From contig CP075494.1 of assembly GCA_021613535.1 (NCBI GenBank), forward strand, positions 10,912,001 through 10,976,000: DNA of 64,000 nucleotides, read 5' to 3'. This DNA is from Adineta vaga. Taxonomy: Eukaryota; Animalia; Rotifera. Positions within the stretch are counted from its first letter, which is position 1. Each line of letters starts with the position of its first letter. The notes below the pieces were generated by a model. That model searched no databases, had not been told where the DNA came from, and was given only the letters and a program-made list of their open reading frames with translations. A program made the position numbers and the translations under genes. Positions 1-64,000 of this stretch are shown one piece after another.

Positions 1-727
1 GAACTTATACCAATTCGTTTAACTCGACAATTGACTCAACTAATGTCACCGATTGGTACTGCCGGTCTTTTCCGTGCAACAATGATTGATACTATCAATG
101 CATTACGTGAAAATTCTGATTTATTATTAAGTACAATGAATGTATTCATCAAAGAACCATTGATGGAATGGGTGGTAAGTAGTTCTATTATTTTAACTTT
201 ATTGTTTCTGATTAATACCGATTTGTAGGAACATGCACTTAAAACTAGCAGACAAGTTTCACAAAGTGGTATGTTCATTACATATTTTAAGATTAAAAAA
301 TGAACGGTTTTCTTATTTCAATTCTATAGAATCAAGTCCAATTCGTTCTGATGATACATATGCAAAAGATCGAATTCGAAGTGCTCGTCTAAAACTAAAT
401 GGAATCAATCCAGCTGTCATTACCGCGTATGTACTACCCATCCTATGAATAGATGTATCTTCTATGGCGATATTTATTGTTTTTAGTGCGGATCTTAAAT
501 TAAATAATTTTCTTCGTCCTTCTGCATTGAAGGAGGCACTTCGTTGCATGGAAAAAGTTGTCGGTGGTGATCAAAATGAAAATAAACGTGCACAAATTTT
601 CGTACAATATGGATCCAATCGTTATCATCAGTTAACAGCCGATGAACAAGTCGATTGTATTATTGATCAAGCAACTGATGTAGATATCTTAGCTCGATCA
701 TGGGCTGGTTTAGAAACATTTATGTAA
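1..727 (+). CDS. PRKDC: DNA-PK catalytic subunit, 3' end (end of kinase domain and FATC), spliced, 5' partial
   Basis: Contains ELIPIRLTRQ...MNVFIKEP.W and ends in QVDCIIDQATDVDILARSWAGLETFM*, which matches the DNA-PKcs FATC; three short GT-AG introns. Confidence 0.9.
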
Positions 728-847
728 TTCTTGTTGCAACTATTTTTTTAATGTCTTTGTATTATCATAAAAATAAATATGAAATGATAAATATTTTCAA
801 GAACAAACTACGATTCTTTCTTTATTTACATTTTGATTAAATGATAA

Positions 848-952
848 GTGTTGCTCTGGCAGATCAATGTTACCATCGATCCGCTTGATTTCGTCATCGC
901 AACATGTATTTTATCTTTTTCGATATATACCTCTTGGTAAGTTGTAATAAGC
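848..952 (-). ncRNA. Spliced-leader (SL) RNA gene, class A (22-nt exon GCTTATTACAACTTACCAAGAG)
   Basis: Exon 952-931 followed directly by a GT donor; 105 nt to the conserved GAGCAACAC end; matches the recalled bdelloid SL exon and SL RNA length. Confidence 0.92.
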
Positions 953-1062
953 AACTTTCTCTACGATCAAAGATCCACGCCCTCTAGCGTGTCTCTACAC
1001 TTTCTCCTTTTTTCTTTCATTTCTATACATCAGATATATACAGAATATCATTGAATAAAGTT

Positions 1063-1170
1063 ACTTATTACAACTTATACCAAGAGGTAAACGATCTTAC
1101 CAAATCAAACGCATGTTGCGATGACGAAATAACGCGGATCGATGGCGACATTGATCAGCCAGAGCAACAT
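1063..1170 (+). ncRNA. SL RNA gene, class B (24-nt exon ACTTATTACAACTTATACCAAGAG)
   Basis: Variant exon 1063-1086 plus GTAAAC donor; same 3' domain (TGTTGCGATGACG...CAGAGCAACA) as class A. Confidence 0.85.
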
Positions 1171-1318
1171 TCTTTCATTGAAAAACGGAGCAAAAACAAT
1201 CTAATGTAATTTCGTTTCATTACGAAATAATTCGATGACTGTTTTCATCGATGTAAAATAAAAGTGAAATGTGTTTAGACACGGTGCAGAAAAGAGAAGG
1301 GAAATGTTGTAGTTAGTT

Positions 1319-1513
1319 ATCGCTTCTCGGCCTTTTCGGCTAAGATCAAAGTGTAGTATCTGTTCTCGTCGGTTTGAAAGCCGGCGCTGGTCTCATTGAG
1401 GCCAGGCTCTTTCAAGCAGATTTTTGGACATGGGCCAGGATCACCCGAGTTCACTCGGACCTGTGCCACGGATCGTCTCGACACTGCAGTGCCGTCGAGT
1501 TTGGTCCACTCCC
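1319..1513 (+). ncRNA. U2: U2 snRNA, major type
   Basis: Starts ATCGCTTCTCGGCCTTTT; branch-pairing GTAGTA; stem IIa loop TTGAAAG complementary to CTTTCAA (IIc); Sm site AGATTTTTGG; loop IV ACTGCAGTGC. Confidence 0.97.
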
Positions 1514-2241
1514 GTTCTCCTTCGGGACAACGGGAATCATTCTATCAACAAAGTCAAAATGAAAACAGAAAACACCTTGTGACGAGCTTCTTTTCTTAAG
1601 AACTACAAATTGCTATCATAGTTGCTCTTCGTCCATTGTTTCCTTTTCCATCAAAGCAAAGCTCGCTACTGTTATGAGAAAAATGAAATTTAATTCTTCA
1701 AGTCTCGTCTCGAATCATCATTTTGAATCAGAATCTTGTCAATAGAAAGATACGATTCTTTTTCTTTCGGAATATAATTGAATATTTCGATGTTTGAAAA
1801 ATAGAAAACTAAAATCGGAAATCCTGTCTCTCCTCATTAATGTTGAATCGAAATGTAGGAACTTCGAAGATTGATTTATAATGAATCGTAGATATGCTGT
1901 TAATATACGATTATCTTGACTCATCCAACTTTGATAATTGTAATATAAATATGATTGAATATCGTTAATATATATACATATTGGGCTTTCCAGTCATTTG
2001 TGTTTCAATGATGTGCAGATAATGAATTTTTCTCTCGTACTACTTTCTCTCATGTGCTTATTAAAAGGAACTTAGGAAGAGACAAGAGATTTCACAGGCT
2101 TCAAACGGAATCATAGCAATGATCTGTTAAAAGAGTACTATTCTGCATCCAAGTTTCCTGATGCAACAAAGTAAGAAAATAAGTATATTTGATTTTCATT
2201 ATGTTTTTCGTAAGATGATTCCCGTTATCCCGAAGGAGAAC

Positions 2242-2437
2242 GGGAGTGGACCAAACCCGACGGCACTGCAGTGTCGAGACGATCCATGGTCCGGGTCCAA
2301 GTGTAACTCGGATGATCCCGACCGATGTCCAAAAATCTGCTTGAAAGAGCCTGGCCTCAATGAGACCAGCGCCGGCTTTCAAACCGACGAGAACAGATAC
2401 TACACTTTGATCTTAGCCGAAAAGGCGCAGAAGCGAT
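2242..2437 (-). ncRNA. U2: U2 snRNA, variant type
   Basis: All U2 motifs present; 5' end reads ATCGCTTCTGCGCC; stem III carries compensatory changes. Confidence 0.93.
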
Positions 2438-2609
2438 AACTTCGACCAAGTTTCCTCTCCCTTTTCTGCACTACGTCTGCACACCTTGATAATCAATTGA
2501 TGGGACATGAGTCACTGATTGATTTTCGTAATATCGTGACGAAGAAATACACTGTTACGTAATTACGAATGATGATTGTTATTGCTTCAATTACATTAGT
2601 TTGATTAAA

Positions 2610-2718
2610 GTGTTGCTCTGGCAGATTGGTGTAAGACACCAATCCGCATTTTATCGTCATCGCAACATGTCTGTGATCTAGTGAGATCATTTACCTCTTG
2701 GTGTAAGTTGTAATGAGC
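2610..2718 (-). ncRNA. SL RNA gene, class C (24-nt exon GCTCATTACAACTTACACCAAGAG)
   Basis: Exon 2718-2695 plus GTAAAT donor; 3' hairpin GCGGATTGGTG/CACCAATCTGC. Confidence 0.83.
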
Positions 2719-2850
2719 AACTTTCGTCGATGATGTGAAGAAAACGATGTTTCTCCAGTCCGTAGACATCTGATGTATGTAAAAGAAAGAAAAAAGAGAA
2801 AAGCGTAATGACAGAAGAGTTGGGGTTCTCGGTGGAAAAAGAAGAAAGTT

Positions 2851-2957
2851 GCTTATTACAACTTACGAAGAGGTATATATCGATATGGAAACAAATACAG
2901 GTTGCGATGACGATATCATGCAGAATGGTGTTTTACTCCGATCTGCCAGAGCAACAC
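2851..2957 (+). ncRNA. SL RNA gene, class D (22-nt exon GCTTATTACAACTTACGAAGAG)
   Basis: Exon 2851-2872 plus GTATAT donor; conserved GTTGCGATGACG...CAGAGCAACAC. Confidence 0.83.
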
Positions 2958-3369
2958 TTTTTATAAAATATAAATGGAAAATAATACGAGAGTCGTTCTC
3001 ATACATTAACAATCAATCAATTGAACAAGTTATTTTATATATGTGCAATGCTATTTTTCTTTGATGAAAAGATGTAGAACAATAAGAATGGAAATAGTAG
3101 AAGTATTTCATCTACTGGATTTATTTCGAATATATGTAATTATAGTATAATTAAATAACAGTTGCTTTGTCAAAATAAGATGTATCGATTATGATGATGG
3201 TTATTAGAAGTGAACAAGTATTTGTTTAACATTCTTTCACTCTTTTATTATTTAATCCGAGACATTTTCTTTGAATTGACTTTGTGATGGAATAAAGTAG
3301 GGAAATTATTATAGCTGATTTTCATTATAAGTTTTTGTTAGAATGATTCCCATTGTCCCGAAGGAGAAC

Positions 3370-3564
3370 GGGAGTGGACCAAACTCGACGGCACTGCAGT
3401 GTCGAGACGATCCGTGGCACAGGTCCGAGTGAACTCGGGTGATCCTGGCCCATGTCCAAAAATCTGCTTGAAAGAGCCTGGCCTCAATGAGACCAGCGCC
3501 GGCTTTCAAACCGACGAGAACAGATACTACACTTTGATCTTAGCCGAAAAGGCCGAGAAGCGAT
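3370..3564 (-). ncRNA. U2: U2 snRNA, major type
   Basis: Reverse complement of the 1319-1513 sequence. Confidence 0.97.
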
Positions 3565-3711
3565 AACTAACAAAAACATTTCTTTTCTCTTTTCTGCACC
3601 GTGTCTAAACACATTTCACTTTTAGTTTACGTCGACGAAAACAGTCATCGGATTATTTCGCAAGGAAACGAAATTACATTAGATTGTTTTCGCTTTGTTT
3701 TGAATGAAATA

Positions 3712-3820
3712 ATGTTTCTCGGGCGGATCAGTATTAATCATCAACCCGTACGGTTTCGTCATCGCAACATGTGTTTGATCTAGTAAGATCGTTTACCTCT
3801 TGGTGTAAGTTGTAATAAGT
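3712..3820 (-). ncRNA. SL RNA gene, class B, with a diverged 3' half (possibly decaying)
   Basis: Exon ACTTATTACAACTTACACCAAGAG (3820-3797) plus GT; many substitutions in the 3' hairpin and terminal stem. Confidence 0.65.
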
Positions 3821-3935
3821 AACTTGATTCAATGATATTCTGTACATATCTGACGTATGTAAAGAAAAGAAAAGAAAAAAAGAGAAAGTGTAGAGACACG
3901 CTAGAGGGCGTGGATCCTTGACTAAGGAGAAAGTT

Positions 3936-3966
3936 GCTTATTACAACTTACCAAGAGGTAAATATC
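3936..3966 (+). pseudogene. SL RNA gene class A, 5' part (exon and donor), interrupted by the retrotransposon
   Basis: Perfect exon 3936-3957 plus GTAAATATC, then unrelated sequence; the rest of the gene resumes at 9051. Confidence 0.92.
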
Positions 3967-4151
3967 TTCACGGATTTTGAATTGAAAAACAAACACTAAA
4001 TTTTTCCAAATTTAAATAAACAAAGAAGATATCTGTGAAACGAGCGATTTTAGCGTGATTCTTGTCAGCTCATTCTGCGCTCTATTTCAATTTATCCTTC
4101 TATTATATATTTCCATTAACCTTTGCTTATCTTTGGTTACGAAATTTTATA

Positions 4152-5348
4152 ATGTCGTTTCACCAGTTGATACGGGAAGCAGTTTTGCTTACATTGATTA
4201 AAGGTAGCGATCGAATTGATCGCACAGGAATGATTAATGCTCTCGGTCAGATCATTCCAGTGTCAGATATTGACTCGTTTGGAAATCTCGGAAATTTCTC
4301 TGAATGGTACGTTATCTTTAAAACAACCAATGCAAGAGAAATTATTCTTAAAAATAATGAATTTAAAGTTGGTGATCAAACATTTATGATTAGCGAACCA
4401 TACAAACATGTCAAAATTATTAGATTACTTAATGTTCCACCAGCTATTTCAGACGATGATATTCGATCAATTGCTTCAAAATGGGGAGGTTTAGTTCTTA
4501 ATGTTGATGTAGAAAAACTGCCACAACCTTTTGAAACAATCAAAACATTCGTACGTCGCATACGTATTCGCTTTTTTACACGCCAAGACGAAGAAAAAGT
4601 ACCTATTAGTATTCGTTATAATGGTTACACGTTCTCGGTCAATCTTGAAGGTCGTCAAAAAGTTTGTTATAGATGCAAACAAGCTGGTCATATTAAAGCG
4701 GAATGTAAAGTTTTAAAATGTCATAAATGCTTTACACTTGGACATGATGATCCATTATGCCAACAGAATAAATCATATGCAGCTGCAGTTAGTGAAACAC
4801 CAGTGAACATTTTTTCTACAAACTCACCAAGTATTCAAGGTGATACGGGTGTTGAATCTACTCCAGTTGGACAGGTATTTAAACCAACAACGGCTTCACA
4901 AAAGCGGAAAAAGAAAGTTTGCCCTCGTTGTCAACAATCTGGTCATAAACCCAAAGATTGCTCTCTTCAGCAAAATCTTAATATTCAACCTGGAAAAGAA
5001 GATACAAATAATCATGTTATTTCCGTCGAAGAAGTTCAACAAACAACAACAACTTTGACAAATACAAAAGCTGTACCAGAAAATGAAGACAATGTAATAC
5101 TTGATCCACAACAGTCCACATTATTAGAGGATCAAAATGAAAAAGCTGTGGTTGCTACAATAGCCACGTCATTACAAGAACGTATAATGTATCAAGCATA
5201 CAAGAACTCAACAAGTGATTTTAAACGAACATGTGCAGATAGAAGCATCGATTCGGATCTAGAAGTGGACCCAAAGAAAGCTCACACATACGATTCTTCA
5301 ACGTCGGTAATGGACGAACAAGAGGAGGGAGAAGTTAATGACCAATAA
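4152..5348 (+). CDS. Retrotransposon ORF1 (gag-like nucleic-acid chaperone, three CCHC knuckles)
   Basis: CYRCKQAGHIKAEC, CHKCFTLGHDDPLC and CPRCQQSGHKPKDC; the first ATG after the insertion point is at 4152. Confidence 0.9.
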   Translation: MSFHQLIREAVLLTLIKGSDRIDRTGMINALGQIIPVSDIDSFGNLGNFSEWYVIFKTTNAREIILKNNEFKVGDQTFMISEPYKHVKIIRLLNVPPAISDDDIRSIASKWGGLVLNVDVEKLPQPFETIKTFVRRIRIRFFTRQDEEKVPISIRYNGYTFSVNLEGRQKVCYRCKQAGHIKAECKVLKCHKCFTLGHDDPLCQQNKSYAAAVSETPVNIFSTNSPSIQGDTGVESTPVGQVFKPTTASQKRKKKVCPRCQQSGHKPKDCSLQQNLNIQPGKEDTNNHVISVEEVQQTTTTLTNTKAVPENEDNVILDPQQSTLLEDQNEKAVVATIATSLQERIMYQAYKNSTSDFKRTCADRSIDSDLEVDPKKAHTYDSSTSVMDEQEEGEVNDQ

Positions 5349-5541
5349 CTCTCCATCTCACAAGTAAAAATCACACAAAAACATTAAAAAGAATAAATAT
5401 ATATACACATGTATATATAATATTTAAAAAAAAAAAAAAAATTAATGAACTAATTAAAAGTCCAAAAAAAAATGTTTAAAAATCATTCAAAATAAAAAAA
5501 AAAATTATAAATTCCTTACCGATTAAACAATTACATCAAAC

Positions 5542-8500
5542 ATGATTACAATTTTCTCATTTAACATCCGTGGCATTGTATCAGTTAATAAACAATCATT
5601 ATTTCGAGAATGGCTCAAAGTTAACCCGCATGATATTGTTCTTCTACAAGAATTACATATTACGTCGAAACAACAATTAGATCTCTTCAAACAATCATTC
5701 ACTGATTATGCTATTTTCTGTAGTCTCGGAACATGGTCAGCTGGTGGTGTAATGGTCATGATAAAACACAAATTACTCATTATTGATTCTGGCGTAGATT
5801 ATAGTGGTCGGATCGCCTTCGCCAAAATTATAATCAACAATTGTCCTATTACAGTAGCTAGTGTTTATGCACCAACACAAGTAAATGAAAGGTGGGATTT
5901 TTTCAAAGATCTTCATTTATATATTCCGACATCTCTTTGGATGGTGATTGGAGGTGATTTTAATTGTATTGCTGATCCAACAAAAGATCGTCTTCGCCAA
6001 GAAGGTCGAAATGATCAACGTTCTTATGCAACTCTCAATAGTGAATTTCTACAACCATTATCTTTAATCGAATTATATCGCTCAAAACACCCTCGTTCAA
6101 TCGTGTACTCTTACCACAATGAATCCAGAAACATACACAGTCGCATCGACTTTTTCTTTGGAACGAAGGTTATACGCAAAAACATCTTGCATATTGCTTA
6201 TACACCCGTTGGCATTTCAGATCATGATGGAATGTCACTTCATTTATCATCACCTCCAACAACAACAACAGAATACCATAGATGGATATGTAATGGCGAA
6301 GTGATTAAAAGACCAAGTTTTCTACCTCGTTTCCAAAAAATATGGGAAGTACTCAAAAAGTCTTCGAATTTTGAAGATCTTGCCTGGTGGTCAGATTTAA
6401 AAACTAGTTTAATTTTGCTCTTACAAGATGAACAAAAACAAATGGTTGCTGAATCACGAAATGGTATTAAATGTCTTCAAGAACGTTATCGCACACTTGC
6501 AACGAATGCTTCAGCTAACGATTTAAAGGAGATGGATAAAATTCGTGATACCATCCACGACACTTTGGTCAAAAAAGTAATGGCAAATAATCATGGACAC
6601 GGTGATAAAACAACTCAAGAACTTGGAGAAATTGCTCTTTCACGTCTATCAAGTACGCGGGCAAATCAATCTGTTATCCATTTCCTCAACCATCCACTGA
6701 AAGGACGTGTAGAGGAAATTGACGACATGCTCGAAGTTGCCACACTTTTTTATCATGAATTATATAAAGAAAAAACAATCAATATGTCATCATGGAGTGA
6801 ATTGTTCGCTGATTTACCAAAATTAAGTGAAGAAGATCGTGAATTATTAGATCGAGAAATATCAGTATCGGAATGCTTTAATGCACTTCGTGCTATTCCT
6901 GATCAAAGATCACCAGGTGATGATGGCATTACTGCCGAGGTGTGGCGATTGATTTTCCCTATAATTGGCAGCCATTACATTCAAATGATTAACACTGCTA
7001 AAACAAAAGGTCAATTCCATCCTAAATTTCTTCAAGCATTGTTAACTCTCCTCAAGAAAAAGAACAAATCCGACGGGTCGATGAAAGATTTTCGACCTAT
7101 CTCCTTGATGAACATCGATTACAAGATATTATCAAAGGTTCTTAGTACACGTCTACGAAAGGTGATTGCCAACATCATTCATCCTGATCAAACATGTTCA
7201 GTTCCTGGCCGGTCAATACAGGACAATGTCATTTTAATCAGATCAATCATTGAATACCAAAGACGAATTCGTGATCCGATTGGGATAGTTTTATGGGATC
7301 AGGAGAAAGCATTTGATAGGATTAACCATCGATATTTAGTAGGAGTATTAAATGCTTTTGGTTTTACTTCCAATATCATCAATTGGATAAAACTTCTTTA
7401 TGGCAACGGATCCTTTAGAATCAAATTAAACAATTACATCTCTACGTCGATTGCTTTTAGTTCGGGCGTCAGGCAGGGTTGCAGCCTATCAGGCTTATTA
7501 TTTATTATTTGTCTCGAACCACTCCTAAATCGTATACGTTTAAATCAATCAATTCCTGGTGCATTTCTACCTGGAAGTCAGTTTAGAGCTATTCGTCAAA
7601 TTATTTTTCCAATTAATGACAATATACTCAATACGGAACAAGTGAAAATCAAAACCATAGCTTACGCCGATGACATCAACACACTTGTACGAAATCGCGA
7701 CGAAGAAAGATCAACAATGGACATGTTTGAATTATATAGTCAAGCATCAGGAGCAAAAGTCAACAGCTCCAAAACCGAAATACTATGGATATCAGATTGG
7801 CTGACTCCACCATATTTCGAAGCCAAAATTAATTGCGAATGGTGTATCTTTCTGGGTATTCCAATGGATACAAAAGGACAACTGCCACCACTCGAATTGG
7901 AAAAGAAATTAAATAGTATCAAACAACAGATTGGATATTGGTCCACAATTAACCTTTCTCTAAAGGAACGAGTAACGGTGTTGAAAGTTTTTATTTTGAG
8001 TCAATTGATATATTGGTTTTCACTCTCAGTTATTCCGAAGAAAGTGGTGGCAAAGCTGCAAAATATGTTTGTGAAGTTCTTCTGGTCTTCTTTGGGTCCT
8101 CGAATTCATTTAAGAACAATTATCGGACATAAACATGACGGGAGTTATAGTTTACCGCACCTTCAAGCAATGATCGAAGCACTTCGAATTAAATGTGGTT
8201 CTCAACTGATCAATCCATTGCATTTAGCTCCTTGGAAATTTTATGCTTTAATAGAAACAGGTGTTCAATTACGACAATATGCCCCACGTCTTTGGTCAAA
8301 TCTGATACCTCACATCGAGAAAGGCGATTCTTTCTTCCATGAAGTTGCATCAAATACTGCAAAGTGGCTGAAAGCAGGTGGAAGTCTAAACATACAACAA
8401 AATCAACCATCCTTTTACTGGCAAATCGTTAATCGATTTTACTTTCGTCATCCTGTTTCTGTACGTAAAGTTCCACTTTTAAAAAATATCAATTTTTTCC

Positions 8501-8955
8501 GATTGCTGAGAGAAAGCTTGCCCAGTCACACACTGGACTTTTGGATGATCTTAGCCAATTATGGAATCCATACTCGATCACGTACCGGCCACAATAAAAA
8601 TACAAGAAAATGTCTTTTATGCAACGAAGTCGAAACTCCATCTCATCTTTTCACGAAATGTTCCGCTTTTAACAAGCTCTTTGACTGTCTCAACGACAGA
8701 TTAGAATCAATCTGTGGTAACAAAATTAGTAAAACAACAATCGATATTATATACCTCAAAGAAATCAATCAGTTATCGCCCATTCGTCAAATACGGAAGA
8801 ATATCGTTTTTATGATCGGCAACTATTTATTTTCCATATGGAAATATCGAAATATCGCCAGACATCAATGTAGTCGAAATTTTGAATTAGATCCATCCAT
8901 GGCAACCCGACTTTTCTTAACAACCATCAAACGGTTACCTTTTGATGTTGGTTAG
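5542..8955 (+). CDS. Retrotransposon ORF2: APE endonuclease, reverse transcriptase and C-terminal CCHC
   Basis: Endonuclease motifs FNIRG, LLQE, VYAP, GGDFN, SRID, SDH; RT motifs SPGDDG, FRPISLMNIDYK, DQEKAFD, GVRQGCSLS, YADD; C-terminal CLLC..ETPSHLFTKC; 1137 aa uninterrupted. Confidence 0.97.
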   Translation: MITIFSFNIRGIVSVNKQSLFREWLKVNPHDIVLLQELHITSKQQLDLFKQSFTDYAIFCSLGTWSAGGVMVMIKHKLLIIDSGVDYSGRIAFAKIIINNCPITVASVYAPTQVNERWDFFKDLHLYIPTSLWMVIGGDFNCIADPTKDRLRQEGRNDQRSYATLNSEFLQPLSLIELYRSKHPRSIVYSYHNESRNIHSRIDFFFGTKVIRKNILHIAYTPVGISDHDGMSLHLSSPPTTTTEYHRWICNGEVIKRPSFLPRFQKIWEVLKKSSNFEDLAWWSDLKTSLILLLQDEQKQMVAESRNGIKCLQERYRTLATNASANDLKEMDKIRDTIHDTLVKKVMANNHGHGDKTTQELGEIALSRLSSTRANQSVIHFLNHPLKGRVEEIDDMLEVATLFYHELYKEKTINMSSWSELFADLPKLSEEDRELLDREISVSECFNALRAIPDQRSPGDDGITAEVWRLIFPIIGSHYIQMINTAKTKGQFHPKFLQALLTLLKKKNKSDGSMKDFRPISLMNIDYKILSKVLSTRLRKVIANIIHPDQTCSVPGRSIQDNVILIRSIIEYQRRIRDPIGIVLWDQEKAFDRINHRYLVGVLNAFGFTSNIINWIKLLYGNGSFRIKLNNYISTSIAFSSGVRQGCSLSGLLFIICLEPLLNRIRLNQSIPGAFLPGSQFRAIRQIIFPINDNILNTEQVKIKTIAYADDINTLVRNRDEERSTMDMFELYSQASGAKVNSSKTEILWISDWLTPPYFEAKINCEWCIFLGIPMDTKGQLPPLELEKKLNSIKQQIGYWSTINLSLKERVTVLKVFILSQLIYWFSLSVIPKKVVAKLQNMFVKFFWSSLGPRIHLRTIIGHKHDGSYSLPHLQAMIEALRIKCGSQLINPLHLAPWKFYALIETGVQLRQYAPRLWSNLIPHIEKGDSFFHEVASNTAKWLKAGGSLNIQQNQPSFYWQIVNRFYFRHPVSVRKVPLLKNINFFRLLRESLPSHTLDFWMILANYGIHTRSRTGHNKNTRKCLLCNEVETPSHLFTKCSAFNKLFDCLNDRLESICGNKISKTTIDIIYLKEINQLSPIRQIRKNIVFMIGNYLFSIWKYRNIARHQCSRNFELDPSMATRLFLTTIKRLPFDVG

Positions 8956-9050
8956 CCTAGTCATTGCACTAACATACTTGTTTTTTCAGGTTGAATTTAG
9001 TGGTTTTTTGTCATGGATGTAAATAAATAAAACAAGAGAGGAAAAAAAAA

Positions 9051-9125
9051 ATCGAAAAAGATAAAATACATGTTGCGATGACGAAATCAAGCGGATCGAT
9101 GGTAACATTGATCTGCCAGAGCAAC
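9051..9125 (+). pseudogene. SL RNA gene class A, 3' part after the insertion
   Basis: ATCGAAAAAGATAAAATACATGTTGCGATGACG...CAGAGCAAC is identical to the class A intron. Confidence 0.92.
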
Positions 9126-9636
9126 TTTTTTCATTATCAAATATAAATAAAAAAGATAAGAGGGAGAATTGACAGTAGTGTCAAAATTGAACTTTATTTT
9201 AGAGAAGATTGTGTAAATATATTCAAAAACAATCAACATAGTATTAGAAAAATAAAAATAAAATCTATTTCTGAAAAAGTCTGGCAATTTAGCCATTTTT
9301 AAAATCACACGTCCAATAGTGTCAAGTCATAGTGTATTCAAATTGTCTTTTGTACATTTTATTACATCAAAGAGAGTGATCTTTCAGTGTGAACGGGCGT
9401 TGCTTTAAAACAGAATTATTGCATTACATATTTTTGTTTGTTTGGCGTCTAAATATATCTTCGAACAGCATCGTGGTCGCGTCTGTGGCACAGAAAAATA
9501 TGCATAACTATATCTCTTTCTTCATTTGTGACCGTTTGACCTTATTTATTATTATATAAAGAGGCAAATAAGCGAGAGAAAAAAGAAGTTTAGACTACAA
9601 TTCATATCTATTAAAATAATTACACAAAGTATAAGA

Positions 9637-11082
9637 ATGATCGTTGATAGACAAATAATAATAGCTACTAGTTTTAGCTTATTGATTACATTTATGTTGT
9701 ATACCGTTTTGAATGAGAAACGAGCGAGCAACTCGCTTTTTCAACATATCGTTGCTGATACTGTGCATTATTGTTCCTTATCTTTACCCTATTTTATCAA
9801 TCAAAGACAAAGTATGTATTTTTGAAAGATAAATGTTCATATACAGTATTTTAATTGTTTAGATAATACATCCTATGTACTTTCTCTAAGTAAAAATGAC
9901 AAAGAAAGCATGTTCATTTTTCGTAGTTGTCCATTTTTCATTCTGGCATTGGTATGGTGCTTTGGTTCTAAAATAGTACCACGCTTATTATTAGGAATAT
10001 TGACAATGATTAATGTATGGTTGTTAGCTCGATGGAGCGACAATTTTCACTTTTGGTACCCAATAGATATATTCACTGTTTATTTTCTTGTATGGCAATT
10101 TAGTTATCTCATGTTTCAATGGTGTTACCATCAACTCTCATGGCCATTTCTAATTTTTTATCAAGCATCACTATGTATACTAATAGCTATTGGAGCATTC
10201 ATAATGTATGATTTAGTTTTTCGATATTTTTCAACAATTAATCTCGTTGTGATTTGGTTTGTTTGTTTCTACGATGTGTAAGTAAATTACATGCATTCAC
10301 GAAAGATATCTCATAAAACCTGTCAAACGCTTATTCGCACTGCTAGTCATATAATATGATAACACTTGATTACATAATCTGCAATGAATTCTTATGTTTA
10401 TATCTTAAAAAACATGGAGTAAAGCTATTTCTAATAGTGTATTATTTCTTTAAAGAAAAGTAATCCAATAATATTCGGTGTTCTGAACGAAAGAAATTGC
10501 TTCTGTGTCAAAAGTAACCTTATTCGCAGTATTGAAAGAAGTGTTTTTTTGTAAAGCTCCAAGACTTTCAGATTATCCCATTTTAGATAGCAATAATAAA
10601 TAACATTATAACGGAAGGTTTGTCTTCTCATCTTTATGTTTTTGATTTCATTTAGTTTTGCTTGTCTGCATATTCATGGTCGATTGCGTAATATGATGAA
10701 CAATAGTTCCATGAAGTGTTTAATGCCAACATGTCCAAAATTTCCAGTCTTTTGCTTTTATACACATGATATTGAAGATGAAATTGATATGGAAGATTGT
10801 TCAGCATTGGCTGATGGTGATTTTTTCATATACAATTTGCTTCTTCTTTGGTTATTATCACCATTAACATCAACAACAATACAGATATTGATACTTTTTG
10901 GTTTCACTATCAATATACAAATTGGTCTTATTCTCACCAATTGGATTGGATATCGTTGGAAAGTACGTCTAGTACCAGGCTATCCTCTTCCTGTAATCTT
11001 TGGTTCAGCATATGCTCTGATTATTGATTTTATTTTAAAAAGCTTAAATATTGATAATGTCAATACATCAGATTGTCTATGA
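9637..11082 (+). CDS. Divergent presenilin-like (A22/GxGD) intramembrane protease, 3 exons (9637-9811, 9863-10277, 10656-11082), ~338 aa
   Basis: Spliced product has FYDVFACLHIHGRLR (presenilin YDLVAVLCPKGPLR), ALADGDFFIY (LGLGDFIFY), IGLILT (IGLCLT) and VPGYPLPVIFG (LPALPISITFG). Confidence 0.8.
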
Positions 11083-11831
11083 AATAAAGTGATTTTGTTT
11101 GTTTGAATCTTATTTATTTGTTCATATATGATGCTAGTTATACCTTCTAACTGAAAAGTTTATCTTCGATACAAAAATCAGAAGATTCACATTTGATCAA
11201 TCTTTTCTGTATAAATACGCAAAAACAACAGAAGATGTTTCACACGAGTTTAACCAACTATATTTCAGTTGATTGTTATTATTAATAATAAAACAAAATA
11301 CGAGAAGAAACTGCTTCTGTTCGAACATCACAAGATATTATCAGTTGCAAATTGCAATATAGAATCTCAGACTAAAATGTTATTTCATCTGTATTATTGT
11401 TCTTTTTTCCACACCCACTCTCAAGATGGTAATCCAATTCATTTGGTTACTCTTTGAATATCGAGATGTTATCAGATCTGAATAACCAGAAGATACATAT
11501 TTGTCCAATATTCTGCTTTTCGTTTCTATTAGTATCATTTCAAACATTTTTTGTAATATAACTACAAAGTAAAAGTAGAACTTCGCGGATCTTTACCGGA
11601 CTGACAATAAGATCTTCATTTTATATGCAATGGTTTTCCGATGATTGCATCTGTTTTATCTTAGCAATCAACATTTATACCCGTCAACGGAAAGATATTG
11701 ACTGATGACAATGTTGTTATAGTTGAACTGCATTTTCACCTTAAAATAACGAAAATGAAATAAGAAAAGAAATATGTTGTTTTCATTATGAATTTGTTGA
11801 TAGAATGATTCCCGTTGTCCCGAAGGAGAAC

Positions 11832-12026
11832 GGGAGTGGACCAAACTCGACGGCACTGCAGTGTCGAGACGATCCGTGGCACAGGTCCGAGTGAACTCGG
11901 GTGATCCTGGCCCATGTCCAAAAATCTGCTTGAAAGAGCCTGGCCTCAATGAGACCAGCGCCGGCTTTCAAACCGACGAGAACAGATACTACACTTTGAT
12001 CTTAGCCGAAAAGGCCGAGAAGCGAT
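11832..12026 (-). ncRNA. U2: U2 snRNA, major type
   Basis: Full set of U2 motifs. Confidence 0.97.
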
Positions 12027-12174
12027 AACTAACAACAACATTTCCTTTCTCTTTTCTGCACTACGTCTGCACACATTTCACTTTTATTTTACATCGATGA
12101 AAACAGTCATCGAATTATTTCGTAATGAAACGAAATTACATTAGATTGTTTTTGCTCCGTTTTTCAATGAAAGA

Positions 12175-12282
12175 ATGTTGCTCTGGCAGATCAGTGTTAC
12201 CATCGATCCGCGTAATTTCGTCATCGCAACATGTGTTTGAACTAGTAAGATCATTTACCTCTTGGTGTAAGTTGTAATAAGT
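12175..12282 (-). ncRNA. SL RNA gene, class B
   Basis: Exon ACTTATTACAACTTACACCAAGAG (12282-12259) plus GTAAAT; intact 3' domain. Confidence 0.85.
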
Positions 12283-12416
12283 AACTTTATCTGGAGAGTG
12301 TGAAGAGAACGATATTGTTTTAGTCTATACATATCTGACGTCTGTAAAGAAAAGAAAAGAAGTGTAAAGTGCATGGACAAAGTAGATGTCGTGGATGTTT
12401 GATCATGGAGAAAGTT

Positions 12417-12521
12417 GCTTATTACAACTTACCAAGAGGTATATATCGAAAAAGATAAAATACATGTTGCGATGACGAAATCAAGCGGATCGATGGTAAC
12501 ATTGATCTGCCAGAGCAACAC
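12417..12521 (+). ncRNA. SL RNA gene, class A
   Basis: Exon 12417-12438 plus GTATAT; 105 nt. Confidence 0.92.
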
Positions 12522-12799
12522 TTCTCGTAATCAAATATAAATAAAAGAAAAAATATCAGGATTAGCTTATATTCATTAGTAATGCTTAAGAATGAGGGTG
12601 AATTTGGAGCACGTAATAAACGTCCACACCTATTACATCATCACTCGTTTTTATATTTGAAATGAATACCAAAGCATTTCATGAGATTATTTGAGAAAGG
12701 TTTTAGAATGGGTTCAGAGATAATGTGAGAATATTGGTAGAAAAATTTTGTGTCATTTTTATAAAACTGTTCGACGACAAAAATAAACTATCCAGGTGG

Positions 12800-15700
12800 A
12801 ACAAATCTACTTCTTTGACATCGATGTATAATTTTGAAGGTTAGTTTCATGAAAACTGAATCACTGGCTTTAATAGAATAGTTAATCCTCCAAATAATCC
12901 TAAAATTGTTGTTGTTGTATGTATATAATCATTTTCTTTACGAATAGTATATGAACAATAAATTGGAGCACATGCATGATAAAATAATGAATGAGATTTA
13001 TTTATCATCCATTCTTCGAGAAATAATTCATTAACAATACTTTGAATAAAAGCACCACGTCTGAAACGACTTATTTTCCATGAATCCATACCTATTTTAT
13101 TCATTGCATAGAATAGTAAGGATTCCAGGCATACTGGACCATAAAAACATTCAAGTGTTGATTGTAAGATTGCTTCAACTACTGAACATCCAATATTCCA
13201 TCCAGGTAGTACAAATATTTGTTTATCTGAAGTATCATAATAAATTCCATTTAATTCATTGCAATCACTTTGGGTTCCGCAAGAACATCCATCTTTCATT
13301 ATTACAATTGTTTGGTATAGTTGACATGAAGTTGAAAGAAATAAAAAATAGATACTATTACGTGAACGAATATCAGCTCTTGCATAATTACATTAATAGC
13401 AATACTCATCAAGAAACAAATACTCACGCCATGCTATACTGACAAATTCGCTTAACCAAATTCGATGAAATGTTTGCATTCAACAGATATTTTCTGACAA
13501 GGACACTGAAGTTGTGTTGAATACAATATCATTAACTTGTTATAATCACTTTCAACTAGATTGAAAAAAGAACTATATTGATAGGTCTATCTTGAGCGAT
13601 CATTTGATTCATTGTCATAGATTTTTAATCGTAATGTCCAATTTACAGAGCGATTGATCAAAACGATTATTAGTATCAAGCTTTTTCTCGATATATAATT
13701 TGTGAAAATTAACAAAAATTCAAATCGATAATGACTTACGATGATTCTCTTCTTGCACGTTGCTTGAGATGAATGATGTCTTGCGACATTTTAGTATTTC
13801 GATCAATTTACAAATAATGTTGATAGTGATTATGTATGCAATATTATTTTTCTTCTGATAAGTGAATGAACGAAATGAAGAATGACATTGTGGAAAATAA
13901 TTTGAATACGAAAGGGAGATATTCCAAGTGGAGCGATTGAGAAAGATATTGGAATTTTTGACTTATTCAAAAGTTGTTTTAACTTGTTGATACAATTGTA
14001 TTTGATCCAACATATCATTGATGATTTTAATACAGAATCAACTATGGAACAACTTCCATGTATTCCTTTAAGTTGCCAATCAAATTGAATATCTAGGCCA
14101 CTACTAACAAATCGATTGTCTAAATTACATGTTGAATCAATAACACAGTAACATTTGGTATTATTTTCGTTGAGAGAATATATTGGTTTCGTTCTTATTC
14201 TTAAAGAAGAATATTCATCATAGTAACGAAATAGTGATATGCTAGGATAAGTACTTAGATACATATTACTTACATATTGATTACTATGAAGTAATGTTTT
14301 CGTCAAAGATATTTGATAGATAAACTCAGTCTTAATTAGACAAATTTCGATATTACCATATCTAAAGTATTTCAAGGAAGTATACTTTGGTACCACCATG
14401 GTTGAATAAAATCACTCGAACAAATTTGATGATATTTCATTTGTATGTTGATAAAATCTTCATATGGAATAGATATTTGTGTACAAGAACATCTTAATGT
14501 ACATGAATAGTTTTCTTTCAATACTTGACATATTTCGTTAGATGGATTTGCAAAGATCTCACTAATCGATTTAACTGTTAGATTTTAATGAATAATAATG
14601 GTATACATATCGAAAAAACTAATAAAATTAGATACAATCGTGTGGATAAACGGCCACGATAAATAAGTATTGGATCATGTGTATTTTTATGATATAGATT
14701 GAATTCCATCAGTTGATCTTTGGTTTTCATAATTATATTTTTCAAACAATATAAAACAACTTTCATCTAAAATAATGTATTTATTCATGATTACACATAG
14801 TGTGGTGACATATAGTACTAGTAATAATCCTCCACAAAGACCGGTCAAAGTTGTCAACACATATAGCCAATTAAATCGATGCATAAAATAATAGCTATAA
14901 CCATTTGACAAGCATATTAAATAGTATTCTTCATAGTTTGTTTCATTTAAAATTTCTTCAATGAAAAGTGCTTTGAGCAGTGATTGAATTGTTGTTGTTG
15001 TTGAATGGAAGCGACTTGTTTGATAAGATGAGAGAAGAAGATTTAAACATGATTGCTAAAACCAGCATACATTCTAATATTGATGCAAATGTCATTTGTA
15101 GTGATAAACTTTCATTTGATTCAATTTTGTTCATATCATAAATATTAAATTGTTTCGTCATATCAGACAAATAAAGATTACCAGGTGAGGGACATGAACA
15201 ACGTATAGCAGAGCGTTTTTTGTATATATTTGTTTCCAAATATACCAGAGTATAAAGATACTTTAATTGAACTTTCGTTTCCGTGTGATTTCATCTGTTG
15301 TGACAATCCAAACTGTTTTGTAAAAAGAATATAATTTGTTCCCAATCCGGTTATCATTTGATTTACTTGGATCATTCTATCAATAAATGCTATTGATTGA
15401 ATAAGATCAATCGGTTGTCGTCCAATATGCATTCTGATGAAATCACGGTACTGTTTTCACAAATTTCTCATATGGAATAGAAATTTCTGTACATGAACAT
15501 TGTAAACTATCGGAATAGCTCTTCTATAAATCTTGATAAACAGAATAAGTTGGATATGGAACTGATTCATTGTTATTATGTAAAAATGAGTAAGATATAT
15601 GTTATTAGAATAGTGATAGAAATACTTATTGCAATTAAGATTGACACGTATCAGTGTATTATTAAAGTTTTTTTCCAATCAAAGTCATATGTGATAAATC
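12800..15700 (-). pseudogene. Fragmented gene for a large Cys-rich membrane protein with an internal two-fold repeat
   Basis: Short ORF pieces in shifting frames share motifs (CSC, G.CS.V...L.S..[EI]C, T..GL.GGL twice); stops and frameshifts are not obviously explained by introns. Confidence 0.6.
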
Positions 15701-16162
15701 TCAAAACTTACTCAACGAATACGACAAAAATTATTTATTACTTCTAGGTCGTCTTTTCATCAAACTTTAAATAGGTCTTCAATACATAGCAGCAATTGTT
15801 TAGTCGTCTCTAAAAAATCATACCTATACAGTGAAATGGATCACGTTGATATTTCAACGAAAATTATCAAGCATGTAGTCATGATGACAACGTGTTCCCC
15901 ACGAAAATCATGTATCAAGACAGAAAACTTTGGAAGAGTAGATTCTCAACAATAGATTCTTCATTGATTAATTTACTTCAAATAATACTTTTGATTTCAA
16001 ATATCATGCAGACCAAAGGCACACAAAAATAACTCTTGAGGTGTATAAAGTTTACCGGAAAAACCATCTTCAAAATCTAACTGCCGCTTTAATCGTATCC
16101 CACTCTTTCAACCACCAGAATCATAATCTGTCAATTCTCTCTCTTATATTTTATTATTAGAA

Positions 16163-16267
16163 GTGTTGCTCTGGCAGATCAATGTTACCATCGATCCGCT
16201 TGATTTCGTCATCGCAACATGTATTTTATCTTTTTCGATATATACCTCTTGGTAAGTTGTAATAAGC
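16163..16267 (-). ncRNA. SL RNA gene, class A
   Basis: Exon 16267-16246 plus GT; 105 nt. Confidence 0.92.
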
Positions 16268-16401
16268 AACTTTCTCCATGATCAAACATCCACGACATCT
16301 ACTTTGTCCATGCACTTTACACTTCTTTTCTTTTCTTTACAGACGTCAGATATGTACAGACTAAAACAATATCGTTCTCTTCACACTCTCCCGATAAAGT
16401 T

Positions 16402-16509
16402 ACTTATTACAACTTACACCAAGAGGTAAATGATCTTACCAGATCAAACACATGTTGCGATGACGAAATTACGCCGATCGATGGTGACATTGATCAGCCA
16501 GAGCAACAT
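16402..16509 (+). ncRNA. SL RNA gene, class B
   Basis: Exon 16402-16425 plus GTAAAT. Confidence 0.85.
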
Positions 16510-16657
16510 TCTTTCATTGAAAAATGGAGCAAAAACAATCTAATGTAATTTCGTATCATTACGAAATAATTCGATGACTGTTTTCATCGATGTAAACCAA
16601 AAGTGAAATGTGTTTAGACACGGTGCAGAAAAGAGAAAAGAAATGTTGTTGTTAGTT

Positions 16658-16852
16658 ATCGCTTCTCGGCCTTTTCGGCTAAGATCAAAGTGTAGTATCT
16701 GTTCTCGTCGGTTTGAAAGCCGGCGCTGGTCTCATTGAGGCCAGGCTCTTTCAAGCAGATTTTTGGACATGGGCCAGGATCACCCGAGTTCACTCGGACC
16801 TGTGCCACGGATCGTCTCGACACTGCAGTGCCGTCGAGTTCGGTCCACTCCC
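16658..16852 (+). ncRNA. U2: U2 snRNA, major type
   Basis: Full set of U2 motifs. Confidence 0.97.
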
Positions 16853-17479
16853 GTTCTCCTTCGGGACAACGGGAATCATTCTATCAACAAATTCATAATG
16901 AAAACAACATATTTCTTATCTTATTTCATTTTCGTTATTTTAAAGTGAAAATGCAGTTCAACTATAACAACATTGTCATCAGTCAATATCTTTCCGTTAA
17001 CGGGCATTAATGTTGATTGCTAAGATAAAACAGATGCAATCATCGGAAAACCGTTGTATATAAAATGAAGATCTTATTGTCAGTCCGGTAAAGATCCACG
17101 AAGTTTTAGTTTTACTTTGTAGCTCTATTAGAAGAAATGTTTGAAATGATACTAATAGAAACGAAAAGCGGAATATTGGAAAGATACTTATCTATTGGTT
17201 ATTCAGATCTGATAACGTCTCAATATTCAAAGGACTAACAAATGAATTGGATTACCATCTTGAGGGTGGGTTTGGAAAAAAGAACAATAATACAGATGAA
17301 ATAACATTTTAGTCTGAGATTCTATATTGCAATTTGCAACTGATAATATCTTGTGATGTTCGAACAGAAGCAGTTTCTTCTCGTATTTTGTTTTATTATT
17401 AATAATAACAATCAACTGAAATATAGTTGGTTAAACCCGTGTGAAACATCTTCTGTTGTTTTTGCGTATTTATACAGAA

Positions 17480-17689
17480 CCCAAGGGAGTGGATGAAAGT
17501 GTGGGTTAAAAGCATAGTCTCATGAACATCCACCCTCACCCACACCCTTAATGATATTTTCGCAAATTCGAAAGAACTTCGATCGCCTTCAAAAGACGAG
17601 ACTAGAGTTCGTTTTTCTTCTTATATTTAATACAATTTATAATATTTTGAAAAGCTTGCAAATTCTTATCAAAATAAATTCATTTGTTT
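17480..17689. other. 210-bp segment present only in the right arm of the inverted repeat; begins with a G/C-rich hairpin
   Basis: The left arm reads through the junction at ~11204; imperfect inverted repeat AAGGGAGTGGATGA / TCACCCACACCCTT. Confidence 0.75.
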
Positions 17690-17811
17690 AAGATTGATCA
17701 AATGTGAATCTTCTGATTTTTGTATTGAAGATAAACTTTTCAGTTAGAAGGTATAACTAGCATCATATATGAACAAATAAATAAGATTCAAACAAACAAA
17801 ATCACTTTATT

Positions 17812-19261
17812 TCATAGACAATCTAATGTATTGACATTATCAATATTTAAGCTTTTTAAAATAAAATCAATAATCAGAGCATATGCTGAACCAAAGATTA
17901 CAGGAAGAGGATAGCCTGGTACTAGACGTACTTTCCAATGATATCCAATCCAATCGGTGAGAATAAGACCAATTTGTATATTGATAGTGAAACCAAAAAG
18001 TATCAATATCTGTATTGTTGTTGATGTTAATGGTGATAATAACCAAAGAAGAACCAAATTGTACATGAGAAAGTCACCATAGGCCAATGCTGAGCAATCT
18101 TTCATATCTATTCCATCTTCAATATCATGTGAATAAAAGTGAAAGACTGGAAATTTTGGATATGTTGGCATTAAATACTTCATGGAACTGTTATTCATCA
18201 TATTACGCAATCGACCATGAATATGCAGACATGCAAAACTAAATAAAATCAAAAACATAAAGATGAGAAGACAAACATTCCGTTATAATGTTATTTATTA
18301 TTGCTATCTAATATGATCCCTTACTAGAAAAGTCTTTGAGCTTTACAAAAAAAAACTTCTTTCAATACTACGAATAAGGTTATTTTTGACACAGAAGCAA
18401 TTTCTTTCGTTCAGAACACCGAATATTATTGGATTACTTTTCTTTAAAGAAATCATACACTATTAGAAATGGCTTTACTCTATGCTTTTTCTAGATACAA
18501 ATATAAGAATTCATTGCAGATTATGTAATCAAGTGTTATCATATTATATGACTAGCAGTGCGAATAAGCGTTTGACAGGTTTTATGAGATATCTTTCGTG
18601 AATGCATGTAATTTACTTACACATCATAGAAACAAACAAACCAAATCACAACGAGATTAATTGTTGAAAAATATCGAAAAACTAAATCATACATTATGAA
18701 TGCTTCAATAGCTATTAGTATACATAGTGATGCTTGATAAAAAATTAGAAATGGCCATGAGAGTTGATGGTAACACCATTGAAACATGAGATAACTAAAT
18801 TGCCATACAAGAAAATATACAGTGAATATATCTATTGGGTACCAAAAGTGAAAATTGTCGCTCCATCGAGCTAACAACCATACATTAATCATTGTCAATA
18901 TTCCTAATAATAAGCGTGGTACTATTTTAGAACCAAAGCACCATACCAATGCCAGAATGAAAAATGGACAACTACGAAAAATGAACATGCTTTCTTTGTC
19001 ATTTTTACTTAGAGAAAGTACATAGGATGTATTATCTAAACAATTAAAATACTGTATATGAACATTTATCTTTCAAAAATACATACTTTGTCTTTGATTG
19101 ATAAAATAGGGTAAAGATAAGGAACAATAATGCACAGTATCAGCAACGATATGTTGAAAAAGCGAGTTGTTCGCTCGTTTCTCATTTAAAACAGTATACA
19201 ACATAAATGTGATCAATAAGCTAAAACTAGTAGCTATTATTATTTGTCTATCAACGATCAT
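17812..19261 (-). CDS. Divergent presenilin-like protease, second (inverted) copy, 3 exons
   Basis: Near-identical inverted copy of 9637-11082 with splice sites kept; second motif reads ALAYGDFLMY. Confidence 0.8.
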
Positions 19262-19769
19262 TCTTATACTTTGTGTAATTATTTTAATAGATATGAATTC
19301 TAGTCTAAACTTCTTTTTTCTCTCGCTTATTTGCCTCTTTATATAATAATAAATAAGGTCAAACGGTCACAAATGAAGAAAGAGATATAGTTATGCATAT
19401 TTTTCTGTGCTACAGACGCGACCACGATGCTGTTCGAAGATATATTTAGACGCCAAACAAACAAAAAAATGTAATGCAATAATTCTGTTTTAAAACAACG
19501 CCCGTTCACACTGAAAGATCACTCTTTTTGATTTAATAAAATGTACAACAGACAATTTGAATAAACTATGACGTGGCACTATTGGACGTGTGATTTTAAT
19601 AATGGCTAAATTGACAGACCTTTTCAGAAATAGATTTTATTTTTATTTTTCTAATACTATGTTGATTGTTTTTGAATATATTTACACAATCTTCTCTAAA
19701 ATAAAGTTCAATTTTGACACTACTGTCAATTCTCCCTCTTATTTTTTTATTTATATTTGATTATGAGAA

Positions 19770-19874
19770 TTGTTGCTCTGGCAGATCAATGTTACCATCG
19801 ATCCGCTTGATTTCGTCATCGCAACATGTATTTTATCTTTTTCGATATATACCTCTTGGTAAGTTGTAATAAGC
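19770..19874 (-). ncRNA. SL RNA gene, class A (empty-site paralogue of the interrupted gene)
   Basis: Exon 19874-19853 plus GTATATATCG; both flanks match those of 3936/9125. Confidence 0.92.
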
Positions 19875-19989
19875 AACTTTCTCCTTAGTCAAGGATCCAC
19901 GCCCTCTAGCGTGTCTCTACACTTTCTCTTTTTTTCTTTTCTTTTCTTTACATGCATCAGATATGTACAGAATATCATTGAATCAAGTT

Positions 19990-20097
19990 ACTTATTACAA
20001 CTTACACCAAGAGGTAAATGATCTTACTAGTTCAAACACATGTTGCGATGACGAAATTACGCGGATCGATGGCGACATTGATCAGCCAGAGCAACAT
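19990..20097 (+). ncRNA. SL RNA gene, class B
   Basis: Exon 19990-20013 plus GTAAAT. Confidence 0.85.
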
Positions 20098-20245
20098 TCT
20101 TTCATTGAAAAACGGAGCAAAAACAATCTAATGTAATTTCGTTTCATTACGAAATAATTCGATGACTGTTTTCATCGATGTAAACTAAAAGTGAAATGTG
20201 TGCAGACGTAGTGCAGAAAAGAGAAAGGAAATGTTGTAGTTAGTT

Positions 20246-20440
20246 ATCGCTTCTCGGCCTTTTCGGCTAAGATCAAAGTGTAGTATCTGTTCTCGTCGGT
20301 TTGAAAGCCGGCGCTGGTCTTATTGAGGCCAGGCTCTTTCAAGCAGATTTTTGGACATGGGCCAGGATCACCCGAGTTCACTCGGACCTGTGCCACGGAT
20401 CGTCTCGACACTGCAGTGCCGTCGAGTTCGGTCCACTCCC
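20246..20440 (+). ncRNA. U2: U2 snRNA, major type
   Basis: Full set of U2 motifs. Confidence 0.97.
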
Positions 20441-21168
20441 GTTCTCCTTCGGGACAACGGGAATCATTCTATCAACAAAGTCAAAATGAAAACAGAAAAC
20501 ACCTTGCGAAGAACTTCTTTTGTTGAGAAATACAAATTGCTATCATAATTGCTCGTCGTCCATTGTTTCCTTTTCCATTAAAGCAAAGTTCGTTACTGTT
20601 ATGAGAAAAATGAAATTTAATTCTTCAAGTCTCGTCTCGAATCATCATTTTGAATCAGAATCTTGTCAATAGAAAGATACGATTCTTTTTCTTTCGGAAT
20701 ATAGTTGAATATTTCGATGTTTGAAAAATAGAAAACTAAAATCGGAAATCCTATCTCTTCTCATTAATGGTGAATCGAAATGTAGGAACTTCGAAGATTG
20801 ATTTATAATGAATCGTAGATATGCTGTTAATATACGATTATCTCGACTCATCTAACTTTGATAATTGTAACATAAATATGATTGAATATCGTTAATATAT
20901 ATACATATTGGGCTTTCCAGTCATTTGTGTTTCAATGATGTGCAGATAATGAATTTTTCTCTCGTACTACTTTCTCTCATGTGCTTATTAAAAGGAACTT
21001 AGGAAGAGACAAGAGATTTCACAGGCTTCAAACGGAATCATAGCAATGATCTGTTAAAAGAGTACTATTCTGCATCCAAGTTTCCTGATGCAATAATGTA
21101 AGAAAATAAGTATATTTGATTTTCATTATGTTTTTCGTAAGATGATTCCCGTTATCCCGAAGGAGAAC

Positions 21169-21364
21169 GGGAGTGGACCAAACTCGACGGCACTGCAGTG
21201 TCGAGACGATCCATGGTCCGGGTCCAAGTGTAACTCGGATGATCCCGACCGATGTCCAAAAATCTGCTTGAAAGAGCCTGGCCTCAATGAGACCAGCGCC
21301 GGCTTTCAAACCGACGAGAACAGATACTACACTTTGATCTTAGCCGAAAAGGCGCAGAAGCGAT
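21169..21364 (-). ncRNA. U2: U2 snRNA, variant type
   Basis: Same variant as 2242-2437. Confidence 0.93.
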
Positions 21365-21538
21365 AACTAACTACAACATTTCCTTTCTCTTTTCTGCACT
21401 ACGTCTGCACACCTTTCATTTCTAATTGATGGGACATGAGTCACTGATTGATTTTCGTAATATCGTGACGAAGAAATACACTGTTACGTAATTACGAATG
21501 ATGATTGTTATTGCTTCATTTACATTAGTTTGATTAAA

Positions 21539-21647
21539 GCGTTGCTCTGGCAGATTGGTGTAAGACACCAATCCGCATTTTATCGTCATCGCAACATGTC
21601 TGTGATCTAGTGAGATCATTTACCTCTTGGTGTAAGTTGTAATGAGC
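21539..21647 (-). ncRNA. SL RNA gene, class C
   Basis: Copy of 2610-2718. Confidence 0.83.
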
Positions 21648-21779
21648 AACTTTCGTCGATGATGTGAAGAAAACGATGTTTCTCCAGTCCGTAGACATCT
21701 GATGTATGTAAAAGAAAGAAAAAAGAGAAAAGCGTAATGACAGAAGAGTTGGGGTTCTCGGTGGAAAAAGAAGAAAGTT

Positions 21780-21886
21780 GCTTATTACAACTTACGAAGA
21801 GGTATATATCGATATGGAAACAAATACAGGTTGCGATGACGATATCATGCAGAATGGTGTTTTACTCCGATCTGCCAGAGCAACAC
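21780..21886 (+). ncRNA. SL RNA gene, class D
   Basis: Copy of 2851-2957. Confidence 0.83.
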
Positions 21887-22248
21887 TTTTTATAAAATAT
21901 AAATGGAAAATAATACGAGAGTCGTTCTCATACATTAACAATCAATCAATTGAACAAGTTATTTTATATATGTGCAATGCTATTTTTCTTTGATGAAAAG
22001 ATGTAGAACAATAAGAATTGAAATAGTATAAGTATTTCATCTACTGGATTTATTTCGAATATATGTAATTATAGTATAATTAAATAACAGTTGCTTTGTC
22101 AAAATAAGATGTATCGATTATGATGATGGTTATTAGAAGTGAACAAGTATTTGTTTAACATTCTTTCACTCTTTTATTATTTGTCCCGAGACATTTTCTT
22201 TGTATTGAATTTGTTGATAGAATGATTCCCGTTGTCCCGAAGGAAAAC

Positions 22249-22443
22249 GGGAGTGGACCGAACTCGACGGCACTGCAGTGTCGAGACGATCCATGGCACA
22301 GGTCCGAGTGAACTCGGGTGATCCTGGCCCATGTCCAAAAATCTGCTTGAAAGAGCCTGGCCTCAATGAGACCAGCGCCGGCTTTCAAACCGACGAGAAC
22401 AGATACTACACTTTGATCTTAGCCGAAAAGGCCGAGAAGCGAT
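22249..22443 (-). ncRNA. U2: U2 snRNA, major type
   Basis: Full set of U2 motifs. Confidence 0.95.
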
Positions 22444-22565
22444 AACTAACTACAACATTTCTTTTCTCTTTTCTCCACCAAGTCTGCACACATTTCACGT
22501 TTAGTTTACATCGATGAAAACAGTCATCGAATTATTTCGAAAAGGAAAGAAAAAAGGAGAAAGTT

Positions 22566-22670
22566 GCTTATTACAACTTACCAAGAGGTATATATCGAAA
22601 AAGATAAAATACATGTTGCGATGACGAAATCAAGCGGACCGGTAGTAATACTGAACCGCCAGAGCAACAC
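22566..22670 (+). ncRNA. SL RNA gene, class A exon with an altered 3' hairpin; the partner SL gene and shared spacer are missing
   Basis: Exon 22566-22587 plus GT; hairpin GCGGACCGGTA-GTAA-TACTGAACCGC. Confidence 0.8.
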
Positions 22671-23053
22671 TCTTTCTTTAGTAATAGAAATGTAATTATT
22701 TAGAAAGTAAGATATAGAAATATAATAATCTATATAGTCAATCGTTTAAGAAACTATTACTGTCAAGAAGAACGATTTGTGAGATGAAATCAATGACGAA
22801 ACAATGAATGTTTTTTACAAAACCTCGACATCTGTTAATTTATTATGTAAACACTGGTTTTCTTTCTTACAGAAGGAAAAAGATAAACTGATGGAGTCAC
22901 ATCAAAATACAAAATAAAAGAAAACAAAAAAAAAAAGTATATAAAATAAAAGAAGCTCTTATGATAAAACGTCAAAAAAAAATTAAAATTAAACGTGTTT
23001 GTACAGGCAAGTAACCGGGATAGAATTTTGTGCGTTGAAATATTTTTGATTTT

Positions 23054-24165
23054 TTAATGTGCAGCGGTTCTGGAACGAGCGACATGGCCAATCAGATAAA
23101 TATTATCATAGAGATGACCAGCTAATTCATCACTTAATGTTCCATTAATTATGGCACGACGTGTATTTCGAATAAATTCACGTTTTGACATTTTATTTTT
23201 GACATGTGGTGATGTAAGATCAATAGAAAGAAGAATCAATGAAAAACATAGTACGTAGATGGTTTCTAAAGAAGAAAGAAAAGATTGGATAATGAATTGG
23301 CTTTTTGAGAATGATATATAAACGTACCAATAGATAAACCAAGACCTCTATTACAATCATGGAAACGTTTGGAGAAATTTTCAATCAAAAGCGATAGGTA
23401 TTCATTTCGATCTTCAGGTGCATCAAGTTTCGAAAAGAATTGTCGAAGAGCATTGGGTAAAAATTGATTTTCATACGATTGAAGTTCAATAAGACGTTCC
23501 AATATATCACGACTAAAGAAAAGATATTGAATAGATGATACTAAAACGTTTATTCTTACCGTGTTTGTAATAATTTACGTTTTTCAATAGCACGTAATTT
23601 TCTTGTATTATGAATGAATTGACATATTTCTTCGCAATCATCATCAAGTAATCGATTTTCAATAAAATATTGTAAACCCTATTCAAAATAAGATCACAAT
23701 CAATTCGAAGAATAAAATAAATCTTTTCATACTTGGCCAGCATTGAATCTTAATGTGCCTTCATCGAGTTGTAAATAAATTTTTCGAAATGAAATACCTT
23801 CATTTTGAGCTCGTTTATAAACAGATGAATAACCCCAATTTGATTTGCATAATCTTCAAAGAAAAAAGAAGTACATATTTATCAAATCAATTCAGTTATT
23901 TGACGTACTGAAGCCAAAGTATTTCATCATTTGCTAATGTTTGCCAAACACATGCTGCAAGACATAGATCAGTTGCATTTAAATTTCTAAAAATTTGTAA
24001 AGCTAATTCAGGTGGTAATTGAGATATATCGGAAATTTTCATGACTAAAATCGAAAATAATGAGAAAAGAATTTGTATTTTTGAATGAATCAAATATCTA
24101 CTTTGATTTTCAGCATGCGATGTTAGTGTCGACTCGGCAAATTGTCGATCGAAGATTTGACCCAT
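23054..24165 (-). CDS. FBXO8: F-box only protein 8 (F-box plus Sec7-like domain), multi-exon
   Basis: MGQ start; F-box LPPELALQIFRNLNATDLCLAACVW; LSIDLTSPHVKNKMSKREFIRN. Confidence 0.92.
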
Positions 24166-24624
24166 CGTTTCTGATTCAAATCAAGTTTTAATCGAACAAA
24201 TATGTAGCCGAGCCGACTTTCTACGGTGACGTGGACAAGAGATGTCGACGTGGAAAGGTGAGTCGTAAGTGTGTCAGATTATATTATATATATTTTTTTC
24301 TTTTTGCTTTATTTGTTGAGGAAAAGGAAAGCAAAAAATTGAACAAGTTTGTTTTTCTATCACTTCTGATTGGTCGCATAGAAAAACCAATGAGAATAGA
24401 TTTAATTAATTATTTTAGATAAATTTGCAAATTAAATTCGAATTTTCATCAATTCTAATTCATTTTTATTTAGTCTCTAGTATTCAAATAAATCTCATTT
24501 CCTTGTTCAATAATTTAGTTGCTATGTAACTCATTTGTAAAACGAATACTAATGGCGTTTACTTTTAACAACGTGTTGTTTAGAAACAAATAGTTAGACA
24601 TTTCATTTAGTCGAAACGATAATC

Positions 24625-25662
24625 ATGTCAATCATTCCACCTTCTGGTTCACTCGTTCGTTTTGATAATCCAACACTGATAACATCACAAAATGATAAAG
24701 ATCGTAAAGGTGCCGGTTCTAATAAACAAACAGCAGCATTAGATCAACAAATGATGGATGTTAGTGGTGGTGGAACAGGTTCACCACGAGTACCAAAGAA
24801 ACAAGCAGCAATGAAAGATTTATCATTGGAAGAAATACTTGATAAAATTCTTCCACCAAAGTAAGAATTCTGTTTTATTAAATAACATTCGTCCATATAT
24901 ATTTTTTTTGCCAAACTACAATAGAATTACTAAAGATCCAAATAATGCTGATTTACTCTATTGTCAACGTATTTCATCAACACCAGCAACACGTCTCGAT
25001 GTTATCAATTTACAAGAACAATTAGATATGCGTTTACAACAACGACAAGCTCGAGAAACTGGCATCTGTCCAGTTCGACGTGAACTTTTTTCACAATGTT
25101 TTGGTAAGAAAAACAAAATCACTTGTAACAATTTCTTTCTATGGATTTTCTTCATAGATGAACTTATTCGACAAGTTGCTATCAATTGTGCTGAACGTGG
25201 TTTACTTCTTCTTCGTGTACGAGATGAACTTCAAATGACTTTACGTGCGTATCAAACACTCTATGAAAGTAGTGTAGCATTTGGTATGCGTAAAGCATTA
25301 ATGGCTGAACAAGGCAAATCGGAATTAGAACGAAAAGTATGTAATGAATTCATTGGAATATTTATTTTTTCAAATTTGTTTATTTTGCTAATGAATAGTT
25401 GGTACAACTTGAAGAAGACAAACGTGATCTTGAACGACAATTGAAAGAAACAAAATCTAATGCTGAAGCTACTGAAAAGAAATTGAATGAACAACGACAA
25501 GTTGAAGAAAGAAAACATATGGAAGAGATAAATTTCTTGAAAAAAACAAATCAACAATTAAAGGTAAGATCTAATTCAATATAGAATTCTATTTATCATA
25601 CTTTTGTTTTTATCTTTTACTCTTAGGCTCAATTAGAAGGATTAATTGCACCCAAGAAATAA
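24625..25662 (+). CDS. DNALI1: Axonemal dynein light intermediate chain p28, multi-exon
   Basis: RQARETGICPVRRELFSQCF, ERGLLLLRVRDE, YESSVAFGMRKAL; ends AQLEGLIAPKK*. Confidence 0.95.
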
Positions 25663-25879
25663 TTCAACTGATAAAGAGAATTTATTGTATACATTTATCA
25701 ATGATAACATCACGTTTTTGTGCGATTTTATTTTTCTCTTTCTCTTTCTCTCTTTTCTCCACAACAACAAATCTTAAATAAGTTCTTATTGAATGTAATA
25801 GAATTTATTTATAATAAAAATGATATTCATCAATTCTGACATTTCCTTGTAATTGTTATTTAGAAGATACATCATCATT

Positions 25880-26994
25880 CTAGTTATGAACTGTTGCTGT
25901 TGCTCGTTTGCGTACATTGATTTCATCAGGAAGTGCTGCAGTAGTGACACCGTTCTCTCGATTGTTCAGAAAGAAGTTGACGAAACGATTGTGAGTTAAT
26001 AATTTTTTAAAATCCTTCCGAAATATGTGTGATGTAAGTGTATAAATATAAAATGTTGCTGAAAAATTGACATGGAGAAATGTATAGACAAATGTCATAT
26101 ATAAATTGTCCGAAGCTATCTGAGTAGTCGATTTTACAGAATACATCGTGATTGTTGCATACAGTAAGTACGATACGAATGGTAATGTTGTGATAATATA
26201 AACACATTGTTGAACAAAGATCATAAAGAATAACTGATAATCATGCTTTCTTTTGTTCATAATATTATTGCCCAATATTTGATTGATGGGTGCTGTGTTC
26301 AGAGCAATACGTCCTTGAAGTCGTTTTACATTTCGAACTGTTAACATACTAAAAATCATCATCAACATTGGAATAAAAATGCCTGACAGTATGGTATTGT
26401 AGATGTTATAAAACTTTGTATATGTATCAGAACTAATCACACAACGATCTAAAGCATACAAACAATGGAAGAGATTGATAATAGGGACTTTTTCTTTGAC
26501 TTACCTCGAACAATATCTTGATAGAATAATACATGAATGAACGATAAAGCGCATACGATTGCAATGGATGGAATGACTACTTTTGGAATCTTCATATTGC
26601 TCATGGCTCGTTGTCGAACAACTGTGGATGTCATAGCCCATCGATCTATACAGGCTAAGACAATATAAGCTCTTGACAACAATGTTATCATTTGAACGAT
26701 ATATGCACGAAATTTACAGAAAAAAGTGGATGTCTTTGTTGGATCAATATTAAATCCAGTTAACAGACGAAATAAAACCACAATATTGATGATGAATAAG
26801 TTAGTGATGGTTGATGCAAGAATGTAACACGAACATGAGTTTCGTAGATAGTTTCGTTGAGTGAGAATTAAGATATTTAGAATGGAACCAATATTACCAA
26901 GAATGAAGATAGTAGAATATCCATAGACTGAAATATAATTTTGAATGAGGGCAAGATTAGTAAGAAATGGATCCACTGTTGTTGTATTGGACAT
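25880..26994 (-). CDS. Rhodopsin-like GPCR (orphan, lineage-expanded type), 2 exons
   Basis: GNIG in TM1, CKFR before TM3, ACIDRW, FYIYTLTS..FR; seven hydrophobic segments. Confidence 0.85.
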
Positions 26995-27997
26995 ACCGAT
27001 GGAGAGTATTGATATCAAATGATAGAAATCTGTAAAATTACTTTGTAATTTAAAATAGCATTTGCGTCATAGCTGTTTATGACAGATGTCAACAAAAAAG
27101 GATAAGAGATTTATAATGTTACGATAGTAGTTATTTTGACTTTTCCTACACTTTATATAAAAGACTGCATACAGTTTTATCAGATAATTTAGATCTCCGT
27201 TATGTTGTAGTATTATTAAAACAAATATTCTACGAACTGTAGAGTGCTAGTAGCAACATGTCTCTTTTTATGCACTGTCTATATAGAACTCCATCGATTG
27301 TAGTACATCTAACCCAGTGGGTTGTTTCATTGACGTAAAAAGGCTTACATGAAACTATTTTTTTCCTATCATTCTCAGATATACTTTGAGCTCGACGGCT
27401 TTGAAGATTATATTTCTACTTCGTATTCATGAAGTAATGACAGAAGCAATACTAGTAACAGTTTATAATATTACATCCAGGTTATTATTAATTACACATT
27501 ACATAGATGTCATATATATATGTTCTCCTGCGAATTTAAGAAACATTTGTGTACTACAGCTCTTAAAAAAACATCGATTCCTTTTTGATAGTCCTGAATT
27601 ATGTTATCCAATACATAAGTGATACTCATACACACTCAAGATGAATATATTTCTTACTAGAAATTCTTGATTTATAAGTCAACTGGACACGTGTATTTGT
27701 TAAAAGAAATAACCGTGAGGTCTAATAACGTCATTTATTTTTCTTTGCTGAACTTGTCCCATAAATAATGAACTCATATAGTTATATTGAATGACACAAG
27801 AAAAGGAAGTATGCATATATAGACAATTGAATTGAATTGAATTCAATAATACAGCGCCCTCTCTTTTTGTTAACGATAACCGTTGAGACATTGTCCATTC
27901 AAATGTTTAAAATTTTCCTTTGATTCATTTCAATTACAACTTCAACTTCGTCTTAAATCTTTCTTAACTTCTGTTCTACCTCTATTCATAGATAAAA

Positions 27998-29918
27998 ATG
28001 AGCAGTGGAAAAAAACAACAAAGTAATTCTTCTATTGAATATTCGTTTGTTTTTCTCAATGTGTTCTATTTCATAGAAAAACGAAAGCGTCACTCATCGT
28101 CATCACCACCACCGTTAATAAAATCTCACATAGCTCGACGATTAGAAAAAATACGTCATGGACGAACTAATCTTTGGGATGATGATGATGACGAAGAAGA
28201 AGAAGAGAATAATGTCGTTGATGAACAACCCAAAACAAAACATAACCGAAAATCATATATTATGCGGTCAGATTCCGATGAAGAAAGACCATCGAAATCG
28301 TCACAACGACGATTACGAAGTTCAAAATCAAGAAAAAAAACTTCACGACATCATCGTGAATCGGCAACGTGTTTAATCTGTTCTATTCTCTCTCAATTAT
28401 CAACATACAATTGTTGTTCAACACATTTATCTCTTCTTAAAAATCCTCCTCCACAACAAACAACACATTCTCGGCGATTACCAGAACGAGTGAGGTTTGT
28501 ACCGATGACAGATCATCTTGTACAACGTTATTTTGATCCACAGTCTCGAAGACGAACATCAACATCACCAATAACTCAACCATCGGTGAGTGAACAACAC
28601 ACTGAGTGATTTTTACTGATGAAGATTTTGTTTGATATGTTAAAAGACACGAAAATCATTGAATAAATCAACAATGACACCAAATTCTTCTGACGTACGT
28701 CGATCGATGAAAACTACTTCAAAATCCGTAACAAAGTAAGTTTAATACAACATAATCTCTGTAGTCCTTTTTCATTATATCATCATGCTATTTTGTAGAT
28801 CTTCTCAGGCTGATATTCGACCACTTGCTTCGACTATTGTCATTGAACCAGCACAATCCAATTCATCTGATATAGCCAATACAACTGTTACTTCATCTTC
28901 ATCACCACCACCACCAGCGATTCATGATGTAGCGAATGGAGATCCAATGGAACAATCACGTATACAAACAATTACTATTGATGATACAGAACAAGATATT
29001 TCATTAGTACATTCTACTCATGATCGTAAACAAATTGATTTATGGACAGAAATAAGTGAAGAAACTGATGCTGCTCTCGAACGTGTATTAGATCAGATTG
29101 AATCATTTTCTAATTCACCACTTGAATTTACACCAGCAACAGCTCGACGAACTCATACAGAAACTATGGCAGCTCGTCTACCGAAAATACCATTGAAACA
29201 AGGTCGTTTTCGTAATGGTAGACCTATTAATAATCATCCAACAACCAATGGAGCTAATGAATATCGTCCATCTGTAAATGTTCAAACTTCTCCTCCAAGT
29301 TCATCCGTTGTTACTACTCGGTAAAATATTGAATGAATATTATCTCATAGAAAAATTATATTCTCTTTTGATTCAAAAGTGATGTTTCGTCTCCACCATT
29401 ACAAACAACATCTTCCGTTCGAAATGGATCAACAGGTCAAATACTCAATCGATCTGAAAATCGTACCGATCATCATGACATATTCACACAAGATGAAAAT
29501 TATCAAGATACTAATAATTCAATAACAACACAAACTAACGAAGGTTAATAAATATTGATGACTACTATTTCATGTTAAAATATGTTTTTGACCATTTTTG
29601 TAGCTCTCGCTTCTATGAGTAACGAAAATTCTGATCTAGAAATCGAAATCAATCGATCAAATGGTAATATATCTCATACTTCAACGATAGTCAAAGGAAA
29701 AGGTACACCATCAAGATTATCTATTCGTTTCAATCCTGATGGTTCACAAGTGAAAATATCGAAACCACCATTACCGATTGATAATCGTCGATCATCATCA
29801 ATCAGTTCTTTACGCCGAGTAAGAAATTACATATTTCATTTTTACTCCAAAAATTTCCTTATTTGTTTAGACATCCACTGATGTAACTCCTATTCAATCG
29901 AACACAAAACAAATGTAA
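27998..29918 (+). CDS. Uncharacterised Ser/Thr/Pro/Arg-rich, probably disordered nuclear protein, multi-exon
   Basis: Chain of open frames separated by ~55-nt GT-AG introns; KRKR signal, acidic run and a small C..C...CC..H cluster. Confidence 0.65.
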
Positions 29919-30272
29919 ATATTTTAGCTCTTATGTGTACTTGTATATATTTATATATAGTTTATGGTGTTTTTTGTTTTGTTTTCTGAGCTATATAGAT
30001 AAAAGAAAATAACATATTGTTTATTCAGGTTGACGAAAAAGAATCCTTTTAATACCATTCTATTTTTTGAAAAAGGAATCAGTGTGTGTACGGAAAGATT
30101 CGAAGACATTAGAATGAGTATAATGCACATTTTGATCGAGAGAGGTCACTCTTATCAAATGATTGTAGTCCAAAAGTTTTAACATTCATTATTTATTAAA
30201 ATTATGTCGAGATACATTTCCAAGTTCATCTATATGTGTGAATAGCAATTTAACACGAACATATTTATTTAT

Positions 30273-32093
30273 TTATTTCATTAAAAAAAAAGAGAAAAGA
30301 ACAGAAAAGTGCACCAAAATGATCATAACAATTTTCAAAAGCATATCATTCTTGGAAAAATAGCGATTCATATTTGAAGATATCTGGACAACAGAATGTT
30401 GATTACATCCATTATTTTCACATGTACGACTACAGAAAAAATCTAATGTTGAATCTAAATCAATACTTGTCACAGGTGGATCACATTCATGTCGAACAGC
30501 TTGAATCATAGAACAACCACGATGTATATGCAATCCTAGATAAGAAGAAGAAGAAGAAAAAAAAAGACAAGGCAATTCAAATATGTAATCATAACAGTTT
30601 ACATTCATTCTATTACGTCTTTCGATTAAACAACGAATGAAAAAAAAAGGAAAACGAAAAGATCAAATATTTACCACGTGAAAACAAAAAAAGTGATTAT
30701 AATTTAAGCTTCAAATAAAAAATTCTATTCACAATACCATTTTGACTTCCTTTCGAATGGCAACAACACAATCAACAAATCGAATTATCATGGTTCGACC
30801 AGCTTGTTTCTGTTTTAATACAGAAACTGCTGTTTCAAATGCATTCCAAAATGATCAATATGCTGTTTTATCATCAGTCAATCAAATTCAAGAACGTGCT
30901 GTTATTGAATTTGATCGTATGGTCGAGCAACTTCGTTCACATGGTGTTCATGTTGATGTTTTTGAAGATACATCGACACCGATTAAACCTGATGCTATCT
31001 TTCCTAATAATTGGTTTTCAACACATTCCGAAGGTGCCATTGTTCTCTATCCAATGTTAGCAACTAATCGTCGATTAGAACGTCGTGATGATCTTATTAA
31101 AATCCTCGCTCAAACACATTATGTTACTGCTGTAATTGATTTAGGTGTATATGCATATCGAAATCAATTTCTTGAAGGTACTGGTTCTTTAGTACTCGAT
31201 CGAATCAACAAAATAGTTTATGCTGTTCGATCACCACGTACACATGATGCAGTTATTGAACATTTTACAAAATTAATGGATTATCAACAGCCAGCAATTA
31301 TATTTGATAGTGTTGATAGTCATCAAAAACCTATCTATCATACAAATGTGATGATGGCAATTGGTACACATATTGCTATCATATGTTTACGGTCAATTGT
31401 GGATGAAAACAAACGGAAATTTGTTATTCAATCACTTGAACAGAATGGAAGTCGACAAGTAGTTGATATTACATTTGAACAAATGAATCATTTTGCTGGG
31501 AATATGTTAGAAATACGAAATAATAAAGGAGAATATCTGTTAGTCATGTCAAAATCAGCATACGATTCGTTAACATCTGTACAACAACAAATGATTGAAA
31601 AAACAAATACAAAATTAGTTTATTTCGATGTTTTAACAATTGAACAATGCGGTGGTGGGAGTGTTCGATGTATGATTGCAGAAAATTTTCTCATACCAAC
31701 TATCTAATAATGAATTCTTTTTTCTTTCTTTCTTTCTTTCTTTCTTTTTCATTATTAATGAAGTAAAATTCTAATAATTAATAGTATTAATCTTACCTCC
31801 ATTGCCATTTAGACTTATTCTATAGAGAGCAGATATACAATTCAGATAAGGTTTTTTAGTCTCATTAGTTGATTGTTCACATAGAACAGGTGTTAATGTT
31901 CCATCTAAACAGGAATGATCCCAATTTTGTGCAACACGTTCAATGGGACTAGTACATTGAATACATGCCAATTCTAAACCTAGACAAAAAGAAAAAGCTC
32001 ATTCGATTTGATTTTTGTTGGACAAAATTCCCTACTTGGACAAATGAAATATCCCAAAAGTAACAAAATTAATCGATTCGCCTGTAATGGCAT
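30273..32093 (-). CDS. Ly6/uPAR (three-finger, quiver-like) GPI-anchored protein, 3 exons (~32093-32034, ~31981-31796, ~30536-30273)
   Basis: Signal peptide, CIQC...C...C...C, RGC, C..TC..NGCN, hydrophobic C-terminus. Confidence 0.78.
30757..31707 (+). CDS. Amidinotransferase/pentein-fold hydrolase, CtlX-like (bacterial type), intronless
   Basis: IMVRP..F.FN.ETA..N.FQ, PDAIFPNNWFSTH, FLEGTGSLVLDR, IYHTNVMM, IE..GGGSVRCMIAE. Confidence 0.88.
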   Translation: MATTQSTNRIIMVRPACFCFNTETAVSNAFQNDQYAVLSSVNQIQERAVIEFDRMVEQLRSHGVHVDVFEDTSTPIKPDAIFPNNWFSTHSEGAIVLYPMLATNRRLERRDDLIKILAQTHYVTAVIDLGVYAYRNQFLEGTGSLVLDRINKIVYAVRSPRTHDAVIEHFTKLMDYQQPAIIFDSVDSHQKPIYHTNVMMAIGTHIAIICLRSIVDENKRKFVIQSLEQNGSRQVVDITFEQMNHFAGNMLEIRNNKGEYLLVMSKSAYDSLTSVQQQMIEKTNTKLVYFDVLTIEQCGGGSVRCMIAENFLIPTI

Positions 32094-33302
32094 TGTTCTA
32101 TCTATGAAAGAAAAGAAAAATGCGTCTAAACGTGATACAAATAAAAAAGAGAATATTATATATAAGTCGATAAGCAAATAAATCAAAACGGATGAAAAGA
32201 CAAAAAAGAACGTCGGAAATAAATCTTTTTCTCGCCTTGCGATGCGTACTGTTGAATCATTCATAAATAAAGAAAGAAGTGTCTACATATGGCAAACATA
32301 TATAAAGAGAGAAAAAAAATTTAGAATTACAGAGAAAAAAATGTTCGACTTTTTTCGTGTCGTATTATCAAAATAAGCTGACAGTCATTCTTTCGAAAGA
32401 ATAATTTTGTTAAAAGAACAATGTTTTCCTATTATTTCTCTTCTTTTCTCTAAACTATTCTTGAACATTCTCATATTCTCCTGATCTATGAAATATTCTT
32501 AATTACTTATACTTTTCCAATGATAATTAAAAGCCCTAAGTTGAAAAACAAATGAATTATTTAATTTTAGAACCTAAGATGGCTGAAAGATATGAAAGCA
32601 AAGAACTTTAAATATTCACACAAGAAAAAGTTCAATTAGACTCATTGCACGACTTCATTTAAGTAAAAACAAGGAAGCTGATAATGATGGATTACAAATA
32701 TAGTCGTTTTGCTAAACTGTAGATTATTTCGGATGATTCAAATGAAAATAATTAATCTTTTTTAAGTTCAAAGTTTAATTTGATGAGAAAGAAAAAGAAC
32801 TTGATTATTTACTTCGATATTTTTATTCTATTTGTTTTCGGGTAGAATATACTTTTGTTGATCATTTGTTAATATAATGAATAATATAATAGAATTTTCT
32901 ATTCGATTATATAGGTAAGAAAATAGATGAATACAACGATAGTTTTTCTTTCGTAAAAAATTCCAAGTGCTTGTAAAATAAACATCAATCATTGTTCGTT
33001 CGTTCGTTCGATGTCGACTACAAATATATTCATCATTATTACTATTGGCAAAAGCAAACATTTTTATGACTTATGATGAATGATCTATAATCATTTTCTT
33101 CAAGAATAATTGTCGAAGTTTTTTTCAAACAATAATTACCATTAAAAAATATGTTGTCTATTGAACAAAAGTGACATCTTATTTTATTGAACAACGATGG
33201 TTGTAATTTAATAACCAATAAATATTGTTTATACGACTTCCTATATAAATACACCTTCACCTGATTTGCTTTTTCAACAGGTATCTAATTTGACAGAATA
33301 TC

Positions 33303-36300
33303 ATGTCTAAGTTGTGTCTACTGCTGATCTTTTTCATCATTCATGGTTGTTTGGCTTCATTATACCATTATGTCAAAATGCCAAAGACTGATGCAGTCGG
33401 TCACGATATTGCTTATTTTGAATGTGGTGAAGGTAAATAAAAACTTCGTTACGCTTCATTTAATTCGAAAACAAGAATTATGTATTGATTTTAAGGTTAT
33501 ACAAAAGAATGTGATATTGAAGATTTAGCTGCGCATTGTAATGCTAATCCATTATGTCAAGGATTTAATACAAATGGTTTATTGAAATCATGTACTTCTG
33601 GTTGTGATGCTGGTTGTTGTTATGATGTAACAGATAATGTCGATTTATATATTCGTAAAGGATATTTACCACCTGAAGATTGGCAAAATGATGTGAATAA
33701 TGGAAAAATTCTCTTCGCAAATCCTGAACCACATTTTTGTTTCTTACCAGAAATTGGTAATGGTTATATTGCTACTGTAGCAATGTCAACTGCTTTGTTT
33801 CAAAGTGGATTATTCAATGGGAAAGTAAATGAAAAAGATAATTGATAAATGTTTTTCTAGGTTGAAATACCAATGTATATTCTAGTGTGGAAATATTGGA
33901 AAAGCAAGAGTACCATCACCTATTGGAGGATCGATTACAACTGGAGAATTAATTGCAAGTGGTCTTCATATGGACAAAGCAATATTTGCACGTCGATATC
34001 AAATCAACCATGCAATTGTAGAACATCGAGTTTTTATCAGTCGAAATGTAAGAAAAAAACGGAGAGATTCGAAAGGATAGGAATTAACCTCTTGAGATAT
34101 TGCTTCTGTAAATATTGTGTGTGAAAACCTTTTCATCGACAAATAATTGTCTTTCCTTGTTTTAGTTGAAAGGTGTTATGATTCTTGAATTTTCTCTAAT
34201 TTCCTCAACAGCAGAAACTGTTACGTTCACATTTTCTTCGACATTCGATCCACTTGATCAAACGCATAATCCTGAAACAGCTTGTACAGGTGGTGGTGGT
34301 GTTGAGATTGATATTAAATTTACATTCAATTCAAATCTATCTACTTCATCAATGCATGTATATGAAGGTGTTCTTCTAAGTAAAGATGATTACAATCGAG
34401 ATGTTTACGTTACTGTTTGTACTCAACAACCAAATGAAACTTTAATTATTTCTTCATCGTCATCTTTAAGATTTATTTCTACACTTGCTAGTAGTATTGA
34501 TTTTGGAGTTGATTCTATCGAGCAGAAAACTGTTACATTAGAAGCAATCAATCGTTTTGATGAAGCACTTACTAAACGAAACGATATATTCAATGAACAT
34601 GTTCAAGCATGGGAAAATCTATGGAAATCTGGTATTGATATTGAACCTATTGAAACAGAACCATTCATATCACCGAAAATATTCCTCGATACGAATAAAG
34701 ATGAAGAAAATGATACAATTATTACAATATTTTCTCGAGCACTTGATATTGCTCAACATGTGAATGTTTCTTTGTATTATTTACTTTCCAGTACAAGAGA
34801 GGATTGGCCGTAAGTATTCGTTCATATCAAGAAGAGATGTTATGATTACTCTTCTCTCAGATATGGAATTAGTCCAGGTGGATTAGCTTCACAATCATAT
34901 TCTGGTGTGATATTTATGGATATGGATTGGTAAAAATACATTCTAGTTTATTTTTTCTATGAGAGAATCTATACATTTCATTAAGGTATATGATGCCTGC
35001 ACTTTTACCATTCTATCCATCGATTGCTGCCAATATCATTCGTTATCGATATAATAGCTTAGAAGAATCTCGTAAAATTGCACAGACTTTCGGTTATAAA
35101 GGATCGATGTTTGCTTGGACTGCGTACGTATTGTTTTTACCTATTTATATAATAATTGATCGTCGCTTTCTTTTTTAGATCATATTTTGGTCGACCACAA
35201 GTAAGTTAACTGTTAACAATTGTCAGATTTTATTTCGATGTCTACGAATGATTGATTGTAGGGTTGTTGTGATGGAAAAGGTGGTTGGGAACTTTGTATT
35301 GAACAGCATGTGACGGGCGATGTTTCAGTTGCTGTACAAATGTATTATTATGCAACACGTGATCGTATTTGGTTAGAAAATATTGGTTGGCCACTTCTTC
35401 GTGATGTAGCTGATTTTTGGTCCAGTCGAACAAATAAAACGAACAAGGAAATCTATTCAATTAATGGTATAATGCCTGTTGATGAATGGTGTGATAATAC
35501 AGAATCAAAATGTGGTGATATTGGTGTAAATAATGCCATACAAACAAATGCAGTAGCTGTCGTCTCATTACTTTATGCAACCGAAGTTGGAAATATGTTG
35601 GGATTTGATGTTGATCCAGAATGGGCTATAACTGCACAGAAATTGAAGATTAATTTCAATTCTACAACTCAAACACATATTCAATGGGATAATGGTAATT
35701 CTATTTTGAATAAATTTAAGAATTTCTTACCCTATCATTCTAGCTAAATTTCCACCATCATCACCACATTCGTATGTATGTCCAGAAGGTAAATTGATAT
35801 CTCTATTCTATTTCTTATAATTGTAATGTTCTACTGTTAATAAGATGTTTTATTCTTGACTTATCCACTTAATTTCAATGTTACTCCGGAAATAATACGT
35901 AACGATGCTGAAACATACATTCCTGTAACATGTCAAGAAAATGCTGGTATGACAGGTCCTATTCATGCTATTGTATGGCTTATGTTAAATGAACCATTGA
36001 AAGCAGAAGGTGAATTCAATCGATCTTTACAAGCATGTACCTACGCAGAATTTCATGTTCGAAATGAGGTCTGTTTATTTTCATTGTTTGAATCCGAAGA
36101 ATATAGATTGATTTGAAAATTTTCAATAGGTTGATATTCATCCAGATATTATTGGTGGACATGGATTCAAGTAAGATTCGTTTTTTCTTTTCAATAGAGT
36201 GTATCGTGAACAGAATTATTACAGAAGTGTTGTTTAATTTTAGTACTCATTTCCTTACGGGTGATGGTGGATTTGTGCAATCAGTTATGATGGGTTATGC

Positions 36301-36583
36301 TGGTCTTCGTTTTGATAGCAAAGGTCTCTTATTTAATCCTTTACCTGGTGTTTTAACACCATCAACAAAAGTTATTCGTTTACGAAATCTTCTTGTTCAT
36401 GGAACCTATCCATTTGATTATATTCTTGATCAATCGTCCATGTCTTTTATGACGTCAAGCATTTATACAAATCAACTTTGTATTAGTGATAATCTTCATA
36501 GTCAATGGAAAATGACTAGTGAACCGTTGAAACTAAATTTTGCTGATATTCATTTGCCAATTCGTGTCGATTTATGTGTTTAA
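33303..36583 (+). CDS. Secreted glycoside hydrolase family 65 (PGGHG/acid trehalase-like), multi-exon
   Basis: Signal peptide; GISPGGL..SY.G.IF.D.DW, H.TGD, GIMPVDEW, FLTGDGGF. Confidence 0.8.
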
Positions 36584-36767
36584 AACAAAATATTTTTATT
36601 TGAAAAACAAAAATAACACAGTGATTAAAAATGCTTTGTAGTTAGTCGTTTCTTCTTGAAATTTATAAAAAAAATAATTACTCGGTTACAAATCAATAAA
36701 TAGAAAAAAAACAAATAAAAAATTGGACAAATATTTGATTGTGAAATTGTTCATTGTTCGAAATTAT

Positions 36768-38975
36768 TTAATCAATTCTTGGTTGTTTACCCATACATCG
36801 AGCAATACTTGGTAAAACTTCACCTTGAATAGGACCTAGAATGAAAATATTCAATCAATCTTTTCATTTATATGAATTTCATTTGAATTTACCATAAGGA
36901 ACCTTTTCACCATCGATCATTATATTTCCACTTGTTTCGGTTGGTACTATTCGAAAGGCTCGTATAGGCATCCATTCAACAAAATCATAATCGAAATGTT
37001 TTCCATCGGACAAACTAGTCAATGTTTTTGCTAGATTTATTCGTGATGCATCACGAGTACGAACAAATTGTAATGTAAGATATCCATCGGCTAATGTTGA
37101 TTGAGGAGTAGATATAGTATCTTTTGATAGAGCAGATTTTGATGTTATAAGAACGTAAGCAAATGGACCATCGATACGTCGCCATTTACTTGTCGATGGA
37201 TCAATAGGAATCGGTTCATTCAATGGTAAAAGATGACGATGAAGTTGAGAAGTTGTTGTATTTGCAGTGATCTGATTACTTTGAACAGTATCATCAGTAA
37301 CATCATATGGAAGATATTCAATACAACCATTGTAAATACGAGGTCCTAAAATAAATCAAATTTTTAGAAAAGATGCTTTTGAGCCGTTTGCTTTTTGCAC
37401 ATTGGATTGGAGACGAAGAACAAGAAGGAGAACACGAATTACTAATTAGGCATAAGAAGTGATTTTTTTGCACGAAATATCATATGTAGGTTACATCTAT
37501 TAACCTTGAACGATTATCTTATCAATAAAAGTGTACAATGTAAACGCTTCTATCTAATAAAGAAAGATAAAGATTAGAAATAGTTAAATATTTACTCATA
37601 TCTACGAAGGTTATTTCACTACAAGATTATATAATGACCTTCGAAACATAAATAAGATTAATTTCACTTACGAAGAATACGTTTGACGGCTTCAACAGTA
37701 AATCGAGTTCCACCTAAATAATAAAGACAAATTATGATTTTATTTATTATTATTCTTTCTAACCAAGAAAACGATATTTTTCACTATCACAATCAACATC
37801 AGCTATAATAGCCCATTCAACACTAAGGAAAGAAAATACACGTTGTCCATCACAGATATCAATAACAGCCATATCAAATGGAATCACTTGATGTGTCGCT
37901 ATAAGTATAGCAGATTGTATAACGAATTGTTCCGCACTATTTGCAATCGCTTGTCTATCAATATCGTATTGACTATGTTTATTATATAGACTAGAATAAA
38001 CTTGCTTACTTGCTATAACGAATAATACTAGTAGTAAATGCATTACCAGAACCACATGGTAAATGACCAATAGGTAATTTCAAAGCTTCTTGCCAATCGT
38101 TTCTGCTCATTAGACCATTGATCACCTTTTGAAAATAGATTTTTTGAAAAAATCATTCAAATCGAACATTCTCAAATAATATGTAGATTATTTACTTCAT
38201 AAACAAGTCCATCGCCGGATGCCACAACAATACCGCTCCATTCATTTAAATCCAATGATTGTACATAATCTCGAGCATGTCCAGCATATTCTTAATTATC
38301 AAAAGAGAAAACATCAGTGATAAATCTCTATCTTCAAACTAGTTATTCTAACCTGTAACAACTATTTGATAGTTAAATTGTGCTTCATTCCAAACACCAA
38401 CAACATATTCCATAACCGTACGATAAGCATTACCAGCACCGCCAGCTGGATTAACAAAAACTAATGCACGTTTATCTCGTTTAGTTGTTACAATATCAAC
38501 TAAATTCAAAGAAAATCAATCATTTATTTTCTTCAAAACATATCTTACTCGGAAGATTACGTCGTAAATAAATTGCTTGTGTTACATGTTCATACCATCT
38601 TACAACTTCAGCATGATTTGCATCATAATTATCATATTTTGCATATGCAAAGATATGTTCTGATCGATGTAATGTACGTTTGGATGAGAACATTCCACTG
38701 AGGCCATGTGGTGGTCTTAAGATATAAGCATAAAATGTTAAATAACATTTATTGGTATTTTCAGCAGATTTCATACATAAACATCCATAGATATCATCGA
38801 TTGGAATTAGTCGTGTATTATCTATTGTTGATGTTCTATTATCATTTTCACTCGGTATTGTTGTGATGGAAAGACGTATTGGTGAAAGTTTGAGTAGATA
38901 TCTTTTTTTAGTTGAATGGCCATGGAGAAAAAACGTATCTTCAAGATTAATTAGATTTGATTGATCTTGTGTCAT
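36768..38975 (-). CDS. SPHK: Sphingosine kinase, multi-exon
   Basis: VFVNPAGGAG, ASGDGLVYEVING, LPCGSGNA, WAIIADVDCDSEKYRFLG, IDGEKVPYGPIQ. Confidence 0.9.
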
Positions 38976-39189
38976 TTAATATCTCTGTTCTTTTTTGTTC
39001 TAAAACAATAATGATCTTTATTTGATTTGAATAAATTTTAATAGGAGGATGTTTGTTAGGATTTATTCAAATGAAAAATCACGGCATTTACACAACGAAA
39101 ATACGCACAGTACAAATAAGCAAAAATAGAAATTCTTTTCTTTTTTTTTGAATGTATGGATCATAGTTTATGTTGAAATCGAATAGTTC

Positions 39190-40689
39190 TTATTCTACCA
39201 TACGTTGAAGTTCAGTTGTATAAACATTAACACTTTCTGCATCGTAGAGAACGAAGAAAACTTGTTGAAGTTTTGTTGTTGCATTTTGACGAAAAAATTT
39301 CGATAAAGCAGCAAGAATTGTTTGGGCGGCAGTTTGTTTTGGAAATCCAGCACTAGATGATAATCGAAGATCTTATCTCTAAAAGTGAGTAACAAAGAAA
39401 ATTCACATACTTTCCACTACTGATACTCGGTATGGCAACCGATGTAAGATTTTGTTCTTCAGCAAGATTAAGAATATTTAATGTAGCTTTATCAAGATCA
39501 GCAATACATTCTGCTTGACTTCCAGCATTCCATGTTGGTGAATTAACATGAATTAAATATGTTGCAGACAGATTAGGTGCATCTGTCATTGTCACTAAAT
39601 GATAAATGGCGTACATATTAAAACAAAGAAAAAGAAATGTATAGTTTAATAGTACCATCACTGATATTGGCCAATGATTTTGTTTTTGCTGCTTCAGATA
39701 AAGCTTCTCGTAATTCTTTTCCTCCAGCTGTTGCTAATGCATGACCTAAGTTTCAGAATATAACAGAGAAATTCAGATGATAGAAAACATCAGATTAATG
39801 CTAACCAACTTCACCGCCCAAATTCAATGAACTACTAGTTGGATGAACAATGGCATCAGCGGTAATATTAATAATATTTCCTTGAACAACAGTCAACTAA
39901 AGTGCATAGATATGAATTTAAAAAGTCAATCTACTATCAGTCATAGAACATGCCTTTTGTCCTCGATTAAGAACACGTTCGGAGAGTGTTGTTATCGCAG
40001 TACCTTTGAGTGCAACTGCCTAGAATATAACATATGCTACTTGTGTTACCGTTGATAGAAAATATCACCTTTGATTTTGGTGCACTAAAAACAGTAAAAC
40101 TTCCCAAACCACCTTTAGTTAAAGCTGGTTTAGCTCCAGCACGTTTTGGAGCTTTTGCTTTTTTTGTTGTCTTGGCTTCTGCAGAAGTTTGTGACGCAAA
40201 TGATGATTGTTTTGAACTGAGACCAGTTTTTCCTGGAGCATTCAACGAAAGGATGGACGGAACGACACCACCTTGAGGAATGACACAACCACGAAGTAAC
40301 TACAAATGTGAAGATATATATCATTATTCTTCTCTCCATCATTCTATTTTACTTTAGCAAGTTCTTCATCGGTTGCTACAGCAAGTAAAACATGTCGTGG
40401 AATGATTCGTGTACGACGATTATCTCGTGCAGCATTTCCACTTAATTCAAGTAATTCAGCTATTGATCAAAATCATGTAATTGTTGTTTTATTCATTGAT
40501 AACTGAGTTAATAGACTTACCAACAAGGTATTCAGCAACGGCTGCTAAATAAACAGCTGCACCTTTTGTTACACGATTTGTCGTCGATGGAGCCGATTTT
40601 AAGTAACGATGCATACGTGCCACTGGGAAAATGATTCCCGCACGAGATGAACGTGATACACGAGCTTTTTTTGTCGTTTTTGATACCAT
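39190..40689 (-). CDS. macroH2A: Core histone macroH2A (H2A fold, basic linker, macro domain), multi-exon
   Basis: [62 protein letters not shown]. Confidence 0.92.
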
Positions 40690-41777
40690 TTTTAAAGTCA
40701 AATGAAAATGTTAAATTCTATATAAAAATTTCTCGAGAAAAAAACGTGTTTTTCTTCCTTTTCGCTATACAACGAAGCAACAAAATGAAACGCATTTTTG
40801 TTGCGGTTTTTAATGGCTGTCAACAAGTATTGCTCAACCTTGATGCAAGTTTTTTTAAAATCAAATATACTCTAATTTCATCCGTACTGTAGTTCAGCGA
40901 ATCAGATAAATGCCACGATTGACATGTGGAGGTCACTAGTAACTGGGTTTCTCTTTTTCTATTTTCAATGAAATATATATATTCTTATAAGAGGAACAAT
41001 AGATTGATAATGATCTATTATTCATATCTAATTCTTATCAAGAAATAAAACGCAAGGTTAACTCTTCATTTCTATAGAGTAAAGATAAATGAGTAAAGAG
41101 ACGAACAAATAATCTTTGCCTTTTTTTTTAAATATCATTGTTAACTGTTCAATAGCGAGAACACGAAAAAGAAAACGAAGATATAATAACAAAGAAGAAG
41201 TTAATAACTGGACAAATGAATATATAATTTAAGCTCTAGTTTGAACCATACATACACACATTTCAGTCATAAAGCACATCACAGCATGAAGAATGAAGAA
41301 TATCAACGAACCAAAACAAAAGCAAAGAAAGAAAGAAAGAAAGAAAAGAGAAAAATCACAAAAGCACCTGTTTTCAATATGAAACGAAGGGTTGAAATAC
41401 GCAGAAAGAACAGAACTTAGAAGATATATTCATAATCTAAACAAATCTATTCGTCTGCGTACGATCTTACATGCATATACATATAAATAGGAAACGAAAA
41501 TAAATGAAAGACATATTTCTAGTTCTCTTTCGTTACGTCATTTACAACGAATTTTAGTAATTTATATACAGGTTCTCTAGAAAAGTCTATGTGGGCGTGT
41601 GTGTTTTTCGAAGAAAAGAAAATGCATTAAACCGATCGTATTGTTGTCGTCTGTATGTGCATGTGGAAATGAAACTAAAATTAGAAACATAAAAAAGTGT
41701 TTTTTATTTCATTGAATTATTTGTTCCAAAAGTTAAACAAAATCGTTCTACTTACTCTATATTTATAATTAATGATT

Positions 41778-43925
41778 CTAATTCAGTCGTTTTCGTTTAT
41801 TTGCTTTTCGACCGGCTGATTTCTTCGAAGGTCTTTTCATTGATTCTAGAATGAAAATCGATGTTCTTAATCATTCAAAATATTTCTTTCGCATACCAGT
41901 ATTTTCTTGTTCCGATTGTTTGGGTGGTTCAAGTTTATAGCCTACAAGTTCACACCAACCAATGGGATAAATATTTGTTGATTGACAATCAATCCATTGT
42001 TCAAATTCATCACCCCATCCATCAAAACGAACACGAATTAAATTATCAGCTACATTTGCTATCGTTGCTACACATACTAAATGAGGAGCCATCATATCAA
42101 CAGCTTCGATTTTCATTCCAATAGAGAATGGATTCGTTGTTTTATCCTATTCGATGAAGAAAAGGTTAGAAATTGAAAATATTTTCAAGTACTTTAACAA
42201 TTTGAAAAAGTTCTCTGGGAACAGACATTGAATTTGTTTCGATTAGATATTTTTCCCATTCAAATTCACCTTGATAACCTAAGAGAAAAAGAAGATAAAT
42301 GTAAAAAGAATAAGGAAACTTGTGGAGAATATTACCAATTGGTGGTGCCAAAGGAATATTATTCATTTTACAAAAATTAATCGGAAAGATAAGACGTGAA
42401 CTAGAATGATAACAAAACCAATCGGAACCATCTTCAGTACTTGATCCGTCAACTGATAACATAAAATAACCATTTTTTAAAACCTACAAAACAGCAGAAT
42501 TTAAAATAGAAAAGAAAACAATATCTCGGACAGTTTGAAAACAACATTTCTTACCTTTCCAACTGTTGCTGGACAAATACGAGACATTTCTAATGGATCA
42601 ACTGCTTCTAATTTTTGACCTTCTTTAAATACTTCATCTTCTGATTTTATCACTGGAACCTAAAATATTCAGATTTATCTCGCTGTAATTTTGTCTACAA
42701 TTCTATCTCTTCATACTTGACGAAAAAGATCTGGTGGTGCGATATTTGCTGGATATGAATTTGTTTCACTGATTTTTGCTGCTTCACTTTTATATTCATC
42801 GGTTGCATCGAGTTCATGTCCAGTCGCATGACACCAACCAACTGGATGTATCAATTCCGATGTATGATGAACCCAAAAATGTTCACCAGCATCCTATCAT
42901 ACATATCGAATATTATCTCAATTCTTCTGAAATATTCATCTTACATTTTCATAATTAATTCGTAAACGACCACCAATCTGTAAGACAAAACAAGATGTAT
43001 AAACAAACAAACAAAAACAATATGGATATACATACGACGTCAGATATTTTTCCAACTCGCATATGTGATACTTGAAATTTGTTAATTACTTCTACGAGCA
43101 TATTCTTCTTAAATGAACAACGAAGTGAGGATTGAATCTAAGAAATGAAAGTTATGCATCATATTCAAATTATCAAATGTTGTTGTTTTACTTTTTGACG
43201 AAAAGTATCTGGTAAGGTTTTTGCACCGACTAATTTATTAACAAGAAATGATTTCCAATCTGTTTGTCGATGTTCAATGCCTGGATAAACGAAAAAATAA
43301 CTCTCATTAATGACACAAAATTTTCTCGAAAACAAACTTCTTGGTGGTGCTAATTTGACTCCATGTTGTCCACACCAACCGACACAATGAACATCTTTAT
43401 TACATAAATTACACCAAAAATCCATAGAAGAATCATCATCACAACCTTCGTAACGTAATAAGGCTAAATAACCTTCGAGACGAACGATATATGCAAACCA
43501 AAATATTTTTTCTTTTGGATCATTAGAATTATAAGAACAATCGGTATTGATAACTTCCACTTTCATACCAGGTGATAACTGTCCCCACATTTCTTGTAAT
43601 GGCGCCTAGGTAATTAAGCAAATGATATATGTAATCAACAAGAAGAAAAACGAATGCTTACATGTCGAAAATAACTAACCGGTGCACCACGTGCACCAGT
43701 TGTTTTCAAATAATTACCCCATAAAAATGAAGCAATAGCGTCAGCTAGAAAATAAATATAGGACGATGAATTCGATTTTTAAAGAAAAAAACCTGACGCA
43801 GTTGGAATTGATATAATAGTTGCTCCATTTGTACGTGATATTTGTTGTGATGTATGGTTAGTATTATGATTATTTGAAGTTAGTGATGGTAAAACGGATC
43901 CTGTTTCATCAGGAGTTGTTGCCAT
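41778..43925 (-). CDS. MBT-repeat chromatin protein (MBTD1/L3MBTL2-like), multi-exon
   Basis: Four MBT repeats (GMKVEV, HPVGW, GQKLEAVDP, GMKIEAVD...YPIGWCE). Confidence 0.88.
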
Positions 43926-44770
43926 TGATGATCAATATTATTAGATGAATGATTTATGGAAATTTATAATGATTCAATAGTAAAGAATAGTTTTTTGCGA
44001 AACTCTTCAACCCGCCGAAAAATAAAAATTAAATTAAATATATTGGAATTTATATGATTAGATGACTCATCCGACCATTGAAAAATAGATTCTTTTTCAT
44101 TAATTAAAAGCTTAAATCAAACCATTCAAAATTTATTGATATTCTCTTTCTAAACGATTTTTCTATGACGAGTATCATCATCACTTTTAATAAATTATTT
44201 AAATCCATTTAAAATATATGACTTATTGACAACTGCTGACATCTATCGAATATCATACCCGGTAAACTATATGTTTACCAGAAGATTCAAATATCTTTTT
44301 CTTGCTTTTAACATGATCAACGGTAACATTTTATCATTTAGTTCAATTCAATAATCTCATTCTGTTCATCTCAAAAAATACGTGCTCAATGGATCTTTTA
44401 TAAAAATAGATGCATTTTGCTGATAATCAATGATACATGTCTGGTGATTAACAGAAAATTTCTTTGCTATCAAAATTTTCTCCCATACTTTTCCTTCATG
44501 ATCACATGGATAAACACTTGTTTCAAGTCACTTTTTGTCGTCATCTATAAGTGAATCGAAAGAAACCGTTAAGTGATATCCACCGTATAAGTGGTCAGTA
44601 CTCAAGAAAGTATAGACAGAACAGTTAGAAAAATATAGACACCAACTCATTCATATTGTCGAGAGATGATGAGAAGAGAACGAATCGATCAGTTGAGTGG
44701 CATGCACGCATCCGCTTTTTGATCATCATGGGCGGGCAGCAACTTGTTGTTGAAAAACAAAACAACAAAG

Positions 44771-45607
44771 TCAACTTGATGTTTCTTTTAAACGTTCAAA
44801 TGTATTCTTGATAGCAATCATAAATGAACGTGTACGAATAGGAATATTTTCATCACTCGCTGAAGAAATTGAAGAATTTGATGAACTAATCGAAATTGAC
44901 GATAGAAAATCTCGTTGTTGAATCAATTCATCTTGTTGTAAAGTTAATATTGGTGTAATTATTTGATGACATGCGTGATCTTGATATGCATTATCATAGG
45001 AATATTTACGTTTTAACGTTGCACTAGCTGTTGATTCTTCTATCGATGATAATATTGGTGAAAGAATATTATTTACAGTAATTTCTTCAGGATATGATAT
45101 ATGTTGTTGAGTGTCGATAACTAAAATAATAGTAGTGAAGAGATCGATTGTATTCAACTGAAGATCAAATTCCGTTGTAGATATACCTTTATATTCATCT
45201 GACCTTGTGTTTGATCGATGAATTTCGATCATAGATTGTATTTTATGTCGAATATGTATTATTTGAAACAAATTTATAATTCTTTCAACATCATTTTCGC
45301 TTTGAATATTTAAATGTCGATGAATCTGTTCGAATAAACGAACTTTCATTTGTTCATTATTATTTGTACATAGATCAGATAAATCAATAAAATCTTCGAT
45401 ATCAATCTTTGTCATTAAATTCTTTGTATATAAAAGAAGAAATTGTAAAATATCAAATCGAACATAATTTTTCCAAGAAAATAATTTGATAATATTTCGT
45501 ATATCTAACCACGTAAGATTATAATTAGATAATTTATTTCGAAGTGTCTGCAATAATTGCAAACGTTGTTTATCATCTGACATTCGAGCAAGTATCGTTA
45601 AAAGCAT
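44771..45607 (-). CDS. Hypothetical protein (helical N-terminal part, Ser-rich tail)
   Basis: 278-codon ORF in very AT-rich DNA; no family recognised. Confidence 0.55.
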   Translation of the reverse strand: MLLTILARMSDDKQRLQLLQTLRNKLSNYNLTWLDIRNIIKLFSWKNYVRFDILQFLLLYTKNLMTKIDIEDFIDLSDLCTNNNEQMKVRLFEQIHRHLNIQSENDVERIINLFQIIHIRHKIQSMIEIHRSNTRSDEYKGISTTEFDLQLNTIDLFTTIILVIDTQQHISYPEEITVNNILSPILSSIEESTASATLKRKYSYDNAYQDHACHQIITPILTLQQDELIQQRDFLSSISISSSNSSISSASDENIPIRTRSFMIAIKNTFERLKETSS

Positions 45608-47561
45608 CGAATAAATTTGTTTTTAGTTGATGAAAATGAAAAATATTATTTACGCGCATAACAATCCTATTCATGGTTCAATTGTTATTATTAGTTTTTT
45701 GATCGATACCAATCAATCAAATTGATTGTATGTTAAAATATTTTAATTTGCATTTATTGTCATCATAATGTGACGAATGCGCAAAGGCGCATGAGACTGT
45801 TTGATGAACAGCAATATTTTTTAATGAACTGCTCATTAGAATTTTTCTATGCACAGCAAGTGAATATCTTTCATCTTTTGTTTTTCTTGTATTATATTTC
45901 AAAATAGATACATAAACAGGTTATCAATATACGTATGCCTTGTTGTCGATGGAGACGGACGAGATTTGTTCTGCTAGTTTTTAAGAAAGAAAAAGCAACG
46001 AGGTGCCTTTGGGCATTTACTCATCACAGAAGCGTATTGACTTGACAAGCGAACGTTACTCTTTTTCTTTTCTTATTTGAAGCGGAAAATAACTATGATG
46101 CACACCGCTCTAGTAGTTGTGACATAATCACAGCTTGATTTGATTTTCAATCGTCTTTATAATACACGTGTCGAAATTGTTACGTTTCTTTCTTTTTCTT
46201 CTACTTTTTTTTACAATGTTTAGACTAGACATTAATAGATGTGTCCCAAACCGAAGAAATTATTACATCAGAACTATTATAGATGATCAATTGAAAATAT
46301 ATTCATCATCATCATCATAATGATGATGAGTGACTGCTCGTGGCATATTGTCAACATACCTGTAAATGGACGTATCAATTACACCATCATCATCTGAGTG
46401 GGTGGAGAGAGAGCTTGTGAAAAGCACATCTGTTTCGAGAATGTCAATAGCGTTAGCAACAATAATAACAAGTCGAGTGTCAAAAAAACGATGTTCGATA
46501 GTTGACAGACGTTCTTATCAAATATTGCAGCATAGTAGCTCACACTATGTAATCTTTCGAACATTCAAAGAGATAATTTCGATCTAAAAACGACATAATT
46601 TGATCTGCATGTTTCTGTCTTGACATTTATCGATTTGATCATCATCATGATTATCATTAACTAAATTTGAGATTTTGTTTGAGTTTTATTTGACCAAATG
46701 CTTATCTTGTATGATCAGTATACTTTTAAGATTCGAAGAATAAATTCATATGTTTGATCGTTCTCTGTTTACTGAGCCTCGGGGATTGAGCTGTACTGTA
46801 TACCGATCAAACAAACTCGGCAACACCGTCTATTCTAATAAGGGGTCTATAATGTGCGAAATGATGCTGCTGTTCTTACACGCTTCAACGACGATCATAG
46901 AACGAAAGAGATTTGTTTTCCATTTCATTCTATAGCCAATAGCGATATTTTCCGGTCGGTGTAAAGAAAAAAATCGAACAGTGCACCAATCAATCAATAG
47001 AGAAAAAGAAAGAAAGAGAGAGAAATAGAGAAAAGAAAACAAATATATTCTATCGTTGCTCTTTAAATATAATCAATTAAACATTTTCAACAAGCATAAA
47101 CGCACAGTATCGAAGCAAGTTGAATACTCATCAAACGTAAGTTAAAAATATTTCAATATAAAGAAAAAGACTTTCTAGTTAAATGATCGGCTTTAATTTT
47201 GTCATTTTAATCAACTATGCTTGTTCTCCGCATGAGATGTGTTGATGGACGAGACCTCCTAGGTAGTTTTGTCAACTGACAATGACAAGTACAGTACATC
47301 ATCACCTGTCGCCATGTGATGCGCGTTTTGCCGAACTGTTTGAAGATAAAGTCCTACTGTGCGATTCCGTTTTTTCTCCTTCTTATTCTTCTTTTTCTGC
47401 TAGTCTCATCTTTCTCTTCTCTGTAATCATAATAATAGACATCGTATTACTGAAAACTATCGATATGTAATCAAACTAACGGATCAAAGCAAAAGAATCT
47501 CAATTTTCTTTTTACTTTTTTCTTTTAGATAACTCATATATTCATCTTAATAATATCAATC

Positions 47562-48077
47562 ATGTCCAATGATCGTCGACGAATACGTCAAATCAAATAT
47601 CATATCAATCAATTGGTATCCGAATGGAATATGATTGAACCAGCTAATAATATTCCACGATTAAATATTTCTATTGATTCACAATTAACAAACATATCTC
47701 ATGAAGAAAATTCTTGTCCACTGTTATTATATAAATCTAAAGTAGCAATATTACATTCAACAACTAATAGTGAATATCGAAAGAAATCACATAAATTTTG
47801 CTTTACTCTATCAGCACAAGCAACAAGTACACCGAAAAGTTCTCCACAACAGAAACGTCTTCTACTCAAGCCACATCAAACATCCACACCAAGACGTAGT
47901 ATACGTCATTCAACTGCATTAACAACACAACCAAATAACATGATTCCACTCAAACGTCTTCTCTATAATAAAAAAGATTATGATCAACATAAACGACGAC
48001 ATTCAGCTGTTCCTTTTTCTAAACGATCCATTCTTCCGCGTTTACAACCCATTGATGAAAATCCACAATGGATTTGA
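47562..48077 (+). CDS. Hypothetical basic low-complexity protein
   Basis: 171-codon ORF preceded by a TTTTAG acceptor; repeated TSTP motif. Confidence 0.55.
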   Translation: MSNDRRRIRQIKYHINQLVSEWNMIEPANNIPRLNISIDSQLTNISHEENSCPLLLYKSKVAILHSTTNSEYRKKSHKFCFTLSAQATSTPKSSPQQKRLLLKPHQTSTPRRSIRHSTALTTQPNNMIPLKRLLYNKKDYDQHKRRHSAVPFSKRSILPRLQPIDENPQWI

Positions 48078-48216
48078 AATAACTTGTTCTTTTGTTTTTC
48101 TCTGTACAGTATAATCTATTTTTTTTCGCTTATAGAATAAACTGAATTAAGAAATAGTTATGCATTTAGTTAAAAGATCTCGAAAAACTGTTATCTGACT
48201 TAAAGATCACATAACT

Positions 48217-49349
48217 TCAACACATGATCCAATCGATGTGATTTTTCAGTCGACATTTTTCTGGACATTCACCGAATGGATATGCTGTTGGTTGACAACA
48301 AGGCCTGGAACATCCCACAAAACAATGTGTATCATTCGATGGATGTAATCGACGTGTTGGCCATGGATGAGGATTTTTTGAATAGGATTGCATACATAAA
48401 AAGCTATCATGTGATATGATATCATTGTCAATATAAGGCCAAATATTATCTGATAAAAATCCTTGATCACCTCTTCCACCATATTTATTTACCAACGAAT
48501 GATTCAGCATTTTTTGTAGAAAAAAATTAGCAAATGTTCGATTTAATGCTGGACGAAAACCCCACATACCACCTAGAATACTTCTTGATAGAAGAGATCT
48601 TTATAGATCGGAAATATTTTCTTACCGAGCATCGCAACAAAATGCATTGGATTATCACGCATTGTATGCCATGCTTTACCTGATGATAACCATTCATTGA
48701 CAGCAGCTAGTTCACGTTGTGTTAAAGGTGAATCAAGATCTCGACTCGCCATTACATCTACTAGTTCATCACCTGCTGGTAAAAATCGCCAGATCTTTGG
48801 TGGAATATAACTACTAACACTACCTAAATTTCCTAATGAACTTGCATTACAAAAATCGACATTGTTATAAGCACATTCGATTGAACATATGAGATCATTA
48901 TGAATTGTAGAATCATGATAAATGCGTAAAATCCAATTAGGATAGATATTTTTCATATCAGATATTAATTCATAAAGATATGTCATTGATGAATTTAAAT
49001 TAAATACTGAATTTTGTGCAAAACCAAACATACTAATGGAAATAATCCGTTGATGGCGACCTCGTAAAGTTGAATATTGGCTACACAATGAAGATTTTGT
49101 TTCATCGATAATTAATAAATTCGAATGTTGTTGAGGAAGAGGTCGTTTACATGAACATGATTGTCGACGATAGATTAGTATTTGTTCTTCATTTTCGACA
49201 TTTAATGAAAATAGATTCGTAGATGTAATATCACTAAGGTTAAAGGTTTCATTCGATGAGTTTTGAATAGTAATAAATAAAATTATCAAAGGAATTACAC
49301 ATAGAATAGGAATTATCTTGCGAGAAATAATTAATCGTATCTGTGCCAT
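48217..49349 (-). CDS. Type II membrane protein, glycosyltransferase-like (uncharacterised family), 2 exons
   Basis: N-terminal TM; WRFLP..D..VD...SRDLDS....RE..AV.EWL.SGK..H.MRD.P.H...MLGGMWG; DQGFL. Confidence 0.75.
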
Positions 49350-49918
49350 TTTCCGAATAATGAAAATCAATGTCTAAAAAGCTGAATAGAATTAAAACAG
49401 TTAATAACTAACTTTAGAATGTTTATTATTAAGCAGTCAAAATAAAATGCACGAGAATTTTTTCTTTATCTCTTCCATCCAATGTGAAACAACAATATTT
49501 GTTATTTGATCGTATAGACAGTCATGGCTATATTTTTATGATTAATTCTAACGTTGTTCAAAGAACAACAAAGAAAGACAAATATATTTTGCTATGACTT
49601 CCACATCTCTATGCGTCTCTAAATGAGAAATATATATTTTTTCATTTCTTTTCATACTCATACTATCATTAAAATAAAATGCTATGAACAGAACGAGTAA
49701 CTATCATGAAACAACTTTTTTCTTCAAATACTCAAGAAAAGGAATAGTCATAGCATTTTCAAGTATCATTAACAGACGTTAGAGAAATAAAACTTATTTT
49801 TCAAAAACAAAAAAGGGTTTATTTCAATAATAGAAACGGAAATTCATATAGAAAAACAAATCTAATAGAACACACTTTCAAATATTAATAAACAAAAAAA
49901 TTTTTCTAAACTAATTCA

Positions 49919-52091
49919 TTAAACTCCATATATCTGTCGTGTATTTTCTCTTAATTGATATGCTACTTGTTCAATGGGTAATTGTCGAACTTGTGCAATA
50001 GTTTCGATGACACTATAAGCCATGCCGGGATGCGCACAACGTGAAAGATTGGAAAGCTAAAATAAAAACAAATGTCCTCATTAAATGGATCGTTTTTTTT
50101 TTCTTTTTTATATAAAATACTTCTTCGGGTACGAAATAAGGTGAATCTGTTTCCGATAAGATTTGTCGAAGATCAAGTTGTTCTATGACTGCATGAAGAA
50201 AAGTTCCACGAGTGACTAGAGGAGTAAAGCCAAATCTTATTTCAGTAAAATACGATGTGAAAAGTTCTGCATCAGCAATTGTACCAACGAAACAATGTAA
50301 ATGAATCTTATGATTAGGACCTAAATGCTAAAATAGAACAGCAAATCAATTTGTATATATAGAAATCGATTTTTAGTTACTTCTCTCATTATATCGAATG
50401 TTTGTGGATAAGCATTTCGTGAATGAATTACAATTGGTTTCGACCATTTCGCAGCTAATTTTAATTGTTCACCAAAGACTCGACATTGCTGCTCAGTATC
50501 ACATGTATTTCTTGAAAAGAAAGAAAATCATATATTTCCAATTGAAAGTAGTAAACAAAGAATCTACTTTGGTCCGAAATCTAATCCAATTTCTCCAATT
50601 GCAACTACTTTCGGATGTTGAAGACATCGTTCGATATCGCGTACCGATGAATCTTTCCATGCTGCACTCCAATGTGGATGAATTCCACATGAACCATAAA
50701 CACGTTCATCATTTAAATATTTCGAATATCGATTCATCCAATTGTCTATATTGAAGAGAGAAAAAAAAGACCGATTTCAATCAAATCAAATCAATTTCAT
50801 ACTTGGAGTTAAATGGCGTGGTCGCCAAAAAACATGAATAGCTAATTCAAATGAAAGACCGGGTGGATAAAAATCTTTATAATCATGAAAATATTTAGTT
50901 AAATCATTATGTTTGATATAAAGTCTAAATGAAAAATGATGAATCAATGTTTCTTTTATTGAAATTCTACCGATCAAATATCAAATCAAAATGACAATGT
51001 GTATCAACAATGGGTATTGATTGATTTTTTATCAAACGTTGGGATATATTGATCATTGTTTCACGTAATGGTACTGATGTATGAAAACTATCCCAATATT
51101 CGGATTTATTTTTAATTGATACTACTTGTTGTCGTTTATTACTAATTAAAACAAGTGAAACTTGAATTTTGAAAAAGAAAATCAATATATGAATACGTAC
51201 GATTGACAACAATCAAGTAATTCGGAAGGAATAAATGAATGACATTTTTCTGTTGGTGTAGGTACAGATTGAAATATTGGATATTGACGTATAGGAGAAG
51301 ATTTATTGATATTTAAAACAGAATTCGATTGATAACTATTATCTGTAAAACTGTAATGAAATCAAATTCGAATTGCAAAAGAAAATTTATGAATTAAATT
51401 TTGTCTACTTGAATGAAGTTAGATCAAATTTTCGATTTGATTTGATTTCATCGTCTTGAGTTTGAGAAGAAGCAATTATCTGATGTATTCGAGTGCACCA
51501 TTGTTGAGCAATATGCATGGCTGATAATGGTTCTATCTCTGAAGACGAACTCGACGGAAACTGTGGAGTACCATCTGGATCTATTTCGTTTGTATCTTCA
51601 GCTTGAACAGAAGAATGTAGGTTTTTCTCGAAGCAAAAAAAAATATGGTATGATTACCTTTCTGTTGTACGCTTTCGATTGATTCACTTTCACATAGGAT
51701 AATGCGTTTTGGTGGAATTAGGATATTCTCTGACGTATCTTTAGTGTTGGTTAATTCGAGATGATGTCGTTCAGAATATTCTCTTCAGAAAAAGAATGAA
51801 TGAGATTGAGATCGAGATGAAAAGTTATACTTATACTAACTTTAATGTAATAACACGTCGAGGTGTCGTTTTAATTACATCAGATTTTGTTAAACATTCA
51901 ATAAAAACATTTCGATTGGCAAAGATTTGTGATTCTTTTCGTTTTTTGCTTTCAATTTCATCCGATTGATCATTTAAACTATTATTTAACGCAAGATTTT
52001 CATTGATTAATGATTTTAAACTCTCTAAAGTATCAGAAGATACATAGGGTCGTTTCCTGTCATTATCTAATGATGATGTTAAATCATTCAT
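49919..52091 (-). CDS. TatD-family nuclease with a long N-terminal extension (TATDN2-like), multi-exon
   Basis: VDTHCHFD, GIHPH, AIGEIGLD, PIVIHSR, IHLHCF, LSETDSPYF. Confidence 0.85.
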
Positions 52092-52540
52092 CCTTTAAAT
52101 TTAATCTCCTAATAAACGATCTCTATCTATCGATCGATATATCGATTCATTTTTACAATCCGAGAATATTAAGTTTTAAACAAATCAAAGTCATATCCAT
52201 TAAGTCTAATTATAGATAGCGCCAAGTATCAGTTCACTATGTTTCGATTTGGATAATCTATATAACGTAATAAATACAAAGCAGTTTTTTTTTAATATTA
52301 ATATTTCTAAAACATCATTTCGAACGATTCGCGGTCAATGTATGTAAACACAACATAATATCTTTAGCAAAATAAAATAACATTTTGATACATTTTTTTT
52401 CTTTGTAAACTTTGAAAGTTATTTACTTGCGTCTCAGTACTACTATTCAGATATGAATGTTCATCATTCTACTGGATAATCTATAGTCGTTCTTGTCTTT
52501 TAACCTTTTATTTTTTTAATCAACAAACCAAAAAAAACAT

Positions 52541-54776
52541 CTAATGTTTCAAAAACCTTACTCCAAGAAATGCTACAATTCGACAGAATAAAATAAATGC
52601 AATCAATGCTCCAATACATCCTCCAATATTAATGTAATCCAAACCCAATTGTGCGATCGTTTTCTCTCCATTTGGTATACATGTACTATTTCCTGCATCA
52701 GCACATGATAAGACTAATCCTTGTAATTCATTCAAACTTATACCAACATAAGTATATTTTGCATAGGAAAGTGCATCAAGCCATGAGAAATATTTCGGTA
52801 AATTAGCAGGCGATAAAAAGAATCCACCGAAAAGACGAGAGACTTCTAATGCCATTGGAAGAACAGTTACACTCATATCAGTTGTTTTACAAAGAGCAGA
52901 TATCATTAATGCTAATGATGTTGCAGATAATGAACAAAGAGTCATAAAGAACATGAAGAGAAAGAATTTTCCAGCTAATGGTTGTAAACCAATAATAAAA
53001 TAAGCAACACATGACTAGAATAATTTCATGAAAGGTAATATATTTCAAAAATCATTTTACTTACAAATACAATTGGTACTGGAATTTGAACGAGTGTATC
53101 AGCAAGAATCTTTGCCGAAAAATAAGCACTTGCAAAATATGTACCTGATGCTCGTTCACGTAATGTTAATGCTCGTTCCATTGGAAATGAATTAATAACC
53201 ATTAATGCACCAAAAATACCTTGATTAACAACACAAAAGAATAGAACTGGTTGTCGACGAACTGTACTTTTTTGTCCTGTACCAATTTGAAGAAAAGCTG
53301 TTCCAATCAAAACAGCGATAACTATCGTTTGAACCATTGAAGTAATAATCACTCTTGATGTTCGTAAATGTTCTTGAAAATTTCGTCGAAGTAATATTCG
53401 AACTTGTTTATGCCAAATTGGATTTTTTGGAAGATTACTCATTTGAGCTATACGTTTGTCTGCGCCCATATTTAAATCAATTGCAATCGGAGGTTGTGCA
53501 GAAATAATTGCTTGATCGTTTATTGCTTGTTGTTCGAGAGAAACAAAACCTTCATCACATGCTGAATTTGGATCATATTTTGATGGTGTAATGACATCTA
53601 AAAGATGATCAGCTGGATTTGTATATACAGGACATGGAAAACCGGCAGATCGAAATGTTTCCTAAGGAAAAAGAAATTTCGAAAAATTCAATGATTTATT
53701 TATTATTTTTCTTACCATTGCATTTTTTCGTGGACCTTGATAAACAATTTGACCGGCTTTAAGTAGAATAAGTGAATCAAATAGATTGAAAATTTTTGAT
53801 TGTGGTTGATGAATTGAACAAACAATTGTTACAGCTTTTTCCGAAGATTTTCCATGAGCAAGTGAATGAAATGTTCGAAGAAGATCAAGTGCTGTCACTG
53901 AATCTAATCCTGATGTTGGTTCATCAAGAAATAACAATTGAGGACGATTTAATAATTGCATACCAACACATAAACGTTTTCGTTCACCACCTGATATACC
54001 TTTTATTAATGGTGTTCCAACAATAACATCACGAACATGTATTAAACCTAAATCAATCATAACATCTTCGACACGTGAACGACGTTGTTCATCAGTAAAT
54101 TCTCGTGGTAAACGAAGTTCAGCTGTATACATCAATGTTTCTTCAACAGTTAAAGATCCATTTAATAAATCATCTTGCATAACATATCCAGCAATACGTT
54201 TCAATTCAGCATTATCATATGGACAACCATTTAAACGCATTTCACCTTGAACAATTGTATTCACATCCAAACGGCAAGCTAGTGTATTCAACAGAGTCGA
54301 TTTACCAGAACCGGATGGACCTACAAAATTAGAAAAATCAGAAGAAAGAATATTTTAATAGAAGACAAAAAACATATCTTACCCATAACTGCCCATAATC
54401 CACCAGTAATTGCTCCACTAACATTATTCAATAGACATTTTCGTTTGGGAACAAAATCTTTATACGATTTCAAACGTTGAAAAAATTCCTTTTTCTTATC
54501 AGGCCGTGTTGAAACTGATAAACTTTGCCAAACAAGTATTGTACTTACACGATCAGACAAAGGATCAAGTAAAGATAATTGACGATCATTAGGATTACTC
54601 GTACTTGATCGTGGTTGATATTGATTAAATTCAATTGAATGAACGGATGAATTATGTTGCTTTCGATTTTTACCAGATACTGGAGCAGATTTCTCTTCTG
54701 AAAAATCCACACTTACTTGATTTTCATTGAGAGGTGTTAATGGCGTATTCTTTCCAGGTTGGTTTTTGTTTGTCAT
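52541..54776 (-). CDS. ABCG (white-like) half transporter, multi-exon; start uncertain
   Basis: Walker A GPSGSGKST, signature ISGGERKR, Walker B LFLDEPTSGLD, SIHQP, C-terminal TM domain. Confidence 0.93.
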
Positions 54777-55936
54777 ATTATCGGTAATGATTGCAGACGG
54801 AGGAACTTCGGAAGACTTCAAAAGATCTATAAAATAATCAAATTTAATTACAACGGAATGATATAGACTATAATGTTGAGTTCAACTGGTAGAAGTAACT
54901 GTTAAAATATGTACATAAACAAGTCGATTAGTCATTTATATCAATCGAATTCAAATGATCAATATTGCCTGTAAATACAGGAAAGAACAAGGTTTTTCTC
55001 TTTTCTCGTAGGTATATATACGCTTCTTTTTCTCATGCAAATAAATTGCAATAATTAATGAAAAGGTTTGTATGAAACTAGAAAGTAAACCACTCCCGTT
55101 ACCGGTATGAAACGATTCATTGATGTTACTTACTTTTTTTCATTCCGAGGTAACACCCATGAGAGCGAACTAGTTACATATCTGGTTCAAAGCAGCGTTT
55201 AATTACAAATGTATTTCAATTCAATCCAGTATACCAACGTATACATCATCATTATTCAAAAAGTGCGTTTATTATGCAAGTCATTACAAAAGATATGATC
55301 ACTATAGAAAGGATTTTTGATTGCAACATTTAAATATTCAATACTTCACTCTTCCATCTATAGAATTGCTCATGATGATTGATTTTTCAATGATCGAATG
55401 AACTTTTATGAAAGAGAGAATAATGACAAGATGTATGAATAATTCAAAAAAAAAATTTTTTAATCAGATAGAACTGTTCAAACAATATCTTTTCGAACAA
55501 AGACAAGAAAAAGCACAAGCAACGTTTTCTCAGTTATAAACGTTTTGAATATTACTCGCTCTCAAGATTAAATTTTGAATTTCTTTTCAAGCAAATTCGC
55601 TATTAACATTCTGTTCATTTCGTACAGATATTCATCAAACTTCCGTTGTCTTTTTCAACCAATGTTAAAGGTAATACTTTCATTATACCTTTAAACAAAG
55701 CTAATTACAGATTATTATCTCCTATAGCATCATACATTTGTTTGGCTTTGGTAAAGAAGACATACAAAATCTTTGCTGAATATATATTCTTAATCTAATT
55801 TCCATTAAACGAGATTCGGAAAGAACTTTTTAAAGTTCTTTCCATAATTATATTGAGAACACAAAAAAGAAGCCAAGCACACGCACACACACACATAAGC
55901 AATAATGTACATGTAAAAGTGATTTGAATTGTTATG

Positions 55937-57445
55937 TTATTGTACAATATTTTCATTTTCTTCTTCATTCAAAACTTGAAATGTTGGAATAAATATTTCT
56001 TCATTATTTCCAACGGTAACTAAATCTCGATTGTCACTATCATAGTGTGCACGCATTAAATTGAATTTAAGATGATGATTATATGGATATTGTTGTTGAG
56101 TATTTTGTAAACTACTTTGTCGCCGACGATTTTTATATAGACTTAAATAAAGAAACGAAGTTATACTTGTTTTGCGTGATGAATTGGTCGCAAAACTTAA
56201 TGAACGATTAATCTGTAAATAACGTCGACAAGATCGACGAAATTTTGTGGATAAGATATTATAAATAATCTGAAAAAAGACAAAAGAATCGTTAAGAATA
56301 ATGAATATTTGTTGTTGTTGTTTTCGCTTTGATTACTTACTGGATTTGCTGTAAAGTTCAGGAAAAAAAGTAATTTCGATAGTTTCCATATCCAAATCCA
56401 TGCTAACTGTGGCATTACTTCCACATTTCGAACATGCCTATACATATCAATCAATTGAATAATACGTACTGGAAATTGACAAGCAAAAAAAGCGACTGTA
56501 ACAAGACAAATAATGACTGTATTCAAACGTTTTTGTTCAAAACGTTTATAGGAAAGAAATGAATTGGATTGTTGTTGATCAGCCGTGAAAACTAAACCAT
56601 TATTCACACTATTTGTTTCGTCATCAATTTGTTGTTGTTGTTGTTGTTGTTGTTGATTTTTTCTTATTGCACGTAAATGAACAGCACGATGACGAACTAA
56701 TTCCAAAATAATTCGTGCATAAATATAAGTTAAAACAAAAAATGGAATAAATATCAGAATGACAATAAACCATGTTATACAAGTACGTGAAAAACTTGTA
56801 TTTGCATCTAAATGACAAACTGTAATTAAATTAGTTGTCGTATTAAATGAATCAGTTGGATTAAAAGATGGATCATAAACAGCAAAGATGAGAAATGGAA
56901 AAGAAAATATTAAACCAATAGCCCAAATTAAAAGAATAGTTATTAATGTTAATGTTTCATTGAATATATCGTGAACCTAAATATATTGAACATCTTAAGA
57001 AAATGTGTATGTGTGTGTGTGTTTTTGTTTCATTTACCTTAAATGGTTCACATATGGCAATAAAACGTTCAAAACTAATTGCCATGATCGTTAATGATGA
57101 AACACTTGTTGCACAACTTTCAATATATTGATTGCTTAAACAAAAAAATCTACCCATATACCATTGATCTTTTGCCCAAATATCATGTATAGCTGTTGGA
57201 ATGCAAAATAATAGAACAAGAACGTCAGCTGCACTGAGATTAGCAAAAAAATAATTGGTAAAATGTTTCAAATCATTATTTTTTAATGTAACAAAAAGTA
57301 CAATAAAATTGCCGACAAGACCAGAAATAAGAACAAGAATATAAACAATTGTAAAAAATATCAATGAACCTAAAGTTTCATCGGATGAAATCATCATCGA
57401 GTCAGACTCGATTTCTTGTAGTTGTGTGAAATTTTGACCCGTCAT
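55937..57445 (-). CDS. Neuropeptide GPCR (ETH-receptor/TRH-receptor-like), 3 exons
   Basis: GN in TM1, TNYFFANLSAAD, ISFERFIAICEP, FFACQFP, NPIIYNILSTKFR; poly-Q in intracellular loop 3. Confidence 0.85.
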
Positions 57446-58664
57446 ATCATTCTAAATATTCTCAAGCAAAAAGAAAACCAAGATCAATGATAGAAATAGA
57501 GTGTTATACAACTCGATAGATCGACAGACAGAGAGGAAAAATGCTTTAAACAAACATGACAGGAGGTATGAGAAACATTATATAGAAATGCAAGAATGGA
57601 ATGTGTACATGAGAGAAGAGTTCATATATCCTTAAGCGAAAGAAAAAAAAACGAGTTCAATAGTCATCATTCATCATCCTAAAACAATTTTGCATCCATC
57701 GATGTGTCTATATATGTCGATGGTAATGATATTCAGACTGATGTCAATTAGAAGAAAAAGTAAACAAATGGATCAATAAAGAAAGAGGGAGAGAGAAGAT
57801 TTGATAGGAATATTATTTGTACTCGAGAGTCAAAAAGCTCATCTCCGTCAGAAGTATCATCGAAGAGAAAATGACGTGATAAAAAAGGGTCATTTGACAT
57901 GTTATTACAGTTAAAAATATAACTTTATGTACTGGTTTTCTTTTCAGTTGATAAATAAGAAAAGAAAAAGAAGTTCTCAACTCTGTTCTCTCTTAACTTT
58001 ACCATTCCCAACGGCTATACGTCATGAAAATGCCTTTCATTTCTTGTTAGAATGAACGATACTAATTTTCCTTTCTACTGATGAAATCTTTCTCAGATCT
58101 AATGAAGAACAAAGAAAAAACACAAGGGAAAAAAAGGAAAACGAGACATAAATCGAAGATGACAAGGTGAACAGAGATTTGTTTAATATATTCTTTTTTT
58201 CTTCTCCATACGAATTTACTCAAGCGACATGTTCTATTTCAAACAAAAGTATCAATACGTTTGTGTTTCTATCTAATTATTTATATCTATATGAATCCGT
58301 TCTATGTAAACATATCATCTGACATTTACTAAGAAATTTCTCACGGTAATGTCGTTTGCCTTATCTTTTTTCGAATAAAATATATAGAACAGATTTCTAC
58401 GATCAAGTTGATTACACAATCAAATCAATAATTAGACTTCGAATATGTCAATATTTTTCTTATTTATATCCTCGTATAGAATATCCTTGCTTTCAAACAG
58501 TTGTTCTATCGTATAGTAGGATAACGAAGACCATGAACTAATGTTATAGGATACAATTGCTAGGAAATAATTTGTTTCTAAAAAGTTTTACGAAATCTCA
58601 TATCAGATAGATTTTGTTTTTCTTTTCTCTACGCGGCAAAAATTGAAAAATCTTTTCTTCTTCA

Positions 58665-59208
58665 ATGACTAATCAAACCGAAATTTCCTTAATAACATCG
58701 CAAATCGATGATAATTCAACGATCATAACCGATACAATAGAATTCGATTGTCATATACCAAAAGATTTATTTTCATGTTTAATCTGTTATGAAACATTTG
58801 GTATTGATCAACAACAACAACTTGTAGCTTTAAAATGTGGTCACATGTTTTGTGCATCATGTATTCATCAATGGTTTACAGCAAATAAAGGTTTGTTTTC
58901 TAGAAAATCTATTTCATAAGTTTGCTTTCGATTCTTTCTTAGTTTGTCCAACATGTCGAAAACGTTGTTGGTTAAAAGATATTTTATACATCGATGTTTC
59001 AACTTGTATTGTTATGTATGGTAAAAAGAAAATTGATAACTTAAGTGCTGAACGTGATCGACTTAAACATGACATTCAAACATTAAGAGAAGCCATTAAA
59101 ACAACACGACAATCTGTTCGAAAGATTAAATATCGTTTCAAAACGAAACAACGTCTATTAAATCGATTGAATTATATTTGTAAACAAAATTCTCGAAAAC
59201 TAAAATAA
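58665..59208 (+). CDS. RING-finger protein with a coiled coil, 2 exons
   Basis: CLIC...CGHMFCASC...W...CPTC across the intron at 58891-58941. Confidence 0.82.
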
Positions 59209-60306
59209 AATCTCGAATTTCTATTGCATCAATGAGATGTTTGTCATGAAACAAAAATAATCTCGAAATGTATGTGACGGTATAAAATAACGCTTGAATA
59301 AACACATTATATTTAGATCTGAAACAAAGAAAAGTAATTAATAAAACATTGAATCTTTTTTACAGACTTTTGAATTGAATGGATAGGTATTATTTACGTA
59401 TATTAAATCTCTTTATTGTACAATGTTTAGAGAATGCTTTTGATTAATTTTTATGCTAAAAATAGAAACTTTCTTTTGACGTATGTCTGTTTTTTATTAC
59501 ATGAAAAGTAACTAAAGTACCTGTTTTTTCTTCTATGAATATAATATTAATAATAAAATCAAGTTGATTTTAATAGCAACTGTACCAAGAAAAGCGATCT
59601 AAATAAAGAATCTTTTCATAGATTTCAAGTACTTTCATATGATACCACAGACTTTCTCATTAGCGTTCGATGCTTGTTCCACTATTACTCTGTGTAGAGT
59701 TCTTCAACCTCTTCCAAATAACTGATTTTAAGTAAAAAGAACGACTCAATCGTCTTTATTCAATAAAATCAATAAGTTCTTTATGTATACGATCAGTAAA
59801 TAAACGTAATTGTAGCTACTTGAGGCAACGATTGTCTAAGATAAATTGTACCTAGTCGTCATACGGCATGTACCTGTCTGGAAGAATACATCGATGAATA
59901 TTTAGCAAAACAATTCGTAAGCTCTGATCTCAATAGATCCTATTGATGAAGAGCACGAATTAACAAACTTATATAAATGATCAGATAAATATTTGATAAG
60001 TAAAACATTCTCGAGCATATCATATTAAGGTTCAAATATATAATTTGTCATGAAAATTTCAATATCAAGGTTTGCATAGGTATAATAATACAATTGTAAC
60101 CTTGTCGACATCAAAAATATTTTTGTCTCTTTTTGTCAAAACAAAACAAAACAAAATACGTAAATGTCCTTGCTTGTCATTTCTTACCAAATATATCATC
60201 AGGTTTTTGTGAAGATTTTTCAGCTGTATTGACATTATTTGGTATTAATATTGACATTTCCAAAAAGAACATCCAACGTCTAATCACTCATTTCATCAGT
60301 ATCAAC

Positions 60307-61487
60307 ATGCGTCTGTGGGATTGGTTTTTTAAACTTACAGGCAAGTTTTCTTTTGAATATCGATAATCATAGTGTAGTACTTTTTTTTTCTAATAGTTTA
60401 TTTTAAAGTTTGGTCGACAAAAGCTCCATCAACTATTGTCTTTGTTGGTACATACAGTGGCGATGGATCTAGCGATAGTAAAGGCATCTATGCTTTTACA
60501 TTAGATGAAACTAAATCAACTCTCATACCATTGGGTTTAGCTGCCGCTACAACGAATGCATCTTATGTTCTAGTTCATCCATCACATAAATATCTGTATG
60601 CCGTAAATGAACAAGACGATGGAATGGTAAGTTCATTTGAAATTGATTCAACGAAACCAGGACGTTTAACTTTAATTAATCAACAATCATCTCGTGGTAG
60701 TGGACCTTGTTATTTATCAACAAATCGAGTTGGTGAATATATCTTTGTTGCTAATTATAATAATGGAACCGTTGCTGTTCTACCAATTAATTCAAATGAT
60801 GGTAGTATTAAACAATCGACTGGTTTCGATCAACAGACAGGTTCATCAATTGATCCTATTCGTCAAACATCAGCTCATGCTCATTGTATTCTGCTTGATA
60901 AACGAGAACAATTTGCCCTAAGTGCTGATTTAGGTTCCGATCAAATTTATCATTATAGATTTTTTCCTAATAATGGTTCAATATTACGAACATCGATTAC
61001 AAAAGCAGCACGACCCGGCGATGGACCACGACATATCATATTCAATTCGAATCAAAAATATGTTTATTTAATGAATGAATTAAAATCAACAATAACTGTT
61101 TTCAATTACTTTCCAAATATGCAATCAATTCAAATTGTATCTACACTTCCGGAAAATTTTACAGCAATGAACACTGGTGCTGAACTTCTTCTTCATCCAA
61201 TCACAGAAAAATATCTCTATGCATCAAATCGTGGTCATGATTCGATTGCCGTTTTCTCTGTTGATAATAATACTGGATTTTTAACACTTATTCAACATAT
61301 TAGTGTTCAAGGACATACACCAAGAAATTTCAATATTTCACCGAATGGAAAATTTCTTATTGTTGCTAATCAAGATTCGAATAATGTAGTTCTTTTTACT
61401 ATCGATGAAAATACCGGAAAATTAACTTCAACCGGATCAATTGTAGAAGTTAGCAAACCAACATGTGTGAAATATTTAGTATCATAG
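60307..61487 (+). CDS. Lactonase / 6-phosphogluconolactonase (Pgl/YbhE 7-bladed propeller, bacterial type); short first exon 60307-60340
   Basis: VGTY, LYAVNE, VANY..G, HAH, DLGSD, GPRH, LYASNRGHDSI, PRNF, VANQDS. Confidence 0.88.
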
Positions 61488-64000
61488 TTCAGTGAATAAA
61501 TTATCTCTTTTTTTTTTGTCTTCATCGTAATTATTTATTCTCTTAAAGCAAGAAAATGAAGTAAAACTTTCATCAATACATTAATTTTTTTTCTTTTGCA
61601 TATCTAGTAACTCAATCTATTATTCACTGTATTTATCTCATTAGTGATATACATAAATCATCTCGTAGGGATGAAAAGTGGAATGAAAGATGCATACCGG
61701 AAATCTATATTCTCCTTCCGTTTCTTGTCAGAATTTGTTATTTATTGAATTGTTCAATATGACCTTCGTTTAAGTACGTGTCATTTATTTAATAATCATC
61801 TTCTGACATACTATGTAAGCAGTACATTCCAATCTTGTGACTTATTCATACGAGTTTAAAGGTACAAGTCGATATTTTTCTACGGTAATTCTCAATTGAT
61901 TATTAGAAAATATTTTATTGTTTAATTGCCTATATTCAATAATTTGAATGAAAGATGAAATAGATATATAATGCAGCCTGTAGACAAACGTACAATGAAC
62001 GACATTGTGAATGATATATATACACCCTGATTTTTAAGCATATAATGATAATAACTGCAAAATTACCTTAGTCAGTCTGTATCTTAATCTCTTCCTTCGT
62101 TTCAATCATTAACACTACGACGAAACGTGCTATACCTTGTTAACAAGGTCTATTCAATCATCCATCCCACGATTAATAGAGTAAATGACAACTGTCATCT
62201 TGCCTTGAAATAAATAAACCGTGCAATAATCAAGGTATAAAAGATAAGTACCTGAATCTTTTCCTTACTCGTTCTTTCTTCCTCTCTTTTCGATAACTTA
62301 TATTTATCAATTTTATAATCATTATTCATCTGATCCGTTAGTATATCATTGTTGATCATGTGTGATCCGTCATGCATATATCATTCATTAACATACATAT
62401 TCACACAAATCAAGGTGTATCTTAATTCACTCTTTCTTTCATCGTACGCATTTATGTTCATCTTATTGTATTCTTTTCATGTTACATACATAAACCGTAT
62501 ATGACTTGCGTTCGTTTTTCTTTTGTTACCTATCTATAAGCATTACGAACAATGATACGATCAAAATACATATCTACCTATGCGCATACAGGCGTACTAT
62601 TCAATGTTTTGTTACACAGAACATTTTGTATATAAATTATTGTTCAAGAAACATATGTCGATTTTGATTTCTTCTAATCTTCTTGTTCATCTGAAGGTAA
62701 AAGCTTAGTAGATACTTAACAAACGAAAAGATAAGACGTTTACTCTTGTTTTCTTTTCTTGTATGTAAGTTATTTTTCTATAAAATATAAAATATATATG
62801 AGAAAAGGATTAGAATAGTTTTATCCTATCATTCTCACTGATCAAAACAACATCCTTGAGAGATTGACAAGTTGTAACAATCTTGCCTGTATATGTTATC
62901 ATTTTTTTTCATCGAATGATAGAAAAGAAAGAGAAGTACAGCGTTTCTTGAGTTAAGTAAATGTATAGGATGATAGATGATATAAGATGTATATCTGATG
63001 TTAGCTAGTCTTCACTATAATATCCTTTCATTTCAATAATCATATGGATTCTTAGATAAAGAAGAAACATTTGACTATTTCTCTCATGTACAGTAATACT
63101 TATGATGACATGTTCTCGTTTCTCATATACTTTTCGTTGAAATTCAAGAGCGAATAGATACTGTTTGAATATCTCTAAGAATTAAATTTTGTAAAGAAGA
63201 AGACGATGATGATGACGAATGATGATAAGGTAATCGTTTTTCTTTTCCCATTTTGAAATCACAAGGTGAGTAGATTAATAAACTTGCTTTATATTTGTTA
63301 TCAATCAATCGTATAATATTCTCTTCGATACATCCTAATCCTATGATCAATCATAGAAAAGTAGAAATCATTTTTGATCTTGTTCAGAGTTCATTATCGT
63401 TTCTACATTCTTTTTCTCTTGTATAACTGTTATTCTCTCGAGAGATTAATGTACGATTTATTGCTATGAGATTTTTCTTCGGTATTTAGATGAGAAAATA
63501 TGCAAATGACATTTTCCCTCTCTCTTTACGATCAAGATTGAGATCTTCCACACGTTCATCATCTTTTCTTTCTTGTTTCTCATTAATACTCAAAAGAACG
63601 AAGAATGTCATTGATAATGATCAAATAAAATCTGATTCGAGTCTAAACAATATTTTGTTTGAGAAAAACAACCCAATGTCATTGTTTTTAACGAAAGCTT
63701 TTCTATAAATCACATGCGAACACTCGAGAAGAAAGAGAACGAGAGAAAAAAAAGAATATTTAAATGCATAGAGAATGACATAATCAGACAATCAAGATTA
63801 ATTAAATTACTATTTTTCTCATTGAACACCATCCAAAAGGTAATTGTTCTTTTGTAACGAGTACATCTTCTTCTACTTCTACTGACAGCGGTCAACTAGA
63901 ATGATGAAGAATAGAATTGAATTATTCATCATTTGAAGATCTCTTTTTTCTTTTTTACATGCTTATATTATATAGTGCCGTTCATCTGATTGGAAAATCA

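What the first reader, a model, noticed from the sequence alone, without database searches (positions are those of the whole stretch)
3936..9125. Intact L1/Tx1-type retrotransposon inserted just after the splice donor of a spliced-leader RNA gene
Seen: the empty site in the five other class A copies is CCAAGAG|GTATATATCGAAAAAG. The filled site is CCAAGAG|GTAAATATC-[5.1 kb element]-A-tail-ATCGAAAAAG, so the insertion lies 3-9 nt into the SL intron, in sense orientation, with both ORFs open. Established: the known SL-targeting retroelements (NeSL in nematodes; CRE/SLACS/CZAR in trypanosomatids) use restriction-like endonucleases. Tx1-clade APE elements are known to target other multicopy sequences, e.g. 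Keno in U2 and Dewa in tRNA arrays. Inference: this may be an APE-type element that independently evolved SL-RNA specificity in rotifers. One insertion cannot prove specificity, and I cannot confirm it is undescribed.
Basis: partly seen in the sequence, partly recalled or inferred. Interest (0 to 1): 0.92.

Follow-up and report, generated by a model that had tools for sequence, protein, structure and literature searches.

The report
Spliced-leader-gene-specific Tx1 retrotransposon in bdelloids
An intact jumping gene (the catalogued rotifer LINE "Tx1_Av") sits at one exact spot in a spliced-leader RNA gene; all its full-length copies and most relatives in other bdelloid rotifers sit at nearly that spot, so it targets these genes with a different type of nuclease from the one used by the known leader-gene-targeting elements.

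Summary
Window 3958-9051 is a full-length non-LTR retrotransposon in sense orientation inside a spliced-leader (SL) RNA gene, with ORF1 (CCHC knuckles), ORF2 (APE endonuclease, RT, zinc-binding tail) and an A10 tail.

The single insertion turns out to be one case of real target specificity. The genome holds three full-length copies. All lie in SL genes, with the tail abutting intron nt 8. The three host genes are different SL variants and their outer flanks are unrelated. dN/dS between copies is 0.12-0.15. Relatives at 48-83% ORF2 identity, including one from Rotaria socialis, sit at intron nt 6-10 at five further loci. Exceptions are one non-SL copy, one tiny off-target fragment, and a Rotaria sublineage that inserts into U2 snRNA.

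GTAAATATC is not target sequence. It belongs to an 18-nt SL-intron leader that did not come from this target, which suggests transcription from the SL promoter and joining by homology (inferred).

The family is already catalogued: its RT core equals "Tx1_Av" (LINE/L1-Tx1) in Nowell et al. 2021. I found no paper reporting its SL specificity.

Verdict: a new target for a known kind. One note by this scan on the same window had already suggested promoter borrowing.

The parts
3876..3934 (+). Upstream (promoter) region of the interrupted class A SL RNA gene
   Evidence: The 60 nt before the exon core are identical to those of the empty class A paralogue at 19853(-). Promoter function is inferred, not tested.
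3935..3957 (+). SL exon of the interrupted gene (canonical ...GCTTATTACAACTTACCAAGAG). The transcription start is approximate.
   Evidence: Exact pattern match. The splice donor follows at 3958.
3958..3975 (+). 18-nt SL-intron-derived leader (GTAAATATCTTCACGGAT: donor plus intron hairpin 2) that did not come from this target gene
   Evidence: It differs from the class A intron (GTATATATCGAAAAAGAT) at 6 positions. It is identical to the intron start of the C2:8.68 Mb SL class. The sibling copy differs here at 3 of 11 nt, against 5 substitutions and one 1-bp deletion in the 5.07-kb body.
3976..4151 (+). Element 5' UTR. There is no ATG between the SL donor and the ORF1 start.
   Evidence: a 194-nt ATG-free leader where composition predicts 3.2 ATGs. 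The two other A. vaga copies are the same; relatives whose SL intron itself contains ATG are not.
4152..5348 (+). ORF1, 398 aa, with three CCHC zinc knuckles
   Evidence: (zf-CCHC E 1.3e-5). dN/dS against the C6 copy is 0.12.
5349..5541 (+). Spacer between the ORFs, with A16 and A11 runs
5542..8955 (+). ORF2, 1137 aa. APE endonuclease at aa 6-228 (nt 5557-6225), RT at aa 506-749 (nt 7057-7788), zinc-binding tail at aa 1006-1044 (nt 8557-8673).
   Evidence: Exo_endo_phos 3.4e-13, RVT_1 1.8e-36, zf-RVT 0.0025, below its cut-off. (human L1 ORF2p, E 3.8e-64 over aa 2-880). (L1 EN motifs conserved in the alignment; their catalytic role is from memory). (dN/dS 0.15). (aa 492-579 equal the printed Tx1_Av RT core blocks).
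8956..9041 (+). 3' UTR with two overlapping AATAAA signals at 9022-9031
   Evidence: Read directly.
9042..9051 (+). Poly(A) tail, A10 (A18 in both other genomic copies)
9052..9125 (+). Displaced remainder of the class A SL intron, from intron nt 8 (TCGAAAAAGATAAAATACATGTTGCGATGACG...)
   Evidence: Identical to the empty class A copies from intron nt 8 to the conserved ...CCAGAGCAAC end of the SL RNA. In the fold of an intact SL RNA, the junction lies at the 5' base of intron hairpin 2.

Best explanation
This is an intact copy of Tx1_Av, a low-copy non-LTR retrotransposon of the L1/Tx1 group that inserts specifically into SL RNA genes.

Proposed mechanism, all steps inferred:
- Its APE-type endonuclease nicks the bottom strand at SL intron nt 7/8. 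This is 7 nt past the splice donor, at the 5' base of intron hairpin 2.
- The poly(A) tail of the element RNA is reverse-transcribed from that nick (target-primed reverse transcription).
- The template RNA starts at the promoter of the SL gene that hosts the donor copy. It therefore begins with the SL exon plus 18 nt of intron.
- The 5' end of a new copy is joined through homology with the target's own SL exon. Where donor and target hairpins match, the result looks like an 11-13 bp target-site duplication. Where they differ, the new copy keeps the donor's hairpin, as in this window.
- The insertion separates the exon and donor from the rest of the SL RNA. That gene copy is probably dead as an SL source but can drive the element.

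The lineage is shared by Adineta and Rotaria. SL targeting looks ancestral to it, and a U2 snRNA-targeting branch in Rotaria looks derived.
For: Shown:
- Only 3 copies of the family exist in the 100.8-Mb assembly, and all are in SL genes. In each, A(n) is followed by intron nt 8 (TCGAAAAAG, TCCTAACGG, TCCTTGCGG).
- About 59 SL genes of roughly 105 bp cover about 6e-5 of the genome. Chance placement of three copies is about 2e-13, before counting the identical position and orientation.
- The insertions are independent. Flanks of the C6 and C5:9.9 Mb loci align only over the SL units, while the elements are 95.9% identical. Tail lengths are 10, 18 and 18.
- dN/dS is 0.12 for ORF1 and 0.15 for ORF2. 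Residues at the L1 EN catalytic motifs are conserved.
- Relatives in SL genes are: L076/L077 (83% ORF2 identity), L079 from R. socialis (64%), L081 (53%), L082 (51%), L083 (48%) and L086/L087 (48%, with a perfect 13-bp duplication).
- The tree shows a monophyletic clade (100*) with SL-hosted members in all three subclades. The U2-hosted pair is nested among SL-hosted members (98*, 97*).
- The leader did not come from the target. The window copy's 18 nt match another SL class, not the target. The leader also differs from the 3' flank hairpin in L076, L081 and L083.

Weaker support:
- Three runs guessed to be RNA hold low-depth contigs over both ORFs.
- The leader is ATG-free in the A. vaga copies.
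Against: - No RNA contig spans the SL-element junction. Transcription from the SL promoter is therefore not shown, and the 'RNA' label of those runs is a guess.
- No donor copy in a C2-type SL gene exists in the haploid assembly.
- One 65% relative (L078) lies at a non-SL site. A roughly 106-bp 5'-truncated fragment (L004, C4:3807996-3808091) is also off target.
- The exact nick position shifts between lineages, from intron nt 6 to 10 and possibly further in L083.
- No biochemical evidence shows that the endonuclease itself sets the specificity.
Confidence: 0.8

Rival explanations
1. The element has no real target specificity. Copies spread among SL genes by segmental duplication, gene conversion or ectopic recombination within SL gene arrays after one chance insertion.
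For: SL genes are repeated and clustered, and the C5:9.9 Mb and C6 loci have the same head-to-head SL pair layout. The window and C5:9.9 Mb copies are 99.9% identical in the body.
Against: - Outer flanks are unrelated, and the host SL variants and promoters differ.
- Tail lengths differ between the near-identical window and C5:9.9 Mb copies (A10 against A18; the C6 copy is also A18).
- dN/dS is 0.12-0.15.
- Lineages at 48-83% identity in other species, including Rotaria, sit at the same site.
Confidence: 0.03
2. The endonuclease is only loosely specific. The SL pattern arises mostly from selection, because insertions into single-copy DNA are purged in these compact genomes, and/or from targeting guided by homology between the SL-bearing element RNA or cDNA and SL genes rather than by the endonuclease.
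For: Off-target copies exist (L078; the 5'-truncated L004). The element RNA probably carries SL sequence that could pair with targets. The junction position drifts by a few nt between lineages.
Against: - The 3' junction is at the same nucleotide in three independent A. vaga insertions.
- Selection alone does not explain one position and one orientation within a roughly 105-bp gene.
- The known Tx1-clade and R1-clade elements owe their specificity to the endonuclease (stated in PMC4494074 and PMC1919474).
Confidence: 0.12
3. The 18-nt leader is an ordinary target-site duplication made at each insertion. The window copy's mismatch comes from later mutation or a short gene-conversion patch, and the element uses its own internal promoter.
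For: L086 has a perfect 13-bp duplication. The C5:9.9 Mb and C6 copies have 10/11 and 9/11 matches. No junction-spanning RNA was seen.
Against: - The window copy has 5 mismatches in 11 nt plus the nt-4 change, while its body differs from its sibling at 5 of about 5070 nt.
- The 18 nt match another natural SL class exactly.
- A conversion patch of about 15 nt that leaves both the promoter and the downstream intron as class A is unlikely.
- Leader and flank also mismatch in L076, L081 and L083.
Confidence: 0.15

Closest known systems
Tx1_Av, the A. vaga LINE/L1-Tx1 family in the bdelloid TE library (Flot et al. 2013, as cited by Nowell et al. 2021, PMC7943196)
   Same: ORF2 aa 492-579 equal the two 'Tx1_Av' RT core blocks printed from the supplementary alignments. 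It is the only L1/Tx1-like family in this genome, since the next RT hits are at most 31% identical and cover the RT region only.
   Different: Nothing in the sequence differs; it is the same family. The words 'spliced' and 'snRNA' do not occur in that paper or its 66 held supplements, so the target specificity appears not to be reported there.
Keno and other target-specific Tx1-clade LINEs (Keno in U2 snRNA, Dewa in tRNA, Mutsu in 5S, Kibi/Koshi in microsatellites; Kojima and Fujiwara 2004, as summarised in PMC4494074 and PMC4640811)
   Same: APE endonuclease, RT, an ORF1 with CCHC knuckles and a poly(A) tail. Insertion is site-specific into a multicopy small-RNA gene, and copy number is low. 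Rotaria relatives (L084, L085) do insert into U2.
   Different: The target is the SL RNA gene intron, which is not among the Tx1 targets listed in those papers (U2, U5, 5S, satellites, microsatellites, transposons). The Rotaria U2 junction starts at U2 nt 36 in human numbering, 3 nt before the Keno/Utopia site at nt 39.
NeSL (nematodes) and CRE/SLACS/CZAR (trypanosomatids), the known SL-gene-specific retrotransposons
   Same: They live in SL RNA genes and are low-copy, sequence-specific non-LTR elements. As with NeSL and Utopia (PMC4640811), SL-targeting and U2-targeting lineages are close relatives.
   Different: Those elements use a restriction-like endonuclease, whereas this one has an N-terminal APE domain and no RLE hit. 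From memory, they insert in the SL exon; this one inserts in the intron at nt 7/8. Here the tree suggests the switch went from SL to U2, the reverse of the direction proposed for Utopia and NeSL (PMC4640811).
R2 and R1, and SINEU heads (co-transcription with the target gene)
   Same: Dependence on the target gene's promoter, and variable 5' junctions formed through target homology, are described for R2 and suggested for Tx1-mobilised SINEU (PMC4494074, section 20).
   Different: The borrowed unit here would be a snRNA-type SL promoter plus the leader exon that host mRNAs receive by trans-splicing. This was not shown experimentally here.

Membership tests
Tx1 clade / L1 group APE-type LINE | N-terminal apurinic/apyrimidinic-like endonuclease with conserved catalytic residues | tested here: met
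   Exo_endo_phos E 3.4e-13. In the alignment to human L1 EN, the motif residues in FNIRG, QELH, VYAP, GDFN, RIDF and SDH are conserved. Their catalytic role is from memory.
Tx1 clade / L1 group APE-type LINE | LINE-type reverse transcriptase followed by a Cys/His zinc-binding tail | tested here: met
   RVT_1 E 1.8e-36. zf-RVT scores 18.9 bits, below its 27.5 cut-off, in this copy, but PF13966 is precomputed for several close relatives. Human L1 ORF2p matches at E 3.8e-64.
Tx1 clade / L1 group APE-type LINE | RT phylogeny places it with Tx1L, Keno and the like rather than with the L1 clade proper | tested here: inconclusive
   No named Tx1 reference could be obtained. In my tree the clade sits apart from the fish proteins that sources label LINE-1 or LORF2, but without Tx1 anchors. 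Indirect support: the RT core is identical to 'Tx1_Av', classed LINE/L1-Tx1 by Nowell et al..
Tx1 clade / L1 group APE-type LINE | ORF1 with CCHC zinc knuckles, and a poly(A) tail | tested here: met
   zf-CCHC E 1.3e-5 and three CX2CX4HX4C motifs in the ORF1 translation. Tails of A10 to A26 in all copies.
Sequence-specific LINE (target-specific family) | Independent copies share one target sequence and position | tested here: met
   3 of 3 full-length genomic copies and 5 related loci in other samples are in SL genes at intron nt 6-10. This far exceeds the criterion of more than 20% of flanks used in PMC4494074.
NeSL / CRE-SLACS-CZAR (RLE-type SL-specific elements) | Restriction-like (PD-D/ExK) endonuclease C-terminal to the RT | tested here: not met
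   Pfam finds only Exo_endo_phos, RVT_1 and zf-RVT. The endonuclease is N-terminal and APE-type.
NeSL / CRE-SLACS-CZAR (RLE-type SL-specific elements) | Insertion within the SL exon | tested here: not met
   The exon is intact and the junction is in the intron at nt 7/8. That those families insert in the exon is from memory and from 'spliced leader exons' in PMC4640811.
Keno (U2-specific Tx1 lineage) | 3' flank is U2 snRNA from nt 39 | tested here: not met
   The window element's flank is the SL intron. Only the Rotaria relatives L084 and L085 abut U2 (Rfam U2, 89.9 and 69.5 bits), and they do so from about nt 36 (site from PMC4640811).

The most novel reading that the evidence does not exclude
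Tx1_Av-type elements are 'SL-headed' LINEs. On this reading they use the host SL gene's promoter and make an mRNA whose 5' end is the same leader exon that host mRNAs gain by trans-splicing. That would let the element pass as a normal trans-spliced message for capping and translation, and perhaps escape silencing. The insertion removes the part of the SL RNA needed for it to be consumed in trans-splicing. In addition, the clade records a recent SL-to-U2 switch of APE endonuclease specificity between elements about 50% identical. That gives a natural pair for mapping which residues set the specificity.
Probability: 0.35. Interest if true: 0.72.

Novelty: new member of a known kind. Interest (0 to 1): 0.55.

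Why it matters
- The known SL-gene-specific retrotransposons use restriction-like endonucleases. This would be an APE-type lineage that reached the same niche on its own, and has held it at least since Adineta and Rotaria diverged.
- It extends the list of Tx1-clade targets to SL RNA genes.
- It offers closely related SL-specific and U2-specific endonucleases for working out how APE nucleases gain sequence specificity.
- It raises a testable idea: a retrotransposon may obtain its promoter and 5' leader from the trans-splicing system.
- It bears on how bdelloid rotifers keep transposons in harmless sites.
- It is not a new kind of element, and the family itself is already catalogued.

Tried and rejected
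1. I considered that the SL exon variant TTAAAAC at the two other filled sites was brought in by the element. This is rejected: the census shows 6 empty SL genes with that variant, so it is a natural paralogue class.
2. I considered that the 'joints' skipping about 5.09 kb in read laying were empty alleles. This is rejected: they carry other intron letters and are paralogous empty SL genes laid on both flanks.
3. I looked for a donor copy in a C2-type SL gene using a pattern of A-tail plus TCTTCACGGATATAAT. None is in the haploid assembly.
4. I tried to name the clade from homologue names. Three protein searches gave almost no informative names, and no Xenopus Tx1 or Keno sequence could be obtained. 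The Atlas search gave only generic APE+RT clusters.
5. Nine full-text literature searches and six papers (one with its supplements) gave no report of an APE/Tx1 SL-specific element.
6. The ATG-free leader holds only in A. vaga. In other lineages the SL intron itself contains ATG.
7. No structure or complex prediction was run, because it would not change the verdict.

Full report
**1. What is at the site**

The first 23 kb of the window is a cluster of SL RNA genes and U2 snRNA genes, with eight matches to the SL exon and eight Rfam U2 hits. The assembly is 100.8 Mb in 6 contigs, and the window is C5:10912001-10976000. The RT match described in section 6 identifies the organism as Adineta vaga or a very close relative.

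Five other SL copies in the window read CCAAGAG|GTATATATCGAAAAAGATAAAATAC. The copy at 3935-3957 has the same 60-nt upstream region as the paralogue at 19853. After the exon it reads as follows:
- GTAAATATCTTCACGGAT (3958-3975)
- TTTGAATTG... and the rest of the element body (3976-9041)
- A10 (9042-9051)
- TCGAAAAAGATAAAATAC... (9052 onward)

The insert carries these features:
- ORF1 is at 4152-5348. It is 398 aa long and has three CCHC knuckles.
- ORF2 is at 5542-8955 and is 1137 aa long. It has Exo_endo_phos (E 3.4e-13), RVT_1 (E 1.8e-36) and a sub-threshold zf-RVT match.
- Two AATAAA signals lie 11-20 nt before the tail.
- The best solved relative is human L1 ORF2p, with E 3.8e-64 over aa 2-880.
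- In the alignment to L1 EN, the residues of its conserved motifs are retained. That these are the catalytic residues is from memory.

**2. Is the insertion site specific?**

*Copies in this genome.* DNA searches with the 3' and 5' ends and a six-frame search with ORF2 find exactly three copies of this family:

| Copy | ORF2 state | Body identity to window copy | Tail | First bases after tail |
|---|---|---|---|---|
| Window (C5:10.9 Mb) | intact | - | A10 | TCGAAAAAGAT |
| C5:9902159-9907240 (-) | broken by a 1-bp deletion near window-equivalent 7962 | 99.9% | A18 | TCCTAACGGAT |
| C6:1428217-1433278 (+) | intact | 95.7% (whole aligned stretch, including SL flanks) | A18 | TCCTTGCGGAT |

The next-best reverse transcriptases in the genome are at most 31% identical and match only the RT region. 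All three copies lie in SL genes, in sense orientation, and in each the tail is followed by intron nt 8.

*Chance.* A census finds about 59 SL genes, mostly in head-to-head pairs 160 bp apart. They cover about 6e-5 of the genome. Three hits by chance would have a probability of about 2e-13, before counting the identical position and strand.

*Independence.* The insertions are independent events:
- The host genes belong to three SL variants with different promoters.
- The flanks of the C6 and C5:9.9 Mb loci align only across the SL units, at 84-94% identity, while the elements are 95.9% identical.
- The tails differ in length.
- dN/dS between the window and C6 copies is 0.12 for ORF1 and 0.15 for ORF2. 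The copies therefore diverged while the proteins were under selection, as expected for successive active elements.

*Off-target fragment.* A roughly 106-bp 5'-truncated 3' end with an A8 tail lies at a non-SL site, C4:3807996-3808091.

**3. Relatives elsewhere**

The protein search returns a tight group of 14 proteins at 48-83% identity, including Rotaria socialis and R. magnacalcarata. After that group, identity drops to 29% or less. I fetched contigs for twelve of them.

| Locus | ORF2 identity | Junctions seen | 3' flank after the tail or other detail |
|---|---|---|---|
| L076/L077 | 83% | both in L076; 5' only in L077 (its contig ends in the tail) | SL intron |
| L079 (R. socialis) | 64% | 3' | GATCTTTGCTGATCAAATACAGGTTGCGATGACGA; an empty SL gene lies inverted next to it |
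| L081 | 53% | both | SL intron |
| L082 | 51% | 3' | SL intron |
| L083 | 48% | both | SL intron |
| L086/L087 | 48% | both in L086; 3' only in L087 | perfect 13-bp duplication TTTTCCGATCAAA |

The 3' junction lies at intron nt 6-10, depending on the lineage. In L083 it may lie further in.

Other contigs were less informative or differed:
- L078 (65%) is flanked by unrelated sequence with an imperfect duplication of about 17-19 bp, and its ORF1 is broken.
- L080, L088, L089 and L090 end before a flank.
- The two Rotaria proteins P0013 and P0014 (L084, L085) are followed by GTATCTGTTCTCGTCGG... instead. Rfam calls this U2 snRNA, at 89.9 and 69.5 bits.
- That U2 junction starts at about U2 nt 36 in human numbering. 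This is 3 nt before the nt-39 site shared by Keno and Utopia.

**4. Tree**

I built a quick IQ-TREE of 31 ORF2 proteins. The main results are:
- The bdelloid group is monophyletic (100*) on a long stem.
- It has three subclades, and each contains SL-hosted members.
- The U2-hosted pair is nested inside a subclade next to the SL-hosted P0011 and P0012 (98*, 97*).

By parsimony, SL targeting is ancestral to the clade and U2 targeting is derived. This rests on a quick search with SH-aLRT support only, and several members have unknown flanks.

**5. The 5' junction and how the element is probably made**

In an intact SL RNA, the exon end pairs across the splice donor. Intron nt 6-19 then form a second small hairpin, UAUC-GAAAAA-GAUA. 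Every copy with a known 5' side has the structure: exon, then intron nt 1-18 (to nt 23 in L086), then the element body. After the tail, the intron restarts at nt 8-11. The hairpin is therefore present twice.

How well the two hairpin copies match varies:

| Copy | Match between 5' and 3' hairpin copies |
|---|---|
| L086 | 13/13 |
| C5:9.9 Mb | 10/11 |
| C6 | 9/11 |
| Window | 6/11 |
| L076, L081, L083 | clearly different |

In the window copy, intron nt 4 also differs from the target class. The whole 18 nt equal the intron start of another natural SL class, found at C2:8.68 Mb. The window copy's body differs from its sibling by only 5 substitutions and one 1-bp deletion in about 5.07 kb. Post-insertion mutation therefore cannot explain the mismatch.

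The simplest reading is inferred, not shown:
- The template RNA starts at the SL promoter of the donor copy, so it carries the exon plus the hairpin.
- After reverse transcription from the nick, the target's upstream strand pairs with the SL part of the cDNA.
- If the hairpins match, the result looks like a target-site duplication.
- If they do not match, the unpaired end is trimmed and the donor's hairpin is copied in.
- Mixed cases (10/11 and 9/11) fit repair of a heteroduplex.

Dependence on the target's promoter and homology-shaped 5' junctions are known for R2 and have been proposed for Tx1-mobilised SINEU (PMC4494074).

Two further observations fit this reading but are weak:
- The 194-202 nt from the donor to the ORF1 ATG contain no ATG in the three A. 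vaga copies, where composition predicts 3.2-3.6.
- Three runs guessed to be RNA, from two studies, hold low-depth contigs over both ORFs. None crosses the SL junction, and contigs cannot show transcript starts.

No donor copy in a C2-type SL gene is present in the haploid assembly.

**6. Comparison with what is known**

*Identity of the family.* ORF2 aa 492-579 equal the two 'Tx1_Av' RT core blocks printed from the supplementary alignments of Nowell et al. 2021. Their repeat library classes that entry as LINE/L1-Tx1 and traces it to Flot et al. 2013. The family is therefore catalogued, and its Tx1 label comes from that source. I could not obtain a named Tx1 reference to test the placement myself.

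*Known targets.* Tx1-clade elements are known for sequence-specific insertion into U2, U5, 5S, tRNA, microsatellites and transposons (PMC4494074, PMC3706591). SL genes are listed only as targets of the restriction-like-endonuclease elements NeSL, CRE, SLACS and CZAR (PMC4640811, PMC8869645).

*Literature search.* Nine full-text searches and six papers, one with its supplements, gave no mention of an APE-type SL-specific element or of the target of Tx1_Av. 'Spliced' and 'snRNA' are absent from Nowell et al. and its 66 held supplements. I put the chance that the target has been noted somewhere at about one in three.

*Parallel with Utopia and NeSL.* Kojima and Jurka proposed that SL-specific NeSL branched from U2-specific Utopia (PMC4640811). 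Here an APE lineage shows the same pair of targets, apparently switched in the opposite direction. In this genome the SL and U2 genes are interleaved.

**7. Verdict**

- The element belongs to a known, catalogued family, and its behaviour is a known kind, namely a target-specific Tx1-type LINE. Its target appears to be new for APE-type elements.
- The promoter and leader borrowing and the SL-to-U2 switch are the parts worth following up.

My data agree with it in part but do not prove it.

Noticed in passing
L084:3407-3575 and L085:6289-6475 (Rotaria magnacalcarata and R. socialis contigs): Relatives at 48-50% ORF2 identity are inserted in U2 snRNA genes, with the tail followed by GTATCTGTTCTCG... 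from about U2 nt 36. That is 3 nt before the Keno/Utopia site. In the tree they nest among SL-hosted elements, which suggests an SL-to-U2 target switch.
   Followed up: partly
G000:C4:3807996-3808091 (L004): A fragment of about 106 bp from the element's 3' end, 5'-truncated, with a short internal deletion and an A8 tail. It lies at a non-SL site inside another repeat and is an off-target insertion.
   Followed up: partly
L078:about 1620-6590 (ENA ERZ25067825 contig): A 65%-identical relative lies outside any SL gene, next to TPR-repeat genes. It is flanked by an imperfect direct repeat of about 17-19 bp (GTGTGATTRGTCA.ATAT), and its ORF1 is interrupted by a stop.
   Followed up: partly
window 1-23000 and genome-wide: About 59 SL genes. 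Most lie in head-to-head pairs exactly 160 bp apart, often pairing a canonical exon with a TTAAAAC exon variant. The window cluster is different: class A SL genes are interleaved with U2 genes, and two copies have a CGAAGAG exon end.
   Followed up: partly
window 12444-12457 (intron hairpin 2 of intact SL genes): The small hairpin just after the splice donor keeps its stem, but its loop differs between SL paralogues and species (for example GAAAAA, CTAAC, TTCAC, TTTTCC). This is the segment duplicated or carried by the element.
   Followed up: partly
L081:1436-1453: In one relative, an A18 run sits in the 5' UTR about 85 nt after the SL leader. It may be the trace of an earlier, almost fully truncated insertion in tandem.
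   Followed up: no
window 5426-5441 and 5494-5504: A16 and A11 runs lie in the spacer between ORF1 and ORF2, and are conserved in the sibling copy. One guessed-RNA contig shows an extra A at 5493.
   Followed up: no

Follow-up and report, generated by a model that had tools for sequence, protein, structure and literature searches.

INTRODUCTION

What holds the particle of a spliced leader (SL) RNA together when the RNA has no canonical Sm site? The question is raised by a gene cluster of the bdelloid rotifer Adineta vaga, found in a 64,000-nt stretch of contig CP075494.1 (assembly GCA_021613535.1, positions 10,912,001 to 10,976,000, forward strand) that we term the window; coordinates below are those of the window unless a locus or contig is named. 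To our knowledge, every SL ribonucleoprotein (RNP) characterised so far has been described as Sm-class, and this is a main argument for the descent of SL RNAs from the Sm snRNAs. The bdelloid RNA resembles the Sm-class SL RNAs of nematodes, flatworms, Hydra, tunicates and trypanosomes in being a short capped RNA with a leader exon and multicopy genes, with the splice donor embedded in stem I and with two or three stem-loops. Those RNAs carry an AU-rich Sm site between stem-loops (PMC7986045), in place of which the bdelloid RNA has a putative kink-turn motif.

MATERIALS AND METHODS

Genome and window. The genome examined comprises 6 contigs (100.8 Mb); the window lies on contig 5.

Gene census. 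Genes were collected by the leader exon followed by GT alone, without use of the intron motif, because collection by the motif would have been circular; the census is thus unbiased with respect to the intron. It holds 152 distinct sequences, 51 from this genome and 101 from JGI/ENA metagenome contigs. The metagenome scan returned 102 contigs, which evidently come from wild bdelloids.

Alignment. Alignment A1 has 133 rows; one row made up of gaps only was excluded, and the position profile is given for the 132 motif-bearing sequences. Since the alignment filter itself fixed several core positions, the sound statement of core conservation is the census figure, a complete motif in 143 of about 146 recognisable SL genes.

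RESULTS

A cluster of SL RNA and U2 genes

The first 23 kb of the window hold a cluster of eight U2 genes and 15 SL RNA genes or gene parts. The leader exon is matched eight times in the window, and the exon pattern 56 times genome-wide. Both halves of the intron's 3' motif recur in the window, the half-motif GTTGCGATGACG in 15 copies against a chance expectation of 2.85 (≤2 mismatches) and the half-motif CCAGAGCAAC in 14 copies against 1.0 expected; a degenerate two-part pattern for the motif is found at 64 places in the genome and at none in a reversed control. The SL copies of the window sort into four leader classes (A-D). Their 3' domains are listed here, those of the genes assigned to a class being placed by half-motif and leader-class matches.

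12465-12520, plus strand: 3' domain of the focal gene, exactly UGUUGC ... GCAACA
12176-12231, minus strand: 3' domain of the head-to-head partner gene, with a 24-nt leader of class B
849-904, minus strand: 3' domain, class A
1114-1169, plus strand: 3' domain, class B
2611-2667, minus strand: 3' domain, class C
2900-2956, plus strand: 3' domain, class D, with a 5-bp stem
3713-3769, minus strand: degenerate copy with box C intact and the 3' half altered to CCGA and GAAAC (from the leader-class sort and the census)
9071-9126, plus strand: 3' domain of a gene split by a Tx1-type insertion (retrotransposon), its exon at 3938
16164-16219, minus strand: 3' domain, class A
16453-16508, plus strand: 3' domain, class B
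19771-19826, minus strand: 3' domain, class A
20041-20096, plus strand: 3' domain, class B
21540-21596, minus strand: 3' domain, class C
21829-21885, plus strand: 3' domain, class D
22614-22669, plus strand: 3' domain, class A, with a compensated hairpin variant

The sequence AAAGTGTAAAGTGCATG (window 12350-12380) precedes the SL start by about 40-65 nt. It also recurs upstream of SL genes on contigs of two other organisms and is therefore likely to be a proximal promoter element.

Searched with Rfam, the window gave U2 as its only match at the gathering score. A match to MIR821, an Rfam plant miRNA precursor (40 bits, E 5e-6, gathering score 249; window 12187-12503, both strands), was rejected as an artefact of the long inverted repeat that the head-to-head SL gene pair forms.

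Anatomy of the focal gene

The focal leader, GCUUAUUACAACUUACCAAGAG, lacks the first G of the published rotifer leader, GGCTTATTACAACTTACCAAGAG (PMC3795323), and otherwise equals it. An exon that is a published trans-spliced leader, a GU donor directly after it and multicopy genes together identify the product as an SL RNA. Its parts, all on the plus strand, are the following.

12417-12438, plus strand: SL exon, 22 nt templated, followed by the GU donor at 12439-12440
12444-12457, plus strand: stem-loop II, UAUC / GAUA with a 6-nt loop (MFE fold)
12458-12464, plus strand: A-rich single-stranded linker AAAUACA, moderately conserved in alignment A1
12465-12470, plus strand: C-stem 5' strand UGUUGC (-6b to -1b)
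12471-12473, plus strand: 3-nt bulge L1-L3, GAU
12474-12478, plus strand: G1b and A2b (12474-12475), C3b (12476), G4b (12477) and A5b
12479-12484, plus strand: AAUCAA, the remainder of a 7-nt 5'-strand bulge, its first two A conserved and the others variable
12485-12510, plus strand: 11-bp hairpin with the GNRA tetraloop GUAA at 12496-12499
12511-12514, plus strand: C4n (12511), A3n (12512), G2n and A1n (12513-12514), together CAGA, box D-like
12515-12520, plus strand: C-stem 3' strand GCAACA
12521-12527, plus strand: 3' flank, CTTCTCG in the focal copy

Written in kink-turn nomenclature, the -1b:-1n pair is C:G, the bulge L1-L3 is GAU, the tandem pairs are G1b.A1n and A2b.G2n, 3b.3n is C.A and 4b:4n is G:C. 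L2, L3 and positions 12474-12478 together read AUGACGA, which is box C-like. AUGACGA departs from RUGAUGA, and CAGA from CUGA, at one position each, and both departures sit on the 3b.3n partners. An initial annotation of the window had described a motif UGUUGC-...-GCAACA at 12465-12520 with this arrangement and a stem shortened to GUUGC/GCAAC in class D; every positional detail of that description proved correct, and the class D stem is indeed of 5 bp (GGUUGC).

Conservation of the 3' domain

The full 3' motif is present in 143 of the 152 exon-collected sequences, and there is no intact gene among the nine exceptions. Four of these (L054, L072, L080 and L074:1825) continue downstream into sequence unlike any SL intron, the exon at window 3938 is truncated by the Tx1 insertion, L149 is a copy with an internal deletion, and the remaining three (window 3768 on the minus strand, L009 and L010) are degenerate copies. 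The degenerate copy in the window spans 3713-3840 (minus strand) and is mutated on the box D side and in the stem; L009:1409-1528 and L010:1409-1528, on contig 6, have no box C segment and carry the leader variant UAUACGAAGAG. All three are probably pseudogenes. These counts, from the genome and the bdelloid metagenomes, bear out conservation beyond one species. One further locus, L043 (G000:C3:6912738-6912788), shows the 3' domain, its hairpin compensated, but no leader exon could be recognised upstream of it; a truncated gene and another kind of RNA built on the same module are the two alternatives.

Core positions hardly vary. GUUGC and CAGA are each unaltered in 143 of 143 motif-bearing sequences, no otherwise intact gene having been excluded for a change in GUUGC, and the tandem GA stands at the required positions on both strands in all 143. 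Nine positions are invariant in the alignment (n = 132), namely L2 (A), L3 (U), G1b, A2b, G4b, C4n, A3n, G2n and A1n, and 5b is A in 131 of the 132. Variation within the motif is confined to L1 and 3b. At L1, 109 sequences have G and 23 have A; at 3b, C stands in 129, and the three others, with U, have a perfect box C, GAUGAUGA. In the terminal stem, all 660 cells of the five inner pairs are paired. The only substitutions seen there (GCGAC, GCAGC and GCAAU) all lie on the 3' strand and turn a Watson-Crick pair into a wobble pair; changes that keep the pairing are as RNA-level pairing predicts and also argue that the 3' strand belongs to a functional RNA.

Stem-loop II and the long hairpin, by contrast, diverge widely between genes. 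Stem-loop II differs between lineages, with both-side changes in three of the four helix 1 pairs. In the 133-row alignment the hairpin has 276 cells with both partners of a pair changed, where shuffling gives 79 ± 18 and none of 500 shuffles comes up to the observed value; its pairing is 93%, against 24-48% when the partners are slid. Covariation is strong in helices 4 and 5, which form the long hairpin, so that the earlier statement of a fixed motif around a varying hairpin stands. The hairpin is capped by GCAA, GUAA or GAAA in most sequences, with a few UUCG-unlike exceptions, and a conserved GNRA loop adjoining the putative kink-turn suggests docking or a protein contact.

Fit to the kink-turn and box C/D consensus

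All kink-turn features that can be checked in a sequence are present: a C stem ending in C:G, a 3-nt bulge with L3 = U, tandem G.A/A.G pairs and 4b:4n = G:C. The 3b.3n pair is a non-Watson-Crick C.A (or U.A) and is followed by the invariant G-C. The closing pair -1b:-1n, C:G in all sequences here, is most often C:G in kink-turns, and box C/D motifs of archaea and humans strongly conserve G:C at 4b:4n (PMC5689011). Mg-induced folding is favoured by C at 3b, provided that its partner is not G (PMC4382518), and the crystal structure of a Kt-7 variant with C-A at 3b,3n shows a kink-turn of the N1 class (PMC4914095). A free L1, a fixed U at L3 and a fixed second GA are together what would be predicted of a Snu13-type kink-turn.

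Box C is matched at six of seven positions in 129 sequences (AUGACGA) and at all seven in three (AUGAUGA), and CAGA, present in all sequences, agrees with box D at three of four positions. A box C/D-like pattern (RUGANGA and CNGA with an adjoining stem of at least 5 bp) arose in 7 of 20,000 dinucleotide shuffles of the SL RNA, and a generic kink-turn pattern with a stem of at least 5 bp in 2.7% of shuffles.

Inspection of the alignment showed neither C'/D' boxes nor a guide region in the SL RNA, and what precedes CAGA is the covarying hairpin's 3' strand. The RNA is therefore not a methylation guide, and the label box C/D snoRNA would be wrong; the motif would work like a terminal C/D (or U3 C'/D) module only. 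Among the Rfam box C/D families, searched up to E = 10, the only matches were insignificant ones to snoR30, sR17 and sR14 (E 4.7-7.9).

Candidate binding proteins are available, as the genome encodes several L7Ae-family genes. Nop-domain proteins are encoded by the three expected gene types; the genome was also searched for an extra, SL-specific Nop56/Nop58/Prp31-like paralogue, and the three types were all that was found. The core, being invariant, has no covariation, so comparative data fit a kink-turn and a sequence-specific protein site equally well. Conservation also goes beyond what a kink-turn needs, taking in all of GUUGC/GCAAC and ACGAAA, and this argues that more than Snu13 constrains the region.

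Comparison with U3 and U4 of the same genome

The Rfam U3 model finds two genes in the genome, L159 and L160, at 131-132 bits. The C'/D motif of L160 reads CCAC-GAU-GA-C-G-A with C-U-GA-GUGG, its boxes being GAUGACGA and CUGA (L160:1575-1595, 1708-1728); that of L159, on the minus strand around 1650-1635 and 1515-1500, reads CCAC-GAU-GA-U-G-A with C-A-GA-GUGG, its boxes being GAUGAUGA and CAGA. The pair that varies between the two U3 genes is again 3b.3n. AUGACGA and CAGA thus each occur in a U3 C'/D motif, which means that both deviations of the SL RNA are found in a bona fide box C/D-type motif. In our view no other single argument speaks as strongly as this sharing of box variants for the SL motif as a working member of the same structural class. 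Both U3 genes have a T6-T8 tract about 15 nt downstream.

The likeness to U3 C'/D extends over the whole arrangement: a terminal-type stem abuts the GAU bulge, GA, N and G-A, and the other strand reads C-N-GA. U3 also comes, like the SL RNA, from an independent gene with a downstream T-tract and shows the same box variants. Unlike U3, the SL RNA has a leader exon and a splice donor, has neither a B/C motif nor an rRNA-pairing 5' domain, has C.A at 3b.3n, and continues after stem II into a 7-nt bulge and a long GNRA-capped hairpin.

The kink-turn of this genome's U4 reads CC-AAU-GA-GC ... GC-GA-GG. U4 is the spliceosomal RNA for comparison: its -1b:-1n pair is C:G as in the SL RNA, its 5+2 loop AAUGA/GA is identical in 17% of the SL genes, and its kink-turn is bound by Snu13/15.5K and then by Prp31. 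The two RNAs part at 3b:3n, which is Watson-Crick in U4 and C.A in the SL RNA. Beyond it U4 has a stem II of 2 bp capped by a pentaloop, and the SL RNA a single G-C pair followed by a bulge and a helix of 11 bp; only U4 carries a canonical Sm site.

Sm site, linker and downstream U-tract

AU4-6G occurs in 3 of the 152 sequences, twice in the variable loop of stem-loop II and once in a retrotransposon-interrupted copy, and RAU3-6GR in 2 of the 152, never at a conserved place. Because AU4-6G is this rare and confined to variable or interrupted regions, there is no conserved canonical Sm site across bdelloids. The canonical Sm sites of the same genome are AGAUUUUUGG in U2 and AAUUUUUG in U4. The initial annotation had reported AU4-6G as missing from the SL RNAs of the window and present in the neighbouring U2; it is absent from every intact SL RNA of the window or the genome, and the neighbouring U2 has AGAUUUUUGG.

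The linker, AAAUACAUG, is conserved to more than 90% at several positions but has no uridine run, and neither AU4-6G nor RAU3-6GR occurs in it (12458-12464). Something Sm-like at a fixed place is seen in a single lineage, a metagenome one (L092:1053-1162 and 1615-1723; L074), where the linker preceding the terminal stem is U-rich, AUUAUUUUCUUG, and reminiscent of the long Sm site of schistosomes, AGUUUUCUUUGG, quoted in PMC7986045. A literature search for an Sm site in rotifers found nothing specific.

Directly after GCAAC most genes have the flank A-Y-TTTT, with T at 84-93% at each of the four positions. Of 143 genes, 135 have a run of at least three T no more than 10 nt from the stem, and 112 a run of at least four, the focal copy being among the exceptions; A[CT]?T3-6G occurs in the flank of 4 of the 143. 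The tract may signal termination or processing, and in a precursor its A-Y-UUUU could be a binding site for La, Lsm or even Sm proteins. Transcription by Pol III, which the T-tract would suggest, was judged unlikely: about a fifth of the genes have fewer than four T in the tract, nothing TATA-like stands some 30 nt upstream in the copies read, and an RNA that donates a leader must be capped.

Mature 3' end

Public assembled contigs covering the focal stretch run into the flanks, and the position of the mature end accordingly rests on length arithmetic. From G+1 to three nucleotides past GCAAC the distance is 106 nt in Adineta-type genes and 107 nt in most metagenome genes. The 2005 description of the rotifer SL RNA reportedly gave a length of 105-106 nt and is said to have named a 'putative spliceosome-binding motif'. 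Set against that length, the measured span would put the mature end at GCAACA or GCAACAC, 1-2 nt past the stem. An end 1-2 nt beyond a terminal stem is typical of box C/D RNAs. A length of about 100 nt, with a 23-nt leader, is given for the rotifer SL RNA in PMC1925144.

DISCUSSION

The observations describe a 3' domain that is nearly universal among bdelloid SL genes, encloses a covarying hairpin, shares its box variants with U3 and belongs to an RNA with no canonical Sm site. We take this domain as a candidate for a real, conserved box C/D-type kink-turn on grounds of sequence. Three other accounts of the same data have to be weighed.

The kink-turn reading of the initial annotation fits every position that a sequence allows to be checked, but energy models favour a straight register, and RNAalifold, MFE and centroid folds all choose it (-28.8 kcal/mol, z -4.8). 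In that register the tandem sheared pairs would join the first GA of GAUGA to the GA of CAGA, immediately on the stem, and U-A and G-C pairs would come next; there would be no kink and no L7Ae-family protein, and ACGAAA with the next nucleotides would be a 10-nt bulge serving as the sequence-specific site of an SL-specific protein. The unusual A at 3n is what makes the U-A pair possible, and the invariance of ACGAA(A) suits a single-stranded recognition site. Energy models, however, cannot score kink-turns, and the same ambiguity of register is common to every box C with GA at L1-L2, the U3 of this genome included. Where L1 is A, as in 23 of 132 sequences, the G.A pair of the straight helix becomes A.A, whereas a kink-turn leaves L1 free. 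A straight helix would also reduce the match to box C (six or seven of seven positions) and to box D (three of four) to coincidence. As an account of the functional RNA it seems to us rather improbable, although the modelled register is a live rival or, possibly, an unkinked ground state.

A stronger competitor, though still an unlikely one in our judgement, is a particle that remains Sm-class (or depends on Lsm or La), with the linker AAAUACAUG or the precursor's A-Y-UUUU recruiting the ring and the kink-turn as an addition. U4 of the same genome has just this combination of kink-turn and Sm site; the high conservation of the linker, the presence of T3+ in 135 and T4+ in 112 of 143 flanks, the resemblance of the L092/L074 linker AUUAUUUUCUUG to the schistosome site (PMC7986045) and the spliceosome-binding motif reportedly proposed in 2005 point the same way. 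Against it, the linker has no uridine run, the U-tract has no 3' G except in 4 of 143 genes and lies beyond the probable mature end, and AU4-6G is missing from 149 of the 152 census sequences, while the U2 and U4 sites of this genome are textbook ones. Conservation at the DNA level, as an internal promoter, terminator or 3'-box element with no structural meaning for the RNA, would explain why both halves of the motif are invariant in sequence beyond what pairing alone demands, and why a T-tract is conserved downstream. Yet the halves are perfectly complementary, the sole substitutions are A-to-G or C-to-U changes on the 3' strand that keep a wobble pair, the enclosed helix covaries, and the element lies inside the probable mature RNA; we consider this account very improbable.

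On balance we therefore favour a box C/D-type kink-turn on the terminal stem, most likely bound by an L7Ae-family protein (Snu13/15.5K by default), as the element that would do the work of the Sm site, and we think this reading probable. Under it, a Pol II transcript of snRNA type would be made, and an L7Ae-family protein, by default Snu13, would capture the terminal kink-turn. Further proteins would read the fixed stem, ACGAAA and the features of the GNRA hairpin, and the 3' extension with its U-tract would be trimmed back to the protected stem. The kink-turn would thus be a module of assembly and stability, protecting and fixing a 3' end 1-2 nt past the stem in the manner of U3 and other capped box C/D RNAs, and a particle with no canonical Sm core would deliver the capped leader to the spliceosome. 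Joining by Nop58/Nop56, with cap hypermethylation through them, is speculation. The complete proposal, a bdelloid SL particle that dispenses with Sm proteins and is built on a Snu13-bound kink-turn, a U3-like module having been grafted onto a leader exon so that 3' end, stability and possibly cap come by the snoRNA route and not by SMN/Sm, is more tentative, and we rate its chances as somewhat below even.

SL RNA is a known class of RNA and the box C/D-type kink-turn a known module; what may be new is their combination, which we have not found described. Full-text searches returned no literature linking SL RNAs with kink-turns, Snu13/15.5K or L7Ae. Telomerase RNAs have lineage-specific biogenesis modules, Sm in yeasts and H/ACA in vertebrates; they offer a parallel, by analogy only and with no relation in sequence, of one functional class that uses different RNP modules in different lineages.

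Pipelines that search for SL genes with an AT{4,6}G filter, as SLIDR does by default (PMC7986045), would reject the SL genes of bdelloids. The bdelloid SL particle may be built differently from all other known SL particles. If so, the function of donating a leader can sit on a different RNP chassis, which would bear on how often SL trans-splicing arose independently and would offer a concrete model for the origin of a new SL RNA. Since the box C/D motif directs hypermethylation of the U3 and U8 caps in vertebrates, it would also raise the question of which cap bdelloid mRNAs carry.
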